Source: an uncultured Desulfobacter sp. (GTDB taxonomy: Bacteria > Desulfobacterota > Desulfobacteria > Desulfobacterales > Desulfobacteraceae). Taken from it: a stretch of DNA of 64,000 bases. The translations under genes were made by a program, and so were the position numbers. Shown here piece by piece: positions 1-64,000 of the stretch (its first letter is position 1; each line of letters begins with the position of its first letter). The stretch is taken from the NCBI GenBank assembly GCA_963665095.1, contig OY762069.1, forward strand, positions 3,264,001-3,328,000, in the 5' to 3' direction. The notes beneath the pieces are model-generated. The model searched no databases, had not been told where the DNA came from, and saw nothing but the letters and a program-made list of their open reading frames with translations.

Positions 1-2
1 TT

Positions 3-1076
3 CCCCCCGGGACCAGGGTTTTCCTCCCCTACCTGCCCGCCTATTCAGGCGTTATCAGGGAAACCCTGGCCCGGCAGGGAATATCGGCTAAAGAGCTTCC
101 TGAAACAAGCGAACGCGCCCTGAACCGGGGAAGGGAGCATACCACGGCCAATGAATACTTTTCCCTGACCGCTCTTTTAGGTGATATCCTTGAAACCCTT
201 GACCATGATTCCAATCCTGAAACCGCGGCTTTTCTCATCCCCCAGACCGAAGGGGCCGAGGTGGACGGTCAGTACAGCCGGTTTATCCGCACCAAGCTGG
301 ACCAGGAAGGGTTCACAACGGCCCGCATCGTCTCGCCCTTTCTGGAGGACGGCATTTCAGGCGACCCTGCCCTTTTGTACAAGATTTTCATGGGAACCCT
401 GGCCACAGACCTGATCTGGCTGGCCCCGCCCCGGCACCGCACGGCCCACCAGGCATTTGTGAACAAACTGATAAAAAGAAATGAGCTGAACCCGGACAAC
501 CTTGCCATTCTGGCAGGCGTCATCCGGAAAAACCTGGCAGGCGCCACCTTTAAAAAACAGATCTTTGCCATTGGCGATCCCCTGGTACTGTTCAACGATT
601 TTTTAACGGACCGCCATTTTTCCTGGCTTGAAGCCTGCGGCCACCGGGTGGTCTATGCCCCCATGAGCGAATACCTGGCCCTGCTGTGGAAGGACTGGGC
701 AGAACAGAACGCAAAGGAAAACAAAGAAGAGCTCCTGGACCGGGTGGAAAACCTGTGGGGCATGGTCCGGGATATAGACCGGCACTTAAGCGGTATCAGC
801 GCATTTTCAAAAAGCCTGGATGATCTTGCAACTCAGGCCCAAAACACCCTGGGCTATTACGCAGGGGCCAACGGCCGGTACAGGCTGGGCAAATGCCTGG
901 ATATCCGTGGGAAAGTTGACGGCATCATCACGGTATCGCCCATGTACGAAAACACGGGCATTTCCCTGAACGCCCTGGACCGCAAGCTTGAATTTCCTTT
1001 ACTCAACCTCACCCTTGACGGCAACCGTACCCCTTCTGACAGAACCCGGCTGGAGGCGTTTCTTTATTACCTGTGA
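3..1076 (+). CDS. C-terminal part of a CoA-substrate-specific enzyme activase / 2-hydroxyacyl-CoA dehydratase activator-type protein (5' end outside window)
   Basis: Frame of ORF 261..1076 is open back to base 3 (PPGTRVFLPYLP...GREHTTANEYFSL...GQYSRF); C-terminal GIITVSPMYEN...LNLTLDGN...RTRLEAFLYYL is typical of this family. Confidence 0.6.
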   Translation, partial: PPGTRVFLPYLPAYSGVIRETLARQGISAKELPETSERALNRGREHTTANEYFSLTALLGDILETLDHDSNPETAAFLIPQTEGAEVDGQYSRFIRTKLDQEGFTTARIVSPFLEDGISGDPALLYKIFMGTLATDLIWLAPPRHRTAHQAFVNKLIKRNELNPDNLAILAGVIRKNLAGATFKKQIFAIGDPLVLFNDFLTDRHFSWLEACGHRVVYAPMSEYLALLWKDWAEQNAKENKEELLDRVENLWGMVRDIDRHLSGISAFSKSLDDLATQAQNTLGYYAGANGRYRLGKCLDIRGKVDGIITVSPMYENTGISLNALDRKLEFPLLNLTLDGNRTPSDRTRLEAFLYYL

Positions 1077-1342
1077 CAGGTATTCCTTATTATTTCATCG
1101 TATTCAAGAGGCGTTGCCCCGCCAGAAGGCTCAATCATTGTATTTTTTCCCCACAGCCTTCTGGAAGGCCTCCATAATTTCTGCCACCATATTCTCAAAA
1201 ACGACTTTAAAATGGTGATCACTCAATGCCTGAGCTTCAAGATACATATGGATGTGAAATGTTATTCATCCGTTCCTGTGCAATAAAAACGGCCTGTTTT
1301 CTAGCAGGATAATTGGAAGATCCATGGACATAAAAATATTTT

Positions 1343-3313
1343 CTAATCCTCAGCAATGACCTTGACCACCCCCCCTGTCAAAGGCAGGATGTCGGGTTCA
1401 TTATCAGGATCGGTTACAGCCCTTACGACAATTACATAGTTATTTGCTTCCGGAAAGGTATAGGAGCAGCTATTGGAAGTTGAATAATCCTGCATCACTG
1501 TCCAGTCCGAAGAACCATATGCATCGGTCCCGTAATTGGGGCAATAATAAAATTTGTAGTAAACTGAATCATCAGCGGCTGAAGCCAGAGCATTTGCAAC
1601 AATCTGCACCGGGCTTCCCAGGGCAACATCTCCGCTCGTAGCGAATTCAGAGATGTTTAGATCAGGATTTGTCCCGACGGAAACGACCTGACCGTAAAGA
1701 AGAATATCATCAGGTTCATTATCCGGATCAGAAGTCACACGTACCACTACAATGTAGTTGTTTACTTCGGAAAAAGACCAAATACAGGTATTTGAGGTCG
1801 AATAATTTTTCATCATCACCCATGGCGAAGAATCATAATCATCTGCCCCATAATTGGCCCGATAATAAAAGCAATAATAAAGGTTTCCCCCATCACTTTC
1901 TGGTGCTGCCACTGTAAAAATCACGCTGTCATTCACCTGGACCTCACCTGAAGGCGAGACAATTAATCCGGTATCAGCTTCAGGAACATACTCATCGGAC
2001 CCCATATCCACACACTCCCCGCTTATGCGGTTGTCCCCATCCACGTCCTCATTCACGTCAACATCAGCGTCGCTACCTGCATCAATACAGGGTGAATTCT
2101 TTTCCAGATGCAGATCAAGACTCCCTGCAAATATAGGGTTTGCATCAATATTTGAACCGGAATCAACGCCTGTATCTGTATCCCAGTTGTCGCCGCTTCC
2201 ACCCGAACCTTCGACATCGCAGTAACTAATTGTTACCGTACTGTCTATATTGTAGATTTCGCTTCCGAAACCAGATGACAGGTCCCCCCACAAAATGCAG
2301 TTGGTTAAAGTGACTTCCGAATCAAGATTGTATATTCCGCCACCGTAATCGCCTGTTTCGTTTCCACTGAGGGTGCAATTGGTCAACCCAAGGGTCGAGT
2401 CCGAGGAAAATATCCCACCGCCATAGTATTCTGTGGCCTTGTTTCGGCTAAGGGTGCAGTTGACCAAAGTTAACGATGACCCAACACAATATATGCCTCC
2501 GCCATACATCTCAACTGTATTATTTGTGTATGTGCAATTGGTCAGCGTAAAATCCGATTCAGAACAATACATTCCGCCGCCATATCCCTCAACGGATTCA
2601 TTTCTGATGAATGTGCAGTCGGTCAATGTAATATCGGATTCAGAAGATCCACATATACCGCCGCCATACTTATTCGCCGTGTTTTTGCTGAAACTGCAGC
2701 TGTCCAACATGACCTGCGATCCAGAGCAATACAAGCCGCCACCATAGTTTTCTGTGACGTCATTGCTGTCGAAGGTGGTATCTTTTATTGTAAGCTCACA
2801 GGTAGAACAATATATTCCCCCACCGTTATTTATTGCGGAATTACCGTTGATAAGGCAATTGACTATGGAAGAAGAACCCGTGACATTTTCAGCATATATC
2901 CCTCCGCCTTGATCGGCTGAACCACCCGTGATGGTCAGCCCGTCCAAAACAACGTCGGATACACCTGAAAGCGTAACACAAGATCCGGAAGCACTGCCGT
3001 TAATAATCGTCACATAAATTTCAGGATCCTGCTGGGCAAGATAGTCTTCTGACCCTATAAAACCGCCGAACAAAGAGACACCACCAGCCATCGCAATATT
3101 TTCTTCATAGGTTCCTTTTGCCACCCATATTTCATCTCCTGCCCCGGCCGCAGTCAGGGCGGAAGCAATTGTATTAAAGGCCGTTCCCCAAGTTAAGCCG
3201 TCGCCATCACTGTCAGCATTCCAGTCCACATAAAGAACACCAGCCAAGGCGGCCTCTGAAAATCCGATAAGAATCAGAACCACAATTAATTGTTTCATAA
3301 TAAAAGGTTTCAT
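1343..3313 (-). CDS. Secreted right-handed parallel beta-helix (PMP-like) repeat protein with two C-terminal Tyr-rich beta repeats
   Basis: Signal peptide; repeated FxxNxA...GGG(I/L/M)Y motifs; DLHLEKNSPCIDAG...DMGSDEY motif; duplicated YYxFYY..NYG.D.Y..S.W..M..YSTSN module; GGAG RBS before ATG 3313. Confidence 0.8.
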   Translation of the reverse strand: MKPFIMKQLIVVLILIGFSEAALAGVLYVDWNADSDGDGLTWGTAFNTIASALTAAGAGDEIWVAKGTYEENIAMAGGVSLFGGFIGSEDYLAQQDPEIYVTIINGSASGSCVTLSGVSDVVLDGLTITGGSADQGGGIYAENVTGSSSIVNCLINGNSAINNGGGIYCSTCELTIKDTTFDSNDVTENYGGGLYCSGSQVMLDSCSFSKNTANKYGGGICGSSESDITLTDCTFIRNESVEGYGGGMYCSESDFTLTNCTYTNNTVEMYGGGIYCVGSSLTLVNCTLSRNKATEYYGGGIFSSDSTLGLTNCTLSGNETGDYGGGIYNLDSEVTLTNCILWGDLSSGFGSEIYNIDSTVTISYCDVEGSGGSGDNWDTDTGVDSGSNIDANPIFAGSLDLHLEKNSPCIDAGSDADVDVNEDVDGDNRISGECVDMGSDEYVPEADTGLIVSPSGEVQVNDSVIFTVAAPESDGGNLYYCFYYRANYGADDYDSSPWVMMKNYSTSNTCIWSFSEVNNYIVVVRVTSDPDNEPDDILLYGQVVSVGTNPDLNISEFATSGDVALGSPVQIVANALASAADDSVYYKFYYCPNYGTDAYGSSDWTVMQDYSTSNSCSYTFPEANNYVIVVRAVTDPDNEPDILPLTGGVVKVIAED

Positions 3314-3369
3314 TACTGTCTCCACAAAAAGTCCGCTATTAAACAAAAAGAGTTATGCAACATCAGGAT

Positions 3370-3978
3370 CTAAAATCCTGTCAGATCTACCTGCCCCGAT
3401 ATAAACATCTTTGTTCCATTCAGAGCGTCTGTAATGATAATACCGCATTTATCCAACATGCCCCTGATGATGTCACGGTCCAAGGGATTGTCTTCAACAG
3501 GCATTGTAACGTCTTCAATGCCCCTGTGAAGATCAAAATCAATGGTGCAAAAAATTGTCGAAAATTCGTCAGACAGCTCCCGTGCCCGTTTCTCCAGGTT
3601 TTCCACAAACCCACCTCCCTTTCCTAAAGCCACTACCAGCCACTGTCAATGACACAGGAAAATGTCAGGCTGTGGTCGGGATTCACATCCAAAATGGAGC
3701 GTACATACCAGGGATCCCCGATCTTACCGGCAGTGGTACACCCGGTAACTGGACAATCAAACCGGGACCGAAGTTCTGCTGCCAGGGCGTCCGGATAATA
3801 CTATTGAGCTGCACAAAAAAATCACACCGGCTGTCTCATCCTGCGAAAGCTGCGCGATCAGGGATGCTACGGCCACAACAGGATGCTGGTCATTTACCTC
3901 TGCACGTTTGAGTTTTCCAGAGAGATTACCAGACATCGCGATTTTGCTTATGTCTGAATTTACAATTTTTGCCCACAC
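3370..3978 (-). pseudogene. Possible remnant of a hybrid sensor kinase/receiver gene
   Basis: Short broken ORFs; VEDNPLDRDIIRGMLDKCGIIITDALNG resembles a receiver-domain N-terminus. Confidence 0.3.
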
Positions 3979-4150
3979 CTCAAAATGTTTTACGGATCAG
4001 GTAGGATTATCTATTGTAGTACTGTCATCTGTACCATAGAATGAATAAAATTGTCAAAACAGACCGAAAGGGGGCTCAACCTGATCGCGGTAGAGTTGAT
4101 GCAGTCTGCCGCGATATTAAGCGGTAAGAATGCTTCATGCTGGTTAAATT

Positions 4151-5239
4151 TCAGCCTTTTCCCAGTACAGCGATTGCAGCACGACGGGCACTGTCCAGAG
4201 CGCCTTCAAGGTAACCGCCAAACTCGTCTGCGGTTTCAGTTCCGGCCAAGTGAAGTGAATTCTCCCAGACGCTTGTTTTGCCGCCAGGGGGATAAAACTC
4301 AGGGTGGTTATGCCGGGAGCGTAAGTCATATTCCGTGGCCGTGAAAGATTCCTTTGCCCAGTCCCGGTAATATACTGCAACAGGCCGGCAGGCATCCGGG
4401 CCGAACATATGGGTCAGCTGCGCAATAATCGCCCGGGTCATGGTCTGTTCATCTTTTCGCCGCAACGCCGGAATTCCCACAAATCCTGTCAGTCCGTAAG
4501 GTTTGCCGTCGGGGCTGGAGCCGTCATGGATTTCACCCATGGGGCCGCACAGACTGAATCCCTGGCCGGAAAAAGACATTTTGCGCCAGTCTGCCTGGTC
4601 ATACAGGGCAAAAAATTTGGCATGGCCGGCCATCCAGGTGGAGGCCTTCAGCATGGCCTGGGAAAGATCATAGGAAAGTTCCGGGGTAAATAGAATGGCG
4701 CCGGCCGCAAGCCTTGGCGGCAGGGCCAGAATCACATCAGACGCCTCCAGCCGGCACTGGGGTTCCTGGTCAAGATGCCCCACGGTTACCCGGATTCCGT
4801 GGTCCAGGCGCTCAATTTCACACACAGGATGATCAAGACGGATGCACTCCGAGGGCAACCTTGCCACAAGCCCTGCCACCAGGGCCATCATCCCCCCTTC
4901 AACCCGAAACCCCTGGGGTTCCATGGGATACCCCTGAACGGTCTCCACATGACCGTCCTTGGTCTGGAACCGGGCAAATCCGGCATCAAACTGGGGATAG
5001 CGCTTAAGTCCCAGGTCTTCAATCAGGGCACAGACTTCCGGGTTGATCATGGGCCAGAACCAAGACGGGCCAAGATCGGCAGAAAAGCCATTGTATTCCG
5101 GACTCAGGATTCTGCCCCCCACCCGGGATCTTCCCTCCAGCACAACCAGTGATTTTTTTTGTTTGACCAGCCTGACAGCTGCGGCAATCCCGCTTAAGCC
5201 GGCACCAATAATAATGGTATCTACCTGTTCCATATTCAT
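4151..5239 (-). CDS. Flavin monoamine oxidase family protein
   Basis: IIIGAGLSG FAD motif, EGRSRVGGRI, DLGPSWFWP, C-terminal AGTETA..FGGYLEGAL. Confidence 0.9.
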   Translation of the reverse strand: MNMEQVDTIIIGAGLSGIAAAVRLVKQKKSLVVLEGRSRVGGRILSPEYNGFSADLGPSWFWPMINPEVCALIEDLGLKRYPQFDAGFARFQTKDGHVETVQGYPMEPQGFRVEGGMMALVAGLVARLPSECIRLDHPVCEIERLDHGIRVTVGHLDQEPQCRLEASDVILALPPRLAAGAILFTPELSYDLSQAMLKASTWMAGHAKFFALYDQADWRKMSFSGQGFSLCGPMGEIHDGSSPDGKPYGLTGFVGIPALRRKDEQTMTRAIIAQLTHMFGPDACRPVAVYYRDWAKESFTATEYDLRSRHNHPEFYPPGGKTSVWENSLHLAGTETADEFGGYLEGALDSARRAAIAVLGKG

Positions 5240-5401
5240 ATCACCCCTTTGACTCTCTTCCCCGGTCCGGGCACATCCAGGGTGTTATGCGCCTTTGGCC
5301 ATCAAAAATCAACGGTTTCATGACAGACAGGTATGCCAATAACCACTTGACATAAAAACCTAGGTGACCTATTTCCATAAATAAGCACTCGATCCAATCC
5401 A

Positions 5402-6215
5402 CAATCCATTGATAAGGTCTGTCATTATTACAACCGCAAAAAGGTGCTGGATATTGATGACTTTACGATCCCGGCCGGAAGCATCCTGGGCCTGTCCGGT
5501 CCCAACGGCAGCGGAAAAACAACCCTGTTAAAACTTTTAGCCTTTGCCATGGCCCCCAGTCAGGGAGAGATTTTTTTTGACGGCAAAAGGGAATTTCCCA
5601 TGTCTGCCAGGGTGCGCTCCAGAGTGACCCTGATGACCCAGACCCCGTACCTGCTCAAACGATCCGTGATGGATAATCTCGCCTATGGCCTTAAAATCAG
5701 AAAAGATACAAAGGATTTAAAAGAGCGGGCCACCTGGGCGCTAACGGCGGTGGGCCTGGATTTTAATGAATTTCACAGCCGCCTCTGGCACCAGCTGTCC
5801 GGCGGGGAAGCCCAGCGCGTGGCCCTGGCGGCCCGGCTGATTCTTAAACCCCGGGCCCTACCAAACCATAAACACAGAAAAAAGTGTCAGCTGGCGAGTA
5901 CCGCTGTCCGGCAATTTAGAAATCCGCCTTCCTGAAAAAACCGGAGAAACGGCCCTGATCGAAAAAGATAAAATCAAAATTGACGACAAACTTGAACATG
6001 AAGACTCTCATGAAAGCAACCAAGAGAATCGGCTTTCGGCCCAGATCACCCGAATGGCCCTGGAACCCCAAACTGATAGAATCGAAATCACCTTTGCCGT
6101 GGATAATTTCAGAATTCCCTTGTTTCTTCAAAAAGACCAGGCCGCCGGCCTGAACCTGCAGCCGGGAAAAAAAATGACCCTGAGATTCAGGATGGATGAT
6201 ATCTTCTGGCGATAG
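5402..6215 (+). pseudogene. Tungstate/molybdate-type ABC transporter ATPase (TupC-like) with internal deletion
   Basis: Walker A GPNGSGKTT and signature LSGGEAQR present, but Walker B and H-loop are missing after LILKPRA (~5860); a TOBE-like tail (RLSAQITRMALE...LQPGKKMTLRF) follows in another frame to TAG 6213-6215. Confidence 0.7.
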
Positions 6216-6220
6216 CCTGG

Positions 6221-6586
6221 TTACTGCCCTGCCCCCATCTTCTCTTCATACATCCGGATAAAATCGGTCAACTTGTCTGCCCAGCCCTGCATGAACCTGA
6301 TCCACAGATCAAGCAGTTCGCGCCCCTCATCGGTAATGGTATAGATCCGTTTGGCAGCCCCGGTCTCTCCGGTATCCCACTGGGAGGTGAGCAGATTTTC
6401 CTCCTCCATCTGGCGCAGATGCCGGTAAATCATTCCGGGAGGGGCGGCCCCATCAATAAAACCAAAGGTCTGAATGGTGGAGATCAGTTCATATCCGTAG
6501 GAGGGGGCAGATGCCAGCCCTAAAAGGATGGAGGCTTGCATATAGCGTTCCTGGCGGCCGGAACCGGGCATATTTCTTTGTGTCAT
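6221..6586 (-). CDS. PadR family transcriptional regulator
   Basis: SYGYELI...PGMIYRHLRQMEEENLL...KRIYTITDEG winged-helix pattern. Confidence 0.9.
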   Translation of the reverse strand: MTQRNMPGSGRQERYMQASILLGLASAPSYGYELISTIQTFGFIDGAAPPGMIYRHLRQMEEENLLTSQWDTGETGAAKRIYTITDEGRELLDLWIRFMQGWADKLTDFIRMYEEKMGAGQ

Positions 6587-6601
6587 ATGTAGCTCCTTGA
6601 C

Positions 6602-6622
6602 ATATATCCTTCAAGGATATAT
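6602..6622. promoter_or_regulatory. Palindromic operator, probably bound by the adjacent PadR regulator
   Basis: Perfect 10-bp inverted repeat ATATATCCTT-C-AAGGATATAT between the divergent padR and 6685..6894 genes. Confidence 0.55.
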
Positions 6623-6684
6623 ATTCAGTCTTATAAATATGATCTTGTATATCATATTCTCCCCTTTACGCATAGGAGGACCCA

Positions 6685-6894
6685 ATGGCCAAAATTTTTG
6701 TAAGGGAAAGACGAAAAGTCGAACAGGGCGAGAAAAAAGCCCGGTTCCGTGTGGTGGGTGTCAGCGGCAAAGAGCTCAAACTTTACGCGGATCATATCCG
6801 GAAAAGCGAACTTGAAACAATTGCGAAAGAATCTGGTGCACAAATTATCTATATGACAAAACACGGCTCCGGAAATCGGAACGGAAAGATGTAG
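6685..6894 (+). CDS. Small hypothetical protein (69 aa)
   Basis: Strong AGGAGG RBS, divergent from padR, followed by a terminator-like hairpin. Confidence 0.7.
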   Translation: MAKIFVRERRKVEQGEKKARFRVVGVSGKELKLYADHIRKSELETIAKESGAQIIYMTKHGSGNRNGKM

Positions 6895-6895
6895 C

Positions 6896-6938
6896 CACAG
6901 GTTCTGCCCGGGCTAAAAGCCTTCGGGCAGAACCTGTG
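6896..6938. terminator. Hairpin between convergent genes (likely terminator)
   Basis: 15-bp perfect inverted repeat CACAGGTTCTGCCCG / CGGGCAGAACCTGTG. Confidence 0.65.
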
Positions 6939-6945
6939 ATGTTAG

Positions 6946-6979
6946 AACCCATCTCAAAATATTTATTTTGAGATGGGTT
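6946..6979. repeat. Short palindrome resembling fused IS5-family-like ends
   Basis: AACCCATCTCAAAAT-ATTT-ATTTTGAGATGGGTT; related half-sites TTTTGAGAGGGCTTCTA (~19134) and TTTTGAGATGGTTTTTA (~19396). Confidence 0.45.
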
Positions 6980-7828
6980 TTACTGGTGGATGATAGTTCC
7001 CACATGCTTGCCCTTAAGCGCATCTCCTATCTTTTCCGGATGCCGCAGGGCATCAATCACCTGCAACTCTTTAAGGCATTTGGCGTTTTTCAGCATATTC
7101 AAAATGGGCCGCTCAATGATCAGATCGTCCAGATCCAGTTCAATCAAATCATCCACTGAAATCTTATCGTAGAATTCCAGCTTTTCCTTTTTCTTGGACT
7201 TTTTGGGATCTTTGGAAAAAAGCCCGGTCTCATCTTTAAGATAAATCAGGGATTTTGCCCCGATATTTTCAGCCAGTAAAAAGGCCCCGCAGTCCGTGCG
7301 GTGGGGAGGAATGGAGCCAAATTCAGCCGGGTGTTCAAAAAATCCATAGGGCGGAATCCCTGTGGTAATGGGCAAATGGCCCTGGCGGCAGAACATGGTC
7401 AACTGCTCAAGATTATCCCCATGGCTGATTCTCACCCCGCCATGCTTGGCTAAAAGGACGGAAAGCATCACAGCATTCTGGGAGGACACCTTATCCCCAA
7501 GCTTTGAAAGCACGCCCGTAGGCATGCCCAGATCAACGCCGATATTATATACATGTCGGGCCCTTGTCCCCCCACCGGTCATCAGCAGCAGCTTGTGCTC
7601 ATCCTTGAGACGGATCAGTTCGTCCACAATGGGAAAAATGGCTTTGGCACCTCGGTCCATGATGCTTTGCCCCCCGATCTTCAACACATTGATATCCGGA
7701 TGCATCCGAAAATATTCCCCGGATTCGGTGGTCTTTAAAAACTCCTTGCTCACCAGGGATTCCCCCAGCATTGGTGTGTCAATATGAAGCCGGCCCTTGT
7801 CTTTCTTCTCTTTAATGAGTTTTCCCAT
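6980..7828 (-). CDS. Molybdenum storage protein-like (amino-acid/uridylate kinase fold, MosA/MosB family)
   Basis: VLKIGGQSIMDRG, TGGGTRARH, IPPHRTDCGAFLLAE, KDETGLFSKDP match Azotobacter MosB motifs. Confidence 0.85.
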   Translation of the reverse strand: MGKLIKEKKDKGRLHIDTPMLGESLVSKEFLKTTESGEYFRMHPDINVLKIGGQSIMDRGAKAIFPIVDELIRLKDEHKLLLMTGGGTRARHVYNIGVDLGMPTGVLSKLGDKVSSQNAVMLSVLLAKHGGVRISHGDNLEQLTMFCRQGHLPITTGIPPYGFFEHPAEFGSIPPHRTDCGAFLLAENIGAKSLIYLKDETGLFSKDPKKSKKKEKLEFYDKISVDDLIELDLDDLIIERPILNMLKNAKCLKELQVIDALRHPEKIGDALKGKHVGTIIHQ

Positions 7829-8713
7829 CTTTTCTCCTTGGCCTCCTTGGCATGGTTAGACGTTCTTCATGCTGTTAACGATTTGAATCATCAATTGGCA
7901 GAATACAATTGCCGGCAGCTCCCCCGGCATTGTCTGCAATAGCACTTTTTTTCTAAGCCGTGTTTAACCATAAACAGGAGGTCTTCTTCAGATTCAACGC
8001 AGATAAAAATCCAACATAGAAGCAACGCGAAAACACCATCAATGGATGAGCGCTTAAATAATCGCTGCGTTAAACAGGCTCGTTTCTACACCACCAGCGG
8101 GAGGCAATTAAATTAAGTCAGATATTGGTGATATAATTAAGAATGAATATTAGAGGCTTTAACCGGCATTTTCAACCCGGGATTCGGCCTTGGCACCCAT
8201 CCAAGCTCCCGCGACCTGTCCAGTAATAAATTTTCCGATAAAAAAACAACAATTGTCCTGACCGGGTATCAAGGAGATATAAGGCGCTTTTTTAAGTTGC
8301 CCTCAGATCTTCAATTGTTTCAAAAATTCAAAGATAGGAAATTACGGATAGCAAAAATAGTTTGCTATCCTGAACCTTTCCCAGACCTCATAAAGCATAA
8401 AAGCCAAGCCCGAATGATACGATGAAAGGCCTGGCCCTGCGTGCGATTTCCGCACAAGGCTCAAATATTCCCGCAATAACATACCAAAGGACAACTCGTC
8501 ATAACGCCTGATTAACGGGTACTCAGGATCATATCCACCCCGAAAGCAGTTGAATGGCACCAGACTTGCAATACATGCGGTACCAGGCTTGCAACAGATA
8601 TAGTTCCCTGGAAAGGGTCTGCGGGAAAGGATTCGAGGAAAAAAGCTCCCAGACAGGTTAGCAGTTATTTGCAAGTATCAAACAACAGTGATAGATTGGC
8701 CGGGAAATCTGCC

Positions 8714-10975
8714 ATGACTGGCTTTAAAAAGGGAAATCCGGTGTTTTTCAACAGTATAAGAACCAAACTTATCTGCATTCTGATCGTTCTTGGCGGACTT
8801 CCCCTTATGGTTGTAGGCGCAGTATCCTACCACAGCGCAGCCAATGCCCTGATGGTCCAAACCCGGGAGCAGCTGGACAGTGTTGCGGCAAAAACCGTGG
8901 AGCAGATCGACCATTTCTTTGACGTGCTTGAAAAGGACATCAGCCTTTTATCCCACTCCCCATTTGTCCAGCTGGCCTTTCTGCAGTTTGAGTTCAACCA
9001 GAAGCTGGACACGGCCCGGCGCCTCCTGGACGACTATTCCCGGAACAACACCTATTTCAGCAATATCCATCTGGTGGATATGTCCGGGCACTGCATTGTT
9101 TCCATTGCACAATCTCCAACTGAACCAGCCCCCGATTTTTCAAACCAACACTGGTTTGTTAAAACGCTTGAACAAGGCATATTTTTATCGGATGCCAATT
9201 TTTTCCGGAAAGACACCCCTACCTGTGTGATTTTGGGGAAAACCGTCTATGATTTTGAGGTTCCCGGCAGAAAAATCGGTGTGCTGGCCTTTGAAATTAA
9301 TCAGGAGGCGTTTACCCATTATGTTGCCAGCCTTCGCATCGGGAAAAAAGGCCGGGCGTTTCTCATTCATAACAAGGGGTTGCTCATTTATCATCCTGAT
9401 CACCCATCCGGCTCCATTCTTGAAATTGATCTGGTTATCAAGGGGGACCAGCGGTTTAAAGACCACCTTTGCCAAATGATGGACGGCCAGACCGGAAGCG
9501 GAGATTATGCCTACGAGGATATGGAAAAATTTTTTGTATACCGCCCCTGCGGAAAGATGAACTGGAGCATTGGGCTCACGGTGTTCAAATCCGAACTCAT
9601 GGCAGATATCCACAGGCTCAGGAATCAGGTTTTAACCTTTACCGGTATTGTTTTCGGGCTGTTCCTGCCCGTCTCTTTCCTTTTCGTTAACGGACTTACC
9701 CGACGCATTCACAAACTGGTGAAAGGTGCCAGCCAGATCCGCAAGGGCGACCTGGATCAGAAAATCACCATACGGACAAAGGATGAATTCTATGTCCTGG
9801 CTGAAGAATTCAACCGCATGGCCCAGACCCTTAAAAAAAATATGGAAGAGATCCTGGACCTGAAAAATTTTAAAGAGGATATCTTCCGAAATCTCTCCTC
9901 GGGCATTATTACCCTGGACGGTACCGGAAAAATCTCATCCATCAACAAAAGTGCCAGATCCATGCTGGCAATCTCTCACGATGATCCGGAACAGGATACA
10001 GGACTGGTCCGGCAGATTTCTAATCTTATTAAATCCTCCATGGTATCAGGCAAGGATGTTGTGGGCCAGGAGTTTGAGCGGGTCACCCCCCAGGGCGACA
10101 TGATCCATGTGGAGGTCAACATCTCCAAGCTGACCAATATCTCGGGCGGGCTCATTGGCGCCATTGCAGACATCCGGGACATTACCCGGCGAAAACGCAT
10201 GGAAGAGCAGATGGTCCGGGTGGACAAGCTGGCCTCTTTAGGACAATTGTCCGCAGGCATGGCCCATGAAATACGAAATCCCCTGGCCGGTATGAAAACC
10301 AGTGTCCAGGTCCTGGCCGAAAAGGCCGGATCCGAGGATGAAAAATTTCTCATCCAGGGCGTTCTTTCCGAAATTGACCGGCTCAACAAAATTGTTTCCG
10401 ATCTTCTCTCCTTTTCACGGCCTTCCCAGCCCCACCCCGACGCCATAGATGTGCCGGCGGTCCTGAAGAAAGTCATTGAAATGGTTAAAGAGAAAACCGG
10501 TAAATATCATATTAAAGTCAAATGCCAGTGGCAGGATCACCTGCCCAGGATCCTGGCAGACAAGGAACAGCTCTACCAGATTTTTCTCAATCTTATTCTC
10601 AACGCTATCACCGCCATGGGCAGGGAAGGCTGTCTTACACTGTCCGCAGATATTTTCAATGATAAAGAAGGCCTGTCTAATACAGTCAGTGCAGTGATCA
10701 CTCCCGAAGAGATCCCGGAAGACAAAAAAGATTTTCTGGCAGTGCGGGTCAACGACACCGGCCAGGGGATTTCCAAGGAGAACTTAAGCCGGATTTTCAA
10801 CCCGTTTTTCTCCACCTCCCCCAAGGGCACCGGCCTTGGGTTGCCCATTGTCCACAAACTTCTGGAAAAAAACCAGGGGTATATTTTCATAGACAGTGTG
10901 GTGGGTAAGGGAACCCAGGTACTTCTGCTGCTTCCCATTGCCCCGGACACAAACAACCAACAGATTCAAGGGTGA
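8714..10975 (+). CDS. Sensor histidine kinase (Cache-HAMP-PAS-HisKA-HATPase)
   Basis: Two TM segments, HAMP, H-box GMAHEIRNPL, N-box QIFLNLILNA, DTGQG, FNPFF, GTGLGL. Confidence 0.95.
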   Translation: MTGFKKGNPVFFNSIRTKLICILIVLGGLPLMVVGAVSYHSAANALMVQTREQLDSVAAKTVEQIDHFFDVLEKDISLLSHSPFVQLAFLQFEFNQKLDTARRLLDDYSRNNTYFSNIHLVDMSGHCIVSIAQSPTEPAPDFSNQHWFVKTLEQGIFLSDANFFRKDTPTCVILGKTVYDFEVPGRKIGVLAFEINQEAFTHYVASLRIGKKGRAFLIHNKGLLIYHPDHPSGSILEIDLVIKGDQRFKDHLCQMMDGQTGSGDYAYEDMEKFFVYRPCGKMNWSIGLTVFKSELMADIHRLRNQVLTFTGIVFGLFLPVSFLFVNGLTRRIHKLVKGASQIRKGDLDQKITIRTKDEFYVLAEEFNRMAQTLKKNMEEILDLKNFKEDIFRNLSSGIITLDGTGKISSINKSARSMLAISHDDPEQDTGLVRQISNLIKSSMVSGKDVVGQEFERVTPQGDMIHVEVNISKLTNISGGLIGAIADIRDITRRKRMEEQMVRVDKLASLGQLSAGMAHEIRNPLAGMKTSVQVLAEKAGSEDEKFLIQGVLSEIDRLNKIVSDLLSFSRPSQPHPDAIDVPAVLKKVIEMVKEKTGKYHIKVKCQWQDHLPRILADKEQLYQIFLNLILNAITAMGREGCLTLSADIFNDKEGLSNTVSAVITPEEIPEDKKDFLAVRVNDTGQGISKENLSRIFNPFFSTSPKGTGLGLPIVHKLLEKNQGYIFIDSVVGKGTQVLLLLPIAPDTNNQQIQG

Positions 10976-12411
10976 AGATGAATAAAGCCAGAATACTGAT
11001 TGTTGATGATGAACTGGTTTTGAGCCGCTCCCTGGCCATGGCCATGGAGTCAAAAGGATATGAGGCGGCCTGTGCCGATTCAGGGGAAAAGGCCTTAGGC
11101 CTGCTGAAAAACTTTCTGCCTGAGCTGGTGCTGCTGGACATCCGGCTTCCCGGGATGAACGGGATTGAAGTGATGACAAAAATCCTTGAGTGGAATGCCG
11201 ACATTCCCATCATTGTCATGACTGCCTACGGAGACACCCAGACCACGGTGGAGGCGGTGAAAAAAGGGGCCGCCAATTTTGTGGACAAGCCCTTTGAACT
11301 GGACGATATCCGGAATATGGTTGAAAAAGCCCTGGATGACCGGCACTTCAGGAAGGACTACGAATACCTGAAATACCAGCAGAGAAAATTTTACCGGTTC
11401 TGTGATCTTGTGGGCGAAAGCCCTGCCATGAAGGAAATTTATCGTAAAATTGACATGCTGGCCGCCACCGAAGACACCACGGTTTTAATCTGCGGACAGA
11501 GCGGCACAGGCAAAGAGCTCGTCGCATCGGCCATTCATTATAAAAGCCAGCGCAATAAAGCCCCGTTCATTGAAATCAACTGTGCCTCCCTTCCGGAAAA
11601 CATCATTGAAAGTGAGCTCTTCGGCCATGAAAAAGGATCGTTCACCGATGCCAAAACCGCCAAAAAAGGGTTGTTTGAATTAGGGGACAAGGGCACGGTG
11701 TTTTTAGACGAAATCGGAGACATGCCCCTGCCGGCCCAGGCCAAACTGCTCCGGGTGCTTGAAAAAAAACAGTTCCGGCGCATCGGGTCGTGCAAGGACA
11801 TCAAGGTGGATGTCAGGGTGCTTGCGGCCACCAACAAGAACTTGGGCGTGGCCATCAAAGAGGGCACTTTTCGCCAGGACCTTTACTACCGGCTCAATGT
11901 CATCACCCTGACCCTGCCCCCGTTGAATCAGAGAAAAGAGGATATCCTGATTCTGGCCGACTATTTTCTGGACAAATTCTGCCAGGAGATGAAGCAGAAG
12001 CCCAAAAAGCTGTCCAGTGCAGTGAAAACAGCGCTCACCGGATATCCCTGGCAGGGAAACGTCCGGGAATTACGAAACCTTATGGAGAGAGCCATCATCT
12101 TTACCAGGGGGGATGAGATCAAACTGGAGGTGATGCCCGGAGAGTTTTTACAGGGCCCCCGCGATACCAATCCCCCCAAAGAGGAGGCAAAAGGAGCTGA
12201 ATCGCACGGTACCGGAGAGGACGGCACAACGGAAAACAGCATCCTTGCCCCGGGAGAAGACCTGAAATCAGTTCTGGACCGGTTTGAAACCCGATTGATT
12301 CTTTCGGCCCTTGATACGGCCAACGGCAATAAGACGGAAGCAGGACGGATCCTGGGCATCAGCCGGTTTGCCCTGAACCGCCGCCTGGACCGGCTGGGGC
12401 TTCAGGGATAA
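10972..12411 (+). CDS. Sigma54-dependent response regulator (NtrC/AtoC family)
   Basis: Receiver (VDDE, DIRLPGMNG), GQSGTGKE, ESELFGHEKGSFTDA, WQGNVREL, C-terminal HTH. Confidence 0.95.
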   Translation: MKMNKARILIVDDELVLSRSLAMAMESKGYEAACADSGEKALGLLKNFLPELVLLDIRLPGMNGIEVMTKILEWNADIPIIVMTAYGDTQTTVEAVKKGAANFVDKPFELDDIRNMVEKALDDRHFRKDYEYLKYQQRKFYRFCDLVGESPAMKEIYRKIDMLAATEDTTVLICGQSGTGKELVASAIHYKSQRNKAPFIEINCASLPENIIESELFGHEKGSFTDAKTAKKGLFELGDKGTVFLDEIGDMPLPAQAKLLRVLEKKQFRRIGSCKDIKVDVRVLAATNKNLGVAIKEGTFRQDLYYRLNVITLTLPPLNQRKEDILILADYFLDKFCQEMKQKPKKLSSAVKTALTGYPWQGNVRELRNLMERAIIFTRGDEIKLEVMPGEFLQGPRDTNPPKEEAKGAESHGTGEDGTTENSILAPGEDLKSVLDRFETRLILSALDTANGNKTEAGRILGISRFALNRRLDRLGLQG

Positions 12412-12691
12412 AACTTCCGGCCGGAAAACTTAAGGGCAGAAAACTTAAGGACAGGGAATTCAGGAAAGAAAAGTATCACCCGGATATTTCATGGCATGTG
12501 AACACTGCCATGGCACATTTCAATTATTCTTCCAACCCCAACGTATTGAGAAGACATCAAGGGTTTCCCCTTCAGACAGACGTACGAAGGCTCATGAAAT
12601 ATCCGGGTTTACTCAGCGTTTGGATGGAACGTCTTTTACCTGCGGGAAAGAAGTTTCATACAGGAGACCTCCCGGTCAAACACCTTTTTGC

Positions 12692-13465
12692 TCAGGCACC
12701 TAAAATCAATCTTTGGGGATCGCACTTCTCCCGCAAAATCATCAGTTCCTGTTCCGTTGGCGGATCAAGTTCCGAGGCCCTTGAGACATCCACCTCAAAT
12801 TCCATGTTGTCCAGAATCATTTGAGGGGTCATCCCCGGATAGTACTTATCCAGAAACATCTTTCCTGAGTCCGGCTCAAATCCCATGAGCGCCATATTGG
12901 TAATGACAGCGGTGGGGCCGCCGCCCGGAAGGTCTGCTTCCTTTCTGGATTCAGGGCCTGACAGCCATCCCGGACTTGTCAGATAGTCCAGTTTTTCAAC
13001 AAATTTACGTTTTTCATGCTGCATGAAAATAAGGCTTTTATCCACAAATGACGCCACATCACACGCCCCGCCGCTGCCGGAAAACCGCACCTTGGGATTA
13101 TGGTAGTCTCCGATCACCGTGGAGTTTAAATTGCCGTAGATATCAATCTGGGCCGCCCCCATGATCCCCACCACCCGGCAGCCGGTTTTCCGGTTCTGCA
13201 TCACGGCAAAGGCATCGGCCAAGGACCCGTTCATGGAGGTGTGGTACATGACCCTGGGATCTGCCACAGCCAGGGGGACCTCTTCAAGACAGGAATCTAT
13301 GGCCCCGGTTTCAAAAAATATCACCGCTCCGGGCGCACTGATATGCTTGGCAGCCATGGCCGCCACCATGGAGATGCCGGTGCCGCAGAACAGGATCTCC
13401 CCGTCTTTAATCTGCCGGGCCGCCACAATGGTCATCAGTTCCCTTAATGTATATTCCATGATCAT
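12692..13465 (-). CDS. gctB: Family I CoA-transferase subunit B (glutaconate/glutarate CoA-transferase-like)
   Basis: FETG catalytic Glu, GAAQIDIYGNLNST, GSGGACD, FVEKLDYLTSPG. Confidence 0.8.
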   Translation of the reverse strand: MIMEYTLRELMTIVAARQIKDGEILFCGTGISMVAAMAAKHISAPGAVIFFETGAIDSCLEEVPLAVADPRVMYHTSMNGSLADAFAVMQNRKTGCRVVGIMGAAQIDIYGNLNSTVIGDYHNPKVRFSGSGGACDVASFVDKSLIFMQHEKRKFVEKLDYLTSPGWLSGPESRKEADLPGGGPTAVITNMALMGFEPDSGKMFLDKYYPGMTPQMILDNMEFEVDVSRASELDPPTEQELMILREKCDPQRLILGA

Positions 13466-13474
13466 TCCTTTCTG

Positions 13475-14446
13475 TCAGGTCCGCTTAAGATTTCTGGCAT
13501 ATCCGGTTTCAGGATCGGCCTGGATCATCTCCAGGCGGGACGCGCCAACTTTTTCCATGAGCGCTGCGTGGTCAGCCGTACCCATTATAAACTCCTCTAT
13601 ATATTGGGCATGTGTTGCGTCGTCCGTGGCCTTTTCCTTGTACTGGTTCAGATAGACAGGATCATAATCATAATACCTGTAGCAGGCCGTGGGGTAAGCG
13701 CCATAGGGAACATGGGCCACGGCATCCACATAGAAATGAGGGATCTGATTCAGATCAGACTGCTGTTTCATCTCATCGGGTGACACCAGTTCCTCACAGG
13801 TGACGATCAGGGCCTTGGCCGCCTTGGCCTGCTCCACATCGGCAAAGGTCAGCCCGTTGATCTGGCAGGTACCCTGGGTATCGGCCTTCTGGACATGAAT
13901 GAGGGTCACATCCGGATTAATGGCCGGCACCAGCACCAGCTTTTGGGTTCCGGCCCATCCGGGAAAGGGATTATTCATCAGCATCAGTTTCTCATCCGGC
14001 AGCTTGGGGTCATCTGCACGCATCTCCTTTGAAAATCCCCACTTCTCGATCACCTGGGTGCCCATGCCGGATCTCACCGGCATAAAGGGCAGTCCCATGG
14101 CCCCGGCCTGGAACCGCATGGTCATGTGATAGTTGGAATAATCCTCCACCAGCAGCTGTTTATCCCGGACCAGCTTTTTAAACCGGATGCAGGTGGGGGC
14201 AAACCGTCCATTGCCCCCATAGGCGATTTCAAGCTTGCTCAAAAGACCTGCCCCGGCCAGTTCATCCATGCCCTGGCCGTTGGAATGGGCATACATATGC
14301 AGGTCTTTTTTCCCCTGGCGGATAATCTCGTATACTGCTGCCATGGGATTGCGGTTCACCGTGAACCCGCCAATGGATATATGGCAGCCGTTGTGCACAA
14401 ACCTGTCAACGGCAGTGGACAGGTCCATTACTTTCTCGTTTGTCAT
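13475..14446 (-). CDS. gctA: Family I CoA-transferase subunit A
   Basis: IGGFTVNRNPMAAVYEIIRQ, RFQAGAMGLPFMP, PDVTLIHVQKAD, PYGAYPT. Confidence 0.8.
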   Translation of the reverse strand: MTNEKVMDLSTAVDRFVHNGCHISIGGFTVNRNPMAAVYEIIRQGKKDLHMYAHSNGQGMDELAGAGLLSKLEIAYGGNGRFAPTCIRFKKLVRDKQLLVEDYSNYHMTMRFQAGAMGLPFMPVRSGMGTQVIEKWGFSKEMRADDPKLPDEKLMLMNNPFPGWAGTQKLVLVPAINPDVTLIHVQKADTQGTCQINGLTFADVEQAKAAKALIVTCEELVSPDEMKQQSDLNQIPHFYVDAVAHVPYGAYPTACYRYYDYDPVYLNQYKEKATDDATHAQYIEEFIMGTADHAALMEKVGASRLEMIQADPETGYARNLKRT

Positions 14447-14465
14447 ATTCTATACTCTCCTGTCC

Positions 14466-15779
14466 CTAAACCATCATGCTGGGCAGCCATGTTACCAGCC
14501 CCGGAAAAATCATAATCAATGCAATGGTCAAAACATCTAAGGCGATAAATGGGATGGCCGCCCGGAACAGTGCTCCGAGCTTCATCTCATCGGGCATCAG
14601 CCCTTTGACAATATACAGGTTCAACCCCATGGGCGGCGAAATATTTCCTGCGCACATATTAACAGCCATAAGAATGCCGAACCATAAAATATTGATCTCA
14701 AGGGCATTTAAAATAGGCAAAATAATGGGCGTTGTCATCATAACAATGGCAGCCGGGTCCAGGAACATTCCCATGACCAGAAAACCAAACATCAAAATAA
14801 TCACCACCGCATAGTTGGGAAGCGGCAAAGAGACAACCCAGTCCGTCAGTTCCGCCGCACACCCCGAATAGATGATCACATAGCCGAAGGAGGTGGCGCC
14901 AATGATGATCCAACCGATCATGGCCGTGGTCCTTACCGTATGCAAAAGCGCCTTGCGGGTGGTTTTAAGATCCAGGCTGCGTTTGATCAGTGCAATGGCA
15001 AACACAGCCATGCAGGCAATGGCACTGGCCTCGGTGGGGGTGGCCACCCCTGTATAAATGGTAAACAGCAGGATCAGAATCACCAGCAGCAGCGACCAGA
15101 CCTTCCATAGGGAGCGAAATTTCTCTTTCCAGGTAAACCGGGTGTCATCCCTGGGCGCCACTTCCGGATCCAGCTTCACCCGGATGAAGATATAGGCCAG
15201 GGCAAGGCCGGTCATCAGGATGCCAGGGATGATGCCACCGGCAAACAAGGCGCCGATGGACTCATTGGCCAGGGTGCCGTAAAGAATCAAAATGACACTG
15301 GGCGGGATCAGAATGGAAAGCGCCCCGGAAAAGGCCACAATGGCCCCGGACATACCGGCCTGGTACTGGCGTTTGATCATCTCGGGCAATGAGAGCAGCC
15401 CCACGGTGGCGGTGCCGGCGGTACTGGCCCCGCACACGGCCCCGAAAATGGCCCCGAACACAGCCGATGTCATGCCAAGGCCACCGGGAAGCCGTCGTAA
15501 AAACCGGTCTGCCACCTCATAGGAATCGGTTCCCATGCGGCTGTGCATGACCAGCTGGGCCATGAGAATAAACAGGGGCACACACACAAGGGTATAGTTG
15601 CCCATGTGCCCGTATCCTGCCAGGGCCACCCCGTAAAGCCCGGTGGTGCCGGGCCAGAAGACCAGGGCCGCCAGCACGCTCAAGAACCCCAGGGAAAAGG
15701 CAACGGGAAGCCCCAGGAAGAGAAACAGTGTCAAAGATCCCACAAGAATCAGAAGTACAATATACCATTCCATGATCAT
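14466..15779 (-). CDS. dctM: TRAP transporter large permease
   Basis: Polytopic; LVCVPLFILM, LIPPS, GVATPTEA, ISPPMGLNLY. Confidence 0.92.
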   Translation of the reverse strand: MIMEWYIVLLILVGSLTLFLFLGLPVAFSLGFLSVLAALVFWPGTTGLYGVALAGYGHMGNYTLVCVPLFILMAQLVMHSRMGTDSYEVADRFLRRLPGGLGMTSAVFGAIFGAVCGASTAGTATVGLLSLPEMIKRQYQAGMSGAIVAFSGALSILIPPSVILILYGTLANESIGALFAGGIIPGILMTGLALAYIFIRVKLDPEVAPRDDTRFTWKEKFRSLWKVWSLLLVILILLFTIYTGVATPTEASAIACMAVFAIALIKRSLDLKTTRKALLHTVRTTAMIGWIIIGATSFGYVIIYSGCAAELTDWVVSLPLPNYAVVIILMFGFLVMGMFLDPAAIVMMTTPIILPILNALEINILWFGILMAVNMCAGNISPPMGLNLYIVKGLMPDEMKLGALFRAAIPFIALDVLTIALIMIFPGLVTWLPSMMV

Positions 15780-15790
15780 TTTCCTTTCGT

Positions 15791-16330
15791 TTACCCGTTA
15801 TCCGCCTGCATGCCGGGTTTCCAGCCGTTTAAAGCGGCGGTGTTTTTTATAATTTTAATCAGATATTCCAGTAACAGCAGGAGACCGCCGATCACCAGAA
15901 ACGCCCGGATGGGCCACAGCGGCCAGGCCAGATATTCGGTACTTTTGACATTATGTTCAATGGCATCCCAGGTAAAGACAATGGACTCCACCAGGAAGAT
16001 CAGCACATAGATGGATGCCATGACTGAAGTCACAAGATCCAGGATCATCCGTCTTTTCCCTTCCATCTGCTCCACGGCAATATCCACACTGACATGCCCC
16101 CCTGCGGGAAGGGTCCAGGCTCCGCCGATAAACACCACCATGATGAGCATGTACCGGTTGACTTCAAAACTCCAGGTGGTGGGCGCATTGAAAATATACC
16201 GCATGGCCACGTCATAGCTGATGGTCAGCATCATGAGCACCACGACCCATCCGGCAAATTCAGCCAGCTTTTCGTCTATGGCGGATATTTTATCCAGAAA
16301 TTTCATCAGGACACTATTTTCCATGATCAT
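15791..16330 (-). CDS. dctQ: TRAP transporter small permease
   Basis: Four TM helices, DVAMRYIFNAPTTWSFE, GGHVSVD. Confidence 0.9.
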   Translation of the reverse strand: MIMENSVLMKFLDKISAIDEKLAEFAGWVVVLMMLTISYDVAMRYIFNAPTTWSFEVNRYMLIMVVFIGGAWTLPAGGHVSVDIAVEQMEGKRRMILDLVTSVMASIYVLIFLVESIVFTWDAIEHNVKSTEYLAWPLWPIRAFLVIGGLLLLLEYLIKIIKNTAALNGWKPGMQADNG

Positions 16331-16510
16331 TTTCCTTTCACATTGTCAGAAAGTGTTGAAAACAGGCCGGCAGCCCTATCTAATCCGTGGCAGTTGATTA
16401 ATAATTAAAGCTGCCGGCCCATTTATCCTAAGGTAACTGCAATGTTTTTTTAATTGCGCAAACAGGTGCAAAATTGTGCGTCAGGCCCGTCATTTCGGCA
16501 GATGCCGCGA

Positions 16511-17572
16511 CTAATCAACCTTGGCCGCATGCCATTTTTTGCCCTCTTCCCTGGCCAGTTCCACAAGCCGTTTGCAGCCCGGGCTTTCATTGGCGTACCA
16601 CTCCCAGACTTCCTCGAGCATCTCTTTGGATTTTTTGATATTGGCGGCATCCATGGTCACAAATTTAACGTGGCGTTCCTGGCACCATTTTTCGTTCTCC
16701 TCTTCATACTGGGGCCAATAGGTGACGCTGGCCCACCGGCCCCACTGTCTGGCAGCATCAACCAGTTTATCCTGGAGATCTTTGGGAAGGTGGTCAAAGG
16801 CGTCTTTATTGATCCACAGATCATCGGCCCAGGTAAATACCGGCGGTTTTGAAAAGGTCTTGGCCACTTCAAAAAATTTGTAATCCTTAAGCCCGTAAGC
16901 ATAGAAAATCAGCGCATCCACGGTGCCGCGCTGAAGGGCGGGATAGATCTCACCTGTGGCCATGGTGACAGGGCTTGCGCCCCAGGCCTTGGCCACCCGG
17001 GTGCTGACCCCGCCGGCGGCCCGCAGTTTGATATTTTTCAGGGAGTCCACGGTATCGTAAGCCGTGTCCCCGCGGCCGATGATGCCGGAACTGCCGCAGA
17101 TCACATTGGTCAGCAGAACGGCATTGGCCTTTTCAAGATAGCTGTCCCGGATAATTTTATTGAATTCACCATTGGGATCATTCATAAAATCGTAAAAATT
17201 TTCCCGGTTGTTTAAAGAGATGTACGGGAGCCAGTCCACATCGCCCTCGGGCACCATGCCGTGGTAGTAGGCACCACAGGAGGCCAGCATGTCGATGGTG
17301 CCGTTTTTCAGACCGTCCAGGGCCTCGTTTCTCCCGATGAGCTGACTGGCCGGAAAAACCGTAAACTTGATCTGGTTGTCGGTTTTCTCCTTCACGATCC
17401 GGATAAACTCCTGGTAGGCTTTGTACTGCGGGTGCTGGGTGTGCCAGGCCATCTGGAACTTCAGCCGGTAGGATTTGGCCCAAGCCGTCATGGGCACCAG
17501 GGACAGGATAAGGGTCGCTGTCATCATTACCAGACCAAGTCTTGCCATTGTGCTGTTTCTGCTGTCTTTCAT
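16511..17572 (-). CDS. dctP: TRAP transporter substrate-binding protein
   Basis: Signal peptide, VFPASQL, LKNIKLRAAG, EIYPALQRGTVDA; GAGGAGG RBS before ATG 17572. Confidence 0.92.
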   Translation of the reverse strand: MKDSRNSTMARLGLVMMTATLILSLVPMTAWAKSYRLKFQMAWHTQHPQYKAYQEFIRIVKEKTDNQIKFTVFPASQLIGRNEALDGLKNGTIDMLASCGAYYHGMVPEGDVDWLPYISLNNRENFYDFMNDPNGEFNKIIRDSYLEKANAVLLTNVICGSSGIIGRGDTAYDTVDSLKNIKLRAAGGVSTRVAKAWGASPVTMATGEIYPALQRGTVDALIFYAYGLKDYKFFEVAKTFSKPPVFTWADDLWINKDAFDHLPKDLQDKLVDAARQWGRWASVTYWPQYEEENEKWCQERHVKFVTMDAANIKKSKEMLEEVWEWYANESPGCKRLVELAREEGKKWHAAKVD

Positions 17573-17707
17573 CCTTTTTGCCTCCTCGATAAGATGGGTT
17601 AAACTTGTGAAACAATTCATAGAACAATTAGTTGGAACAACTTATTTGTTAACTGTTTATCAACAATCTGGTTGCCGTCCTTGATCCCTGGCTCTCTTTC
17701 GATACAG

Positions 17708-17723
17708 AGCATCTTTCATGCCG
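17708..17723 (-). promoter_or_regulatory. Sigma54 (-24/-12) promoter of the dctPQM-gctAB operon
   Basis: Minus strand CGGCATG-AAAG-ATGCT, correct GG-N10-GC spacing. Confidence 0.65.
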
Positions 17724-17784
17724 AAGGCACGTTTTTAAATTAGATCTTGTTTTTCAATGGGTTATTTTTTTGCGGCAAATTCTG

Positions 17785-17825
17785 CGGTCGGTTTTCGCAC
17801 GTTTGAACCGTGCGAAAACCGACCG
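17785..17825. promoter_or_regulatory. Perfect 17-bp inverted repeat: enhancer site and/or terminator of the upstream operon
   Basis: CGGTCGGTTTTCGCACG-7nt-CGTGCGAAAACCGACCG, 60-100 bp upstream of the sigma54 site and just after the gcdB stop. Confidence 0.5.
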
Positions 17826-17840
17826 GGCGGGCGGACCTTT

Positions 17841-18658
17841 TTAATTTCCCAGCAGGGTTAAAAAGATACCTGCCGCCACCACCGTGCCGATGACCCCTGC
17901 CACATTGGGACCCATGGCATACATGAGCAGATAGTTCTTTTATCCGCCTCCATGCCCACCTTATGGACCACCCGGGCGGCCATGGGCACGGCAGAGACCC
18001 CTGCGGCTCCCAGCAGGGGATTAATTTTGTTTTTGGAAAACAGATTCATGATCTTGGCCAGGATGATCCCTGTCATGGTACTCACCACAAAGGCGGCCAG
18101 GCCCAGGCAGAAAACAAAGATCACCTGGGGCCGCAGGAAATTGTCCGCATTCATGGTGGCCCCCACGGGCACCCCCAGAAAAATGGTGACAATGTTCATC
18201 AGCTCGTTCTGGGCAGCCTCATGAAGGCGGGCCACCACCCCGGATTCCCGGAACAGGTTGCCCAGCATGAACATGGCGATCAAAGGGGCGGATGCCGGGA
18301 CCAGCAGGACAATGACAAAGGTGGAGACAATGGGGAACAACATCTTTTCAAGCTTTCCCACCTTCCTGCCCTTGGCCATGCGGATCTTTCTTTCTTTGTC
18401 TGATGTTAAAAGCTTCATCACCGGCGGGATAATCTCCCAATGGATTCCGTACTGGTAGAATTTCCACAAAAGCCCCTCTTCCGGTGTCATGAGTCCTGCC
18501 AGGGGCAGGTTGACCAGAATGATGCCGAACCCTATGGGCAAAAGCAGCAACGGCTCATAGGATCTGGCAATGGATAGATAGATCAGGGTCAGCCCGATGA
18601 TCCACATCACCACAATCCCCGGGGTGAGATAAAAAAGGCCTGTGGTCTGGAATAGAAA
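17841..18658 (-). pseudogene. gcdB: Na+-translocating decarboxylase beta subunit, 5'-truncated, internally deleted and frameshifted
   Basis: YEPLLLLPIGFG, GNLFRESG, INPLLGAAGVSAVPMAARV; jump WEIIPP/VMKLLT removes the middle; frameshift near 17940 before [17 protein letters not shown]. Confidence 0.85.
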
Positions 18659-19039
18659 GGATGTTTTCAGACTGGCCGCAAGCCAGGCCGGCCATGACCT
18701 TGTTGTCAAAGCCGATGATCACGGCCCATTTCCCGGCGATTTTGCCCAGGCCGTCCACCACATTGGAGGTGCCTTCCACATTATCCGCCGGGTTGAACAG
18801 GGTGTGAAGCGGCGTCCAGGTGCCGGGATCCACAATATAGTCAATGCGCTGCCACCCTTCATCTGGCCGCGCTGGTTAATTTTTTCTTCCGGAAGCCCGG
18901 CATTTTAAACTGCGTCCACAGCAGCCGCAATATCATTTTCAGCCGCGGCCACCTCATCATAATTAGCCTGGGTCCGTTTCAGGGTGCCCTGTTTCAGGGC
19001 TTTGCCAAAGGGCGTCATCTTCTCAAAATAGGATTTCAT
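18657..19039 (-). pseudogene. gcdA: Glutaconyl-CoA decarboxylase alpha (carboxyltransferase) N-terminal fragment
   Basis: MKSYFEKMTPFGKAL...DPGTWTPLHTLFNP...GLGKIAGKWAVIIGFDNKVMAG resembles the GcdA N-terminus; in-frame stop (~18905), frameshift, and fusion to gcdB at ~18657. Confidence 0.8.
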
Positions 19040-19147
19040 TTAGAACCTTCCTTGCAAAACGATTTGAACTATCCGGCAATCCGTGTCCGGCGGTTAACAT
19101 TCTTTTTTTTTTGACGTTCTCTGAAAATAGATATTTTGAGAGGGCTT

Positions 19148-19363
19148 CTAATCAATAACAGCTAAAAGATCGTCCTCTTCCACAGACGCGCCTTCCTTAG
19201 CCCCGATTTTAGATATGGTACCGGAACAGGGCGCAAATACCGGGGTCTCCATTTTCATGGCTTCAATCACCATGATTTCGTTGTCTTCTTCCACAGCGGC
19301 ACCTACTTCAAAACCGATGCTGATCACTTTTCCGGACAAAGGCGCTAAAACTTCTTCAGACAT
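19148..19363 (-). CDS. gcdC: Biotin carboxyl carrier protein of the decarboxylase
   Basis: EAMKME biotinylation motif, 71 aa. Confidence 0.85.
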   Translation of the reverse strand: MSEEVLAPLSGKVISIGFEVGAAVEEDNEIMVIEAMKMETPVFAPCSGTISKIGAKEGASVEEDDLLAVID

Positions 19364-19470
19364 GTTGTATCTCCTTGGTTTTCGCTAAAGGGTTCTTTTG
19401 AGATGGTTTTTAGTACATCGTTTGTGTCATCATGCAGTCTCCTTTGCCGGGAACCGCCTGATGACAGCAG

Positions 19471-20634
19471 TTACCGGTTGGCTTTTCTGATGCCCAGCTG
19501 ATCAAGAGCGATGATCCATTTGCAGATATTGGCAGAGCCTTCCACCATGGAATAGGTGGGTGCATCCTTGTAATATCTTGCCACGGGATATTCCGTGGAG
19601 TACCCGTAAGCCCCCAGGATTCTCATGGCATAGTTGGAGCATTTGGTGGCGACCTCTCCGGCCAGGTATTTGGCCATGGCAACATCCAGACCGTTATTAA
19701 GATTTCGCTGGTCCTTGACCCAGGCAGCCTTGTAGACAACCAGGCGGGCCGCTTCGATTTCTGCAGCCATCTGGGCGATCATGTCCTGGTTCATCTGGAA
19801 TTCACCGATTTTCTTGCCGAACTGCTTTCTTTCGTTACAGTATTTGGTGGCTTCATCCAGGCAGGCCTGGGCAAGTCCGACGCCCCCGGCAGCTGCAGAC
19901 AGACGTGTTTGATTTAACGAGGAGAACACAATCTTGGCACCGTCGCCGGGCTTGCCCAGGATGTTTTCCTTGGGAACCTTTACGTTATCCAGGAAAAGCT
20001 CGCCTGTGGGAGAGGAGTGGGAACCCACTTTTTCCAGGGAGGAGGTTTTTATCCCTCCAAAATTTTTAGGCTCAATGACAAATGCAGACAGGCCCTTGGA
20101 ACCGGCAGCCCTGTCCGTGTATGCGTAATAGATCAGAACATCGGCCACACTGGCGTTGGAAATCCAGGTTTTGTTGCCGTTGAGCAGCCAGTGGTCGCCC
20201 TTGTCTTCCGCTGTGGAGCTCATGGCCATGACATCGGAACCCGCATCCGGCTCGGTGATCCCGAATCCACCGATATATTCGGCCGTACACAGCTTTTCTA
20301 CATATTTTTTTCTGACCTCTTCGTTGCCGTACCGGTAAATGGTATATCCGCAGCCCAGCACCTGCATGTTAACCTGGACCCTGAGAGAGGAACAGGCTCT
20401 TGCCAGCTCTTCAGTGACGATCATGGCCGCAAGAAAGCCCATGTCTTCTCCGCCGTACTCCTCCGGGACCACGGTACCGAAATACCCGAGCTCACCCAAG
20501 GGTCTCATGACTTCGTTTATTGGCAGGTAATGATCATGGTCCCACTGTTCCACATAGGGCTCGATCTGTTTTTTCGCAAATTTTCTGACCTCTTTTTGAA
20601 GCATCTGAAGTTCTTTAGACAGCTGAAAATCCAT
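19471..20634 (-). CDS. acd: Glutaryl-CoA dehydrogenase, non-decarboxylating type
   Basis: Acyl-CoA dehydrogenase motifs (ITEPDAGSD, ERKQFGKKI, GAYGY); MVEGSANIC and overall sequence closely recall the Desulfococcus multivorans enzyme; next to gcd genes. Confidence 0.88.
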   Translation of the reverse strand: MDFQLSKELQMLQKEVRKFAKKQIEPYVEQWDHDHYLPINEVMRPLGELGYFGTVVPEEYGGEDMGFLAAMIVTEELARACSSLRVQVNMQVLGCGYTIYRYGNEEVRKKYVEKLCTAEYIGGFGITEPDAGSDVMAMSSTAEDKGDHWLLNGNKTWISNASVADVLIYYAYTDRAAGSKGLSAFVIEPKNFGGIKTSSLEKVGSHSSPTGELFLDNVKVPKENILGKPGDGAKIVFSSLNQTRLSAAAGGVGLAQACLDEATKYCNERKQFGKKIGEFQMNQDMIAQMAAEIEAARLVVYKAAWVKDQRNLNNGLDVAMAKYLAGEVATKCSNYAMRILGAYGYSTEYPVARYYKDAPTYSMVEGSANICKWIIALDQLGIRKANR

Positions 20635-20698
20635 AACTCTCTCCTTTGGTATCTGACATTGCTAAAATGAGTGGCTTTTACCTTGCCAACGCCTTAGG

Positions 20699-20714
20699 AG
20701 CATTTTCCATGCCG
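20699..20714 (-). promoter_or_regulatory. Sigma54 (-24/-12) promoter of the acd-gcd operon
   Basis: Minus strand CGGCATG-GAAA-ATGCT, nearly identical to the dctP promoter. Confidence 0.65.
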
Positions 20715-21030
20715 AAAAAATTTAATATTTTTTCGGCATATTTTCAGGCTGTTAAATTAAAAAAAACTTGAAAGAGCGGTTAACGAACCATGAACTTCGT
20801 GCGGAATTCGCTCGATCATAATGGAAGATATCAGGAGTAATACACAGCTGAACAGTGCAGGCAAATTATTTCTGACCGGTTAGACTATAAAAATGAAATT
20901 TAGGCATTGCGCGGGAATAAATAGCGCAATATTGCGCCGAATTTTGCTCCATATACAAGGCGTGTTAAATACAACGAAGTAGATGGAGCAAAAAACAGGC
21001 AAGATGTGCTATTTATTTTTGTGTAAGGCT

Positions 21031-22500
21031 TTAAGGCAGGCGGATTTTTCGTTTGTCGATTTCCCATAGTTCTGTAGGGCCATAGCCTGTTAGAGTTTGT
21101 AATTGTCTAAAATTAAAAGAGGACCAGAATTTACCCTTTTGGTCCTTAGACATAAACGCGGCAGCCATATAACGATATTCACCTTTCAAGACCCACCAGT
21201 CCTTATCGGTAATAGCTATTTTATCCGGATTTACACCCCGATCCTTTAGGAATCCGATCAGCTGACTTTCCAACGCTTTATTAACATATCCGGCAGCTGG
21301 GAATGGCTGGGGGCGGTTAGCCCATTCCTCTTTCTTCTGGTGCCAGATATTGTTTTGTTTTTCAAGATTTGAAAGCTGTTTAGAAAATTTTGCAGCCTGG
21401 TCCGGGATTGTATCAGACATCTTTTTGATCTGCTCTTTTTGGTAGTCTATTTTTTTCTGACTAAGAACAAAAAGATAGGTCCCGGATTCTGGTTTCCAGG
21501 TTTTATTTTTTTCGAATTGTTGGCTCCAGTCATCCAGGGTACGTTTTACAGGACCTGCCATGTTTCCGGATTCTGCATTACGATCCTTTTCATAGACCTC
21601 AATTTTAAATTTCAAGTCACTTGACGCTTGGGACAGCTCATGTGTCAGTGCCTTCCCTGACGTTTGTTTTTCAAAATCGGCCAAAAGCGTTTGGGCGTCT
21701 TTAAAGTATTGGTCCTGTTTTTCAAGGGCATCCTTATTTCGAATCCCTGGGAACTGCAATCGTTTGGCTCCTTTATAATCGATATAGGGTTTAATCCTTG
21801 GAAGCCACGTCTGGTTCATGGTTTCAGCATCAGCCTTGGCAGATGCTGCGGCAGCGGATATTTGATTGCTTTGATTCTCCACTTTCTGTTTAAAAGCAGC
21901 AAATTTGGCCTGCATCTCTTTGAGCTGTGCGAACCCTGCAGCCACATCGGGATTATTGGGGTCTGCCTTATTATTAGTAATGACTCTGTCCAGATAGGAT
22001 TGTGCACCCTGCAATCTTTGCTCAGCATTTGCACTATAGGATTTAACCAGGTTGAACTCATTGGTCTTTAACGCTTTTTCGCCTTGGTCCATTTCGCTTT
22101 GTGCAAACTTCATTTCACCATAGGCTGATTTTAAATTGGATTTAGCCCCGTGACTAAGTGGTTTAGGTCCTGAATTACTTGGTGCTGGTGCGGTTGAAGT
22201 CGTTGTACCAACGGAATTACTACCAAGCTTTTTATCAACCATTTTTTTTGTGCGATCGTATTTACCTTGAATTGATTTCAATGATTTATAACCAGGATCG
22301 GCAGCTTTTATCTCTTCTATAAGCTGTTTTACCTGGTTTAAAAGCTCATCTGCTTCAGTGGTTTTCCGGGAATAGTAATTGCGCTCCGCATCACGGATCA
22401 ATTTATTGGCTTTTTTTGACAGGTCCGCCACCGAATCAGAAGCCCAAACAAAATTAGTTGAACAAAAACACAATAAAAGAATCATGATTAGTTTTTTCAT
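21031..22500 (-). CDS. Secreted alpha-helical hypothetical protein
   Basis: Long ORF, signal peptide MKKLIMILLLCFCSTNFVWA, S/T/P linker; no motif recognised. Confidence 0.75.
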   Translation of the reverse strand: MKKLIMILLLCFCSTNFVWASDSVADLSKKANKLIRDAERNYYSRKTTEADELLNQVKQLIEEIKAADPGYKSLKSIQGKYDRTKKMVDKKLGSNSVGTTTSTAPAPSNSGPKPLSHGAKSNLKSAYGEMKFAQSEMDQGEKALKTNEFNLVKSYSANAEQRLQGAQSYLDRVITNNKADPNNPDVAAGFAQLKEMQAKFAAFKQKVENQSNQISAAAASAKADAETMNQTWLPRIKPYIDYKGAKRLQFPGIRNKDALEKQDQYFKDAQTLLADFEKQTSGKALTHELSQASSDLKFKIEVYEKDRNAESGNMAGPVKRTLDDWSQQFEKNKTWKPESGTYLFVLSQKKIDYQKEQIKKMSDTIPDQAAKFSKQLSNLEKQNNIWHQKKEEWANRPQPFPAAGYVNKALESQLIGFLKDRGVNPDKIAITDKDWWVLKGEYRYMAAAFMSKDQKGKFWSSFNFRQLQTLTGYGPTELWEIDKRKIRLP

Positions 22501-22866
22501 TTTTTTTTCCTTTTCTCGGGTTGATTCCATAGGTTGACTGAACTTACGTGTATTGAACTCTATGCGTAGTGCCCTCCTTTTTATTAAGACAGATTACGTG
22601 TGCAATTTCAGAAGACAAATCGTCTCCCTGGCTAATTTAAAAAAAATCGCAAGATAATCTTACAGCACCCATTATTCTTTTCGTAAAAACAGAATAATGG
22701 ATGCCAATACTAAACCGACGTAAATGATGAAATCATATAGAATAGAAAATGACAGATGTCAACGCCATAACCATTTGACTTTTAAAGGCAGTTATATTGA
22801 GATATTTTTTATATAATAATTAGTGTTCAACCACTATTTATGTAGCGCTCAAGCCCTTTGGATCAT

Positions 22867-23826
22867 CTATCTGACAATTTTATCTGCCATCACAAGTATC
22901 CCTGTGGGAAGGTGCACCCCGATCTTTTTGGCAGTCTTGAGATTCACCGTAATGCTGAAATGCTCTGAAGTGACCGCCGGAACCCTGGAGGGGTGACTGC
23001 CGTTGAGGACGGCATCCGCCTTTTGGGCGGCAAGTCCCCCCAGATGATAATAATCGGGGACCAGACCCATCATGGCCCCTTCGCTGGTCACCATCTCTTC
23101 CAGTGCGGCCAGGGAGGGAAGCGAACCGGCATTGACCTTTTCTACGATGCGTTGTCCCAGGGTTTTAATGGTGGAGTCGGAAGGAAAATAGATGGCATCC
23201 ACCTTTGTTTCAAATTTATCCAGAACAGGGATGACATCCAGGTCCGAAGTAATTCTAAAGTGAACCAGCTTAAATCCTTTAATTCTGGCAAGTTGATTTA
23301 ATTCACTGACCTGAATCACTGAGTTCTGCTCCACGGGATTGTAGATCACCCCCAGGCGGGTGAAAGGCACCACTTTTTTAAGGGCCTTAATCTGGCTTGA
23401 GAGGGGTACCATGCTGGAAACACCGGTGGCATTGTTACCCGGAGCGCGCCAGCTTTCAATGATGCCTGATTCCACAGGTCGTGTCACAATATTAAAAATG
23501 ACAGGGATATCTTTGATTGCCGCCACCACCTGTTTGGTGGCGGTGGTGCCAAATACATAGATTAAATCGGGTCTGGCTTCTTTTATCCGGGGCAGCATCT
23601 GATTAAGAGACTCAAGGTTCTGTCGGCAGTTGAAGATGGTATAGGAGGGTGAGTATCCAAGATTTTCAAGTCCCTGGACAAATCCGGTTTCCGCCCGGGT
23701 TTTTCCCCGCCAGGTGACCATGACGATTTCAGGACGGCTGTCAAATTCTGAAGCTTGGCAGATCGGATGGAAAAACACCCCCCAGACAAGAAGAATTATC
23801 ATCAGAACTCTCAAATCAGCCTCCAC
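22867..23826 (-). CDS. ABC transporter substrate-binding protein (ABC_sub_bind type), no transporter genes adjacent
   Basis: PDLIYVFGT, PVIF, NNATGVS, LGVIYNPVEQNS, VNLKTAKKIG. Confidence 0.85.
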   Translation of the reverse strand: MEADLRVLMIILLVWGVFFHPICQASEFDSRPEIVMVTWRGKTRAETGFVQGLENLGYSPSYTIFNCRQNLESLNQMLPRIKEARPDLIYVFGTTATKQVVAAIKDIPVIFNIVTRPVESGIIESWRAPGNNATGVSSMVPLSSQIKALKKVVPFTRLGVIYNPVEQNSVIQVSELNQLARIKGFKLVHFRITSDLDVIPVLDKFETKVDAIYFPSDSTIKTLGQRIVEKVNAGSLPSLAALEEMVTSEGAMMGLVPDYYHLGGLAAQKADAVLNGSHPSRVPAVTSEHFSITVNLKTAKKIGVHLPTGILVMADKIVR

Positions 23827-24144
23827 CTTTTAATCGGTTGAACTTCTTTTGTCTGCTCTGTACGATCCCTGAAATTAACCTGAAATCACATAATGTATCA
23901 GGCCCAATCGTTTTCGGATTAACACAATTAACCAATTGGAACAAGCACCTTTTTTTTGCTCAAGGTCCCAATTGACACTCTGCAGGCTAAAAATGTTATC
24001 CCCGGCCTTGATCATTTTTTCCTGATCCGGACTCTATTTTTTCAGACTCTTATATGATATGGTTTTTTGCTTTAACACAAATGTGCTGACAGCACAGCAT
24101 TGGTTAAAAAGATTTATTTGGAAGTTTGAGGAGATATTCCCCAT

Positions 24145-26022
24145 ATGGGACGTTTGAATGATTTTGAACTGACTATTAGAAAGGTCAGTGACACTCCTTT
24201 GACCTATGATGCCCTGATCCCTTCGGATTGCACTTTTTTCCAGGATGTCAGGCGCTATCAGAGTTCCGGGCCTCACCTGGAAATACGGATCATTCCGGTA
24301 AACGGACGGTTTGAACTGGACCCGGATATGGAGCCGGTATCCTTTAATAAACTGAGCGTGGCTGAACGTAAAGCCCTGGTGGACTATCTGACCGTACGGG
24401 TGGCCCGGGGAGATAATATCGGGTATGCCTGGGCGTTTTTCAAATCCCCGGATAAAAAACGCAGCATGGTGGCTTTTGGCGGCAATGTGGTACACAGCGA
24501 TACGGCCATGGGCAAGGAGCGGGTGGCACAATTACTCTCCCTTTTGCAGAAGCAAAAAGGGATTTCCAAAATGAAACGGCGGCTGGTGCCCTGGATTTCG
24601 GCCATTCTCATCATCGGGCTGATGGTGGGGGCCGGGTTCAAATACGGCCATCTGATCAAGCAGTTGCCCTTTATCAGCTCCATCGGCCAGCATTCCGGTC
24701 CTGAGATGGATTTCTACAAAATGGTCTTCCCCACCCTGTATGATTGGCTGGATGAGGGCGAACCTGAGCAGAAGGATGTGGCAAAAAAACTTTTAAAACC
24801 CGTCTATGTCGACTGCCTGCTTCACACCATGGAGGAAAGAAGTTACCGCCAGGAGGGTGAGGATCCCATGAACCTGGGCAACCGGCTCATTCTCTTTGTC
24901 TATTTCAACTATAACACTGAGGTGGCCGCTCTCATCAATGAACGCCGGGAAGTGCTGGACGGCACGGAATTCATGCGCCTTTGCAGGATCTACTCCACCC
25001 GGCAGTCCGGCTATGCCTCCAATATTTTCTACTTCAAGGTGGGCGATCTTAATATCAAACATACCGAGATCTCCAATTACATGAAGCAGAACATGATCAC
25101 CTACCGGGACTTCAAAAAGATCCGGGATGAAAATGCCTTTGCCGAACTGATGCAAAGCGATAACGTCAGTTATAAAATGAAAGGGTTTCTGGAAAACGTC
25201 TACACCTTTACCCCCCTTCGCATTGAAACAAAAGACCAGGGGCATGCCTGGCATCTGCTCACCAGAAGAAATGCGTCAGGCAAGATCGATTTTGCCGCCT
25301 TTTTCAATCAGGAAAGTGCAACGCTGGTTCCCAAACGCATCGGCAACCAGGTACTGGATACCAACGGACTTCCCGACGACATGACCTGGTACGGTATAGC
25401 TGACGGCCAGGCCCGTCAGCTCAAACTATCCAGCAATTCCCTGACCTATTTCAGCGCTGAGACCGGCCAGGTGCATCAGCTGGCCATCATCGAAGACAGA
25501 ATCGGCACATTCGGTTTGAAACCCCTTGATGCCAGCCAGATCAAAGCCAGCGTCCACAGGGAACTGCTCATGGGGGATATGAAGGGCAAGTACGGCATCC
25601 AGACCAATGATCCCATCACAAGTCTGGTGCTTTCCAATCTGATCACCAAATCCTCATTTGAACAGGAGGCCAATGTCTCCCTGAAACGGGATCCCATCCA
25701 GTTCAACACCACCCTGGTCCAGTTGTCCAAGGACGACAGCTTCTCGGTGCAGTCCGTCACCATCACGCCGGGAACCACCAACGTCATCCGGCTGTTTGAA
25801 CCCCTGGACAGCTTTATTGCCACTTTCAAGGACGGCACGACCGCCACCTTTGAAAAAGCAAGCGTCAATCTGTTCAACCCCTTTACTTTTATGGTATCCA
25901 GGGATAGCATAACCCTGTGTTTCCGAAATGATATCAATGACATGAAGATTTCGGCCGGTGATACCCAGCTTCAAATCATCAAGGCCAGGGACGGAAACTA
26001 TCAGATTATAAAAACCCTTTAA
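24145..26022 (+). CDS. Single-pass membrane hypothetical protein, first gene of a three-gene operon
   Basis: 625-aa ORF, RBS GAGGAG, one TM segment (LVPWISAILIIGLMVGAGF) after ~145 aa. Confidence 0.8.
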   Translation: MGRLNDFELTIRKVSDTPLTYDALIPSDCTFFQDVRRYQSSGPHLEIRIIPVNGRFELDPDMEPVSFNKLSVAERKALVDYLTVRVARGDNIGYAWAFFKSPDKKRSMVAFGGNVVHSDTAMGKERVAQLLSLLQKQKGISKMKRRLVPWISAILIIGLMVGAGFKYGHLIKQLPFISSIGQHSGPEMDFYKMVFPTLYDWLDEGEPEQKDVAKKLLKPVYVDCLLHTMEERSYRQEGEDPMNLGNRLILFVYFNYNTEVAALINERREVLDGTEFMRLCRIYSTRQSGYASNIFYFKVGDLNIKHTEISNYMKQNMITYRDFKKIRDENAFAELMQSDNVSYKMKGFLENVYTFTPLRIETKDQGHAWHLLTRRNASGKIDFAAFFNQESATLVPKRIGNQVLDTNGLPDDMTWYGIADGQARQLKLSSNSLTYFSAETGQVHQLAIIEDRIGTFGLKPLDASQIKASVHRELLMGDMKGKYGIQTNDPITSLVLSNLITKSSFEQEANVSLKRDPIQFNTTLVQLSKDDSFSVQSVTITPGTTNVIRLFEPLDSFIATFKDGTTATFEKASVNLFNPFTFMVSRDSITLCFRNDINDMKISAGDTQLQIIKARDGNYQIIKTL

Positions 26023-26056
26023 TTGAAAAGTGTTTTAAGGAGTTTTAGTACCGCAT

Positions 26057-27562
26057 ATGTTTGACAACGCAGACCGCCTTTCCAGGGTCCAGAAAGAGAT
26101 CCGGGATGTCGTCCACCAGCTTGCCGATCTTCCGGCCCAGCAGGCAGACCGGGTGAACCGCATCATTGACCGGTGCCAGCAGTGCCTGAAGACCGCACCG
26201 GCGCCTGACACCCCTGTATATATTCACATCACCGGCACGGATAAATCGTTTAAGACCAGCTACCTGCTGGACCTGTTTGATAATGACACGCTGCGGGAGC
26301 TGTTTGCCGTCAAGCAGCGTAACACCTCGGAGAACACCGCCGTTCCCTGTCTTGTGGAGCCGGTCTCCTGGGCGGATGAGGTGGTGGTAAGCCAGGTATC
26401 CATCTCCACGGGCAATGTGATCCGGGACAAGCTGACCAAAGAGCAGTTCAACCGGCTCTATGATCTCTCCTCCGGAGCGGAACCCGATGACTATCTCATC
26501 CGGGTGGCTGTGCCCGAAGGCCAGACCCCCATGACCCGGCCCGCCATTGAGTACCCGGGCATCAAAGAGGGGGCGGACGCCATTGAGTTCCAGAAGGAGC
26601 GCCATGAAAAGTTCCAGACCAATATGCTGGACTGCCTGGAGCGCTACCCAGGCATTTTCGTGGCCTGTTTCCAGCATAAAATTGCCATTCCGCCGGGACA
26701 TCCTTTAGACGCCATTCTCAAAAAATACCGCGCCGTGCTTGAGACCACCCACCATTACCAGAAGCTGCCGCTGATTTTATCCTTACAGGGAGACAGTGCC
26801 GTGGCCAGCTACTGCGGCAACACCAATGTGGCGCAGGATCTGGAAAGTGATTTCAAAAGCTATAAGGCCTTTGAGACCGTGGTTCAGCTGGTAAACCCCT
26901 GCAATGGCGAATATCCGGTGACCTTTATCTCGCCGGGTCCCCATGTGGACACCTGGATCAGAAATCTGTCCCGGTACAAAAGTCTGCGGGAAATAAAAGA
27001 CCAGATCAAAGCAGACGGCGGGATTGCCTGGTCAAGACAGATGCTTGAGGAGGTCTGCACCACCTCCAATATCCGGGATGCCCTGGACAATATGTTCATC
27101 CGGCCCTGGCTGGCCCAGGCGGAAAAACTGCACGGCCAGGCTGTGGACCTTTTGTATGAACTTGAAAGCTATGACGAAGTGGCCGAAGTTAAGGAACGGA
27201 TGCGCAAAGCGGTTCTCAACGGCACCTACCAGGGGCTTCGCAAGTACTTTGCCTCTGAGCTTGAATACTTTGAAGACGGGGTGATCCGGGACCACAAGGA
27301 ATTCTGGACCGGCATATTCACCCGTTACCTGGATCAGTTCCTGGCAGACACCCAGAGAAGTGAAGGCTTGTCCCAGGTGCTGTGGGAACGGCTGCATAAG
27401 CGGCTGGATCCTGAAAGCAAAGGGTTCTTAAGTTCAAAGGAAAAGGACCTGCCCCATATTATCATGAACATGGCGGAATTTTACGTGCCCAATACACTGA
27501 TGCGCGGGGATTTCACCCTTCTGGAAAGAGATATTAAGGAGGATGCCTCCCATGCGGTTTAA
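26057..27562 (+). CDS. Divergent dynamin-like/SrfC-like P-loop protein
   Basis: HITGTDKSFKTSYL (G1-like), ENTAVP (G2-like), IEYPG (G3-like), helical C-terminus. Confidence 0.5.
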   Translation: MFDNADRLSRVQKEIRDVVHQLADLPAQQADRVNRIIDRCQQCLKTAPAPDTPVYIHITGTDKSFKTSYLLDLFDNDTLRELFAVKQRNTSENTAVPCLVEPVSWADEVVVSQVSISTGNVIRDKLTKEQFNRLYDLSSGAEPDDYLIRVAVPEGQTPMTRPAIEYPGIKEGADAIEFQKERHEKFQTNMLDCLERYPGIFVACFQHKIAIPPGHPLDAILKKYRAVLETTHHYQKLPLILSLQGDSAVASYCGNTNVAQDLESDFKSYKAFETVVQLVNPCNGEYPVTFISPGPHVDTWIRNLSRYKSLREIKDQIKADGGIAWSRQMLEEVCTTSNIRDALDNMFIRPWLAQAEKLHGQAVDLLYELESYDEVAEVKERMRKAVLNGTYQGLRKYFASELEYFEDGVIRDHKEFWTGIFTRYLDQFLADTQRSEGLSQVLWERLHKRLDPESKGFLSSKEKDLPHIIMNMAEFYVPNTLMRGDFTLLERDIKEDASHAV

Positions 27563-29303
27563 CTTTTTCAAACGCAAAAAAAAGGAAGTGGACCCGTTCC
27601 AGCTGGAGCTGGAGGATGACGGCAAGCTTTATTATGAAACCATTGCCGGCCGCACGCCCCGGGATGTTAACAACCGGGAGGAGTATATCCTGTTTGTGGA
27701 TTTCGGGTCCTACCGGACAAGTGTTCTTTGCTGGCCCTGCAGTTTCGGCAGGGACAAGATCACCGACTCCTGGCAGTATGTGGTCCACGGGGATGCCGAT
27801 GCCCAGGGGGGTTTTCCTTCGGCCTTTATCAACCCGCCCTCAGGGGATGAACGCGACTTTGCCTTTGTCACCCATACCGGCGGGGAGAATGTCAGTGCAA
27901 GCCAGATCGTCAAGAGCGCCAAGTATGTGTTTGCCAGCAAGTTTGCCGCATACAAGGGAGATGTGCCCCAGTTCAAGCTTTACATCAAAAAGATCCTGGA
28001 GCACAGCTTCAAATATATTACGGAACCCAACAAGGAGAGGCCCTGGAACGGCCCGGCCATCCCGGTGATCACCGAGATCCGGGTGACGGTACCGGACCTG
28101 TTCATTGAAAATTTAAGAACCGGGTACAAGGAAAATATCTATTCGGTGTGCATGAACCTGGCCTCGGACCGGAAATGGAAGTGGCTCTTCCCCGAAGATC
28201 TGCGGCACTTGCGCAAAACCTTTGTCAATATTTCAGCCGATGAGTCAGGCGCCTGTGAACTCTATTTCCTCAACCTGCTCAAACAGGTGCCCTTCTGGGA
28301 TTTAGGCGGCCAGAAGGACCGGCTGCCCGATCTCAAAGAGGTGGACTTTATTTTTTCCCAGGCGGCCCAGCGCGACCCCAATGCTGAAAACCTGAACTAT
28401 GTGGTGTGCCATATTGATATCGGCGGCCTGACCACCGATGTCAGTGTGCTTCTGGCCAACACCTACCAGGACCCGGCCCTGGGCATCACCACGGCGCTCA
28501 AACGAAAAGAGTCCTTTTCCGAACGAAAAGCCGGTGAATATTTTGCCGAAACATTCAACCAGACGCGCCTGCCGGATGAAGGCGGCCCCTGGTGGGATTG
28601 TGACAGGTTCATCGACAGTGATTTTTCCAGGTTCCTGGAGCTTTTGTGCGGTAAGCAGGCCGCCCTTCTTGACAAATGGCGGCATGAAAAACAGCTCTCG
28701 GGCATCTATTTTCTGGTCTCAGGCAGACCCACCAAATCGGAAAAAGTCAGAAACGCCATCCGCAGGCATATCTTAAAAGAGTTCAACAAAGATGAACTGC
28801 TGCTGTTGCCCGAACACTGCCTGTTCATGGCCGAGTACCGCCATGTGGGCAAAAACCAGGAAGGGGAGCGCTATGCCAGAAAAATCGAGCATTTTGAAAA
28901 GCTCATCACCCTGCTGGGCAATGTCTACACCCTGTATGACGGGTATGAAATCTGCTTTGAGGACCACAAGTACTACATCTCCCTGGATACCGACACCCGG
29001 ACCACTACCCAGATGGAGGTGGTCCCGGGGCGCCTCTATAATATGGAAGAATTTGAAAACTACAAAAAATCAGCCATTCACAACAACGTCAATCACCTGG
29101 CGTTTACCCGGTTTCCTGCAGGAGAAAACGCCACACGCTTCTTAACCGTAAAAACCATTGCCCGGCAGACCGCCTACCCCATTATCCGGGTGGCCCAGAG
29201 TAATGACGGCCAGGCATGGATCATGCCGTCTTTAGTCATCACCAACCTGGAGCAGCATGACCAGGCCTTTGATCTGTCCTGGGGGGCGCTGATGATGGAA
29301 TAG
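27543..29303 (+). CDS. Actin/Hsp70-fold ATPase, SrfB-like
   Basis: FVDFGSYRT (phosphate 1), ADESGA (connect 1), IDIGGLTTDVS (phosphate 2), LVSGRPTK (adenosine motif). Confidence 0.65.
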   Translation: MPPMRFNFFKRKKKEVDPFQLELEDDGKLYYETIAGRTPRDVNNREEYILFVDFGSYRTSVLCWPCSFGRDKITDSWQYVVHGDADAQGGFPSAFINPPSGDERDFAFVTHTGGENVSASQIVKSAKYVFASKFAAYKGDVPQFKLYIKKILEHSFKYITEPNKERPWNGPAIPVITEIRVTVPDLFIENLRTGYKENIYSVCMNLASDRKWKWLFPEDLRHLRKTFVNISADESGACELYFLNLLKQVPFWDLGGQKDRLPDLKEVDFIFSQAAQRDPNAENLNYVVCHIDIGGLTTDVSVLLANTYQDPALGITTALKRKESFSERKAGEYFAETFNQTRLPDEGGPWWDCDRFIDSDFSRFLELLCGKQAALLDKWRHEKQLSGIYFLVSGRPTKSEKVRNAIRRHILKEFNKDELLLLPEHCLFMAEYRHVGKNQEGERYARKIEHFEKLITLLGNVYTLYDGYEICFEDHKYYISLDTDTRTTTQMEVVPGRLYNMEEFENYKKSAIHNNVNHLAFTRFPAGENATRFLTVKTIARQTAYPIIRVAQSNDGQAWIMPSLVITNLEQHDQAFDLSWGALMME

Positions 29304-29352
29304 CAGTACCGGGATTGCTTCTATAAACAAGCCATATCTTGAGGAGGACACA

Positions 29353-29835
29353 ATGGAATTACTCACCGTAACCATCGAAAACCCAGGCGAATACAACTTT
29401 ATCCTGGGCCATTCCCATTTCATCAAAACCCTGGAGGATGTACACGAAGCCGTTGTCAACACCGTGCCCAACGCAAAATTCGGTGTATCCTTCAGCGAGG
29501 CGTCCATCGAACGTCTGGTCCGGTATTCCGGCACAGATGAAGAGATGGTGGAACTTGCCAAAAAAAATGTCTATGCCCTGGCCGCCGGCCACACCTTTAT
29601 GGTGTTCATGAGAGACATGTTCCCCATCAACATCTTAAATACCATCCAGGCCGTGCCCGAGGTGGCCAGGATTCACTGCGCCACAGCAAACCCGACCCAG
29701 GTGATCCTGGCCGAGACGGACCAGGGACGCGCCATCCTGGGTGTGGTGGATGGTTTCTCCCCTGTAGGCATTGAAACCGATGAGAATATCAAAAGACGTA
29801 AAGAATTTCTGAGAATGATCGGGTACAAACAGTAA
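29353..29835 (+). CDS. Adenosine-specific kinase family protein (DUF355/COG1839)
   Basis: NFILGHSHFIKTLED, AAGHTF, CATANP, GRAILGVVDG, FLRMIGYK. Confidence 0.9.
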   Translation: MELLTVTIENPGEYNFILGHSHFIKTLEDVHEAVVNTVPNAKFGVSFSEASIERLVRYSGTDEEMVELAKKNVYALAAGHTFMVFMRDMFPINILNTIQAVPEVARIHCATANPTQVILAETDQGRAILGVVDGFSPVGIETDENIKRRKEFLRMIGYKQ

Positions 29836-30084
29836 ATACAAAACCCGGAACATTTATAAAAGCACGTAACTTTTTGCATTTATTATCTTCTATGAAACCC
29901 TTGACCATGGTTTCCAGAATCAATGGGTCCCCAAAAGGGTCATGCTCAACACCCACCGGGTCATTTACATGAATCCCGGCAGCAGGATATACCCTGTTGC
30001 CGGGATTTGACTTTTAACACATCTGGGCTTTATGCATGATGCCGTCTTGTGGCTGATGCCGGATGACACCCGGCATGGCGGCTT

Positions 30085-30315
30085 TTATGAGACATCCGGA
30101 CTGAAGTCTATCTGGCACTGGTCATTGAGCCGGGCGCGAATCAGAACAATGGCCACCGCAACCACGGGCAGGGCCAACACCAGTCCCACCACGGGGAGAA
30201 TGGTAAGCCCCAAAACAACCAGTCCAAGGGCAAATACGCCAAACACGGCGCTTAAAATATATTTTGAAAAATTTTCTGACCTGCAGTCTGTAGTTTTTTC
30301 GTTTGTATTTTTCAT
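30085..30315 (-). CDS. Small membrane protein
   Basis: AGGAGG RBS, two hydrophobic segments, downstream hairpin. Confidence 0.6.
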   Translation of the reverse strand: MKNTNEKTTDCRSENFSKYILSAVFGVFALGLVVLGLTILPVVGLVLALPVVAVAIVLIRARLNDQCQIDFSPDVS

Positions 30316-30430
30316 AGCCGCCTCCTTTTTATCTTTAAATTTAATCAATTAGTTAAAACTAACTAATTCACTAAACAAAGATAATACACGATAAAAAATG
30401 TGCAAGCCTTTTAAAAAAAATCAGCAATGC

Positions 30431-31426
30431 TTACAGCGCCATCGGTGGTATGGCTGTTGGCGGCTGCATCCCCCTGGAACTGGGAACACGGGGCGTCTTT
30501 TTCGTCTCAATGGAGAGCCAGCTTAACAAAGATCCGCAAATCAGAAAGCCGCATCCCATCCACAGGGTGGAGGTCGGAGGAACAGCCAGATAGACGCAGG
30601 AGACCAGGGTGGAAAAAAGCGGGGTCAGGTAGGAACCGGCTGCCACAAGAATAGTATTGCCACGCCTCATGGCATTGTCCCAAAGACTGTAGGCAAAAAA
30701 TGTGATACCGCCCAGAATTAACACCTCCATAATAACGTGGGGATTCCATACCCGGGGTTCATTCTTGAAAAAACTGATCCCGAACATTACAAGGGCAGTG
30801 GCGGCCAGGAAGAAGGGTACTGCACCCCCGGCCGCTTTACCGTCACCCACCCATCTGCGGGTCAGCGTGGAATAAAGCGCCCAGGCAATGGCAGCAGCGA
30901 ATGCCAGAACATAAGCGATTGGATTGGCCGCCAGGTCTCTGATGATTGCCTGCCAGGTGTGGTCCGCCCCGCCAGCCAGCACAAAAAACACCCCGAACAA
31001 AGCCAGAGCAGTGCCTGGCAGCAGCAGCCATCTTGCCCTTGTTCCAAGGATGGGCACGGAGAGCAGCAGTGTCAGTGCAGGCCAAAGATAGTTGATCAAT
31101 CCGACTTCCACCACCTGGCTGCGGGTCTTGGCCATGCCAATGGCCAGGAACAGGCACAGCATATACCCCACAAAAAGTGCCCCGCACCCCAGAAGGTACC
31201 GGGGCGGCAGTCCGGCAAGCTTTTTGCGTTCCCGGGATGACCGAAATACGCCGATCAAACCTAAAACAGCACTTATGGAATAAACAAAACCGGCACCTGT
31301 CACCGGACCAATCTGTTCTGAAATACTGCGGGTAAAAGCGATACTGGTACTCCACAGAAGAATGGCTGCAAACCCGCCTGCCGTTCCCATGTAAACGCCT
31401 CTGCTGGAACTGACGCCGTCAGTCAT
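30431..31426 (-). CDS. yddG: DMT/EamA transporter, YddG-like aromatic amino-acid exporter
   Basis: AILLWST, EVGLINYLWPALT, WALYSTLTRR, AYSLWD, SYLTPLFS. Confidence 0.8.
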   Translation of the reverse strand: MTDGVSSSRGVYMGTAGGFAAILLWSTSIAFTRSISEQIGPVTGAGFVYSISAVLGLIGVFRSSRERKKLAGLPPRYLLGCGALFVGYMLCLFLAIGMAKTRSQVVEVGLINYLWPALTLLLSVPILGTRARWLLLPGTALALFGVFFVLAGGADHTWQAIIRDLAANPIAYVLAFAAAIAWALYSTLTRRWVGDGKAAGGAVPFFLAATALVMFGISFFKNEPRVWNPHVIMEVLILGGITFFAYSLWDNAMRRGNTILVAAGSYLTPLFSTLVSCVYLAVPPTSTLWMGCGFLICGSLLSWLSIETKKTPRVPSSRGMQPPTAIPPMAL

Positions 31427-31975
31427 TTGTTCTTACTCCTTTGACTTATTTTTACACGACATGAAATTGGGCGTTGGACGGTTAAGTTGGAGGGTCTAAA
31501 GATTCAAAGAAGGTTCAAATCCTGCGGCTTTTATCCTGTTTCCTTTTTACTGCGTGTGGCAAAATATGCTTTCTTTAAACATATCATCCGGCAAAAAAGC
31601 CCCTTTAAAATTCAAAGTGCATAAAAAATCAAAACACATCTGACCAGATCTGATCTGATGCGGTCTGGTCTGGCCTTTAAATCAGGCCTGCCATGCCGGA
31701 TAAGCCAGGTAATCTACGCCGAGTTCAGTTCAATGTCAATCCATGGAAACAGAAAAATACACCGCTGATAAAAATGTAGAGAAATATAGGCCCGGGATAC
31801 GGAGGCAGACCTTGCTGATCACCTTTTATCTTGAAACTGTATTGGCACACCCCATACAGCTGGCCCCCGTATCCCTGGACCGGTTTAAGTCTCTCCGGAC
31901 GGAGGCATCGGAGAAACTCAACCGTTAAAATGTATTAAGTGAAAGGGGCGGCCGAAAAAAGAAGACAGTCCCCTT

Positions 31976-32734
31976 TTAATTTTTATCTGTCCATAAACAA
32001 AAAATTTCCCGGGGAATAGCCAGATCCTGGCCAATAAAAACCAGTTTGTCCTGCCCCTTTCCAGCGTATGCGACCTGCTGCCATTTCCCTTACACATAAT
32101 CGCTTTTGACGCGCTCCCCGTCATTCATGGTGACGATGTACTTTGCCCTGAATACTTTGCCGTATATCCCCCTGGCCAGGGAGGTAAAAACGGATTGCAG
32201 CGCTTCTTGGGCAACCGGTTTGGACGGATGACGGGCAATGGCAGCAAGGTCCGCCTGACTGCCTTCCTCACTTTCAAGATGGCTGAGCAGGATCACATGG
32301 GCGGTTTCAATCTGATCCTTATAAAGCGCACCGCCCATCTCTTTAAAAACCGGGAACATGGTTATGTCTATAATGGTGATCACTGAATTGATCTGGGCCA
32401 GGCTTTCCCGGAGGGCCTCATTACAGGCCCGGACAATCTCGTTGGGACGGCATAGGCCCGTGGGTTCGATCAATATCCTTGACGGATGCAGCTCCTTGAT
32501 CATCTGGCGGATGGCAACGACAAAATCGCCATACAGGGTGCAGCAGATGCACCCGGAGGTGATCTCTTTGACATGGGTATCAAATCCGGACAGAAGCTCG
32601 CCGTCAATACCTGTTTCGCCACATTCATTTTCTATGATGACCACTTTTTCATCAAACGCTTCTGTGAGCATCTTGTTGATCCAGGTGGTTTTACCTGCAC
32701 CAAGGGATTCTGCGATAATGTCAATTTTTACCAT
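31976..32734 (-). pseudogene. CobW/COG0523 metallochaperone GTPase, degenerate
   Basis: LGAGKTT, IENECGE, GCICC, IEPTG; apparent internal deletion and TAA at 32090 before the KLVFIG C-terminal motif. Confidence 0.75.
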
Positions 32735-32737
32735 AAG

Positions 32738-33691
32738 TTACTCCAGACAGGCTGAAATCATTGCATCAATGTTTTCAGGCTTTGTGTTATGGGGAAGTGT
32801 GCAGGCCCCGCTCATGATAAACCCCTCAGGGCCGAAATCGTTTATCTGTTTTTTTGCCTCTTTGTATACATCATCCGGGCTTCCCACAGACATGAGCGCC
32901 GGGCTAAGATTGGCCGTCATGCATATATGGCCGCCCAGGATCTCTTTGATCTTATAAATGTCTGTGAACCCGTCACTGTCAAAAATGCACCGATGGGCCG
33001 GGAACTCCTTGAAATAGTCAAGCATCGGGGTCCAGTTGGCGTCCATATGGAAGAAGGGCATGCCCCCCACTTCCAGAACGGCGTTGGCTTCGGTCATCAC
33101 ATCAAGGGTCTCCTTAACCTTGTCCGGCATGCGGTGCACATCACGGATAAAGCCGGTAATGCCACGGCCGGCGTACAGACAATCATAAATAATGGGGCCC
33201 ATCATCGGGGTCATATTCACGCAGTCAAGTTCCCTTAGCCTGTCATCGGTATAGGGCATGTACTCAACCATTGCCATGAGATCTTCTTCGGTGAGATCCA
33301 GGTAGGTTTCAAAATAATATTTCTGGTAGTATTTCCATCCCCTGGAAAGGATGATGTCGTAATCTTCAGGCTTCATGCAGGCGACTTCTTCAATCTGCCA
33401 GCAGTCTGTGGGTGCCAGCTCATGGCCGGGCATTCTGGCCTTGGACATCCACACAGCGCCTGATCCTTTGCCGGGCGCAAAGCCCAGGACGCTGACCGCA
33501 TCCACATGTTTCATCTGCTTTAAGGCATCAAAACAGCGATCAAGTGCCCAGGGAAATTTGTCCACGTAATCTGCCGGGACCGCGTCCGGTTCAACATAAT
33601 GAAGAAATGCAAAGTCTCCCGAAAGAAAAATGGGGGTACGATCGGTCTTTTCGCCCCGGACCGCTTTTTCAATACGCTCTTTTCCACTGAT
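32738..33691 (-). pseudogene. Uroporphyrinogen decarboxylase-family (methylcobamide methyltransferase-like) protein, degenerate
   Basis: Frame open to ATC-SGKERIEKAVRGEKTDRTP (start apparently ATG>ATC); FHMDANW, GFIMSGACTLPHNTKPENI; apparent deletion near TEAN/AVLE. Confidence 0.7.
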
Positions 33692-33706
33692 AGTCTCACC
33701 CGTGAT

Positions 33707-34336
33707 CTACACCCCCATAAACGCTTTGGCTTTAACAACACCGTCCTGGGCGCTGTTGCAGAAAGCATCCGCACCTGTGTGTTCCCGAACCTGCTCATTG
33801 ATTGGCCCACCGCCAATCATGACCATTTTGCCTTGGGTCAAGCCTTCAGCGCGAAGGGCATCCACGGTGGTCTTCATACTGTTGAATGCCGTGGTTAAAA
33901 GACAGGAAAGTCCGATGATATCAGGGTTGTTCTTTTTAACCTCGTCCACAAACACGTCAGATTTTACGTTGATGCCGATATCAACCACTTTAAATCCGTT
34001 GGACTGCAGCAAAGATCCTGCGATGTTTTTGCCAATGTCATGGATATCGCCTTCAACCGTGCCAATCAGAAAAGTCCCTGCGCTGCTTTTCTCTTCAGCG
34101 CCTGTGTCATCTCCGCCCATGGCCTCAACTGCCTCTTTGAAAGTTTCTCCGGAAATAATCAGTTCGGACAGAAAATAGTTGCCAGCTTCAAATCCGCGCC
34201 CGACATCGGTCATGCCTTTCTGCAGTTCTTCCAGCACCATAGCCGGTGCAACACCTGAATCCAGTGCAGATCGGATTTCAGGAAAGAGAAGATCCTCTTT
34301 TAAATCAGCCATGGCGTTATAAAGTTTGTCACCCAC
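33707..34336 (-). CDS. Corrinoid (B12-binding) protein of a methyltransferase system
   Basis: YFLSELI cap, GTVEGDIHDIGKNI (DxHxxG), GLSCLLT, IGGGP. Confidence 0.92.
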   Translation of the reverse strand: MGDKLYNAMADLKEDLLFPEIRSALDSGVAPAMVLEELQKGMTDVGRGFEAGNYFLSELIISGETFKEAVEAMGGDDTGAEEKSSAGTFLIGTVEGDIHDIGKNIAGSLLQSNGFKVVDIGINVKSDVFVDEVKKNNPDIIGLSCLLTTAFNSMKTTVDALRAEGLTQGKMVMIGGGPINEQVREHTGADAFCNSAQDGVVKAKAFMGV

Positions 34337-34612
34337 TTGTAAAACCTCACTTTTGTTAATCTGTTCGGGGGGTAGTCGCTCATATTCTGAATTGATCAGA
34401 ACAAAATTTTGCCAGTTGCTGCCAGAACAGCACGATCTGTACCAGTTTAAAAATGATATCAGAGCCTCACCTATGAACAATTAAAGGTAATTTATTGTAA
34501 TTATGAAAAAACAACACGGTTAGAAATGACACAGCACCAAAGGAAAACAATGATATCCGGTTCATTTGCTGAAATCCGGTGATATAAAACATCAAAAAGT
34601 ACGTTACAAATT

Positions 34613-35929
34613 CAGTAGTGTCCGGTTAGGTTGTTGCATATAAAAAACATCTAAAATTATTCAAAAAAACGTCATTTTTATGTTGACAAATGTGCGTAAA
34701 AATTTTTGCGCGCCTTGAAAAATTTTATCAAGGAGCCCAAATGACGCGCATTTCAATTACCAAAGCCACAATACAGTCCCTGAATTTTGACAAGTTTCGT
34801 GACCCTCTGATAAGGTCGTTTCCAAAAGCACCAGAATTGAAATCTCGAGGAGACCGACCGTTAAAAATGACATTCGAAGACCAGATAAATGCCCTGATTT
34901 ATTTCCATCTGCAGGAACACAAATCAGCCCGGCATTTAGTCCAAGATCTCAAGGAAAATATTTTTGCCAAAGAACATATTGCTCCGGAAGGCGGTATCAG
35001 CCGCAGTAGCTTTTGCGAAGCAGTCAACCACCGAGGGCTTGAACAACTGCAATTTTTGTTCGAAGACCTTTATAAACAGGCTGTTGGGTGTCTACCAAAG
35101 GAGCATGCTGAGTTGGGCGATCTGGTATCCATTGACGGCAGTCTTATAAATGCTGTTCTTTCAATGCATTGGGCCAACTACAGGAAAGGAAGCAAGAAAG
35201 CCAAAGCACATTGCGGATTTGATATTAATCACGGCATTCCAAACAAAATATTTTTGACAGAGGGCAGTGGAGCTGAGCGTCCTTTTGTTCCAAAGATACT
35301 TTCCAAAGGGCAAACCGGTGTCATGGATCGTGGTTATCAATCACATCACGATTTTGATCTGCTTCAGGCGCAGGGCAAGCATTTTGTTTGCCGTATAAAA
35401 GCCAAAACAACCAGAACGGTAATTGATACTCACGAAGTCAACGCTGACAGTTACATCTTTTATGACGCGCTGGTTCTTCTTGGCACTCCGAATCAAAACC
35501 AGACGAAAATGCCGGTTCGGGTTGTTGGCTATAAAATTGCCGGTGTGAAATACTATGTGGCAACGGACAGGCATGATTTAACAGCAGAACAAATAGCGAC
35601 CGTTTATAAACTCCGGTGGACCATTGAAGATTTTTTCAAATGGTGGAAAGAGCACCTAAAAGTTTACCACCTCATTGCCCGTAGTGAATATGGCCTCATG
35701 GTGCAAATCCTTAGTGGCCTCATCACGTACCTGTTGCTGGCAATCTATTGCCGAAACGAATTTAACGAGAAGGTTTCTGTTAAAAGGGTTCGACAGCTAA
35801 GAACAGCCATCTTGAATGATCTGATCGAGCAGAACCAGGGTGCGACTGAGGGTTTAAACAGAGACAATATTGTCAAAGATCAAAAAATCACAAGTACAGC
35901 GTTAGCAAAAACATAACCGGACACTACTG
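34613..35929 (+). mobile_element. IS4-family insertion sequence
   Basis: Perfect 16-bp terminal IR CAGTAGTGTCCGGTTA / TAACCGGACACTACTG; no target duplication. Confidence 0.92.
34741..35916 (+). CDS. IS4-family DDE transposase
   Basis: SIDGS, VMDRGY, YKLRWTIEDFFKWWK (YREK signature). Confidence 0.95.
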   Translation: MTRISITKATIQSLNFDKFRDPLIRSFPKAPELKSRGDRPLKMTFEDQINALIYFHLQEHKSARHLVQDLKENIFAKEHIAPEGGISRSSFCEAVNHRGLEQLQFLFEDLYKQAVGCLPKEHAELGDLVSIDGSLINAVLSMHWANYRKGSKKAKAHCGFDINHGIPNKIFLTEGSGAERPFVPKILSKGQTGVMDRGYQSHHDFDLLQAQGKHFVCRIKAKTTRTVIDTHEVNADSYIFYDALVLLGTPNQNQTKMPVRVVGYKIAGVKYYVATDRHDLTAEQIATVYKLRWTIEDFFKWWKEHLKVYHLIARSEYGLMVQILSGLITYLLLAIYCRNEFNEKVSVKRVRQLRTAILNDLIEQNQGATEGLNRDNIVKDQKITSTALAKT

Positions 35930-36511
35930 AACCAAACATCTTTTTTTGACGGTTTTTATAAAAATTATCAGATAGTCGGGTACAAATTTCATGCGTTTTT
36001 TCCAGAACCAGATCAAGAGGCAAATCAGTCTGGAATTGTGTCGGATTTCCCAAAAACAATCCTGCACATCTCAACTCTTCTTCTATTGTCCTAATGTCTC
36101 TAACTCCACCTTGAAAGCCGCTTGTGACTTTTATGTAGTTGATGCCCAACATCTCTATAAAATTCACTAATCCAGGGAAAAATTGATGGGTATTTTTAGG
36201 AATAGTCATATGAAAAGGCATCCCATAAAACGATTGGGTTTTTTTTTACGCCAGGCGTTGAACAGAAATTCGTGAATTGGGATTATTGTGTCATTCGTGC
36301 ATATCTCCCAGTAAACCAGCCCACTGAAATGATCTCTGATCAGGAAATGGATGATATGTGTTTTCTTCTGATTTTTATAATCCCCAAGTTTTATATCAAA
36401 AGGTTTCTTTTGATATTTCAAGATCCCCTTGCGCGTAACATAAAAATGCTTTGACGGGGTTACAATAAGTTGGTGCACTTCATTGGAATGACGGGATTGG
36501 TAGCGCTTCAT
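35930..36511 (-). pseudogene. Hypothetical gene coupled to rhuM, frameshifted and truncated by IS4
   Basis: ATGA overlap with the rhuM stop; ORFs 36206..36511 and 35880..36221 join near the 9-T run 36239-36247; runs into the IS4 end. Confidence 0.55.
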
Positions 36512-36996
36512 TGATCAATACGCCCTTGCTCATTTGTCTGAATTTTTTCTTCGAGTTGTTTTAATTCTTCTATGTCTTCGTTATCTGCCTGGATGGCTTC
36601 ATAAGCCTTCCGTTTGTTATCAAACAATTGATAAATTTGTTTTACCTTTTCTTTCATAGCCGAACTGCTGACTTTTCCCTTTCCGGTGAGCAGGGGTTGT
36701 TCATTGAATTCCAAAATTCTGTCCACATTTTCTTGCCAAAATTTCATAGTGATATCGATCCTGTTTTTTGCCCTTAACTCTGCGGTTTCAAGAAAGATGA
36801 CAACTGTAGATTCCCGAAATAACCTGAACAAAAACCCGCCAAATTTTTCATATTAAATTGACAAAGTTCCATTTTTCTCAAATTATCCTGTACAGGTTCT
36901 GATCAAAGCATTCTGACAAAAATGAAAAGGGCGAAAAGCTTTGCAGAGCCTCGCCCTTAAGACCGGGATTTATAAAATCCCAAAACAACCATAAAA

Positions 36997-37443
36997 ATGA
37001 TAATAAAGGTCAAAGCTGATATCAAGCAAATTTTCAAGCAGGGCAAAAATTTTACATGGCCAAAACCGTCACGATGTCCACATTGCAACGACTCCAGGCT
37101 GTGGGGACACGGCTTTGTACTCTCCTTTTTTGATGGATTTGATCAAGGGGTGTATTTGAAGCGATATCGCTGCCCCTATTGCAAAACCGTATTCAAATTG
37201 AAGCCATATGGTTTTTTCAAGAGGTTCCAGGCCAGTATCTGGCAAATCCTTACCAGCATTATGAGTCGTCTATACACAGACCGGTATCTGCCGGAACTCT
37301 CCTGGAGTCGACAGCATTTTTGGTTTACTGCATTGAAACGAAATATAGCGGCCTACCTGTCCAACAGTTGGGACAAAGGTGTGGTTGCTGGTTTTATCAA
37401 GCTAATCGGTATGGGTAAAATCCCGGTTACCAGTTCAATTTAA
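36997..37443 (+). CDS. Zn-finger accessory protein of TnA (DUF6431-like)
   Basis: CPHC...LWGHG...RYRCPYC. Confidence 0.7.
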   Translation: MIIKVKADIKQIFKQGKNFTWPKPSRCPHCNDSRLWGHGFVLSFFDGFDQGVYLKRYRCPYCKTVFKLKPYGFFKRFQASIWQILTSIMSRLYTDRYLPELSWSRQHFWFTALKRNIAAYLSNSWDKGVVAGFIKLIGMGKIPVTSSI

Positions 37444-37546
37444 CCATGGGGCTGGATCAGGGTTAAACCACCCTACCGAAGGCTGTGATTTACCGAAGGA
37501 TCATACTGTCATACAAGCCCTTAGAACCAAATTTTAAGGAGGAAGT

Positions 37547-38803
37547 ATGACAGAAAATCAGAAAAAAGAGGTTGCCGTGTTCAGGTTTGGGGTCATTTGT
37601 GAATTTGTGACCGGAACAAATTTTGATTACGGTGAAAAAGAACGAATTTTACAGCAGAAGTGCGCCCGCAAATGGTCCATCCCGTATTCTGGAAGGACCA
37701 GGCTTTCCAGAAGTACGATTCTGGGATGGGTCCGGCAGTATAACGGTCGAATAGAGTCTCTTTACCCCAAAGACCGTTCAGACCAGGGAAAATCAAGGGT
37801 ATTCGATGACGAGACTGCATCTCAACTAATCAAACTCCGGTTAGACCAGCCTGATGCGACAGTCGATACATTGATCTGTTCACTTCAAAAAACTACATGC
37901 CAGACATACAGTCCATCCAGTGTATACCGTTTTTTACGCGGCCGGGGGCTAATGAACACGGCCCGGCCAGAGGATAGAAGAAAGTTTGAAGCCCCGCACC
38001 CCAATGATATGTGGCAAAGCGACGTCATGCACGGCCCTACAGTCCTGGTTCAGGATAAGCAAAGAAAAACGTACCTGATTGCCATTATGGACGATCATTC
38101 CAGGCTGGTTACGGCTGCAGGTTTTTATTTATCTGAGAATCTGAAGACCTATCTTATGGTGCTGGAGCAGGCTTTTTTGAGCCGTGGGCTTCCCCGCAAG
38201 CTGTATGTAGATAACGGTCCTGCGTTCAGATCCCATCATTTAAAATATGTAGCAGCGTCTCTGTCCATCGCTTTAATCCATGCAAGGCCATATAAGCCCC
38301 AGGGGAAAGGTAAAATCGAGCGCTGGTTCAGAACGGTTCGGCTTCAGTTTCTGCAAAGATTTACAGGTAAGACCCTGGATGATCTGAATGGGGCATTTGA
38401 GAAGTGGCTTCATAATGAGTACCATCAGCGTAAAAACAGCTCCACAGGCGAATCACCGTTTAAAAGATTTACCTCGGCCATGGAGTGCATCCGTACCGCC
38501 CCACCGGATCTGAAAGACCACTTCCGCAAAACCGCCCGGCGCAAGGTGGCAAAGGACCGAACCATCACCCTTGACGGCAACATGTTTGAGGCCCCGGTTG
38601 CGCTGATCGGCAGACATGTGGATGTAAAGTACCATGAGGACACCCCTTTGCAGGCTGAAGTTATCTATAAAGCAAAGTCTTATGGCTTGTTAACCCCGGT
38701 GGACCTTGCTGTGAACTGTCGGGTCAAGCGGCACCGCTGGAACGAAAATGATATCCGGATTATGCCTGAACCCTCAAATTACAAGGGAGGGCAACTGTTA
38801 TGA
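37547..38803 (+). CDS. DDE (rve) transposase with Mu-like C-terminal domain
   Basis: WQSDVMHG, DDHSR, YVDNG, GKIERWFRT. Confidence 0.92.
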   Translation: MTENQKKEVAVFRFGVICEFVTGTNFDYGEKERILQQKCARKWSIPYSGRTRLSRSTILGWVRQYNGRIESLYPKDRSDQGKSRVFDDETASQLIKLRLDQPDATVDTLICSLQKTTCQTYSPSSVYRFLRGRGLMNTARPEDRRKFEAPHPNDMWQSDVMHGPTVLVQDKQRKTYLIAIMDDHSRLVTAAGFYLSENLKTYLMVLEQAFLSRGLPRKLYVDNGPAFRSHHLKYVAASLSIALIHARPYKPQGKGKIERWFRTVRLQFLQRFTGKTLDDLNGAFEKWLHNEYHQRKNSSTGESPFKRFTSAMECIRTAPPDLKDHFRKTARRKVAKDRTITLDGNMFEAPVALIGRHVDVKYHEDTPLQAEVIYKAKSYGLLTPVDLAVNCRVKRHRWNENDIRIMPEPSNYKGGQLL

Positions 38804-39609
38804 GTGAAATGTATCGCACCTTTTTTGGCTTATCCAGGGAGGCCTTCCCGGCGCAGATAGAAATTAATGATATCCTGGTTACCCCGGAGGTCTCGGGCGT
38901 TAAAAATCGGATTGATTATTCCTTAAGACTTGGCTGCAGTGCGGTTATCACAGGGGATGTGGGCAGCGGAAAGTCCACCGCCTTAAGGTATGCCGCCTCA
39001 TCCCTACACCCTTCGGAATACAAAGTCTTTTATGTTACGGCCTCAAGCGGTTCCATCATGGAACTTTACCGGCAGATTGTTGAAGAACTGGGCATAGAGC
39101 GGACATCGACGTCCCGCGCTGTTATGATCTCCATTATTAAAAATGAAATACGTGAATTCGTCCTGGGAAAAAAGATCAAAACCGTTTTGATTATAGATGA
39201 GGCATCTCTGCTTCGCATGGAAGTCTTTGCCGAACTTCACACCCTGGTTCAATTTGAAAAAGACGCCATGCCCTGGCTGCCTGTGATCCTTGCAGGTCAG
39301 CCGACATTGATAGATAAGCTTCAGTACCGGACGTCAATCCCGTTTGCATCCAGGATTGTGGCTAAAAGCCATCTGGATGGTCTGGATGTGGCTGGAATGA
39401 AAACTTACCTGATCCATCATTTAAAACTATGCGGCGTTGACACCAACTTTTTTTCTGACCAGGCGGTGACTGCGATTCATCAAGGCTCCGGCGGCCTTTT
39501 ACGAAAGGCGAATAATCTTGCCAGAGGCTCATTGATTGCTGCTGCGGCAGAAAAATCAATGACGGTATCTGCAGAGCATGTCCGCATTGCTTCATCGGAG
39601 ATTTTTTAA
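38800..39609 (+). CDS. ExeA/AAA_22 ATPase (transposition helper)
   Basis: GDVGSGKST, LIIDEA, ILAGQ. Confidence 0.9.
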   Translation: MSEMYRTFFGLSREAFPAQIEINDILVTPEVSGVKNRIDYSLRLGCSAVITGDVGSGKSTALRYAASSLHPSEYKVFYVTASSGSIMELYRQIVEELGIERTSTSRAVMISIIKNEIREFVLGKKIKTVLIIDEASLLRMEVFAELHTLVQFEKDAMPWLPVILAGQPTLIDKLQYRTSIPFASRIVAKSHLDGLDVAGMKTYLIHHLKLCGVDTNFFSDQAVTAIHQGSGGLLRKANNLARGSLIAAAAEKSMTVSAEHVRIASSEIF

Positions 39610-41663
39610 GAAAAAACAGCCATAGAGCAGAATATTACGATTTCGGTGAAACGGAGCCGGGCTCTGCTGAGGAGCAACCTGGTAAGGGATAGCCGGAAGC
39701 AGGCAGCATTGAATAATGCGCCAGGGGAAGTGGGGATTACCTGCTTCCCCTTTCTGCTTTATTCAAGCTGTTCTGCCTATGCCTTAAAAACCTACTGAGA
39801 AGGAGCGCAGCGACTTCTGTAGCTGTCTTAAATAATATGGAAAAGATTTAATCTGTTCAAAATAATTAGAAAATTTAAGTCAGGATAAAATGCGACTCAA
39901 CAACAACCAGTCGGTTCAAGGTGTCGATTTCATCTGTGTTCAGGTAATTTTTAGCAATAAAAATATCCTGTTTCCTCACCACACTGCTTTTCCAGGATGT
40001 CAACGCCATATTGGGTTTGTCTGCATCTGCTCGGTCTAATACGATTTCTGCAGCAGTCTGACCGGTAACTGCAAAGAGTAATTTATTCTGGGTTTCGGCA
40101 AAAAACATCTGGGTGGCTTTATCAGTCTTGTCATAGTCACTGCTTAAGGCAAATAGATCCCGCACCTTCTGATAAAATCGCTTTTCAGAAGCGCGGATTT
40201 CGCGAATACGCTCCAGGAGTTCATCAAAATAATCAGGTCTTCCATCAGGATTTTTTAGGCGTTCATCATCCATGACAAAGCCCTTGATCATATATTCTTT
40301 CAGGTTCTGGTTTGCCCAGATCCTAAATTGGGTACCTCTTTTGCTACGGACTCTGAATCCGATTGCCAGAACCATATCCAATGCGTAAAATGCCACATTA
40401 TAGTCCTTGCCGTCGGCAGCAGTTGTAAAGTAATTCTTTACAACTGAATTTTCCTCTAATTCCCCTTCTTTCAATATGTTGGAGATATGTTGGCCGATAT
40501 TTTGTTTGGAGGTGTCAAAAAGTTGGGCGATTTGATTTTGATTCATCCAAGCCATGCCGTCTTTGGCATATAACGAGACAGATGCTTTGCCGTCTCTGGT
40601 ATTATAAATAATAATATTTTGTTGGTTGTCTTCCATTATCAATCCTCTTGTACCTGCTTTATCAATCTAACTCACCAACATCAGAATTTATAATAGATAA
40701 TACGTCTTGTAAAAACTGTTGCGGTCCACTGAAAAAAAATTTGTTAGCCCAATATTTCATTCATGCGCTCCTGGAAATAGCTTGGGTATTTCTCCATCAC
40801 CGCTCTGGCTCGGTCCCGATTTTGTCTTAGCGCTTTGACGAGATCCTTTTTTTGAGTCGCCGTCAGTTTCATAGATGCGATGAGATCCTGAGAGATGATC
40901 CGGTCTGAAAAACCAAGCTCATAAAGAGCGATAGCAGTTTCCGTTGGCAGGCCATATTTAAGGCGCTTTTGGAAAAGTTGTAGACGATTTATTGAATCGC
41001 CTGTTCCGTCACGCTCCAATATTTCTACAAATTCACAAACGGCACTCACAAGAAGAGCACCATCATAGGCAATGCCGCCCTCGCAGATATCAATAATGTT
41101 CTCGAGTTTGACTTTTCTGGGTCTCTTTCCTTTACCAAGCCTACATTTATTCTTATCGGCAATTAGGAAAAGCTCATGAAACTGAGTCCCAAACATCCAC
41201 TTCTTTGTGATATCTTTCAGGATATTTTTCTTGTCGAACTTATTGAAGGCCCTGTTGTGGATATGACGCTCTATTAATGGCCAAGTGATCTCAAAAAGCT
41301 CCTCTTCACTTTGAGCGGCAAGCAATGTATCTGCATTATCTTTTACCCACGTCTCAATATTTATGGCATCGTTAACACCATAGAGTGTTTTACCAAACGC
41401 TTTCCTGCGATTAATATCGGTAATGTATTTTGAGATATTGTCAGCCAGTACCTTGAACAGCTTTAGTATCTGCTCACGCTTTTCCTCGTCGGCCAAAAAA
41501 TATGCTAAAGTTTGTTCTGCCAACTCAGCAATATCCGCTTCCGAAAGAGTACTCTCACCTATATTGTCAGGCGGGGCGTGAACATGTCATAAATCTCCCG
41601 GTTTAAAAATGTAGGCGATTAAAGGGCCGGCCTCCAGATGCATGTAGACCGGCCTCGGCTTTG

Positions 41664-42398
41664 TTATTCTTCCGTCACATCTTTCATTCTAAAACTCTTA
41701 CCCTCAATGACCACAGGCTCGGTGTGGTGAAGAAGCCTGTCCAGCAAAGCTGATGTTAATGTCATGTCATTGTTGAAGATCTCCGGCCAATCTTTGAACA
41801 CCCGGTTTGTGGTTATTATGATGGCTCCTTGCTCATAGCGCTGACTGATAATTTGGAACAACAGGTCTGCCCCAATCTTGTCAATGGGCAGGTAGCCCAG
41901 TTCATCCATGATCAACAAAGTTGGCTTGAGGTATTTTCTCAGTTCCTGCTTTAACTGACCCGCCTTCTGGGCTGCCACCAGATTGTTGACGATATCAATG
42001 GCAGAAGAGAACAGAACCGTATGGTTTTTCAGGCAGGCCTGGTAACCTAAAGCAGTCGCAATATGTGTTTTCCCAACACCGACCGGGCCGATCACGATAA
42101 TGTTACCCTTTTCTTCAATGAACTTGAGTCTGAACAGATTCTGGATCTGAGCCTGATTGATTTTTCTGGGCCATGACCAGTTGAACTGGTCCAGGGTTTT
42201 GATTACCGGGAACTTGGCCATACGGATACGGCGCTGGATGGTTTTATCATGGCGCAGTAGTGATTCATGCCTGGCAAGCTCTGATAGATATTGAACGTGG
42301 CTCCATTGCTTCTGGGCAGCCAGGGTAGCCACTGACTCATAGTTTTCCCTGATATAAGGTAGTTTTAAGTGGGACAGGCATTTCTCAAGATCAGGCAT
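41664..42398 (-). CDS. istB: IS21 helper ATPase
   Basis: GPVGVGKT, LIMDELGY, IITTN, LLDRLLHH. Confidence 0.95.
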   Translation of the reverse strand: MPDLEKCLSHLKLPYIRENYESVATLAAQKQWSHVQYLSELARHESLLRHDKTIQRRIRMAKFPVIKTLDQFNWSWPRKINQAQIQNLFRLKFIEEKGNIIVIGPVGVGKTHIATALGYQACLKNHTVLFSSAIDIVNNLVAAQKAGQLKQELRKYLKPTLLIMDELGYLPIDKIGADLLFQIISQRYEQGAIIITTNRVFKDWPEIFNNDMTLTSALLDRLLHHTEPVVIEGKSFRMKDVTEE

Positions 42399-43866
42399 TT
42401 TTATCTCCTATGGCGGTATAAATATTAAGATCAGGCTCCTGGATTGTCAGGTTCAGTAAATCTGCTTTATGTGTAACATGCAGGGCTCCGGGCTCCTGGG
42501 GAGACCGAACCCGCTGCTCAAGGAGGTTGGCGATGTATTCACATGAGAATGCAGAGAACTTAAAGGCATCTTCAATGGCCATGGCAACTTGTTCCCGGGA
42601 GTAGATTTCACTCAAGGCCACGATTTGCCGTACATGATGGGAGGCGTTAAGCCGCCTGTTCTGCAATTGCCTGTAATACTCCCGGGCCTTGTCAGAGAGG
42701 CTTAAAAAACGCATATAAATTGCCTGGTCTCTGGCCTTTTTGCGCTGGCTCAAAAGGATTTTAGAGTGATCAGGATCTTCAAGGTCGTTTTTGCGGCCAT
42801 AGGATCTGACATGGCGGGCAACCAACTTGTCTTCATGGTAAAAGCAGATCCGATCAGGGTAAAGCTTGGCAGTCAAAGCCACCCCTGCCAGCTGGGCGGG
42901 TACTGTGTAAGCATTTGTATCGATGACTACCCTGTACTGTCTTGAAGCCCGTACCTGCTTTACCACACCGATATCATAGGGTTCTGACGGCAGAGGGTAT
43001 AGGTGGGGCAATTCCAGGGCATACATCTCTGCGGGCTTTTGACCGGTCTCTCCGTGGGTTCTGACATTGGCGACAGTATCAAGCCAGTGTTTGCAGGTGG
43101 GCTCCATGATCTTAAAATCAGGGATTTCAAGACCGTTGAGCAGATTCTTTTTGACATAGCCCACAGCATTTTCAACCCGGCCTTTTTCATTACCCTTGCG
43201 CACATTACAGGGAACAATTGTAAATCCGTAATAATCTGCAAAATCAAGGTATCTGGGGTTGAAGACCGGGGCTTTCCCCAGCAGTCTTTTTAGAACAGCG
43301 GATTTGAGATTGTCCACCATGACCTTTTCCGGCACCTTTCCAAAAAACTCAAATGCATTCTGGTGGCAGCCTAAAAAATGCTCCATGGTCTGGGAGACCG
43401 TGAACTCAACGTACATCATGCGGCTGTGGCACATCACCATCACAAAAAAGCTCAACCGCCGGGTCGTGTTGCCCACCCTTACTGTACTATAAGAACCCCA
43501 GTCCACCTGGGCAGCTTCACCCGGAGCAAAACTCAGTTTCAAATACGCCTTTGTTTTGGGCGGCCGCACCTTCCTGACATAATCCTCAACAATGGTGATG
43601 CCCCCGGCAAAACCATCCTGGGTGATTCGTTGAAATATCTGGCGGGAACTGTAGGGATGTTTTTCAAGCATATGCAGGATGGCGTTCTTATACGGATCAA
43701 GCTTGCTTTCTCTGGGGGCTGACTGTCTGGGCTGGTACCTTTTCAGGTTGGCCCACCTGGCAACTGTCCTGGGGTCCAGATCAAGGGCATTGGCAATCTG
43801 GCTGTATGTCAGGCCGTCTCGGGTAAAGTAATTTCTGATTTGAACATAGGTTTCGTAATCAATCAT
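42391..43866 (-). CDS. istA: IS21 transposase
   Basis: PGEAAQVDW, VDNLKSAV, NEKGRVE. Confidence 0.95.
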   Translation of the reverse strand: MIDYETYVQIRNYFTRDGLTYSQIANALDLDPRTVARWANLKRYQPRQSAPRESKLDPYKNAILHMLEKHPYSSRQIFQRITQDGFAGGITIVEDYVRKVRPPKTKAYLKLSFAPGEAAQVDWGSYSTVRVGNTTRRLSFFVMVMCHSRMMYVEFTVSQTMEHFLGCHQNAFEFFGKVPEKVMVDNLKSAVLKRLLGKAPVFNPRYLDFADYYGFTIVPCNVRKGNEKGRVENAVGYVKKNLLNGLEIPDFKIMEPTCKHWLDTVANVRTHGETGQKPAEMYALELPHLYPLPSEPYDIGVVKQVRASRQYRVVIDTNAYTVPAQLAGVALTAKLYPDRICFYHEDKLVARHVRSYGRKNDLEDPDHSKILLSQRKKARDQAIYMRFLSLSDKAREYYRQLQNRRLNASHHVRQIVALSEIYSREQVAMAIEDAFKFSAFSCEYIANLLEQRVRSPQEPGALHVTHKADLLNLTIQEPDLNIYTAIGDKNA

Positions 43867-44245
43867 GGTTGCCCTCCGCTGCTGCTTTTAGAATATCTGA
43901 AAGACGCAGCATGGAGCCGTGCCGTTTTGATTTACCAGGAGCAGGGTCAAGGGCAAGCACCTGGTAAATAGGTCTCTGCCAGGCAATCAGCCCATTCTGT
44001 ATTAACCCGGAACGTGCTGTCTTCAGGCCATCAGAATCCATGCACAGCCGATCCATGATCGCCTTATCTCCATAGTAGCTGATGCCTTGACTGTCGGCCA
44101 CACACACCAGAAACAGATATAGGGCGGACTGGGAGTGTGTACACCTGTCAATGTGCCGTTCACGCACCAGGCGATGATCGATCCAACTGAAGCTTTGGGG
44201 TGTTTTTCGAACCCTGGATGGTAAAATGGGGGCCTTTGCAATCAT
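43859..44245 (-). CDS. Winged-helix-like accessory protein in the IS21-like element
   Basis: FSWIDHRL...ALYLFLVCVAD..GISYY; overlaps the istA start. Confidence 0.7.
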   Translation of the reverse strand: MIAKAPILPSRVRKTPQSFSWIDHRLVRERHIDRCTHSQSALYLFLVCVADSQGISYYGDKAIMDRLCMDSDGLKTARSGLIQNGLIAWQRPIYQVLALDPAPGKSKRHGSMLRLSDILKAAAEGNHD

Positions 44246-44726
44246 TTTGCTCTCCTTCTTTTTGGGGTTGTGAACATAAAATGTCTTGCCCGTATTTTTT
44301 CATACGAAGGAGCGTGGAAGCGATGTCATCTTGTAACGCACTGCCTGTAAAGTTGGCGATTAACCCTATAATGACAGGAGGTTGCGCCCGTAAGAAATCT
44401 TGTAACGCATTGTCCATGAATTGCGTTGAATCCTGTTTATTTTCAGCCTGTTGGGGCAATATCGAGTCTTGTAACGTATCTGGGCTTTTGGTCTTCTTCC
44501 AATATCCGGGATTCTTCTTTCTCCATTCCTGAACACGTTCAACATGGGCAGGCCCACAAAAGTAGTTTCGATTTTCAGGCTTGTTCAGCCATTTTTTCTG
44601 GCTGCACCTTTTGCTGGCTTTTCTGCACTCAGATCTGGAACAGTATTTTTGAGAGTCTATATTTCTTGGATTAGGAGCGAATAATCTTCTACAATTTCGG
44701 CACCTTCTTTTCTTGAGTAGTCCCAT
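44160..44726 (-). CDS. Cys-rich accessory protein in the IS21-like element
   Basis: CRNC...QKYCSRSEC, WRKKNPGYW; GGAGG RBS. Confidence 0.65.
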   Translation of the reverse strand: MGLLKKRRCRNCRRLFAPNPRNIDSQKYCSRSECRKASKRCSQKKWLNKPENRNYFCGPAHVERVQEWRKKNPGYWKKTKSPDTLQDSILPQQAENKQDSTQFMDNALQDFLRAQPPVIIGLIANFTGSALQDDIASTLLRMKKYGQDILCSQPQKEGEQNDCKGPHFTIQGSKNTPKLQLDRSSPGA

Positions 44727-46972
44727 CTACATATTGCCTCCGATTCAAATCAGACATGAATAAGATCAGTATGTACGGAAAAAAGCAGAGGGCAAAGAAA
44801 GGAAAAAAATGAAGAAGACGAAATTTTTAAATTTGATTTTTAAGAGAAGAAAAACCAGCTAAGAACATACATTTTCAAACCGGGGATTTGGCTGCATTTT
44901 CAAGACGGCCCTGACACCATATCCCAGTTTGAAAGAAGAAAGCCCTCGATAGAAGAGAGAATTTGGCTAAAAAATTCGAACTGAGGTGTCACTGCCTCAA
45001 CAGTGAAGCCGCGTTCTCCATATTCCTTTGCAATCCTGCTAATAACTTGGTTTAGGGAATCCCACCCACCTATATAGGCCTCAGCAAAAGACAGAATATC
45101 CCATGTTAACGCATGATTTCTTTTGTCATTTGCCTTGTTTCGATCGTTCCGAATATTCAGCGGGATCAGTTGAAAGAGACTGCTGGCACATTCTTCTGAG
45201 TTTTTAGGATCAAGCAGTTCTTTAACTATATCCCATCGCCAGCCATCCTTTTGGGTACGTCGCTTATCATACACAATTGGGTCGGCAAACAGTATGCTAC
45301 CTTCGGTATGCATTCCGGCTCGACCAGCCCGACCAATGAGATTATGGAAATCACGAACTTTTATTCTTTCTAATCCCTGATACACGCTGGTCACAACAAG
45401 ATATCGAATGGGAAGGTTTACGCCTTGTGCCAATGTGGATGTGCATACGACAAACCTCACAAGATTTTCACGCATAGCATGTTCCACTGAAAGACGGATA
45501 CCGTGTGGTGTATTACCATGATGTGAAAATATGCCATACTTGGCACTCATTGAAGCTGATGCTGAATCACCAAGGTTTTCTACATGGAGATAATGAAGCC
45601 GCTCAATCTCTTTCAGGTCTGAAAACTCTTGTGGCAGCGGAAGTGGAATGCCACGTTGAATGATATCAACCGCTTTTTCACAGATGCTTGCAGCAGTTGA
45701 TTTTTTCCCGCAAAAAATAGCAATGCTTCCGTTTGTGGATAGTTTTATTCCAAGATAAATAGCAATTGCTTGGCCGTCTTTTTTCTCCGGAAAAAACCTA
45801 TCCTTTCGCTCTCTGCCTCTTCTGCCAAGATTAAATCGCTCGATTACCCTTGGAACGAAAAATTCGTTTTGTTCAACGTCACGGCTGTCAACGTACTCAA
45901 TCCTTCCCAATTGATCGAGCCAGCTTGCAAATCCGACAGATCTGAAAGTTGGAATCAGCGATGTTCCTTCGACGACATTGGAGTCACCATTCAGCCATTC
46001 ACCGACAGACTCAGCATTACTAATGACAGCAGAGATCAGCACTTTCTGGGCATCGTCGGGAATCATTGAAAGTAATGAAGTCAAGAGCAGCTCATAAGTG
46101 ATCCCACGAGTGCCGCTATCAAACTGGTGACCTTCATCAAAAACCAGCATTCCAACATGGGTCGCTAACTCCGGGGCGTGCCGAAGGACGTAAAGTAACT
46201 TTTCAGGAGTTACAACAAGAATCTGCTGGTGCCCCAGTAATTCAGCAATTTCGAAATCGGTCTGAAGCGCATCCGATAATTCATCAACTTTGGTAGATTC
46301 ATTGAGAAATGCATCAACGAGACTGTTTTTGATCTCATGGCAAAGCGCCCTAAAAGGAGCGATGATGATAGCCAGTGAAACCCGACCTGCAAGGAATGCG
46401 CTTCGGAGTATCAGCTCAGTTGCCTTTGTTTTACCTGCACTTGTAGGCATTTGAACAATTGCTGATTCACCTTTGAGAACGCCAGCCTTACCCAAGAGAT
46501 GTTGTGCAGGCCAGAGTTCTTTGATAAACGACTCTTTTTGCAAAGCATAAAGCCATTTATCACGAGGCTGTTCCGAATATAAAGGTAGAGCATTCCAAGC
46601 GGAATTTTCGAGCTTTCTTTTCAAAACAGATGCGATCACTGAAGTGGACCCCATGTCAAGACCGATTTTAACGTTTTTTAAGCTACATTTTCTCTGTTTC
46701 TAATTTCGAATCAGCCTGTTAAAGACCCTCTTTTCCGGCATATTTTTCTTGATATTTAATACCGCTATGTTATCCTCCCGCCGCCAACCCGGAGGATAGG
46801 GCAATGCTGGGAAGCAACCTGAGCGCCGTGGCTGGCGACGAAGACATGGGGGCAGTATACGTTTAATGTATGCTGTCCTTCCCCCATGTTTTTGTCCTTA
46901 ATGCGTTAAATCCTCGCGCCTTAGCGCGAAATCAATACCCCGTAGGGCCGCCGGAGGCATCAGGCCTTTCCT

Positions 46973-47779
46973 TTAAGCCGCTCGATAGACCGAAAACGGC
47001 ACCTTATACCCCAGGGCTGAATGAAGTCTCTCCCGATTATAAAACCCGATAAACGCTTTTAACGATTGCTGAGCCTCTCTTACCGTTCTGTAGTCCTTCA
47101 AATAGACTTCTTCGTATTTAATCGTTCTCCACAGCCGTTCCACAAAAACGTTGTCCAAGGCTCTGCCCTTTGAATCCATGCTGATTTTGATGTTTTTAGC
47201 CTGGAGTATCTTCAAAAATTTTAATGAAGTGAACTGACTACCCTGGTCAGTGTTGAAAATCTCAGGTGTCGATACAATCAATGCCTCCTCAAGGGCCTCA
47301 ATACAAAATGTATTCTCAAGGGTGTTACTGAGGCGCCATGAAAGGACATATCTGCTAAACCAATCCATAACCGCCAATAAGTACATAAATCCGTTTCCAA
47401 TTCTAATGTATGTGATATCTGTACTCCATACCTGATCTGGCCTGTCAATTACGGCATTTTTCAGCAAATAGGGGTAAACTTTATGGCTTTCATCCCTCCT
47501 TGTTGTTTTAGGTCCTGGGTAAATCGCTTCTATTCTCATCAGCTTCATCAGGCGCTGTACTCGTTTCCTGCTTACCGGATACCCCATATTGTTCAGCCAG
47601 GCTGTAAGCCTACGGCTTCCATAAAAGGGGGTTTTGGTATGCTGCTCATCAAGCAGATCCATAAGGGTTAATGTATACGGGCTTATGGCTACCGGCCTGT
47701 AATACAACGCCCCTTTTGAAACCTGAAGCAGTTCACACTGCCGGTTAATGCTGATGGAAGGATGTTGTTTATCTATCAA
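46973..47779 (-). CDS. IS3 OrfB (DDE domain)
   Basis: WSTDITY, NTDQGSQF, DNVFVERLWRTIKYE. Confidence 0.95.
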   Translation of the reverse strand: MIDKQHPSISINRQCELLQVSKGALYYRPVAISPYTLTLMDLLDEQHTKTPFYGSRRLTAWLNNMGYPVSRKRVQRLMKLMRIEAIYPGPKTTRRDESHKVYPYLLKNAVIDRPDQVWSTDITYIRIGNGFMYLLAVMDWFSRYVLSWRLSNTLENTFCIEALEEALIVSTPEIFNTDQGSQFTSLKFLKILQAKNIKISMDSKGRALDNVFVERLWRTIKYEEVYLKDYRTVREAQQSLKAFIGFYNRERLHSALGYKVPFSVYRAA

Positions 47780-47789
47780 CCCCCTTCTG

Positions 47790-48074
47790 TCAGAGATTGA
47801 TTGTATTAACCTTTTTTTTTAACCAGTCATTCTCAACTTCGAGCTGACCGATTTTCTTATATAATTCGTCTATTAGATTCTGAGTATCATTTGGGCTTTT
47901 CTTTTTCGCTGATGAAAACAACGTCGGAAGACCCTCTATCGCTTCTTTCTTCCATCTGTTTAACATAGTTCGATGAACCTGGTATTTGGATGACAACTCC
48001 GCAAGAGTTTCATTTTCTCGAATCACATCAACTACAACTTTAGCTTTGAACTTTCCGGTATAATTTTTTCTCAT
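47790..48074 (-). CDS. IS3 OrfA (HTH)
   Basis: FKAKVV...LAELSSKYQVH...LYKKIGQLEVENDWLKKK. Confidence 0.92.
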   Translation of the reverse strand: MRKNYTGKFKAKVVVDVIRENETLAELSSKYQVHRTMLNRWKKEAIEGLPTLFSSAKKKSPNDTQNLIDELYKKIGQLEVENDWLKKKVNTINL

Positions 48075-48761
48075 GGACCTCCTTTTTCGGTACAAATTTG
48101 AACCGGGTTTTTATCACCTCATATGTACCTTAGCAACTGGTTCAAATTTCGGGGTCCATTATACACATCTCCAAAGAGGAGTTCCCGCGGTGTGCCGAAG
48201 TCATAGGCAGTTTTTCTCAGCTTTGCAGCTAAATTGAGGAGGTTGTCTTCACCTGATCCGTTTTCGAAAAACTGAAGGAGCCAATGAGAAATGCCATCGA
48301 TTGATTCTCCAAAGGGTCCATCAGAGCCTTCAAAATAGGTTTCAAGGTCGGCTTGCAACAACCAGAGCAACAGGTCTTCCAGACCAGAGCCATATAGATC
48401 CGGGCAGTCGCCATCAATGCGCTTTGCCAATACCGATGCACTTCCGGGAAGATCACACAGGTAATACGATGCAGAGCCGAGAAGTATAAGATACGGATCA
48501 AGAATCTCTTTCAGCCCTGACTGGAGAAAGGAGTCGAAAAAACGGGCAGAGAACAGCAAGTTGTTTCTCAGCTCCGAGACAGATTCAGGATATAACTCTC
48601 CCCGGTTAATAGCAGCGGCAAGATCCCCCAAAAGGGCTATTGAGACAGTGAAGAGCTTGGCCGGATCTTGTTTAATTTTTATGTGATGCTCTTCTGGTAC
48701 ACCATACTCAATCATTTTGGCCTTTGATCGAGTAACACCCAACAGCAAAAGGGATTTCTGT

Positions 48762-49328
48762 TCAGGCCTCATCCGCAGCCCTCCTATATAGTTCGTGGAC
48801 AAGCTCCATCATGCCGGGGCCCTTGATAACTAAGAGAACCAGATTGTCACCGTTTGGATGAGGAAAGAATGTCTTGGATTCAAAAACAAACAGAACATCC
48901 TTAGTGGAGGCTTTGCCATCTTTTTTATTAAATCGAAATCCGATTACATCGCTACCCTTTGGCGATTCATCTCGAACAACTTTCAATGACCATCGCACTC
49001 TGGGGACCCAATATCCGAGAAGCCATTGGAGATAATCGGAAACAAGAATCTCCCCAAAGTCTCCTGCCCGGATACCCGGACCGAGTTTTGTTGATTTGCT
49101 CGGAAACTTTATATCGATCAGGTAATCTGACCTTGTGCGTTTACCTCGGAGAAAATCAATGTCGGTATCCAGACAATAGTGATTTCGGAAATGTTTTGCC
49201 CAAGCTGAGAGCACGGCATCATTTTCCTCATGGCAGAAATCCCATACCTCGACATCTTTACCATCTGCGGTTTTCAACCGTTCGCCAGTATCAACAAACC
49301 ATTTAGTATGTTCCGAAGTCCAAGGCAT
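48762..49328 (-). CDS. hamA: Hachiman HamA (DUF1837 nuclease), probably internally deleted
   Basis: HFRNHYC, GDFGEIL, KGSDVIGF, FESK nuclease motif; directly upstream of the helicase; short (188 aa). Confidence 0.75.
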   Translation of the reverse strand: MPWTSEHTKWFVDTGERLKTADGKDVEVWDFCHEENDAVLSAWAKHFRNHYCLDTDIDFLRGKRTRSDYLIDIKFPSKSTKLGPGIRAGDFGEILVSDYLQWLLGYWVPRVRWSLKVVRDESPKGSDVIGFRFNKKDGKASTKDVLFVFESKTFFPHPNGDNLVLLVIKGPGMMELVHELYRRAADEA

Positions 49329-49445
49329 TCCAATTCCTGTTCTTTGCGGTCAGTTGCAAAACCATTGTTTGTCTACCGATACTTAAAATGATGGTCCTGG
49401 TCCCTCAGGTTCTGAATCGTCAGATTCAATTTCTTGCCAAGCTTT

Positions 49446-50045
49446 TCATATGATCCACGCCAAAATCAAACCACCAATAACCGTAACTATCACCCCTAAT
49501 ATTACTATGCCCCAAGGTTTTTTATACCAAGGCTCCATATCCTTTGTAACAATTTTCGAATTCGTACTACGATGACTGAGAACCGAATAAATCGGACATT
49601 CTGTATAATGCTGTGGTGTTAGTGTCGCCCACGCCCATCTCCAATCTTTTGATACAGCTTGTCCTTCTCCAAGCCTTTTATGTGCAATATCCTTATCTAT
49701 TTCATCTGAATAGCGACTTAGCTGTGAAGCAAAATATCCAAATGCTTCAAAGGTAACTTCAGGGCAAAAATTGCTGAAGTGGTTGACCTGGCCTGCTGGG
49801 CCTGAAACTGATGTTTCCTGCTCTCCAGTTTTGGGCCACAAATCATTTTTCTTCCAAAAATTAAGTAATTTCTTGTCTTCAGACGCCTCAATCTTGGTGG
49901 CCCCAGCCTCTCCCATTAAAGACAAGCTCTGATAATATCGTGGGCAGGACTTCACAGAAGCAAAGGGGCAACGAGGAGGTAGTGAACCTTCTAAATTCTT
50001 TTTCTTATACCAATCTAAATCTGGCACGACGATGGACATCTTCAT
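49446..50045 (-). CDS. Hypothetical protein with Cys motifs and a C-terminal TM anchor
   Basis: CPF....CPRYYQSL, NFCPE, HYTECP; hydrophobic C-terminus. Confidence 0.7.
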   Translation of the reverse strand: MKMSIVVPDLDWYKKKNLEGSLPPRCPFASVKSCPRYYQSLSLMGEAGATKIEASEDKKLLNFWKKNDLWPKTGEQETSVSGPAGQVNHFSNFCPEVTFEAFGYFASQLSRYSDEIDKDIAHKRLGEGQAVSKDWRWAWATLTPQHYTECPIYSVLSHRSTNSKIVTKDMEPWYKKPWGIVILGVIVTVIGGLILAWII

Positions 50046-50046
50046 T

Positions 50047-50520
50047 TCACCTCAATTTTGTTACGCCTACAGCCCGTTCAATACCTTCAACCTTCATTTT
50101 GTATCCTGCTCCAGATTTGAAAATCATCACTCTTGGCATGAAGGAATAATGATAGTGATAAAAATATTCTGATTGCTACCAAACTTGGCCGTTCATCAAT
50201 TTAACAATTGTTTCACCTTCCCATCCTTCAAAATCACCATCGATTTGGGTTTCGATAACATTGGGTGTTGCTTGTTGTGATTCAACGATTTTTGCTGCTT
50301 GCTGCTCGATTCCGTCTGTCTTGCCTTTTTCGTACCCTAACAAAAACTTTTCAATTAATAGAATTCTAAGTTTTTCTTTTTCCGATTCGGTTAGTTTTTG
50401 AACTCCAATTGCAGTTTGCTCTCCTTTAGAGAGGATTTTATCAAGCGGTAAATCCGGATATTGTTGAGCAAAAGCTGTTTCAACACAGCACAATAAAATT
50501 ATAATGAAAATTCGTTTCAT
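50047..50520 (-). pseudogene. Cassette-borne secreted protein with premature TAG
   Basis: Signal peptide; IDGDFEGWEGETIVKLMNGQVW*QSEY reads on to TGA 50047-50049. Confidence 0.7.
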
Positions 50521-50536
50521 GCCGTTCTCCTTAAGG

Positions 50537-50599
50537 GCATAACGCCGCTTTTGCAGCGGGCGCGGCTTTTTGCGCTCCGCTGCAAAAGCGGCGTTAGAC
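50537..50599 (-). other. attC site (atypical, almost perfect palindrome)
   Basis: GTCTAAC...GTTATGC; stop codon of 50594..51160 lies in the inverse core. Confidence 0.8.
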
Positions 50600-51160
50600 T
50601 ATTGGCTTTATTTTAATGCGCCATGAGCATTTACTTGCTCCCAAAAAAATCGAATCCACAAACGTAATATCAACTACTGAGAATACACTGTTAAAAAAAA
50701 CTGACATGTGACCAATACTACATTTGCAATAGTCATTATCTGTTGTGAATGGCTTTCCTTTATTTATCAGGCCACATATACACTTACTTCTTTCAACAAT
50801 GATTGTATTATCATTTGATTGATAAGCTATCGTTGTGTTGTATTTTTTCTCTTCTTCATTGAGGTTAGAAAAAAAAGCATCAACAGAATTTGAATTGTTC
50901 CAAATTTGCTTTGCCAAATTAGACCATGACTTCCCACAGCATTGTGCACCACACTCAAATAAAACTTTCTCTGTACTCGGTTTACCTATGATTTCACGCA
51001 TTCTATTAACTGTTGTTCCAACATAGTCAGTTTGTTCAACCTTTTTCAGATTGTTGAAGCTATCGGAACCAATTAATATTTGATCCATTTTCTCTTGAAA
51101 CCCCAGTTTTCTTAAGTTTTTGGTAATTCGTCCAAAACGACCTGTTTCTTGATATTTCAT
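50594..51160 (-). CDS. Cassette gene, Cys-rich hypothetical protein (DUF6144-like)
   Basis: ECGAQCC, KCICG, YCKCSIGH; flanked by ATTAGAC / GTCTAAC. Confidence 0.65.
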   Translation of the reverse strand: MKYQETGRFGRITKNLRKLGFQEKMDQILIGSDSFNNLKKVEQTDYVGTTVNRMREIIGKPSTEKVLFECGAQCCGKSWSNLAKQIWNNSNSVDAFFSNLNEEEKKYNTTIAYQSNDNTIIVERSKCICGLINKGKPFTTDNDYCKCSIGHMSVFFNSVFSVVDITFVDSIFLGASKCSWRIKIKPIV

Positions 51161-51183
51161 AATTTATTTTATCCATTTTTTGT

Positions 51184-51256
51184 GTCTAATCGCGGTGCTG
51201 ACCGGCACCTTGCGCCGATCAGGCAAACGAAATTTGAATGATTGGTGTGCGGTGTC
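51184..51256 (-). other. Partial attC (3' part only)
   Basis: CGGACACC...GGTGCCG stem ending in ATTAGAC; R'' and L'' missing. Confidence 0.5.
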
Positions 51257-51384
51257 CGAGAACGTGGTGTTCAGTGGGCGGGCGACGAATCACGACAGCC
51301 GACCAGAGAACGAAACTGGTTGAAAAAAGACAGCGGATAACGAAGGCGCGCTGTCGCCCGATCCACTGGAACACATGGTTCGGC
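51257..51384 (-). other. attC site
   Basis: GCCGAAC-5-GTTCCAGT...ACTGAAC-5-GTTCTCG, extra base in L''. Confidence 0.88.
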
Positions 51385-52227
51385 AATTTTTCTTATTTCA
51401 ATCATGACTTAATGCTGTCTTGAAAAGAGCTTCTTCTGGGTTCTTTATTGCTGAAATAATATTTTCGGCAATCTTATCTATTAGTTTTTGCCCCCAAAAT
51501 GGATCTTTCATATCATAGTAAATTACTCTTATATGGTTAAGATCAAAAGGAACATCTTCTTCATTGGAAGAAACTAAAACCACTGGCTTTTGAAGAGCAT
51601 GTGCTAAACCAAGTTCATAAAACACATTAGCATTTCTGGATGTTAGTTCAGCTACTAGCACTTTTGATGTTGTTATGCCTTTCCAGATTTGATCAATAAT
51701 TTTTCCTGTTGAAAAAATGTCATCATCTGCTCGTATTGGGGTAAGCCCTGCTTTTTCAATAGCAGGCTTATAAATAAGAGAGTAATAGCCACCCAATGGT
51801 TCTGCAAAGGGCATCATTACAAAGCATGTGTCATTTATATTTACCTTAACACCTTTTCCAATGGTCTTAAGTCGGCTATCCTTATCATCGTTAAATCCGT
51901 TTGAGGAAGCAGTTACATCTAATAACCAATAAGGATTGATGCGACCTGACAAGGTCGCTTTCAATCCATTGTTCAAGAAGCCCGGGTTTCATATGGGTAA
52001 AGATTGATTGTGGTGCAGGCGGGGTAGGCAAGCACAGGGTGGAAATTGATAAAAAGTGCTTGCCGGTATGCTTTAACTTTTCAATTTTGAATAATTTTGA
52101 CGTCGTTCTTTGAAAAACAGGACAGGTTCAGGGTTCGTTTTTCGGCCGCAGGACGTACTCGTCCCTGACGGTTCAGAAAACCGTTAAAAAACATGTATCC
52201 TAAAACCCGTTCCCTTTACGTTGAAGC

Positions 52228-53328
52228 CTATCCGAACCCAAAATCAGGCAACGGTAAGGGGCGGATATAGTAGATGTGACATCTGAGCTTGAGGCCCGCC
52301 CCGCATTCCGGGCAAATTGGCTTTGGCGAAGATTTGGGTGTTTCTATAGGCCGCTGTTCTTTGAACCCCAGGGTTGACTGGATAAGTGAACGGATTCGTT
52401 CAAGCGGGATGGAAGATCCCGGTCCCATGAAGCCATAATATCGGATTTTCATAAATCCTGTGGGCAGGACATGCTGAAGGAACCTGCGCATAAATTCCAT
52501 TGTATCAAGGGTCATTTTCCGCAGGCGCCGGCTGCCGGGCTTTTTATAATGGAACATCACCTTCTGCTGATCGTAATGGATAATCCGGTAGTCGGAAATC
52601 GCCACTTTGAACACATAGGGGGCCAGGTATTTGATACTGTGGTGACTGGAAACGGCCTGGGAATTTACGTTGAACGGCTTTGACCAGACGTCCGGAGCAA
52701 TACTTTGAAGTATTCCGGCCGTATTCAGCTGGGTTTTAAGCTTTGCTCTGAACACCTTGGACATGGCTTTGACCGGAGCGAAGAAGGCCGGACGGCAGGG
52801 ATGCCATTTGCCGTCGGTCCGGGAATATGCTCCGCCGGGAACAACATAATGGATGTGCGGATGATACTGCATGGTCCGTCCCCAGGTGTGAAGGACTCCA
52901 AAAAAGCCGGGCAGATCACCGCCGATGAATTTGCTGTCCCTGGCAAAGGCTTTAAGTGTCTGTGAGGATGCCGCAAACAGTGCCGCATAGGCCTCCTTCT
53001 GGTTGCTTCGAAACAGAGCGCGCAATTGTTCCGGGATGGTAAATGTTATCAGAAAATGAGGGCCCGGCAGTTGTCGTTCCAGCTGCCGGTCACGCCACTG
53101 GCGGGTTTTATGGTACTGGCATATGGGGCAGTGACGGTTTCCACAGGAACGAAAACCGAAATGTATCCGGCCGCAGCCGGTACAATCATAGACCACCAGG
53201 CCGCAGGCAGACGTCCGGCAGGAAATGATTGCCTTCAAGGCTTTTATGTGATTTTTTGGAATGCGGGTTTTATACCGATGGAGGTATTCCCGGGCTGACC
53301 GGGCAAAAATGTTTTGAATGGCTCCCAT
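52228..53328 (-). CDS. IS91-family Y2 (HUH) transposase with Zn-binding domain
   Basis: [42 protein letters not shown]. Confidence 0.95.
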   Translation of the reverse strand: MGAIQNIFARSAREYLHRYKTRIPKNHIKALKAIISCRTSACGLVVYDCTGCGRIHFGFRSCGNRHCPICQYHKTRQWRDRQLERQLPGPHFLITFTIPEQLRALFRSNQKEAYAALFAASSQTLKAFARDSKFIGGDLPGFFGVLHTWGRTMQYHPHIHYVVPGGAYSRTDGKWHPCRPAFFAPVKAMSKVFRAKLKTQLNTAGILQSIAPDVWSKPFNVNSQAVSSHHSIKYLAPYVFKVAISDYRIIHYDQQKVMFHYKKPGSRRLRKMTLDTMEFMRRFLQHVLPTGFMKIRYYGFMGPGSSIPLERIRSLIQSTLGFKEQRPIETPKSSPKPICPECGAGLKLRCHIYYIRPLPLPDFGFG

Positions 53329-53330
53329 GG

Positions 53331-54200
53331 CTACACCTCCTTCATCAGATCATTGATAAGTCCGCAGGCGTGTTCATGCCCCTGGGTGGTCAGATGCAGG
53401 TAAACCATGGTGGTGGTCAGACTGCTGTGGCCCAGATACTGCTGGATGCGCCGGATGTTGACACCTGCTTCGAGCAGATGGGTGGCGTAGCTGTGGCGAA
53501 GGGTGTGGATGGTGACCCGTTTTGTGATGGGCAAAGAGGTCAGTGTCTGTCTCAGGGCTCCCCTGACGGAATTGCTCCTCATGGGTTCTTCTGCTGTTGA
53601 GGCTTCTTTGCCGTTGCGTCCAAGTTTTGGAAAGATCAGTTTGGGGTTGCGATGGGTGGCCCAGTATTCACGCAGAATAAAAAGTGTCTTTTCAGGCAGC
53701 GGCACGTATCGGTCCTTTGCGCCTTTGCCCCGATGGACATGGATGAACATGCGCTGGCTGTCAATGTCCCTGACCTGGAGGCTCAATCCCTCATTGAGCC
53801 TGAGACCGCAGGAGTAGACAGTGGTCAGGTAGGCTTTGTTCCAGGGTGTCCGGACAGCAGTAAGAATGGACTTAACCTCGTTAATACTGAGTACGGATGG
53901 TAACCGCTGTTCCCGTTTGGCATTAATCAGGGCAAGCGTATGCCAGTCCCGCTGCAGCACATTGATGAAGAAGAACTTTATGCCGCTGTAGCAGATACGC
54001 ATGGTGGCGGCAGACCATTGATCAACGTTTTTGCGATGGAGAAAATAATCCTGCAGTTCCCGCTCGGTGATTTCATCAGGGGTTTTGCCGAAGAAATCGA
54101 CCAGCATACGGATAGCGCGGGTGTAGTTCTTTTGAGTGGAAGTGCTCATCCCGGCAAGTTGCAGGGCCCTCATTGATTGTTGATAATAATCGCTCATCAT
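53331..54200 (-). CDS. Tyrosine recombinase (IntI-related, lacking the IntI-specific insertion)
   Basis: [34 protein letters not shown]...VY. Confidence 0.93.
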
Positions 54201-55054
54201 ACCGTCTCCTTTCATGTGAAGGGTTAATTGGATTGGCGTCCAGATACGATACGATGAAAATGACGGGCAATGCAACTTGCCGATTTTATTAATTAGAGTA
54301 GTTGTTTGGCTGCCGCGTAGCGGCTTACTTGAACCTTATCTTACCTCCCTTTTCTTCTATAAGTTTTGCATAATTTAAGGTGTCAGTGAAAATACTTATA
54401 AAATCAGACAATGATGCCTCTGGTATATTAAATTTGTCTATCAGGGCATTTTTGAAAAATTCTTCGTCGGGCAAATTTTCCCCACGATAGTGTTCGTAAA
54501 CATCTGAGATATCGGGGGCATTCTTAACAGCTTTTCTTAGGCCATTTAAAACATCTTCAGGATTTTGGGGGCGAAGTATCTGCCTTGAAATGTCTGTTAG
54601 TTCCAAATGGCCTGTTTTAGGCCGTGTAAGAAGGCCATATTTAATACAAGAACTTAATTCAGACGTATATGGTCCTTTATTATATTTTACACCTACGAAG
54701 GTTGCAGATTCTTGTTCCGTACAACCTCGCCCTGCATTTTGATCGAAAATGGCTTTCGGAATGCGCAATGCTTTTTCTAAATTATGTCGAGGGTATTTAG
54801 GAGAATGTGAAGAGCTCTTCTTAGGTTTAGATTTTTTAGGGGATATGGGTGCATTGCTTTTTGAAGAAATGCCAGACCTTGATTTTATGTTTCGGACATA
54901 GGAAGATTTAATATCTCTTCCCAACTCTTTAAAATGGTCAACAATTTCTTGATTTGTCTTTTTAGGATTATCTTTCAAAAAATTTCGTACCATTTCAGCA
55001 GTACTAATAGAAGAGTTGTCTGTATCAACCATTAAATCCTCCTTATGTTGTAAA

Positions 55055-55112
55055 CCCGAACGTAAAGTTGAGTGGCGAGCTTCAGCGAGCCCACTCGAAC
55101 GCCTTGTTGGGC
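55055..55112 (-). other. attC site
   Basis: GCCCAAC-5-GTTCGAGT...ACTCAAC-5-GTTCGGG. Confidence 0.92.
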
Positions 55113-55915
55113 ATATTTTCCATTCTTATCAAATCTTCCAACGTCCATAGCATTATTGTTGGTTCAATTTCTTCGACAAAGAATTTTGCTGATTTTGTAA
55201 ATGGAGCACTGGATATAACAATACCTGTAGGTATTTGTTCTAATGCCATTGATCCAACAAGTTGTCGAATAACGGAAATGGGTACTTGTGATGTGGTTTT
55301 ATATTTTTTCACCTCAACAATGGCTCTGCTATTTTGAAAAGGATGAACAATAAAATCGTATCCATAATCTTTTAGATGCGACTGATGTTCAACGTTGTAG
55401 CCTTTTTTTATAAACCACTGACCAACTAGTTCCTCAAATTCTTGAGCATCAATATTGTCTATGATTTCAGGTCGTTCAAGTAATGTTACTATGCTGTTAC
55501 GAGGATTTTCAGGGTCTAACCCCGAGTAGGGTTCTCGTTCTACATGAGAAGATAATATGTTTTCAACATGAGCCAACAAGTCGTAATGACTAGAATCCCT
55601 AGAAAAGTAACGCATACTTCTTAAATCAAAAGGAATATCATGTATATCAGCAACAACGATAATTTTCTTGTTTTGCCCAAGTGCATAACCTAATTCGAAC
55701 ATAACGTTGGCGTTATTGGGCTGTAAAAAGCAAATAAACAATGAACATTTATTGATCTTTTCAGTGATTGCATGATTAAGCTCACTACCAATACATGTTT
55801 CATCACATAATTCAAATGATTCAGCCCCAATTGATGGAAGATGATCATTAAGAAAACACGCAAACCTCTGTGCTTCGTAATCGTTGTAGGAATATGAAAA
55901 GAAAACTCGTTTCAT
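55082..55915 (-). CDS. TIR/NDT-like domain fused to an Mrr-type restriction endonuclease
   Basis: VFFSYS, NANVMFELGYA; EFEELV...DYGYDF...VEVKKY...IRQLVG. Confidence 0.8.
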   Translation of the reverse strand: MKRVFFSYSYNDYEAQRFACFLNDHLPSIGAESFELCDETCIGSELNHAITEKINKCSLFICFLQPNNANVMFELGYALGQNKKIIVVADIHDIPFDLRSMRYFSRDSSHYDLLAHVENILSSHVEREPYSGLDPENPRNSIVTLLERPEIIDNIDAQEFEELVGQWFIKKGYNVEHQSHLKDYGYDFIVHPFQNSRAIVEVKKYKTTSQVPISVIRQLVGSMALEQIPTGIVISSAPFTKSAKFFVEEIEPTIMLWTLEDLIRMENMPNKAFEWAR

Positions 55916-56263
55916 GACCTGACCTCCTTAGCCCGATACAAAGCCCAAAATTCATAAAGGGCTGATTGCTTGGCATTTACATCATCTGCTGTTTCAGTTC
56001 CAAACCTACAAAAAGACTCAAGCATTCGGTTACATTCTTGAAAACGTGTATCCAGAATTTCGTTGATCTCCTTATCCAATCTATCTGTAATTTTGGGGCG
56101 TAACTCATTTATTTCTTGATCTGATTGAGAATGATCACAAAAAATCATGGAAAAATTAAAGATAATTTGCAAGATATGCCAGGGATGAGGCAGAAGCTCC
56201 CCCGTTTATCTCGCAAATAATCAATGGAACTTCTGCCCCTATTACCCTAACAGGGCAGGAGAT

Positions 56264-56839
56264 ATGCTATCAGAACTTATTAAAAACAAAAATCTTTTTT
56301 TCCATCTTTACGAAATCGATAAAAATACAGCAAAACAGTACAGACAGTTGCCTTGTCCGCATTGTGGAGGCCCCTTATATTTCAGCAATTACATGCGCAA
56401 GCCCCGGGGAGAGCCTGAGGGCGTGCCGGAGGAATTCTTTATTCAGTTCAGCCTATGTTGTGGAACCGAAGGGTGTCGCAAAAGATTGATGCCGCCGTCC
56501 TGCCGTTTTCTGGGGAGAAAAGTCTACTGGTTTGCAGTTATTCTGTGTGTTTTAACAGACTGGCAAAATACCAATGAAAAAATCACCGTTTATGATTTGT
56601 CCATACGAACTGGCATTAGCCGGAACACAATAAACCGCTGGCTTGCCTTTTTTCAGGATACATTTCCAGTGAGCCGAACCTGGCGAAGGCTTCGGGGGCA
56701 GATATCCGCTGGTGTCAGTAACAGCCGTCTGCCGTCAAGTTTCATCAATTATTGCCGGGCGGTGAAATCCAACGCCGAAAACGCACTTGTATCAAGCCTG
56801 ATAATCTTATCAGGCGGGTCCAAAATCAGGGCCGGATAA
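56264..56839 (+). CDS. Zn-finger/HTH accessory protein of TnB
   Basis: CPHCGG, SLCC..EGCRKR..PPS.RFLGRKVY, ISRNTINRW. Confidence 0.75.
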   Translation: MLSELIKNKNLFFHLYEIDKNTAKQYRQLPCPHCGGPLYFSNYMRKPRGEPEGVPEEFFIQFSLCCGTEGCRKRLMPPSCRFLGRKVYWFAVILCVLTDWQNTNEKITVYDLSIRTGISRNTINRWLAFFQDTFPVSRTWRRLRGQISAGVSNSRLPSSFINYCRAVKSNAENALVSSLIILSGGSKIRAG

Positions 56840-56945
56840 TCTCGCGCAGAGGATGAACATAGACAAATATATGCAGGCTGTTTTACCACCTGATTTCAGA
56901 CGTTGATCCGAAATTTTAACCTGAAATTAAAAAGGAGCCTGATTT

Positions 56946-58391
56946 ATGAGTGGTAAAACACAGCACCCGGCAGACCTGTGGGCATTATTTCGCTTTTCGG
57001 TTATCGGCGGTTTACTGGCACGCCCTCCGGCAAAGGGAGAGTTGCAAAATGAACTGACCCGGCTCGCAGGTCAAATCTATTCTCATCCTGTGACGAACAA
57101 ACCGACCTGTTTTCATTTTTCCACAATTGAGGCCTGGTATTACAGGGCAAAAAATTGCCAGGACCCAATTCTGGCTCTGGGCCGTAAAGTTCGTTCAGAT
57201 ATGGGCAAATCCACAGCATTGAATGCTGAATTGATCCGCCTTCTTGGTGTCCAGTACAACACTTATCCGCAATGGAGCTATCAGCTTCATTGCGACAACC
57301 TGGCAGCTGAAATCGCTGAACAGGGCCTGTGTGAGAATCCGCCGTCCTATGCAAGTGTGAGAAGGCGTATGGTTGAACGGGGTTGGAGAAAAAAGGCTTC
57401 CAAGAACAAAAATCAAACATCCGGACAGAAATCAGCTTTTAAGCGATTAGAAACGTATGAAGTCCGTAGTTATGAAACCGAAAACATCCATGAATTATGG
57501 CATCTGGACTTTCACGAATGCAGCAGGCGCGTGGTGGACGAAAAAGGTCAGTGGCATACGCCCAAGGCATTGTGCATTCTTGATGATCGCTCCCGTCTGT
57601 GTTGTCATATTCAATGGTATTTGAATGAAACGGCAGAGGTTTTGATCCACGGCTTGTCCCAGGCGTTTTACAAAAGAGGGCTTCCCAGAGCCTTGATGAC
57701 AGATAATGGTTCTGCCATGATTGCTCATGAAACCGGCAACGGACTTAAACGATTGGGCGTCAGTCATGAGACCACGTTGCCATACTCGCCCTATCAAAAT
57801 GGGAAGCAGGAAGCCTTTTGGGGTACACTTGAAGGCCGTTTGATCGCCATGCTGAGCCGGATGGATTCTTTGACCCTGGTATATTTAAATCAGGTCTCCC
57901 AGGCCTGGATCGAGATGGAATACAACAAGTCAACCCATGATGAAATTCATATGTCGCCATTGCAATGCGCCCTTGACGGCAAGGATGTGTCACGTCCTGC
58001 ACCGGAACCTGAACAGCTTCAATTTTCGTTTACAGCCTGTGAATCCAGAAAACAGCGTCTGTCCGATGGTACCATCTCTTTGATGGGCATCCGGTTTGAA
58101 ATCCCTTCACGGTTTAATCATATCCAGCGTCTTCATGTCTGTTTTTGCTCCTGGGATAAATCGGTTGCCTGGCTGATAGATAAACGAACCGGAAATAAGC
58201 TTGCCGCAATTTATCCCCAGGACAAGACAAAGAATGCTTCAGCAATCCGTCGTATCAAATCCACTCCGGATGAAATTAACCCTGGCCATGAAACCCTGTC
58301 CGGATCAGAACCGGCCCTGCTTAAAAAGCTCTTGTCCGATTATGCAGCAACCGGAATGCCTTGTGCCTACTTGCCAATGGAGGAAAAGTGA
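56946..58391 (+). CDS. DDE (rve) transposase
   Basis: WHLDFH, LDDRSR, MTDNGS, NGKQEAFW. Confidence 0.92.
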   Translation: MSGKTQHPADLWALFRFSVIGGLLARPPAKGELQNELTRLAGQIYSHPVTNKPTCFHFSTIEAWYYRAKNCQDPILALGRKVRSDMGKSTALNAELIRLLGVQYNTYPQWSYQLHCDNLAAEIAEQGLCENPPSYASVRRRMVERGWRKKASKNKNQTSGQKSAFKRLETYEVRSYETENIHELWHLDFHECSRRVVDEKGQWHTPKALCILDDRSRLCCHIQWYLNETAEVLIHGLSQAFYKRGLPRALMTDNGSAMIAHETGNGLKRLGVSHETTLPYSPYQNGKQEAFWGTLEGRLIAMLSRMDSLTLVYLNQVSQAWIEMEYNKSTHDEIHMSPLQCALDGKDVSRPAPEPEQLQFSFTACESRKQRLSDGTISLMGIRFEIPSRFNHIQRLHVCFCSWDKSVAWLIDKRTGNKLAAIYPQDKTKNASAIRRIKSTPDEINPGHETLSGSEPALLKKLLSDYAATGMPCAYLPMEEK

Positions 58392-59215
58392 TGAACAGCA
58401 AACGATTATTGGCTTATTATGGATTGAAGTACAATCCTTTTTTACCAAATATTCCTGTGGACTCATTATGGCATCCACCCCGGATGGAGGCATTTATTAC
58501 ACGCCTTGAAAATATGACCATGAACGGTGGATTTGCATTAATCGCCGGTGAACCCGGTCTTGGCAAATCCAAGACACTACAGGCGATTGCCCATCAGCTT
58601 GGCAAGCTTGATGAAGTCGTTGTCGGCGTTATGGAGCGCCCCCAAAGCAGCGTGGCCGATTTCTATCGGGAAATGGGGACACTGTTTGGTGTCAATTTGA
58701 GTCCGGCCAACCGTTACGGAGGGTTCAAAGATCTGCGGCAACGATGGAAAAATCATATTAAAACAACCCTGTTCAGACCCGTCCTGCTCATTGATGAGGC
58801 TCAGGAAATGCTTACCGGATGCCTGAATGAGCTTCGGTTGCTCAACAGTATGGATTTTGACTCCCAGAATTTATTGACCACCATTATCTGTGGTGATACC
58901 CGGCTGCCGGAACGGTTCAGAACCAGTGCATTGGTAGCCCTGGGGAGTCGACTCCGGTTCCGGTTAAAATTGGATCCTTATACCCGGGAAGAATTGTTGG
59001 ATTATATAGCGCATTGCCTAAATCAGGCCGGAGCTCCTCAACTCATGACAAAACCTTTAATCACCGCTTTGGTAGAGCACTGTACAGGAAACTTACGGGT
59101 CCTCAATAATATGTCGGCAGAACTGCTTGAAGTGGGCGTTCAAAGAGAGCTGCCGCAACTGGATGAGAAACTTTTCATAGAGCTTTTTTCACTGAAACCG
59201 TCGCCAACCAGATAA
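58391..59215 (+). CDS. ExeA/AAA_22 ATPase
   Basis: GEPGLGKS, LLIDEAQ. Confidence 0.9.
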   Translation: MNSKRLLAYYGLKYNPFLPNIPVDSLWHPPRMEAFITRLENMTMNGGFALIAGEPGLGKSKTLQAIAHQLGKLDEVVVGVMERPQSSVADFYREMGTLFGVNLSPANRYGGFKDLRQRWKNHIKTTLFRPVLLIDEAQEMLTGCLNELRLLNSMDFDSQNLLTTIICGDTRLPERFRTSALVALGSRLRFRLKLDPYTREELLDYIAHCLNQAGAPQLMTKPLITALVEHCTGNLRVLNNMSAELLEVGVQRELPQLDEKLFIELFSLKPSPTR

Positions 59216-59226
59216 GAGGTATAAAA

Positions 59227-59469
59227 ATGACAATCAATGAAACACAACTTGAAAAAACAATGGCTGAAATTGTCGACGAGCTGGGCAATCTGGTCATGGA
59301 GTTGATCCTTGTCAGTTTAAAAAAAATAAACTCGGAAAATCATCTTTTGACAGAATTGCTGGAGATCAAACAAGAGGAACAAAGAGAAAATGAATTTTAT
59401 GGTTTTGGTGAAACGGAGCCGGGACATCCTGGGGAGGAAACCCGGCAAGGGATAGCCAAAAGCAGGTAG
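59227..59469 (+). CDS. Small acidic hypothetical protein in TnB
   Basis: GAGG RBS; 3' end runs into the conserved module shared with TnA. Confidence 0.45.
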   Translation: MTINETQLEKTMAEIVDELGNLVMELILVSLKKINSENHLLTELLEIKQEEQRENEFYGFGETEPGHPGEETRQGIAKSR

Positions 59470-60332
59470 CATTGAATAATGCGCCGGGGGAAGCGGGGTT
59501 GACCTGCTTCCCCTTTCTGTATTATTCAAGCTTTCCTGCTCATGCCTTAAAAAACCCAATAAAATCAGTCGGAGCGCAGCGACATCTGCTAATCATTGAA
59601 AATACAGTTATGCCTTTCCCTGATTTATCCTGATTGTCGCTCCATTGATTATCGTGCTTCCTCTCAGATTTACCGACATACTGCTTTTGAATTGTGACTG
59701 TCCAGCCTTTACATGATGAATGAGACCAAGTGGAAGGATGAGCTCTAAACTCAGTTCCGAGGGTTTCGAATGATGAATTCAATAATTTGCCAATTTCAGC
59801 CCCGCGCCACGGTAATGCCCCCAATTCTGGAGTTTTAAGGGATTCCATATCATAAATGAACAATTCTCCGGAATCTGTTAACCTTAGAATTGAATCAATG
59901 AATATATTAGCGAAAGCTCCTGGCTGTAATTCATGAGCTGTATTGGTGCAGGTTATGAAATCGAATCGGTGGTCATTGTTGATGATTTTGTTAAAATCGG
60001 ACAAATCTCCATGTAAAAAGGCGTATTCCTTAAACTTTAATCCGTCTGCCATCCTTTCCGCTGTTCGAGTATGATCTACATTTATATCGTATCCAAAATA
60101 TGAAAGCTTTGCTCTGTGTGTCAAAGATAAGTTTTCATTAAGTTGAGAGATGATTTGTCCTTTACCACATGCCAAATCAAGCCAGCATAATTTGCCAACA
60201 GCAGGATTTTGAAGACGACTATTCAACAAAGTTAATGCTGATTGATGTTGAGGTAAAATTCGCCTTATATCATGTGTAGCATCCGAATCAGCAATCGATG
60301 ACATAAGATTTCCTTGTGTTTATTTGTTTTGA

Positions 60333-60404
60333 GCCCAACGTGGCCATCACCGGTTGCTATGGAGCGCTAGCGGATTAGCAATCCGGTGCATGGCATGGTT
60401 AGAT
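60333..60404 (-). other. attC site
   Basis: ATCTAAC-5-CATGCACC...GGTGATG-5-GTTGGGC. Confidence 0.92.
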
Positions 60405-60416
60405 GGAAAATCTCTT

Positions 60417-61307
60417 TTAAAAGACAGTATTTCGAACTAAAAATTTTCCATTAAATGTCATGGGTATACCTTGAGATTCGTTTTCCACATGCATATGAAG
60501 ATGTGGTTCACTGGTGTTGCCAGAGTTACCTACCTTCCCAATTGGTTGCCCCACTTTAACGAGGTCACCTTTCTTTACCAAAAGACTACCTTTCATCATA
60601 TGAGCAAGGTAAACAATTGTACCTTTATGGCTAATGGCCACATAGTTACCCAATGGTCTTTTTTTATCCATCGTAAGAGGAATCATATCAGGTCGATCAC
60701 CAGCAAGTTTGATTACTTTTCCGTCACAAGGGGAATAAATAATGTCTTCGAATATTTCATATTTTGAAAGCTGTTTTGGAATAATACCTATCGCTCTAAT
60801 TCCAAACTTATTAAGTTTATTAATATCCAGTGCATATTTTTGTGGAGGGTATGAATAATGATGGTTAGTGATGATGCTATTGCCACCATGTGAAATATAA
60901 TAAGTCCCATTTTTTAATGGAAACTCTAATTCTAAAGGCTTTGTATTAATAAAAAACCCTTTAATAGTCGAAAAATTATTTTTACTGTATACGATAGTTA
61001 AAACTATAATGATCGATAATGAAATATATCTCTTGTAATCTAATTTTTTAAAGAAGGGGCTTGTCTTTGCTTTTTTATATGAGAAAAATGCTGATATTAA
61101 AAATACAGCAATCAAGATATATCTCAGATAATAACTGACCCAATCCCATCTGCCAATGTTGAAAATTAACAACATATAGGTCGCTGTAAATAGAAACTGG
61201 AAAACCCAATCTATCTTGCTTTTGTAGTTTCTTTTCATTAACCAAATTATAATAATTGCAGGAAGTATCAATTGGTCGATAAATATAAGTGATATTAATA
61301 AAACCAT
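60417..61307 (-). CDS. Membrane-anchored M23 family metallopeptidase (cassette gene)
   Basis: N-terminal TMs; YALD, GNYV, LAHM, GNSGNTSEPHLH. Confidence 0.9.
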   Translation of the reverse strand: MVLLISLIFIDQLILPAIIIIWLMKRNYKSKIDWVFQFLFTATYMLLIFNIGRWDWVSYYLRYILIAVFLISAFFSYKKAKTSPFFKKLDYKRYISLSIIIVLTIVYSKNNFSTIKGFFINTKPLELEFPLKNGTYYISHGGNSIITNHHYSYPPQKYALDINKLNKFGIRAIGIIPKQLSKYEIFEDIIYSPCDGKVIKLAGDRPDMIPLTMDKKRPLGNYVAISHKGTIVYLAHMMKGSLLVKKGDLVKVGQPIGKVGNSGNTSEPHLHMHVENESQGIPMTFNGKFLVRNTVF

Positions 61308-61336
61308 AATCTATTTATTGTTACACATTATGCTAT

Positions 61337-61510
61337 TTATGTTGCTGTTCCGGTTTTACCAAAAATAAATACAAATGGAATAGCTAAAGGTCCAAACACT
61401 GCTCCCATAATTGCCCAGAACATAACTTTTCCCCCTCTTTTTTCTGCAATAGTACCCAAGAGAAAAGCAAAAGCAAAACTGATTAGACTTCCAATTATTA
61501 TACCCACCAT
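61337..61510 (-). CDS. 57-aa membrane protein (cassette gene, below ORF-track cutoff)
   Basis: MVGIIIGSLISFAFAFLLGTIAEKRGGKVMFWAIMGAVFGPLAIPFVFIFGKTGTAT; GGAGG RBS. Confidence 0.7.
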   Translation of the reverse strand: MVGIIIGSLISFAFAFLLGTIAEKRGGKVMFWAIMGAVFGPLAIPFVFIFGKTGTAT

Positions 61511-61541
61511 TTCAAAATATCCTCCATAATTATGTCTGTAA

Positions 61542-61667
61542 ATCTAACGTGAAGTTCAGCCGCCCGGGGCTTGTGCCGAGCAGATTGTAAAAGCCAAATT
61601 TTTTCGAAAACCGAGCACTTTCAAAAGGCCGCTAGCACACCGGGTCGGCTGCAACGGCTTGTTCAAG
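61542..61667 (-). other. attC site whose inverse core is the end of IS91-type element B
   Basis: CTTGAAC-5-GTTGCAGC...GCTGAAC-5-GTTAGAT. Confidence 0.9.
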
Positions 61668-61792
61668 TAAGCGCTACGCGCAGGCTCCGCCTCGCAGCAT
61701 TGTTCAATTACATTGCTCATGGTATCTTCTAATTACCGGTTTGCAGGTCGGTATCTTCCGCCCGACAAGGTTAAAGAAGAAAGGAAGATACC

Positions 61793-62667
61793 ACGAGCAA
61801 ATTAATCAAACGTTTTAAAGAAGACCTCCAGTTAGCAGGATATGCTGACCGCAGCATTCAATCCTATACCGGCGCAGTTTTAAAGCTGCAGCGGTTTTAC
61901 AATCAACCCTTAGAAGATATCAGCGAAGAACAGCTGCGTCAATATTGGCTTAGCTGTCAAAACGAACTTGGCTGGAGTGCAGCCACACTGCGTATCAGTT
62001 ATTCCGGCATCCAACATTTTTTCAGCAGAACCCTGGTCAGATCCTGGAACCTTTTCAACGAAATCCAATGGAAGCGCGAGGAGACCTTACCAACTATTCT
62101 GAGCCTGGAGGAAGTCAGGAAAATTATATATGCCCTTCCCACCGTACAAAGTTATACATTTTATTTGACCTTATATTCCATGGGCCTGCGTTTGAGGGAA
62201 GCAACAACGCTTCAGGTCAAGGATATCCTTTCTGACAGGGGACTTGTGCATATTCACGGAGGAAAGGGTTACCGGGACAGGACCGTCCCCTTACCCCCAA
62301 TAACCCTGTCGGCTTTGCGAGACTACTATAAAACCCATCGCAATTCTAAATGGATTTTCCCTGCCCTGGGCCGCAATGGCGGTAAAGATGCCCAATATGC
62401 CGAAAATCATGTGAGCCAAAGTGGTGTTCAAGGCGTTTTACGATCCACTTTAAAACGCATGAAGTTTAAAAAACATGTCCACCTCATGTATTCCGCCATG
62501 CCTATGCAACTCATCTGCTCGAAGCCAATATCCCCATACGGCATGTTCAAAAAATATTGGGTCATAAAACCCTTAAAAGTACCATGATTTATCTGCATGT
62601 GACCACACAGGCCCGGGTTGATTCCAATGACAGGGTTTCCAAAGTCATGCAGGGGGTGTTGTCATGA
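61793..62667 (+). pseudogene. Tyrosine recombinase of element B (ACG start, frameshift)
   Basis: ACG-SKLIKRFKEDLQLAG; YSMGLRLRE, GKGYRDR; 1-nt loss at ~62483 before [13 protein letters not shown]...LGH...IY. Confidence 0.85.
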
Positions 62668-63749
62668 GCGCCATTCAAAAAATCTTTCAGATGTATGGCG
62701 CCCAATATATGGCACTTTATGGGGATCGAATGCCCAAGGCCCATAAAAAAACCATCCGGGATATCATTCAGTGCCGAAGCGGCTCCTTTGGTACAATGGT
62801 GTATGAATGCAGCGACTGCAAAAATCTGCATCTGATCCACTGCTGCTGCGGCAACCGCCATTGCCCCAACTGTCAACAGAGTAAAGCAGATCAATGGCTT
62901 GTTCAGCAAATGAAAAAATTGCTGCCGACTCACTATTTTTTGTTAACGATCACACTGCCGCAAGGTCTTCGGGACGTTGTAAGATCACATCAAAGACAAA
63001 CCTACAGCGCCCTGTTTTCATGCACCAATAAAGCATTGAAAAAATTAGCACAAGACAAGCGGTTTGTCGGATCGGACCAAATTGGATACCTGGCCGGTCT
63101 CCACACATGGGGCGGCATGCTCCAGTATCACCCCCATTTACATCTGATCATCCCCGGTGGTGCTTTATCCGGTAAAAACCTATGGCTTGCTTCCAGGCAG
63201 GATTTATTTGTTCACACAAAACCCTTGGAGATTATTTTCAAAGCCAAATTCAAGAATGCGATGAAAAAAGCCGGACTGCTCAACAAAATTGATCCGGCCG
63301 TCTGGAAACAGCAGTGGGTGATTGACAGCCAATCCGTGGGGCAGGGACAAAATTGCCTGCGATATCTTTCAAGATATGTTTTCCGGGTGGCCATCTCCAA
63401 TAACCGCATCAAAAGCATTGAAAATGGTGTCATTAAATTTTCGTACAAGGATCGTGAAAAGAAAAAATGGAAAACCATGGCTCTGGATGCCATGGAATTT
63501 ATCAGAAGGTTCTTGCAACATGTTCTTCCCAAGGGATTTATGAAAATCCGGCATTATGGATTTCTTAATCCCAACAGTGCATTACCCATTGAAAAAATCC
63601 GTGAACTGATCTCATTCATCCATGACATTATTGCGCTTTTTACTGAAATCCGGGAGCCTGCAATCCCCGGCATTAAATGCAGCCATTGCGGACATGATTT
63701 GAAATTCATTTTCTTTGTAAAACCTGAATCCCGGGGCAAACCCCGGTAA
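62664..63749 (+). CDS. IS91-family Y2 (HUH) transposase
   Basis: [36 protein letters not shown]. Confidence 0.95.
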
Positions 63750-64000
63750 CTGCACATTTTTTTGACCCGGTTTGGGCCTTTTTTACAAACAGCCTGATCT
63801 ATCACCAGGCATGTTGCGCTATTCGTGCGCAATATTGCAGCTACCTAAGGTTTTGAACCGGGTTTTAACAACTGAAAATCGGCTGGGCTTCTGGTTTTCA
63901 CATCAAAAGAAAGGCCGTTTTTTAAGTTTTCATCAGACCTGATCATTAACCCATCCAGAAAACCGGTAACCTTTCCCCCTATACACCCGCGGCTTCTTGA

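Follow-up and report, generated by a model that had tools for sequence, protein, structure and literature searches.

What a structured stretch of DNA is doing in two transposons that otherwise have almost nothing in common is the question raised by a 64,000-nucleotide region of an uncultured Desulfobacter sp. (GCA_963665095.1 OY762069.1:3264001-3328000), the whole of which is called the window here. A sequence-only reading had noted that positions 39630-39819 and 59392-59588, in two elements designated TnA and TnB, align closely within otherwise divergent hosts, and both observations hold. The two stretches are 80.2% identical over 197 nt (E 3e-45 against the genome) and are the sole nucleotide-level similarity between the elements, with transposases that are 27.4% identical over 380 aa, ATPases that are 22.6% identical over 235 aa, and first ORFs that give no significant match to one another. 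The elements are composed as follows.

36805-39902, + strand: TnA, a 3098-bp multicopy element with a Cys-motif ORF, a DDE transposase, an ExeA-like ATPase, and the module
37547-38803, + strand: TnA DDE transposase (rve), nearest NCBIfam family IS481 (204 bits, cut-off 224)
38800-39609, + strand: TnA ExeA-like AAA_22 ATPase, its stop ~30 nt upstream of the module
56126-59666, + strand: TnB, a 3541-bp multicopy element with a Cys-motif/HTH ORF, a DDE transposase, an ExeA-like ATPase, a small acidic ORF, and the module
56946-58391, + strand: TnB DDE transposase (rve)
58361-59215, + strand: TnB ExeA-like AAA_22 ATPase
59227-59469, + strand: TnB 80-aa ORF without a Pfam match, its 3′ end entering the 5′ domain of the module

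Both are intact multicopy elements, with termini TGT...ACA and target duplications of 4-5 bp in TnA, and termini TGAGA...TCTCA and target duplications of 3-7 bp in TnB. An empty TnA site, with 36799 joined to 39903, is present in contigs from two runs; no circle junctions were found among the DNA contigs aligned to TnA or TnB, an assembly product from which rare forms drop out. Each element adds an ATPase and an upstream Cys-motif ORF to its transposase, and IS481 membership was rejected for both (NF033577 scores of 204 and 89.9 bits, below the cut-off of 224). The 80-aa ORF of TnB has no counterpart in TnA.

The Cys-rich first ORFs (36997-37443 in TnA and 56264-56839 in TnB) match no Pfam or NCBIfam family above cut-off, and their mutual similarity is undetectable. 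TnA splits a RhuM-family gene (PF13310) into halves at 36508-36831 and 39875-40642 (- strand), both of which match the family. A methyltransferase ORF (59540-60304, - strand) extends into the right end of TnB, so that its present C-terminus is read from the opposite strand of that element, and TnB has probably interrupted it. At G000:C1:527828-528178 the left end of a TnB variant (350 bp, 94.6% identical) stands by itself, without a right end. Positions 34690-63749 of the window form a dense mobile and defence island that includes IS4/5-type DDE, IS21 (istA/istB), and IS3 elements, two IS91-type and integrase pairs, HamA and a DEAD helicase adjoining IS3, and a TIR-Mrr fusion at 55082-55915.

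The sequence-only reading described the common stretch as a structured module of ~190 nt, with a compensatory change in a small hairpin, an indel, and a long stem. Those three features are as claimed and the conserved structure stands, but the conserved core is ~155 nt (39641-39792 in TnA) and the mini-hairpin that follows is a separate accessory. The parts, with the TnA and TnB copies called modules A and B, are given below.

39641-39698, + strand: module A 5′ domain, comprising P1, a purine-rich linker, P2, and the linker J2/1
39641-47 paired with 39692-98, + strand: P1
39656-61 paired with 39678-83, + strand: P2, which bears a 4-bp hairpin with a G-R-G-R loop (39665-76)
39684-91, + strand: linker J2/1
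39700-39777, + strand: P3, a long variable stem with a terminator-like hairpin (39723-39751) at its apex and a U-rich run after that hairpin
39779-39792, + strand: 3′ box and A-run, the box pairing with J2/1 (pseudoknot)
39803-39814, + strand: accessory GC-GNA-GC mini-hairpin GAGCGCAGCGAC, separate from the core
59403-59556, + strand: module B core, with the same parts as module A and its 3′ box at 59542
59572-59583, + strand: module B accessory GC-GNA-GC mini-hairpin

Fold z-scores are -4.3 (module A) and -5.0 (module B) on the + strand and -2.0 and -3.6 on the - strand. A coding explanation was rejected, as no ORF common to both copies runs across the module, and the search of Rfam 15 at gathering scores matched no family (best E 2.2 in one search); one group II intron match in a related locus (L293) lies ~300 nt off the module. 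A covariance model run on the genome gave 27 matches among the 150 of 2526 candidates scored, 14 of the copies belonging to TnA and 13 to TnB.

Support for the fold comes from the wider family, in which 144 cores were collected, 125 of them of a common 65-nt length, leaving 97 after de-duplication. In the 5′ domain of these 97, 96.1% of cells are paired, 13 of the 17 pairs show two-sided changes, and the covariation score of 0.617 compares with 0.203 in shuffles (0/500) and at most 0.138 for slid partners; the covariation check proposed in the sequence-only reading thus favours the fold. Linker and loop letters were set by the search pattern, which left P1 and the outer stem of P2 free, so invariance in the linkers and loops is partly by construction. 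G-U and U-G cells number 141 in the stems against 25 for A-C and C-A, an excess that identifies the + strand as the folding strand. The long stem P3 folds better on this strand in 79/89 copies, and the strand preference is 76/89 with RNA parameters and weaker, at 61/89, with DNA parameters.

The 3′ half of the core is joined to the 5′ domain by the long-range pairing of J2/1 with the 3′ box, which is Watson-Crick in 121/126 copies with four pair types (GC 80, CG 38, AT 2, TA 1, and 5 mismatches at the diagnostic position); as this signal is mostly the split between two subtypes, it stands for few evolutionary events and not 121. The pseudoknot pairing was counted in an anchored script only. 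MAFFT misplaced P3 and set the second subfamily off by a column, and the covariance model is not full-length. The 3′ box with its A-run closes the core in 123 of the 149 copies with enough flank. Of the first 8 nt after the apex hairpin of P3, at least 5 are T in 65/108 copies, and an A-run precedes the hairpin in 12; a plain intrinsic terminator was nevertheless rejected as the identity of the module, the hairpin being its most variable part and conservation lying in the 5′ domain and the 3′ box.

A primosome site had also been proposed, at GAGCGCAGCGA. This stretch falls outside the conserved core, and such GNA/ANA-triloop mini-hairpins follow the core or box in 30/117 copies, against 7 in control windows and 3.9 in shuffles; the GAGCGNAGCG tail is an optional add-on to the module. 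The background to these hairpins is the stability rule for DNA triloops, and the accessory at 39803-39814 resembles both the CS-6 box of ssoA and a conserved stretch that lies beyond the ColE1 origin on its downstream side. A further hairpin, GGGGC-NNN-GCCCC, trails some modules and also stands alone in small plasmids of Roseivivax (L183) and Thiothrix (L185).

In GTDB, pattern scans put the window's subtype at ~460 stretches, as estimated from the matches listed, among which many lie in Planctomycetota, Desulfobacterota, and Acidobacteriota, and a second subtype, found mostly in Bacteroidota, at ~660, also estimated from the matches listed. A subtype-neutral pattern gave an estimate of ~8,300 stretches in metagenomes, again from the matches listed, and strict patterns gave no match in viral contigs. 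BLAST gave matches, a number of which are short and weak, in 50/151 host-family genomes, and the covariance model matched 13/151 genomes in Planctomycetota, 4/151 in the window's phylum, and 7/151 in Bacteroidota, the weakest by chance. Six weak model matches (L240, L220, L221, L242, L243, and L244) were discarded as chance, lying in coding regions or a repeat array; at L242 (G529:C66), a spacer of a CRISPR-like array resembles the P2 hairpin of the module. The patchiness of the model and BLAST matches across the sampled genomes fits the distribution expected for cargo of mobile DNA. BLAST of plasmids and phages with the window copy or a Planctomycete copy as query was blank or at chance level, and one further set of BLAST matches was set aside because it covered the downstream hairpin only.

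The module had been described from two DDE+ExeA transposons, a host range that proved too narrow. Neighbouring genes, labelled with a purpose-made set of reference proteins and checked by Pfam/NCBIfam, place it in IS110, IS3/IS481, IS21, ISL3, and IS256-type elements, in DDE+ExeA elements, in RepL plasmids, and in rolling-circle phage-like contigs. Among 319 de-duplicated copies, the 36 in DDE+ExeA elements are all sense to the transposase; antisense and sense copies number 29 and 8 in IS110, 33 and 5 in IS3/IS481-like elements, 36 and 0 in IS256-type elements, 18 and 0 in IS21, and 18 and 2 in ISL3, with one sense copy in ISAzo13, one antisense copy beside Y1, five sense copies beside rep/mob genes, and 127 unlabelled. 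Labelled IS copies other than DDE+ExeA are antisense in 134/150 cases and sense in 16/150, at either IS end, and the antisense modules usually face the 3′ end of the transposase gene. ISL3 copies from metagenomes mostly lie upstream of the gene and point outward (6/7). In one IS21 group (L045, L056, L087, and L272), the 3′ end of the istA coding sequence contains the module, on the opposite strand. Seven loci without a transposase label (L067, L074, L082, L118, L132, L137, and L463) have downstream sequence in common with ISL3 host ends and are possibly ISL3-derived miniature elements that have kept the module.

For the first 80 of 116 metagenome loci, the nearest labelled neighbour is an IS protein in 44, plasmid rep/mob in 5, and none in 31, of which 20 had <400 nt on one side; Pfam, applied to 52 of the 69 ORFs of these 31 loci, found three transposases, one HTH-only ORF, one phage integrase, and one G2P-type rolling-circle Rep. 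The label set held one IS4/IS5-type representative only, so the absence of cut-and-paste hosts is suggestive at most. Most IS do without the module, and none was found in the IS21, IS3, IS91, and IS4-type elements of the window's genome.

Small replicons are the second setting. The module is carried by a Hymenobacter plasmid of 3986 bp that encodes RepA and MobV and lacks an annotated transposase; a Tunicatimonas RepL plasmid, also without an annotated transposase, has the 5′ domain and terminator and no clear 3′ box. Six metagenomic contigs similar to these plasmids bear the module, three of them with Pfam RepL above cut-off, and two phage-like contigs with Rep_1 bear it with covariance-model E values of 1e-9 to 1e-10. 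The module lies on the rep strand in the rolling-circle phage-like contigs L368 and L372 (Rep_1) and L409 (G2P) and in the RepL/RepA plasmids L379, L425, L427, L429, L453, L466, L472, and L510, which together represent about three independent Rep families. In six plasmids (L379, L425, L427, L429, L453, and L472), a long perfect palindrome is closed by the 3′ box as well, with two repeated small hairpins lying between, and the box, with either J2/1 or the palindrome arm as its partner, is a possible switch. Two related phage-like contigs from IMG/VR (L382 and L386, 14-15 kb) combine a Rep_1 HUH initiator with a Bacteroidota-type promoter box, and the nearest phage-database relatives of their Reps are inovirus-labelled and ~30% identical. 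An Ornithobacterium plasmid with Rep3 (L380:12997-13027, - strand) has the P2 hairpin alone, accompanied by a promoter box and placed ahead of a small operon.

Across 25 DDE+ExeA elements, mean module identity is 0.69 where ATPases are <35% identical and 0.68 where they are 35-70% identical, and it reaches 0.95 between elements with ATPases <35% identical; this uncoupling argues that the module moves between elements. Recombination between element ends, an explanation of the conservation that the sequence-only reading had anticipated, is thus partly borne out, but swapping does not account for covariation across phyla. The module is probably a structured RNA family without an Rfam match whose copies have passed between IS families of no close relation, small plasmids, and phage-like DNA.

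Whether it acts as RNA or as DNA is addressed most directly by what precedes it. In the window's subtype, a TAnnnT box ends 3-4 nt before the model start in 92/166 copies (at most 9 at other positions), rising to 68/99 in GC-rich hosts (at most 3 elsewhere), and 25 of 63 GC-rich copies have TTG at a 17-18-nt spacer from it. TAnnTTTG, the Bacteroidota -7 consensus (PMC7366714), occurs within -30..+8 in 72/305 copies, compared with 15/1663 control windows, and ends at -4..+1 of the model start in 71/305. At one start site measured in that study, the -7 box ends 6 nt before the start (PMC7366714), a distance that places the start of the module at the first base of P1. By eye, TAnnTTTG stands directly before P1 in six plasmid and phage-like copies, with one mismatch in two and not at all in one; TAnnnT was present at the corresponding place in 0/6 rep/mob copies. 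In other IS, TAnnnT directly precedes P1 in 109/133 copies (5-20 in control windows), compared with 2/36 DDE+ExeA copies, all located behind the ATPase gene and in its orientation; TnA and TnB themselves lack promoter boxes upstream of the module, and the boxes elsewhere are consensus matches. Neither the module sequence nor its promoter was found in the searchable supplements of the Bacteroides thetaiotaomicron transcription start site map, made for a strain that may not carry the module.

A promoter that is present where it is needed and absent where co-transcription is possible makes the module most simply an RNA gene. Of the two options first suggested, a non-coding RNA or a single-stranded DNA signal, the RNA is the better supported: judged by the promoter-consensus matches, the excess of G-U over A-C, and the covarying long-range pair, the module is probably transcribed.

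IS110 bridge RNAs and IS200/IS605 omega RNAs, which are structured non-coding RNAs, likewise occupy the non-coding end of an IS; each works with a single family of transposases or nucleases and contains guide sequences. The module, by contrast, is common to DDE and DEDD transposases and to replicons, and its loops and linkers are conserved and not target-variable. Identity with the bridge RNA was rejected, as 37/192 labelled copies adjoin IS110 and the rest adjoin DDE transposases, ATPases, or rep/mob genes. The 250 mobile/repeat sequence candidates (MRSC) of Narunsky et al. 2024 (PMC11109978) are structured motifs near transposases in mixed orientation, as is the module; MRSC-65-2, the one example compared, is a single long stem and differs from it. 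No description of the module was found in the literature searched, chiefly papers outside subscription journals, and it could sit unnamed among those 250 or among the clusters of 10.64898/2026.10.21.760802.

For function, the reading tentatively preferred here, by analogy and at less than even odds, is that the module may be a cis-acting replication primer, similar to ColE1 RNA II, that copies the circularised strand in copy-out transposition. Transcription would begin with the first base of P1, driven by the module's own promoter; in TnA and TnB the RNA would be the tail of the transposase-operon transcript. Its folded 5′ domain and pseudoknot would hold the 3′ end at the A-run on the template as an R-loop, RNase H or termination would yield a 3′-OH, and a DNA polymerase would extend it. 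Where an IS circularises one of its strands (copy-out), the primer would copy that strand, and since the RNA is antisense in most IS here, its template would be the transposase-sense strand. The terminator-like hairpin in P3 would limit the transcripts that reach the 3′ box, the optional DNA-type mini-hairpin downstream, being on the displaced strand, would load a primosome, and the origin of RepL plasmids would include this RNA as one of its parts.

We infer this role in DNA priming from the hosts' common need to copy a DNA circle, the by-eye likeness to the ColE1 origin region, and the agreement between the template of an antisense RNA and the strand circularised by CazIS110-1. The labelled hosts include IS110, IS3, IS21, ISL3, and IS256, all listed with circular intermediates (10.1101/2023.06.07.543989), and CazIS110-1, an IS110, circularises its top strand, taken here as sense (10.1101/2025.10.25.684509). 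RepL/RepA and MobV plasmids without an annotated transposase carry the module as well. Against a primer, the published copy-out model already has the flank 3′-OH prime synthesis (10.1101/2023.06.07.543989), and most IS manage without the module. The sense orientation is seen in all 36 DDE+ExeA copies and in 16/150 of those in other IS; in rolling-circle phage-like contigs, three copies occupy the rep strand, where a same-sense primer would have no obvious use; and the Tunicatimonas RepL plasmid lacks a clear 3′ box. IEE PrimPol is likewise tied to the replication step of circle-forming IS (10.1101/2023.06.07.543989); it is a trans-acting protein that promotes excision, whereas the module is carried by the IS itself as a nucleic-acid element.

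Compared by eye, the ColE1 origin region has its parts in the same order as the module. Priming at ColE1 involves RNase H and Pol I. The RNA II origin, like the module, has a purine linker, a G-rich hairpin with a 4-nt loop, an ATAG element that can pair with the box before an A-run, a long stem between these, and a GAGCGNAGCGA stretch downstream on the same strand; RNA II primes ColE1 replication as an RNA-DNA hybrid (PMC8683028), and ColE1 has a primosome assembly site (PMC4595007). With a promoter and a 3′ box bearing an A-run, the module resembles a ColE1-type pre-primer by consensus matches only. It differs in being ~155 nt and not ~550, and in occurring in IS and non-gammaproteobacterial plasmids. 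Every statistical test of kinship failed: the covariance model gave 4.9 bits at the ColE1 origin (E 7.6, rank 14/16) and nothing significant against pES213, pB1000, and pAsa10 (best E 0.05), nhmmer found no match in ColE1 or these three plasmids, and a block-PWM chain, designed after ColE1 had been seen, ranked the expected site second and inside shuffle noise. Homology to ColE1 was rejected on these four tests, and ColE1 is kept as an analogy only.

A wider form of the primer reading is somewhat unlikely: IS of unrelated chemistries (DDE and DEDD) may repeatedly have captured a miniature RNA-primed origin from small plasmids or phages, which would fire on the single-strand-bridged intermediate and mark a class of replicons with RNA priming that spans Bacteroidota, Planctomycetota, and Desulfobacterota.

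A regulatory or protein-binding small RNA, which would damp transposase or rep expression through convergent or antisense transcription and termination, or would bind a host protein, and would prime nothing, is rather unlikely, though it draws on several of the same observations. The module has its own promoter, it is antisense in 134/150 labelled IS copies and usually directed toward the 3′ end of the transposase gene, and a U-run follows the internal hairpin in 65/108 copies. This account sits poorly with the ISL3 copies, which mostly lie before the gene and point outward (6/7), and with the sense orientation of all 36 DDE+ExeA copies and of the plasmid copies; antisense action requires neither a conserved pseudoknot nor an A-run, and restriction to circle-forming IS and replicons would be left unexplained.

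That the module is instead a single-strand origin, a fold of single-stranded DNA that recruits RNA polymerase or a primosome for the second strand of a single-stranded circle, is distinctly improbable. It is similar in size to ssoA/palA (~160 nt), likewise has a strand-specific fold, and occurs on RepL and other rolling-circle replicons; by eye, its 3′ box resembles RS_B and precedes a CS-6-like stretch in the order found in pT181-type plasmids. Such origins work on the leading strand only, and pSN2/RepL plasmids use ssoA (PMC5703833). Its place on the rep strand of Rep_1, G2P, and RepL replicons, the palindrome closed by the 3′ box in RepL plasmids, and the triloop hairpins after the box (30/117 copies, 7 in control windows) point the same way. 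Unlike ssoA/palA, the module has a pseudoknot and an upstream double-stranded promoter, with -10/-7 and -35 boxes at the ordinary spacing expected for an RNA of the same sense, and its conserved 5′ domain has no counterpart found in pT181. In the comparison with pT181, the sole single-strand origin compared, the covariance model was not significant (best E 0.8), and RS_B, whose order with CS-6 is a resemblance by eye, ranked fifth under a PWM of the box. The IS110 modules mostly lie opposite the strand circularised by CazIS110-1 (29 antisense and 8 sense), and the strand preference is weaker with DNA than with RNA parameters.

A ribozyme that cleaves or processes itself, trimming either its own RNA or the transposase-operon transcript, is very improbable. 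A compact pseudoknot, conserved purine linkers, and a long variable stem would suit one, as would the location directly after the ATPase stop in DDE+ExeA elements, but no Rfam ribozyme matched, the strand order of HDV-like ribozymes differs from that of the module, and a dedicated promoter at the first base leaves no upstream sequence to cut. Least likely is that the module is a hitch-hiker, selfish or neutral, in the form of a terminator or mini-element that recombination has moved from one IS end to another, for although module and ATPase identity are uncoupled in 25 DDE+ExeA elements, 127/319 copies have no labelled neighbour, and the apex is terminator-like, the covariation is deep and includes a long-range pair, the promoter box type changes with the host phylum, and the window's genome holds no free copies (27/27 matches are in TnA or TnB).

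The start of the replication step in copy-out transposition is mostly inferred from few elements, and a cis element found in six IS groups and small replicons offers a mutable handle on it, with a promoter, a pseudoknot, and an A-run to alter; the module family also predicts the circularised strand of each IS. Should the priming reading be true, the module would be a ~155-nt origin part for phyla with few genetic tools, and it would raise doubt whether RepL plasmids, with their small HTH initiator, all replicate as assumed. If it is merely regulatory, it would still be an abundant class of structured RNA without an Rfam match that crosses transposase families, and if the captured-origin reading is true, copy-out transposons would own an origin.

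Follow-up and report, generated by a model that had tools for sequence, protein, structure and literature searches.

How did a two-gene mobile element come to lie inside an integron array, facing against it and abutting an attC site exactly at its R'' box? This question is raised by the end of the window, the 64,000-nt stretch of an uncultured Desulfobacter sp. genome analysed here (G000:C1:3264001-3328000), in which two elements, A and B, each pair an IS91-family transposase gene with a tyrosine recombinase gene that overlaps it. The original prediction was that symmetric, core-like ends allow this family to enter arrays in either orientation, or that its target is the R'' box of attC, as it is for group IIC-attC introns. 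Judged by its limits, hairpin, site, orientation and covarying ends, element B is a two-gene mobile element inserted backwards at the AAC/GTT core of the R'' box of a host attC (Table 1).

Table 1. Element B, element A and neighbouring features, in window coordinates unless indicated otherwise.
Feature	Position	Strand	Description
Cassette gene of ~408 codons with TIR-like C-terminal part	51398..55032	-	Split by element A at GTT; off-target, without attC
Element A, window copy (A1)	51926..54333	-	2408 bp; recombinase 53331-54200 intact, transposase 52228-53328, terminal hairpin 51926-51970
Next host attC	60337..60400	-	End of the M23-peptidase cassette that lies downstream of element B; establishes which way the array runs
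Host attC without its former R'' flank	61542..61661	top strand = -	R' GTTAGAT 61548-61542; member of a genome-wide attC repeat family; outside the element
Element B (B1)	61662..64000 in window, to 64056; G000:C1:3325662-3328056	+	2395 bp; limits from copy comparison
Left end, terIS-like	61662..61681	+	Small palindrome; on the opposite strand, CTTG directly before AAC
Tyrosine recombinase gene	61793..62667	+	Phage_int_SAM_4 + Phage_integrase type; damaged; overlaps transposase start (ATGA)
IS91-family HUH/Y2 transposase gene	62664..63749	+	361 aa, open frame; HUH and YxxxY motifs; PF04986, PF14319; NF033538 352 bits (cut-off 125)
CCTATA motif inside right end	63978..63983	+	Kept in the family, at varying distance
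Right core GGCTTCTTGA(AC)	63991..64000	+	Complementary to left end
DNA past the window edge	L001:8001-8062		AC, then element-owned terminal hairpin (window-equivalent 64003-64056), then displaced host R'' (64056-64062)

The limits of element B, which overruns the window edge by 56 bp, were set by comparison with a second copy (B2, G000 925.9-928.3 kb), whose flanks differ from those of the window copy (B1). The element extends from the TT of a left GTT to the G of a right GTT, the cut position being ambiguous inside the shared GTT. Across the two copies of element B and three of element A in the source genome, shared sequence stops at GTT on the right in every copy and at the TT of GTT on the left, where an intron now stands in front of A2. 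The recombinase end of element B adjoins the host attC at its R'' core and now provides the R'' of that site. The attC itself is not co-mobile with the element, since the sites beside B1 and B2 differ at seven positions, as many as the entire element bodies, and since it belongs to the repeat family.

On the other side, the DNA past position 64,000 reads AC, a hairpin (z of about -4.8, 0/200 shuffles) and then GTTATGC, and the original prediction had anticipated such an AC followed by a hairpin. The hairpin belongs to the element because it is present in both B copies while the flank beyond GTT differs. In the upstream cassette, a 320-aa ORF terminates at 64069. The GCATAAC after it is an R'' box, to which the element hairpin is now attached; together, this displaced box and the remaining attC indicate a single attC split by element B at its R'' core. 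The overall folding energy of 61542-61667 is unexceptional (z of -1.25 and -1.43), and its extra L-box base lies on the + strand 3' arm, which makes + the bottom strand and places the array on -. Other attC sites near element B also carry the extra base on this arm, in a scan that lists chance matches too, and element B, on +, is thus opposite to the array.

The observations from which the original prediction started all hold: GTTCAAGTAAGC and GGCTTCTTGA occur in both elements, the stem-loop is present (GCGC-TAC-GCGC, 61671-61681), and 61542-61667 has attC architecture. GTTCAAGTAAGC is found at 61661-61672 (+) and 54323-54334 (-), two matches against 0.24 expected, a count reached in 2/100 shuffles, while GGCTTCTTGA is exact at 63991-64000 (+) and 51973-51982 (-), although by itself this 10-mer is at chance level when one mismatch is allowed (7 vs 5.6). 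The proteins of A and B are diverged, as had also been noted, with identities of 46% between the recombinases and 42% between the transposases.

In B1, ACG stands in the start-codon position of the recombinase gene (61793), and a one-base frameshift around 62481 leaves 264 codons instead of 291. The ACG is found in both B copies, against ATG in 10/11 relatives examined, and the catalytic set (R-K-H-R-H-Y) is intact in element A and in the B2 frame, with B1 frameshifted before the tyrosine. An assembly error is unlikely, because a contig of one sequencing run matches B1 without a gap and two others have the unshifted allele. A programmed frameshift was considered and, for element B, rejected: B2 and 7/11 relatives have a single open frame (six of 291 codons, one open to the locus end), and the unshifted allele occurs in the two other runs. 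Copy B1 is probably non-autonomous, and its damaged recombinase was probably active earlier or complemented by element A. A promoter scan returned hits at chance level (5 vs 4.6).

Four of the five copies in the source genome lie at an attC R'' opposite to the array, B2 and A3 with the same layout as B1. In A2, the host attC and the element are separated by a group II intron (IIC type, as judged by eye), which is inserted at GT/TCAAG, the spot given for IIC-attC introns in PMC7923331. Group II introns lie at attC R'' sites at L120:15150-17060 and L002:4750-6660, one of them directly before A2, where two parasites thus share a single site. The three A copies are identical over 2412 bp and built like element B, with their own hairpin at the transposase end. 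The contrast originally drawn, of a hairpin at the transposase end in A and an attC at the recombinase end in B, was correct as read but does not hold as a contrast, since B has its own transposase-end hairpin too; the apparent asymmetry comes from the window edge and one off-target copy. That copy, A1, is the exception among the five, and it points with the array because it landed inside a cassette gene instead of at an attC. It has no attC at its left end, the halves of the split gene are in frame over 408 codons, and the three homologs aligned (401-406 aa) are continuous across the insertion site. A hairpin considered at the A1 target was rejected, as it folds weakly (-4 kcal/mol).

Elsewhere in the genome, an orphan 51-bp perfect copy of the A hairpin (G000:C1:2928254-2928304; L123:4254-4304) ends at a GTT core and occupies an attC position, downstream of a 124-aa ORF and before a two-gene cassette (94 and 72 aa). 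This suggests, without proving it, that the element hairpin can act as an attC once the body is lost. In related runs, A and B junctions with flanks absent from G000 were observed (L124:3834 and 13558), two of which look like attC by eye; they suggest that closely related strains carry additional insertions. The three extra junctions had no exact empty site in G000 and one match with two mismatches. Neither a circle junction nor an empty-site joint was present in the contigs of four runs, contig assembly being a step that drops rare forms.

The surrounding array contains several other features. The source genome has an intact integron integrase gene at 910-911 kb and a split one at G000 3348.7-3354.7 kb. 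The latter is the array's own intI, split by inserted DNA (L002:8672-9264 and 14339-14683), so that, without help in trans from the second intI, the array may be frozen. About 2.5-4 kb past the window edge, a transposase-only IS91 element (L001:10452-12150) lies in cassette orientation right after an attC core; three more partial or full copies exist, and a TGA interrupts the zinc-binding region. In window 51398-55915, the TIR-like domain of the cassette gene knocked out by element A has a weak PADLOC match, and the cassette beside it (55082-55915) combines TIR and Mrr-like nuclease domains; the TIR-type cassettes of this region are possibly defence cassettes. Between A and B, inside the array, lies a multi-copy insertion sequence (window 56200-59670; rve transposase + AAA ATPase, at least 12 copies), which we take to be IS21-like.

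We collected relatives at 112 loci from genomes, plasmids and metagenomes, with 97 left ends, 93 of them distinct. Left flanks shorter than 150 nt (25 of 93) were set aside (7 still scored), leaving 68 scorable flanks, 41 of which carry a bottom-strand attC, one a weak top-strand attC, and 26 none. The same detector called 182/20000 genome GTT sites (0.9%) and 177/11409 locus GTT sites (1.6%). It had replaced a first detector with a fixed 5-nt spacer, which called 14 sites and missed known ones; 41/68 is likely a floor, as the second detector still misses sites that are attC-like by eye. Kinship among the loci means that they are not independent, and these same data, with the variants already seen, served to tune the end patterns. 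A G precedes TT in 91/93 left ends, and also in the off-target A1, and the composition of the left flanks matches the attC L'' signature, with T at -12 in 74/87 and A at -9 in 77/87. Oriented targeting of the attC R'' box is thus well supported, in line with the intron-like targeting originally envisaged, whereas entry in either orientation through symmetric ends is not supported, with 41 bottom-strand sites against one weak top-strand site. For one relative, found between aadA1 and qacEdelta1 of a class 1 integron that an E. coli plasmid carries, the two flanks of the element are contiguous in an uninterrupted copy of the same attC (56/56 bases), split exactly at R''.

Of 58 distinct complete right ends, 53 have a hairpin followed by GTT, three a hairpin without GTT, and two no hairpin as called by script; the other loci comprise six without a right core, 46 cut or without a transposase end, and two duplicates. 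A CC(C/T)(T/A)TA-like motif, close to the one originally noticed just inside the right ends of A and B, lies 11-42 nt inside 52/58 right ends vs 8% background, a figure inflated by the motif having been written after the ends were seen. The six loci that have a transposase end but no right core include relatives in Herpetosiphon, Mesorhizobium and Clostridium, beside which no attC was seen, so the attC habit is not family-wide. The transposase lies downstream of the recombinase in 66/67 loci with room for it, and at least 7740 recombinase homologs were found at E 1e-50 (8000 scored). Decayed forms were also observed by eye at attC-like sites, namely a mini-element with both ends, a body reduced to ~30 nt, and a hairpin that adjoins the core with nothing in between; the non-autonomous mini-element and the collapsed relics (L026:5448-5720, L132, L136) are of the B lineage. 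At one contig end (L004:3094-3200), the terminal hairpin occurs twice in tandem, possibly through an assembly artefact or self re-insertion.

Within the family, the left end can pair over 11-12 nt with the right core, which is located 55 nt inward of the true end, and the two covary: paired cores are complementary in 44/49 cases, with both sides changed in two lineages (three loci and one locus), and computed end junctions have folding energies of -24 to -28 kcal/mol. At the left end, AAC is preceded by CTTG in 87, GTTC in five and CTCG in one of the 93 distinct cases, a pattern-biased count, and these three tetranucleotides make up the IS91 cleavage set reported in PMC13181058. The same source gives the bottom single-stranded circle as the functional IS91 intermediate, and a target tetranucleotide (CTTG/GTTC/GTCC) adjacent to oriIS as a requirement of IS91; at 51 right junctions of the present family, host tetranucleotides are of 28 kinds, with three junctions of IS91 type. 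An internal GTTC at the right core was rejected as an IS91 origin, as gammaproteobacterial relatives have GTTG there. The travelling hairpin, with spacers of 3-4 vs 5-7 nt, is ~3 bases out of register with a canonical attC.

The six catalytic residues of the recombinase (R-K-H-R-H-Y), the set expected of the tyrosine recombinase superfamily, are invariant in 119/119 homologs (at least 43% identity). The element recombinase is 29% identical to the host IntI, and does not include a ~24-residue stretch found at positions 182-215 of the latter, a stretch that IntI presumably needs for single-stranded attC. By score, the element recombinases also fall outside IntI, at 171 and 147 bits vs an IntI cut-off of 265 (TIGR02249), and their closest solved relatives are an XerC-like recombinase (4a8e), IntI4 and XerA; an AlphaFold model built from a four-sequence alignment was poor (pLDDT 51). 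According to PMC11641012, IntI cleaves within the AAC triplet and favours bottom strands, and for one attC recombination of the top strand with IntI was ~100-fold worse.

Based on these features, we propose a route to which we assign a probability of about 0.5. First, a circle would be cut out by the recombinase at the two GTT cores, and in this circle the left end would place palindrome-TTA-CTTG directly before AAC and the hairpin, forming an IS91-type nick site from which the HUH transposase would roll out antisense-strand single-stranded circles. The joined ends would then form a single long hairpin that includes an R-like box. Cuts by the recombinase at the AAC of this hairpin and, on the top strand of the host attC, at the AAC of the R'' arm would yield the reversed insertion. 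The element hairpin would thereby become a stand-in attC for the upstream cassette, and the element body would be bordered like a cassette. Reversed insertion at R'' is what top-strand cleavage would give. Against this route weigh the missing IntI stretch in the element recombinase, the register of the element hairpin, the poor top-strand recombination reported for IntI, and the lack of circle junctions in the contigs. As AAC is common to the target and both ends, sequence cannot separate a recombinase cut from a nearby HUH cut.

The latter possibility, in which strand transfer is the work of the HUH transposase, as it is in IS91, with cuts immediately 5' of AAC in both joined end and target, while the recombinase only guides it to the folded attC or resolves the product, seems to us rather unlikely, but deserves serious consideration. 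The left-end tetranucleotides before AAC match the IS91 set exactly, IS91 TnpA alone is reported to insert a bottom-strand circle (PMC13181058), and a transposase-only IS91 element is also present in these arrays. However, IS91 needs its tetranucleotide next to oriIS, a position at which the present family tolerates 28 kinds in 51, what is conserved in the target is found across the cut from that position, and the full conservation of the recombinase catalytic set argues for chemistry and not for binding alone.

That the host IntI would instead insert the element circle by rare top-strand attC recombination, with the element's enzymes only excising or copying it, we regard as quite improbable. 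The junctions do coincide with the IntI core, the source genome has an intact intI besides the split one, the orphan A hairpin stops at a GTT core, and IntI is reported to insert also at bare GWT sites (bioRxiv 10.1101/2022.09.11.507474), which fits the off-target A1. Yet the bottom-strand preference of IntI would give R' insertions in cassette orientation, the reverse of the 41 to 1 observed, and the element hairpin is non-canonical. An ordinary integron cassette with two reversed genes, or one entering either way through symmetric ends, is largely refuted and highly improbable: read on the array strand, the body does start with GTTCAAG and end with CTTGAAC and an attC, as a cassette would, but here it is the downstream attC that varies from copy to copy and the upstream hairpin that stays the same, opposite to what a cassette would show, and a well-known attC is split exactly at R'' while A1 splits a gene.

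Compared with known systems, the element behaves like an attC-targeting parasite and has an IS91 transposase. It resembles IS91 proper (IS91, IS801, IS1294, IS1294b) in its HUH/Y2 transposase above the NCBIfam cut-off (Y2_Tnp + Zn domain; NF033538), in an upstream ORF overlapping the transposase start, in the lack of target duplication beyond the shared GTT, and in a left end with a palindrome and CTTG/GTTC/CTCG, a terIS feature (PMC13181058) at which cleavage is predicted here from the motif. Two features of IS91 membership are lacking, namely a fixed target tetranucleotide and, as IS91 has no terminal inverted repeats, non-complementary ends; in addition, the upstream gene encodes a tyrosine recombinase and not Orf121, and the element has an extra terminal hairpin and a structure-specific target. 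ISShvi3 and ISSod25 carry a recombinase. The nearest published text is one remark on ISShvi3 beside an attC in PMC9229058.

Group IIC-attC introns use the same R'' box (TTGT/T, bottom strand), opposite to cassettes (PMC7923331, PMC3001079), but are RNA retroelements that insert by reverse splicing and bring no replacement hairpin. IS1111-attC elements (ISPa21, ISPst6) are found in the same region and orientation (PMC3001079), but use an RNA-guided DEDD transposase (PMC11187229) and have neither HUH enzyme nor tyrosine recombinase. With both groups the element shares insertion at or near R'' opposite to the array, while it encodes neither a reverse transcriptase nor a DEDD transposase. In the literature examined, only these introns and IS1111 elements are described as attC specialists, and we found no account of attC R'' targeting by elements such as B in the largely open-access literature searched. 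CTX-type phages integrate a folded single strand, and like integron cassettes with IntI they share with the element a tyrosine-recombinase core AAC/GTT and a folded single-stranded site. Cassettes and CTX are grouped as replication-linked tyrosine recombination in PMC9345347. Unlike in these systems, the element recombinase is self-encoded, below the IntI cut-off and without the IntI insertion, and the target is R'' and not R' or dif. Its downstream attC, unlike that of a cassette, does not travel, the constant hairpin lying upstream on the array strand, and the travelling hairpin lacks the 5-nt spacers and L'' extrahelical-base geometry of a canonical attC.

More broadly, we tentatively suggest, at somewhat short of even odds, that such elements are widespread two-enzyme integron parasites, in which single-stranded circles are produced by an HUH protein, the attC top strand avoided by integrons is recombined by the element's own enzyme, a relative of IntI that lacks the IntI insertion, and a mimic hairpin repairs the array and stays usable by the host integrase. 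If true, nature would offer a recombinase whose choice of attC strand is reversed, and the system could serve as a model for the origin of integron recombination. The window contributes a clean off-target insertion at a bare GTT, and the source genome an orphan hairpin. The family is large, occurs in hosts as far apart as sulfate reducers and E. coli, where a plasmid carries it in a class 1 integron, and rewrites attC sites on landing, so attC predictors can misdraw cassette borders at such insertions. These elements also make it testable what sets strand choice at attC, and what role the recombinase plays in IS91-like elements.
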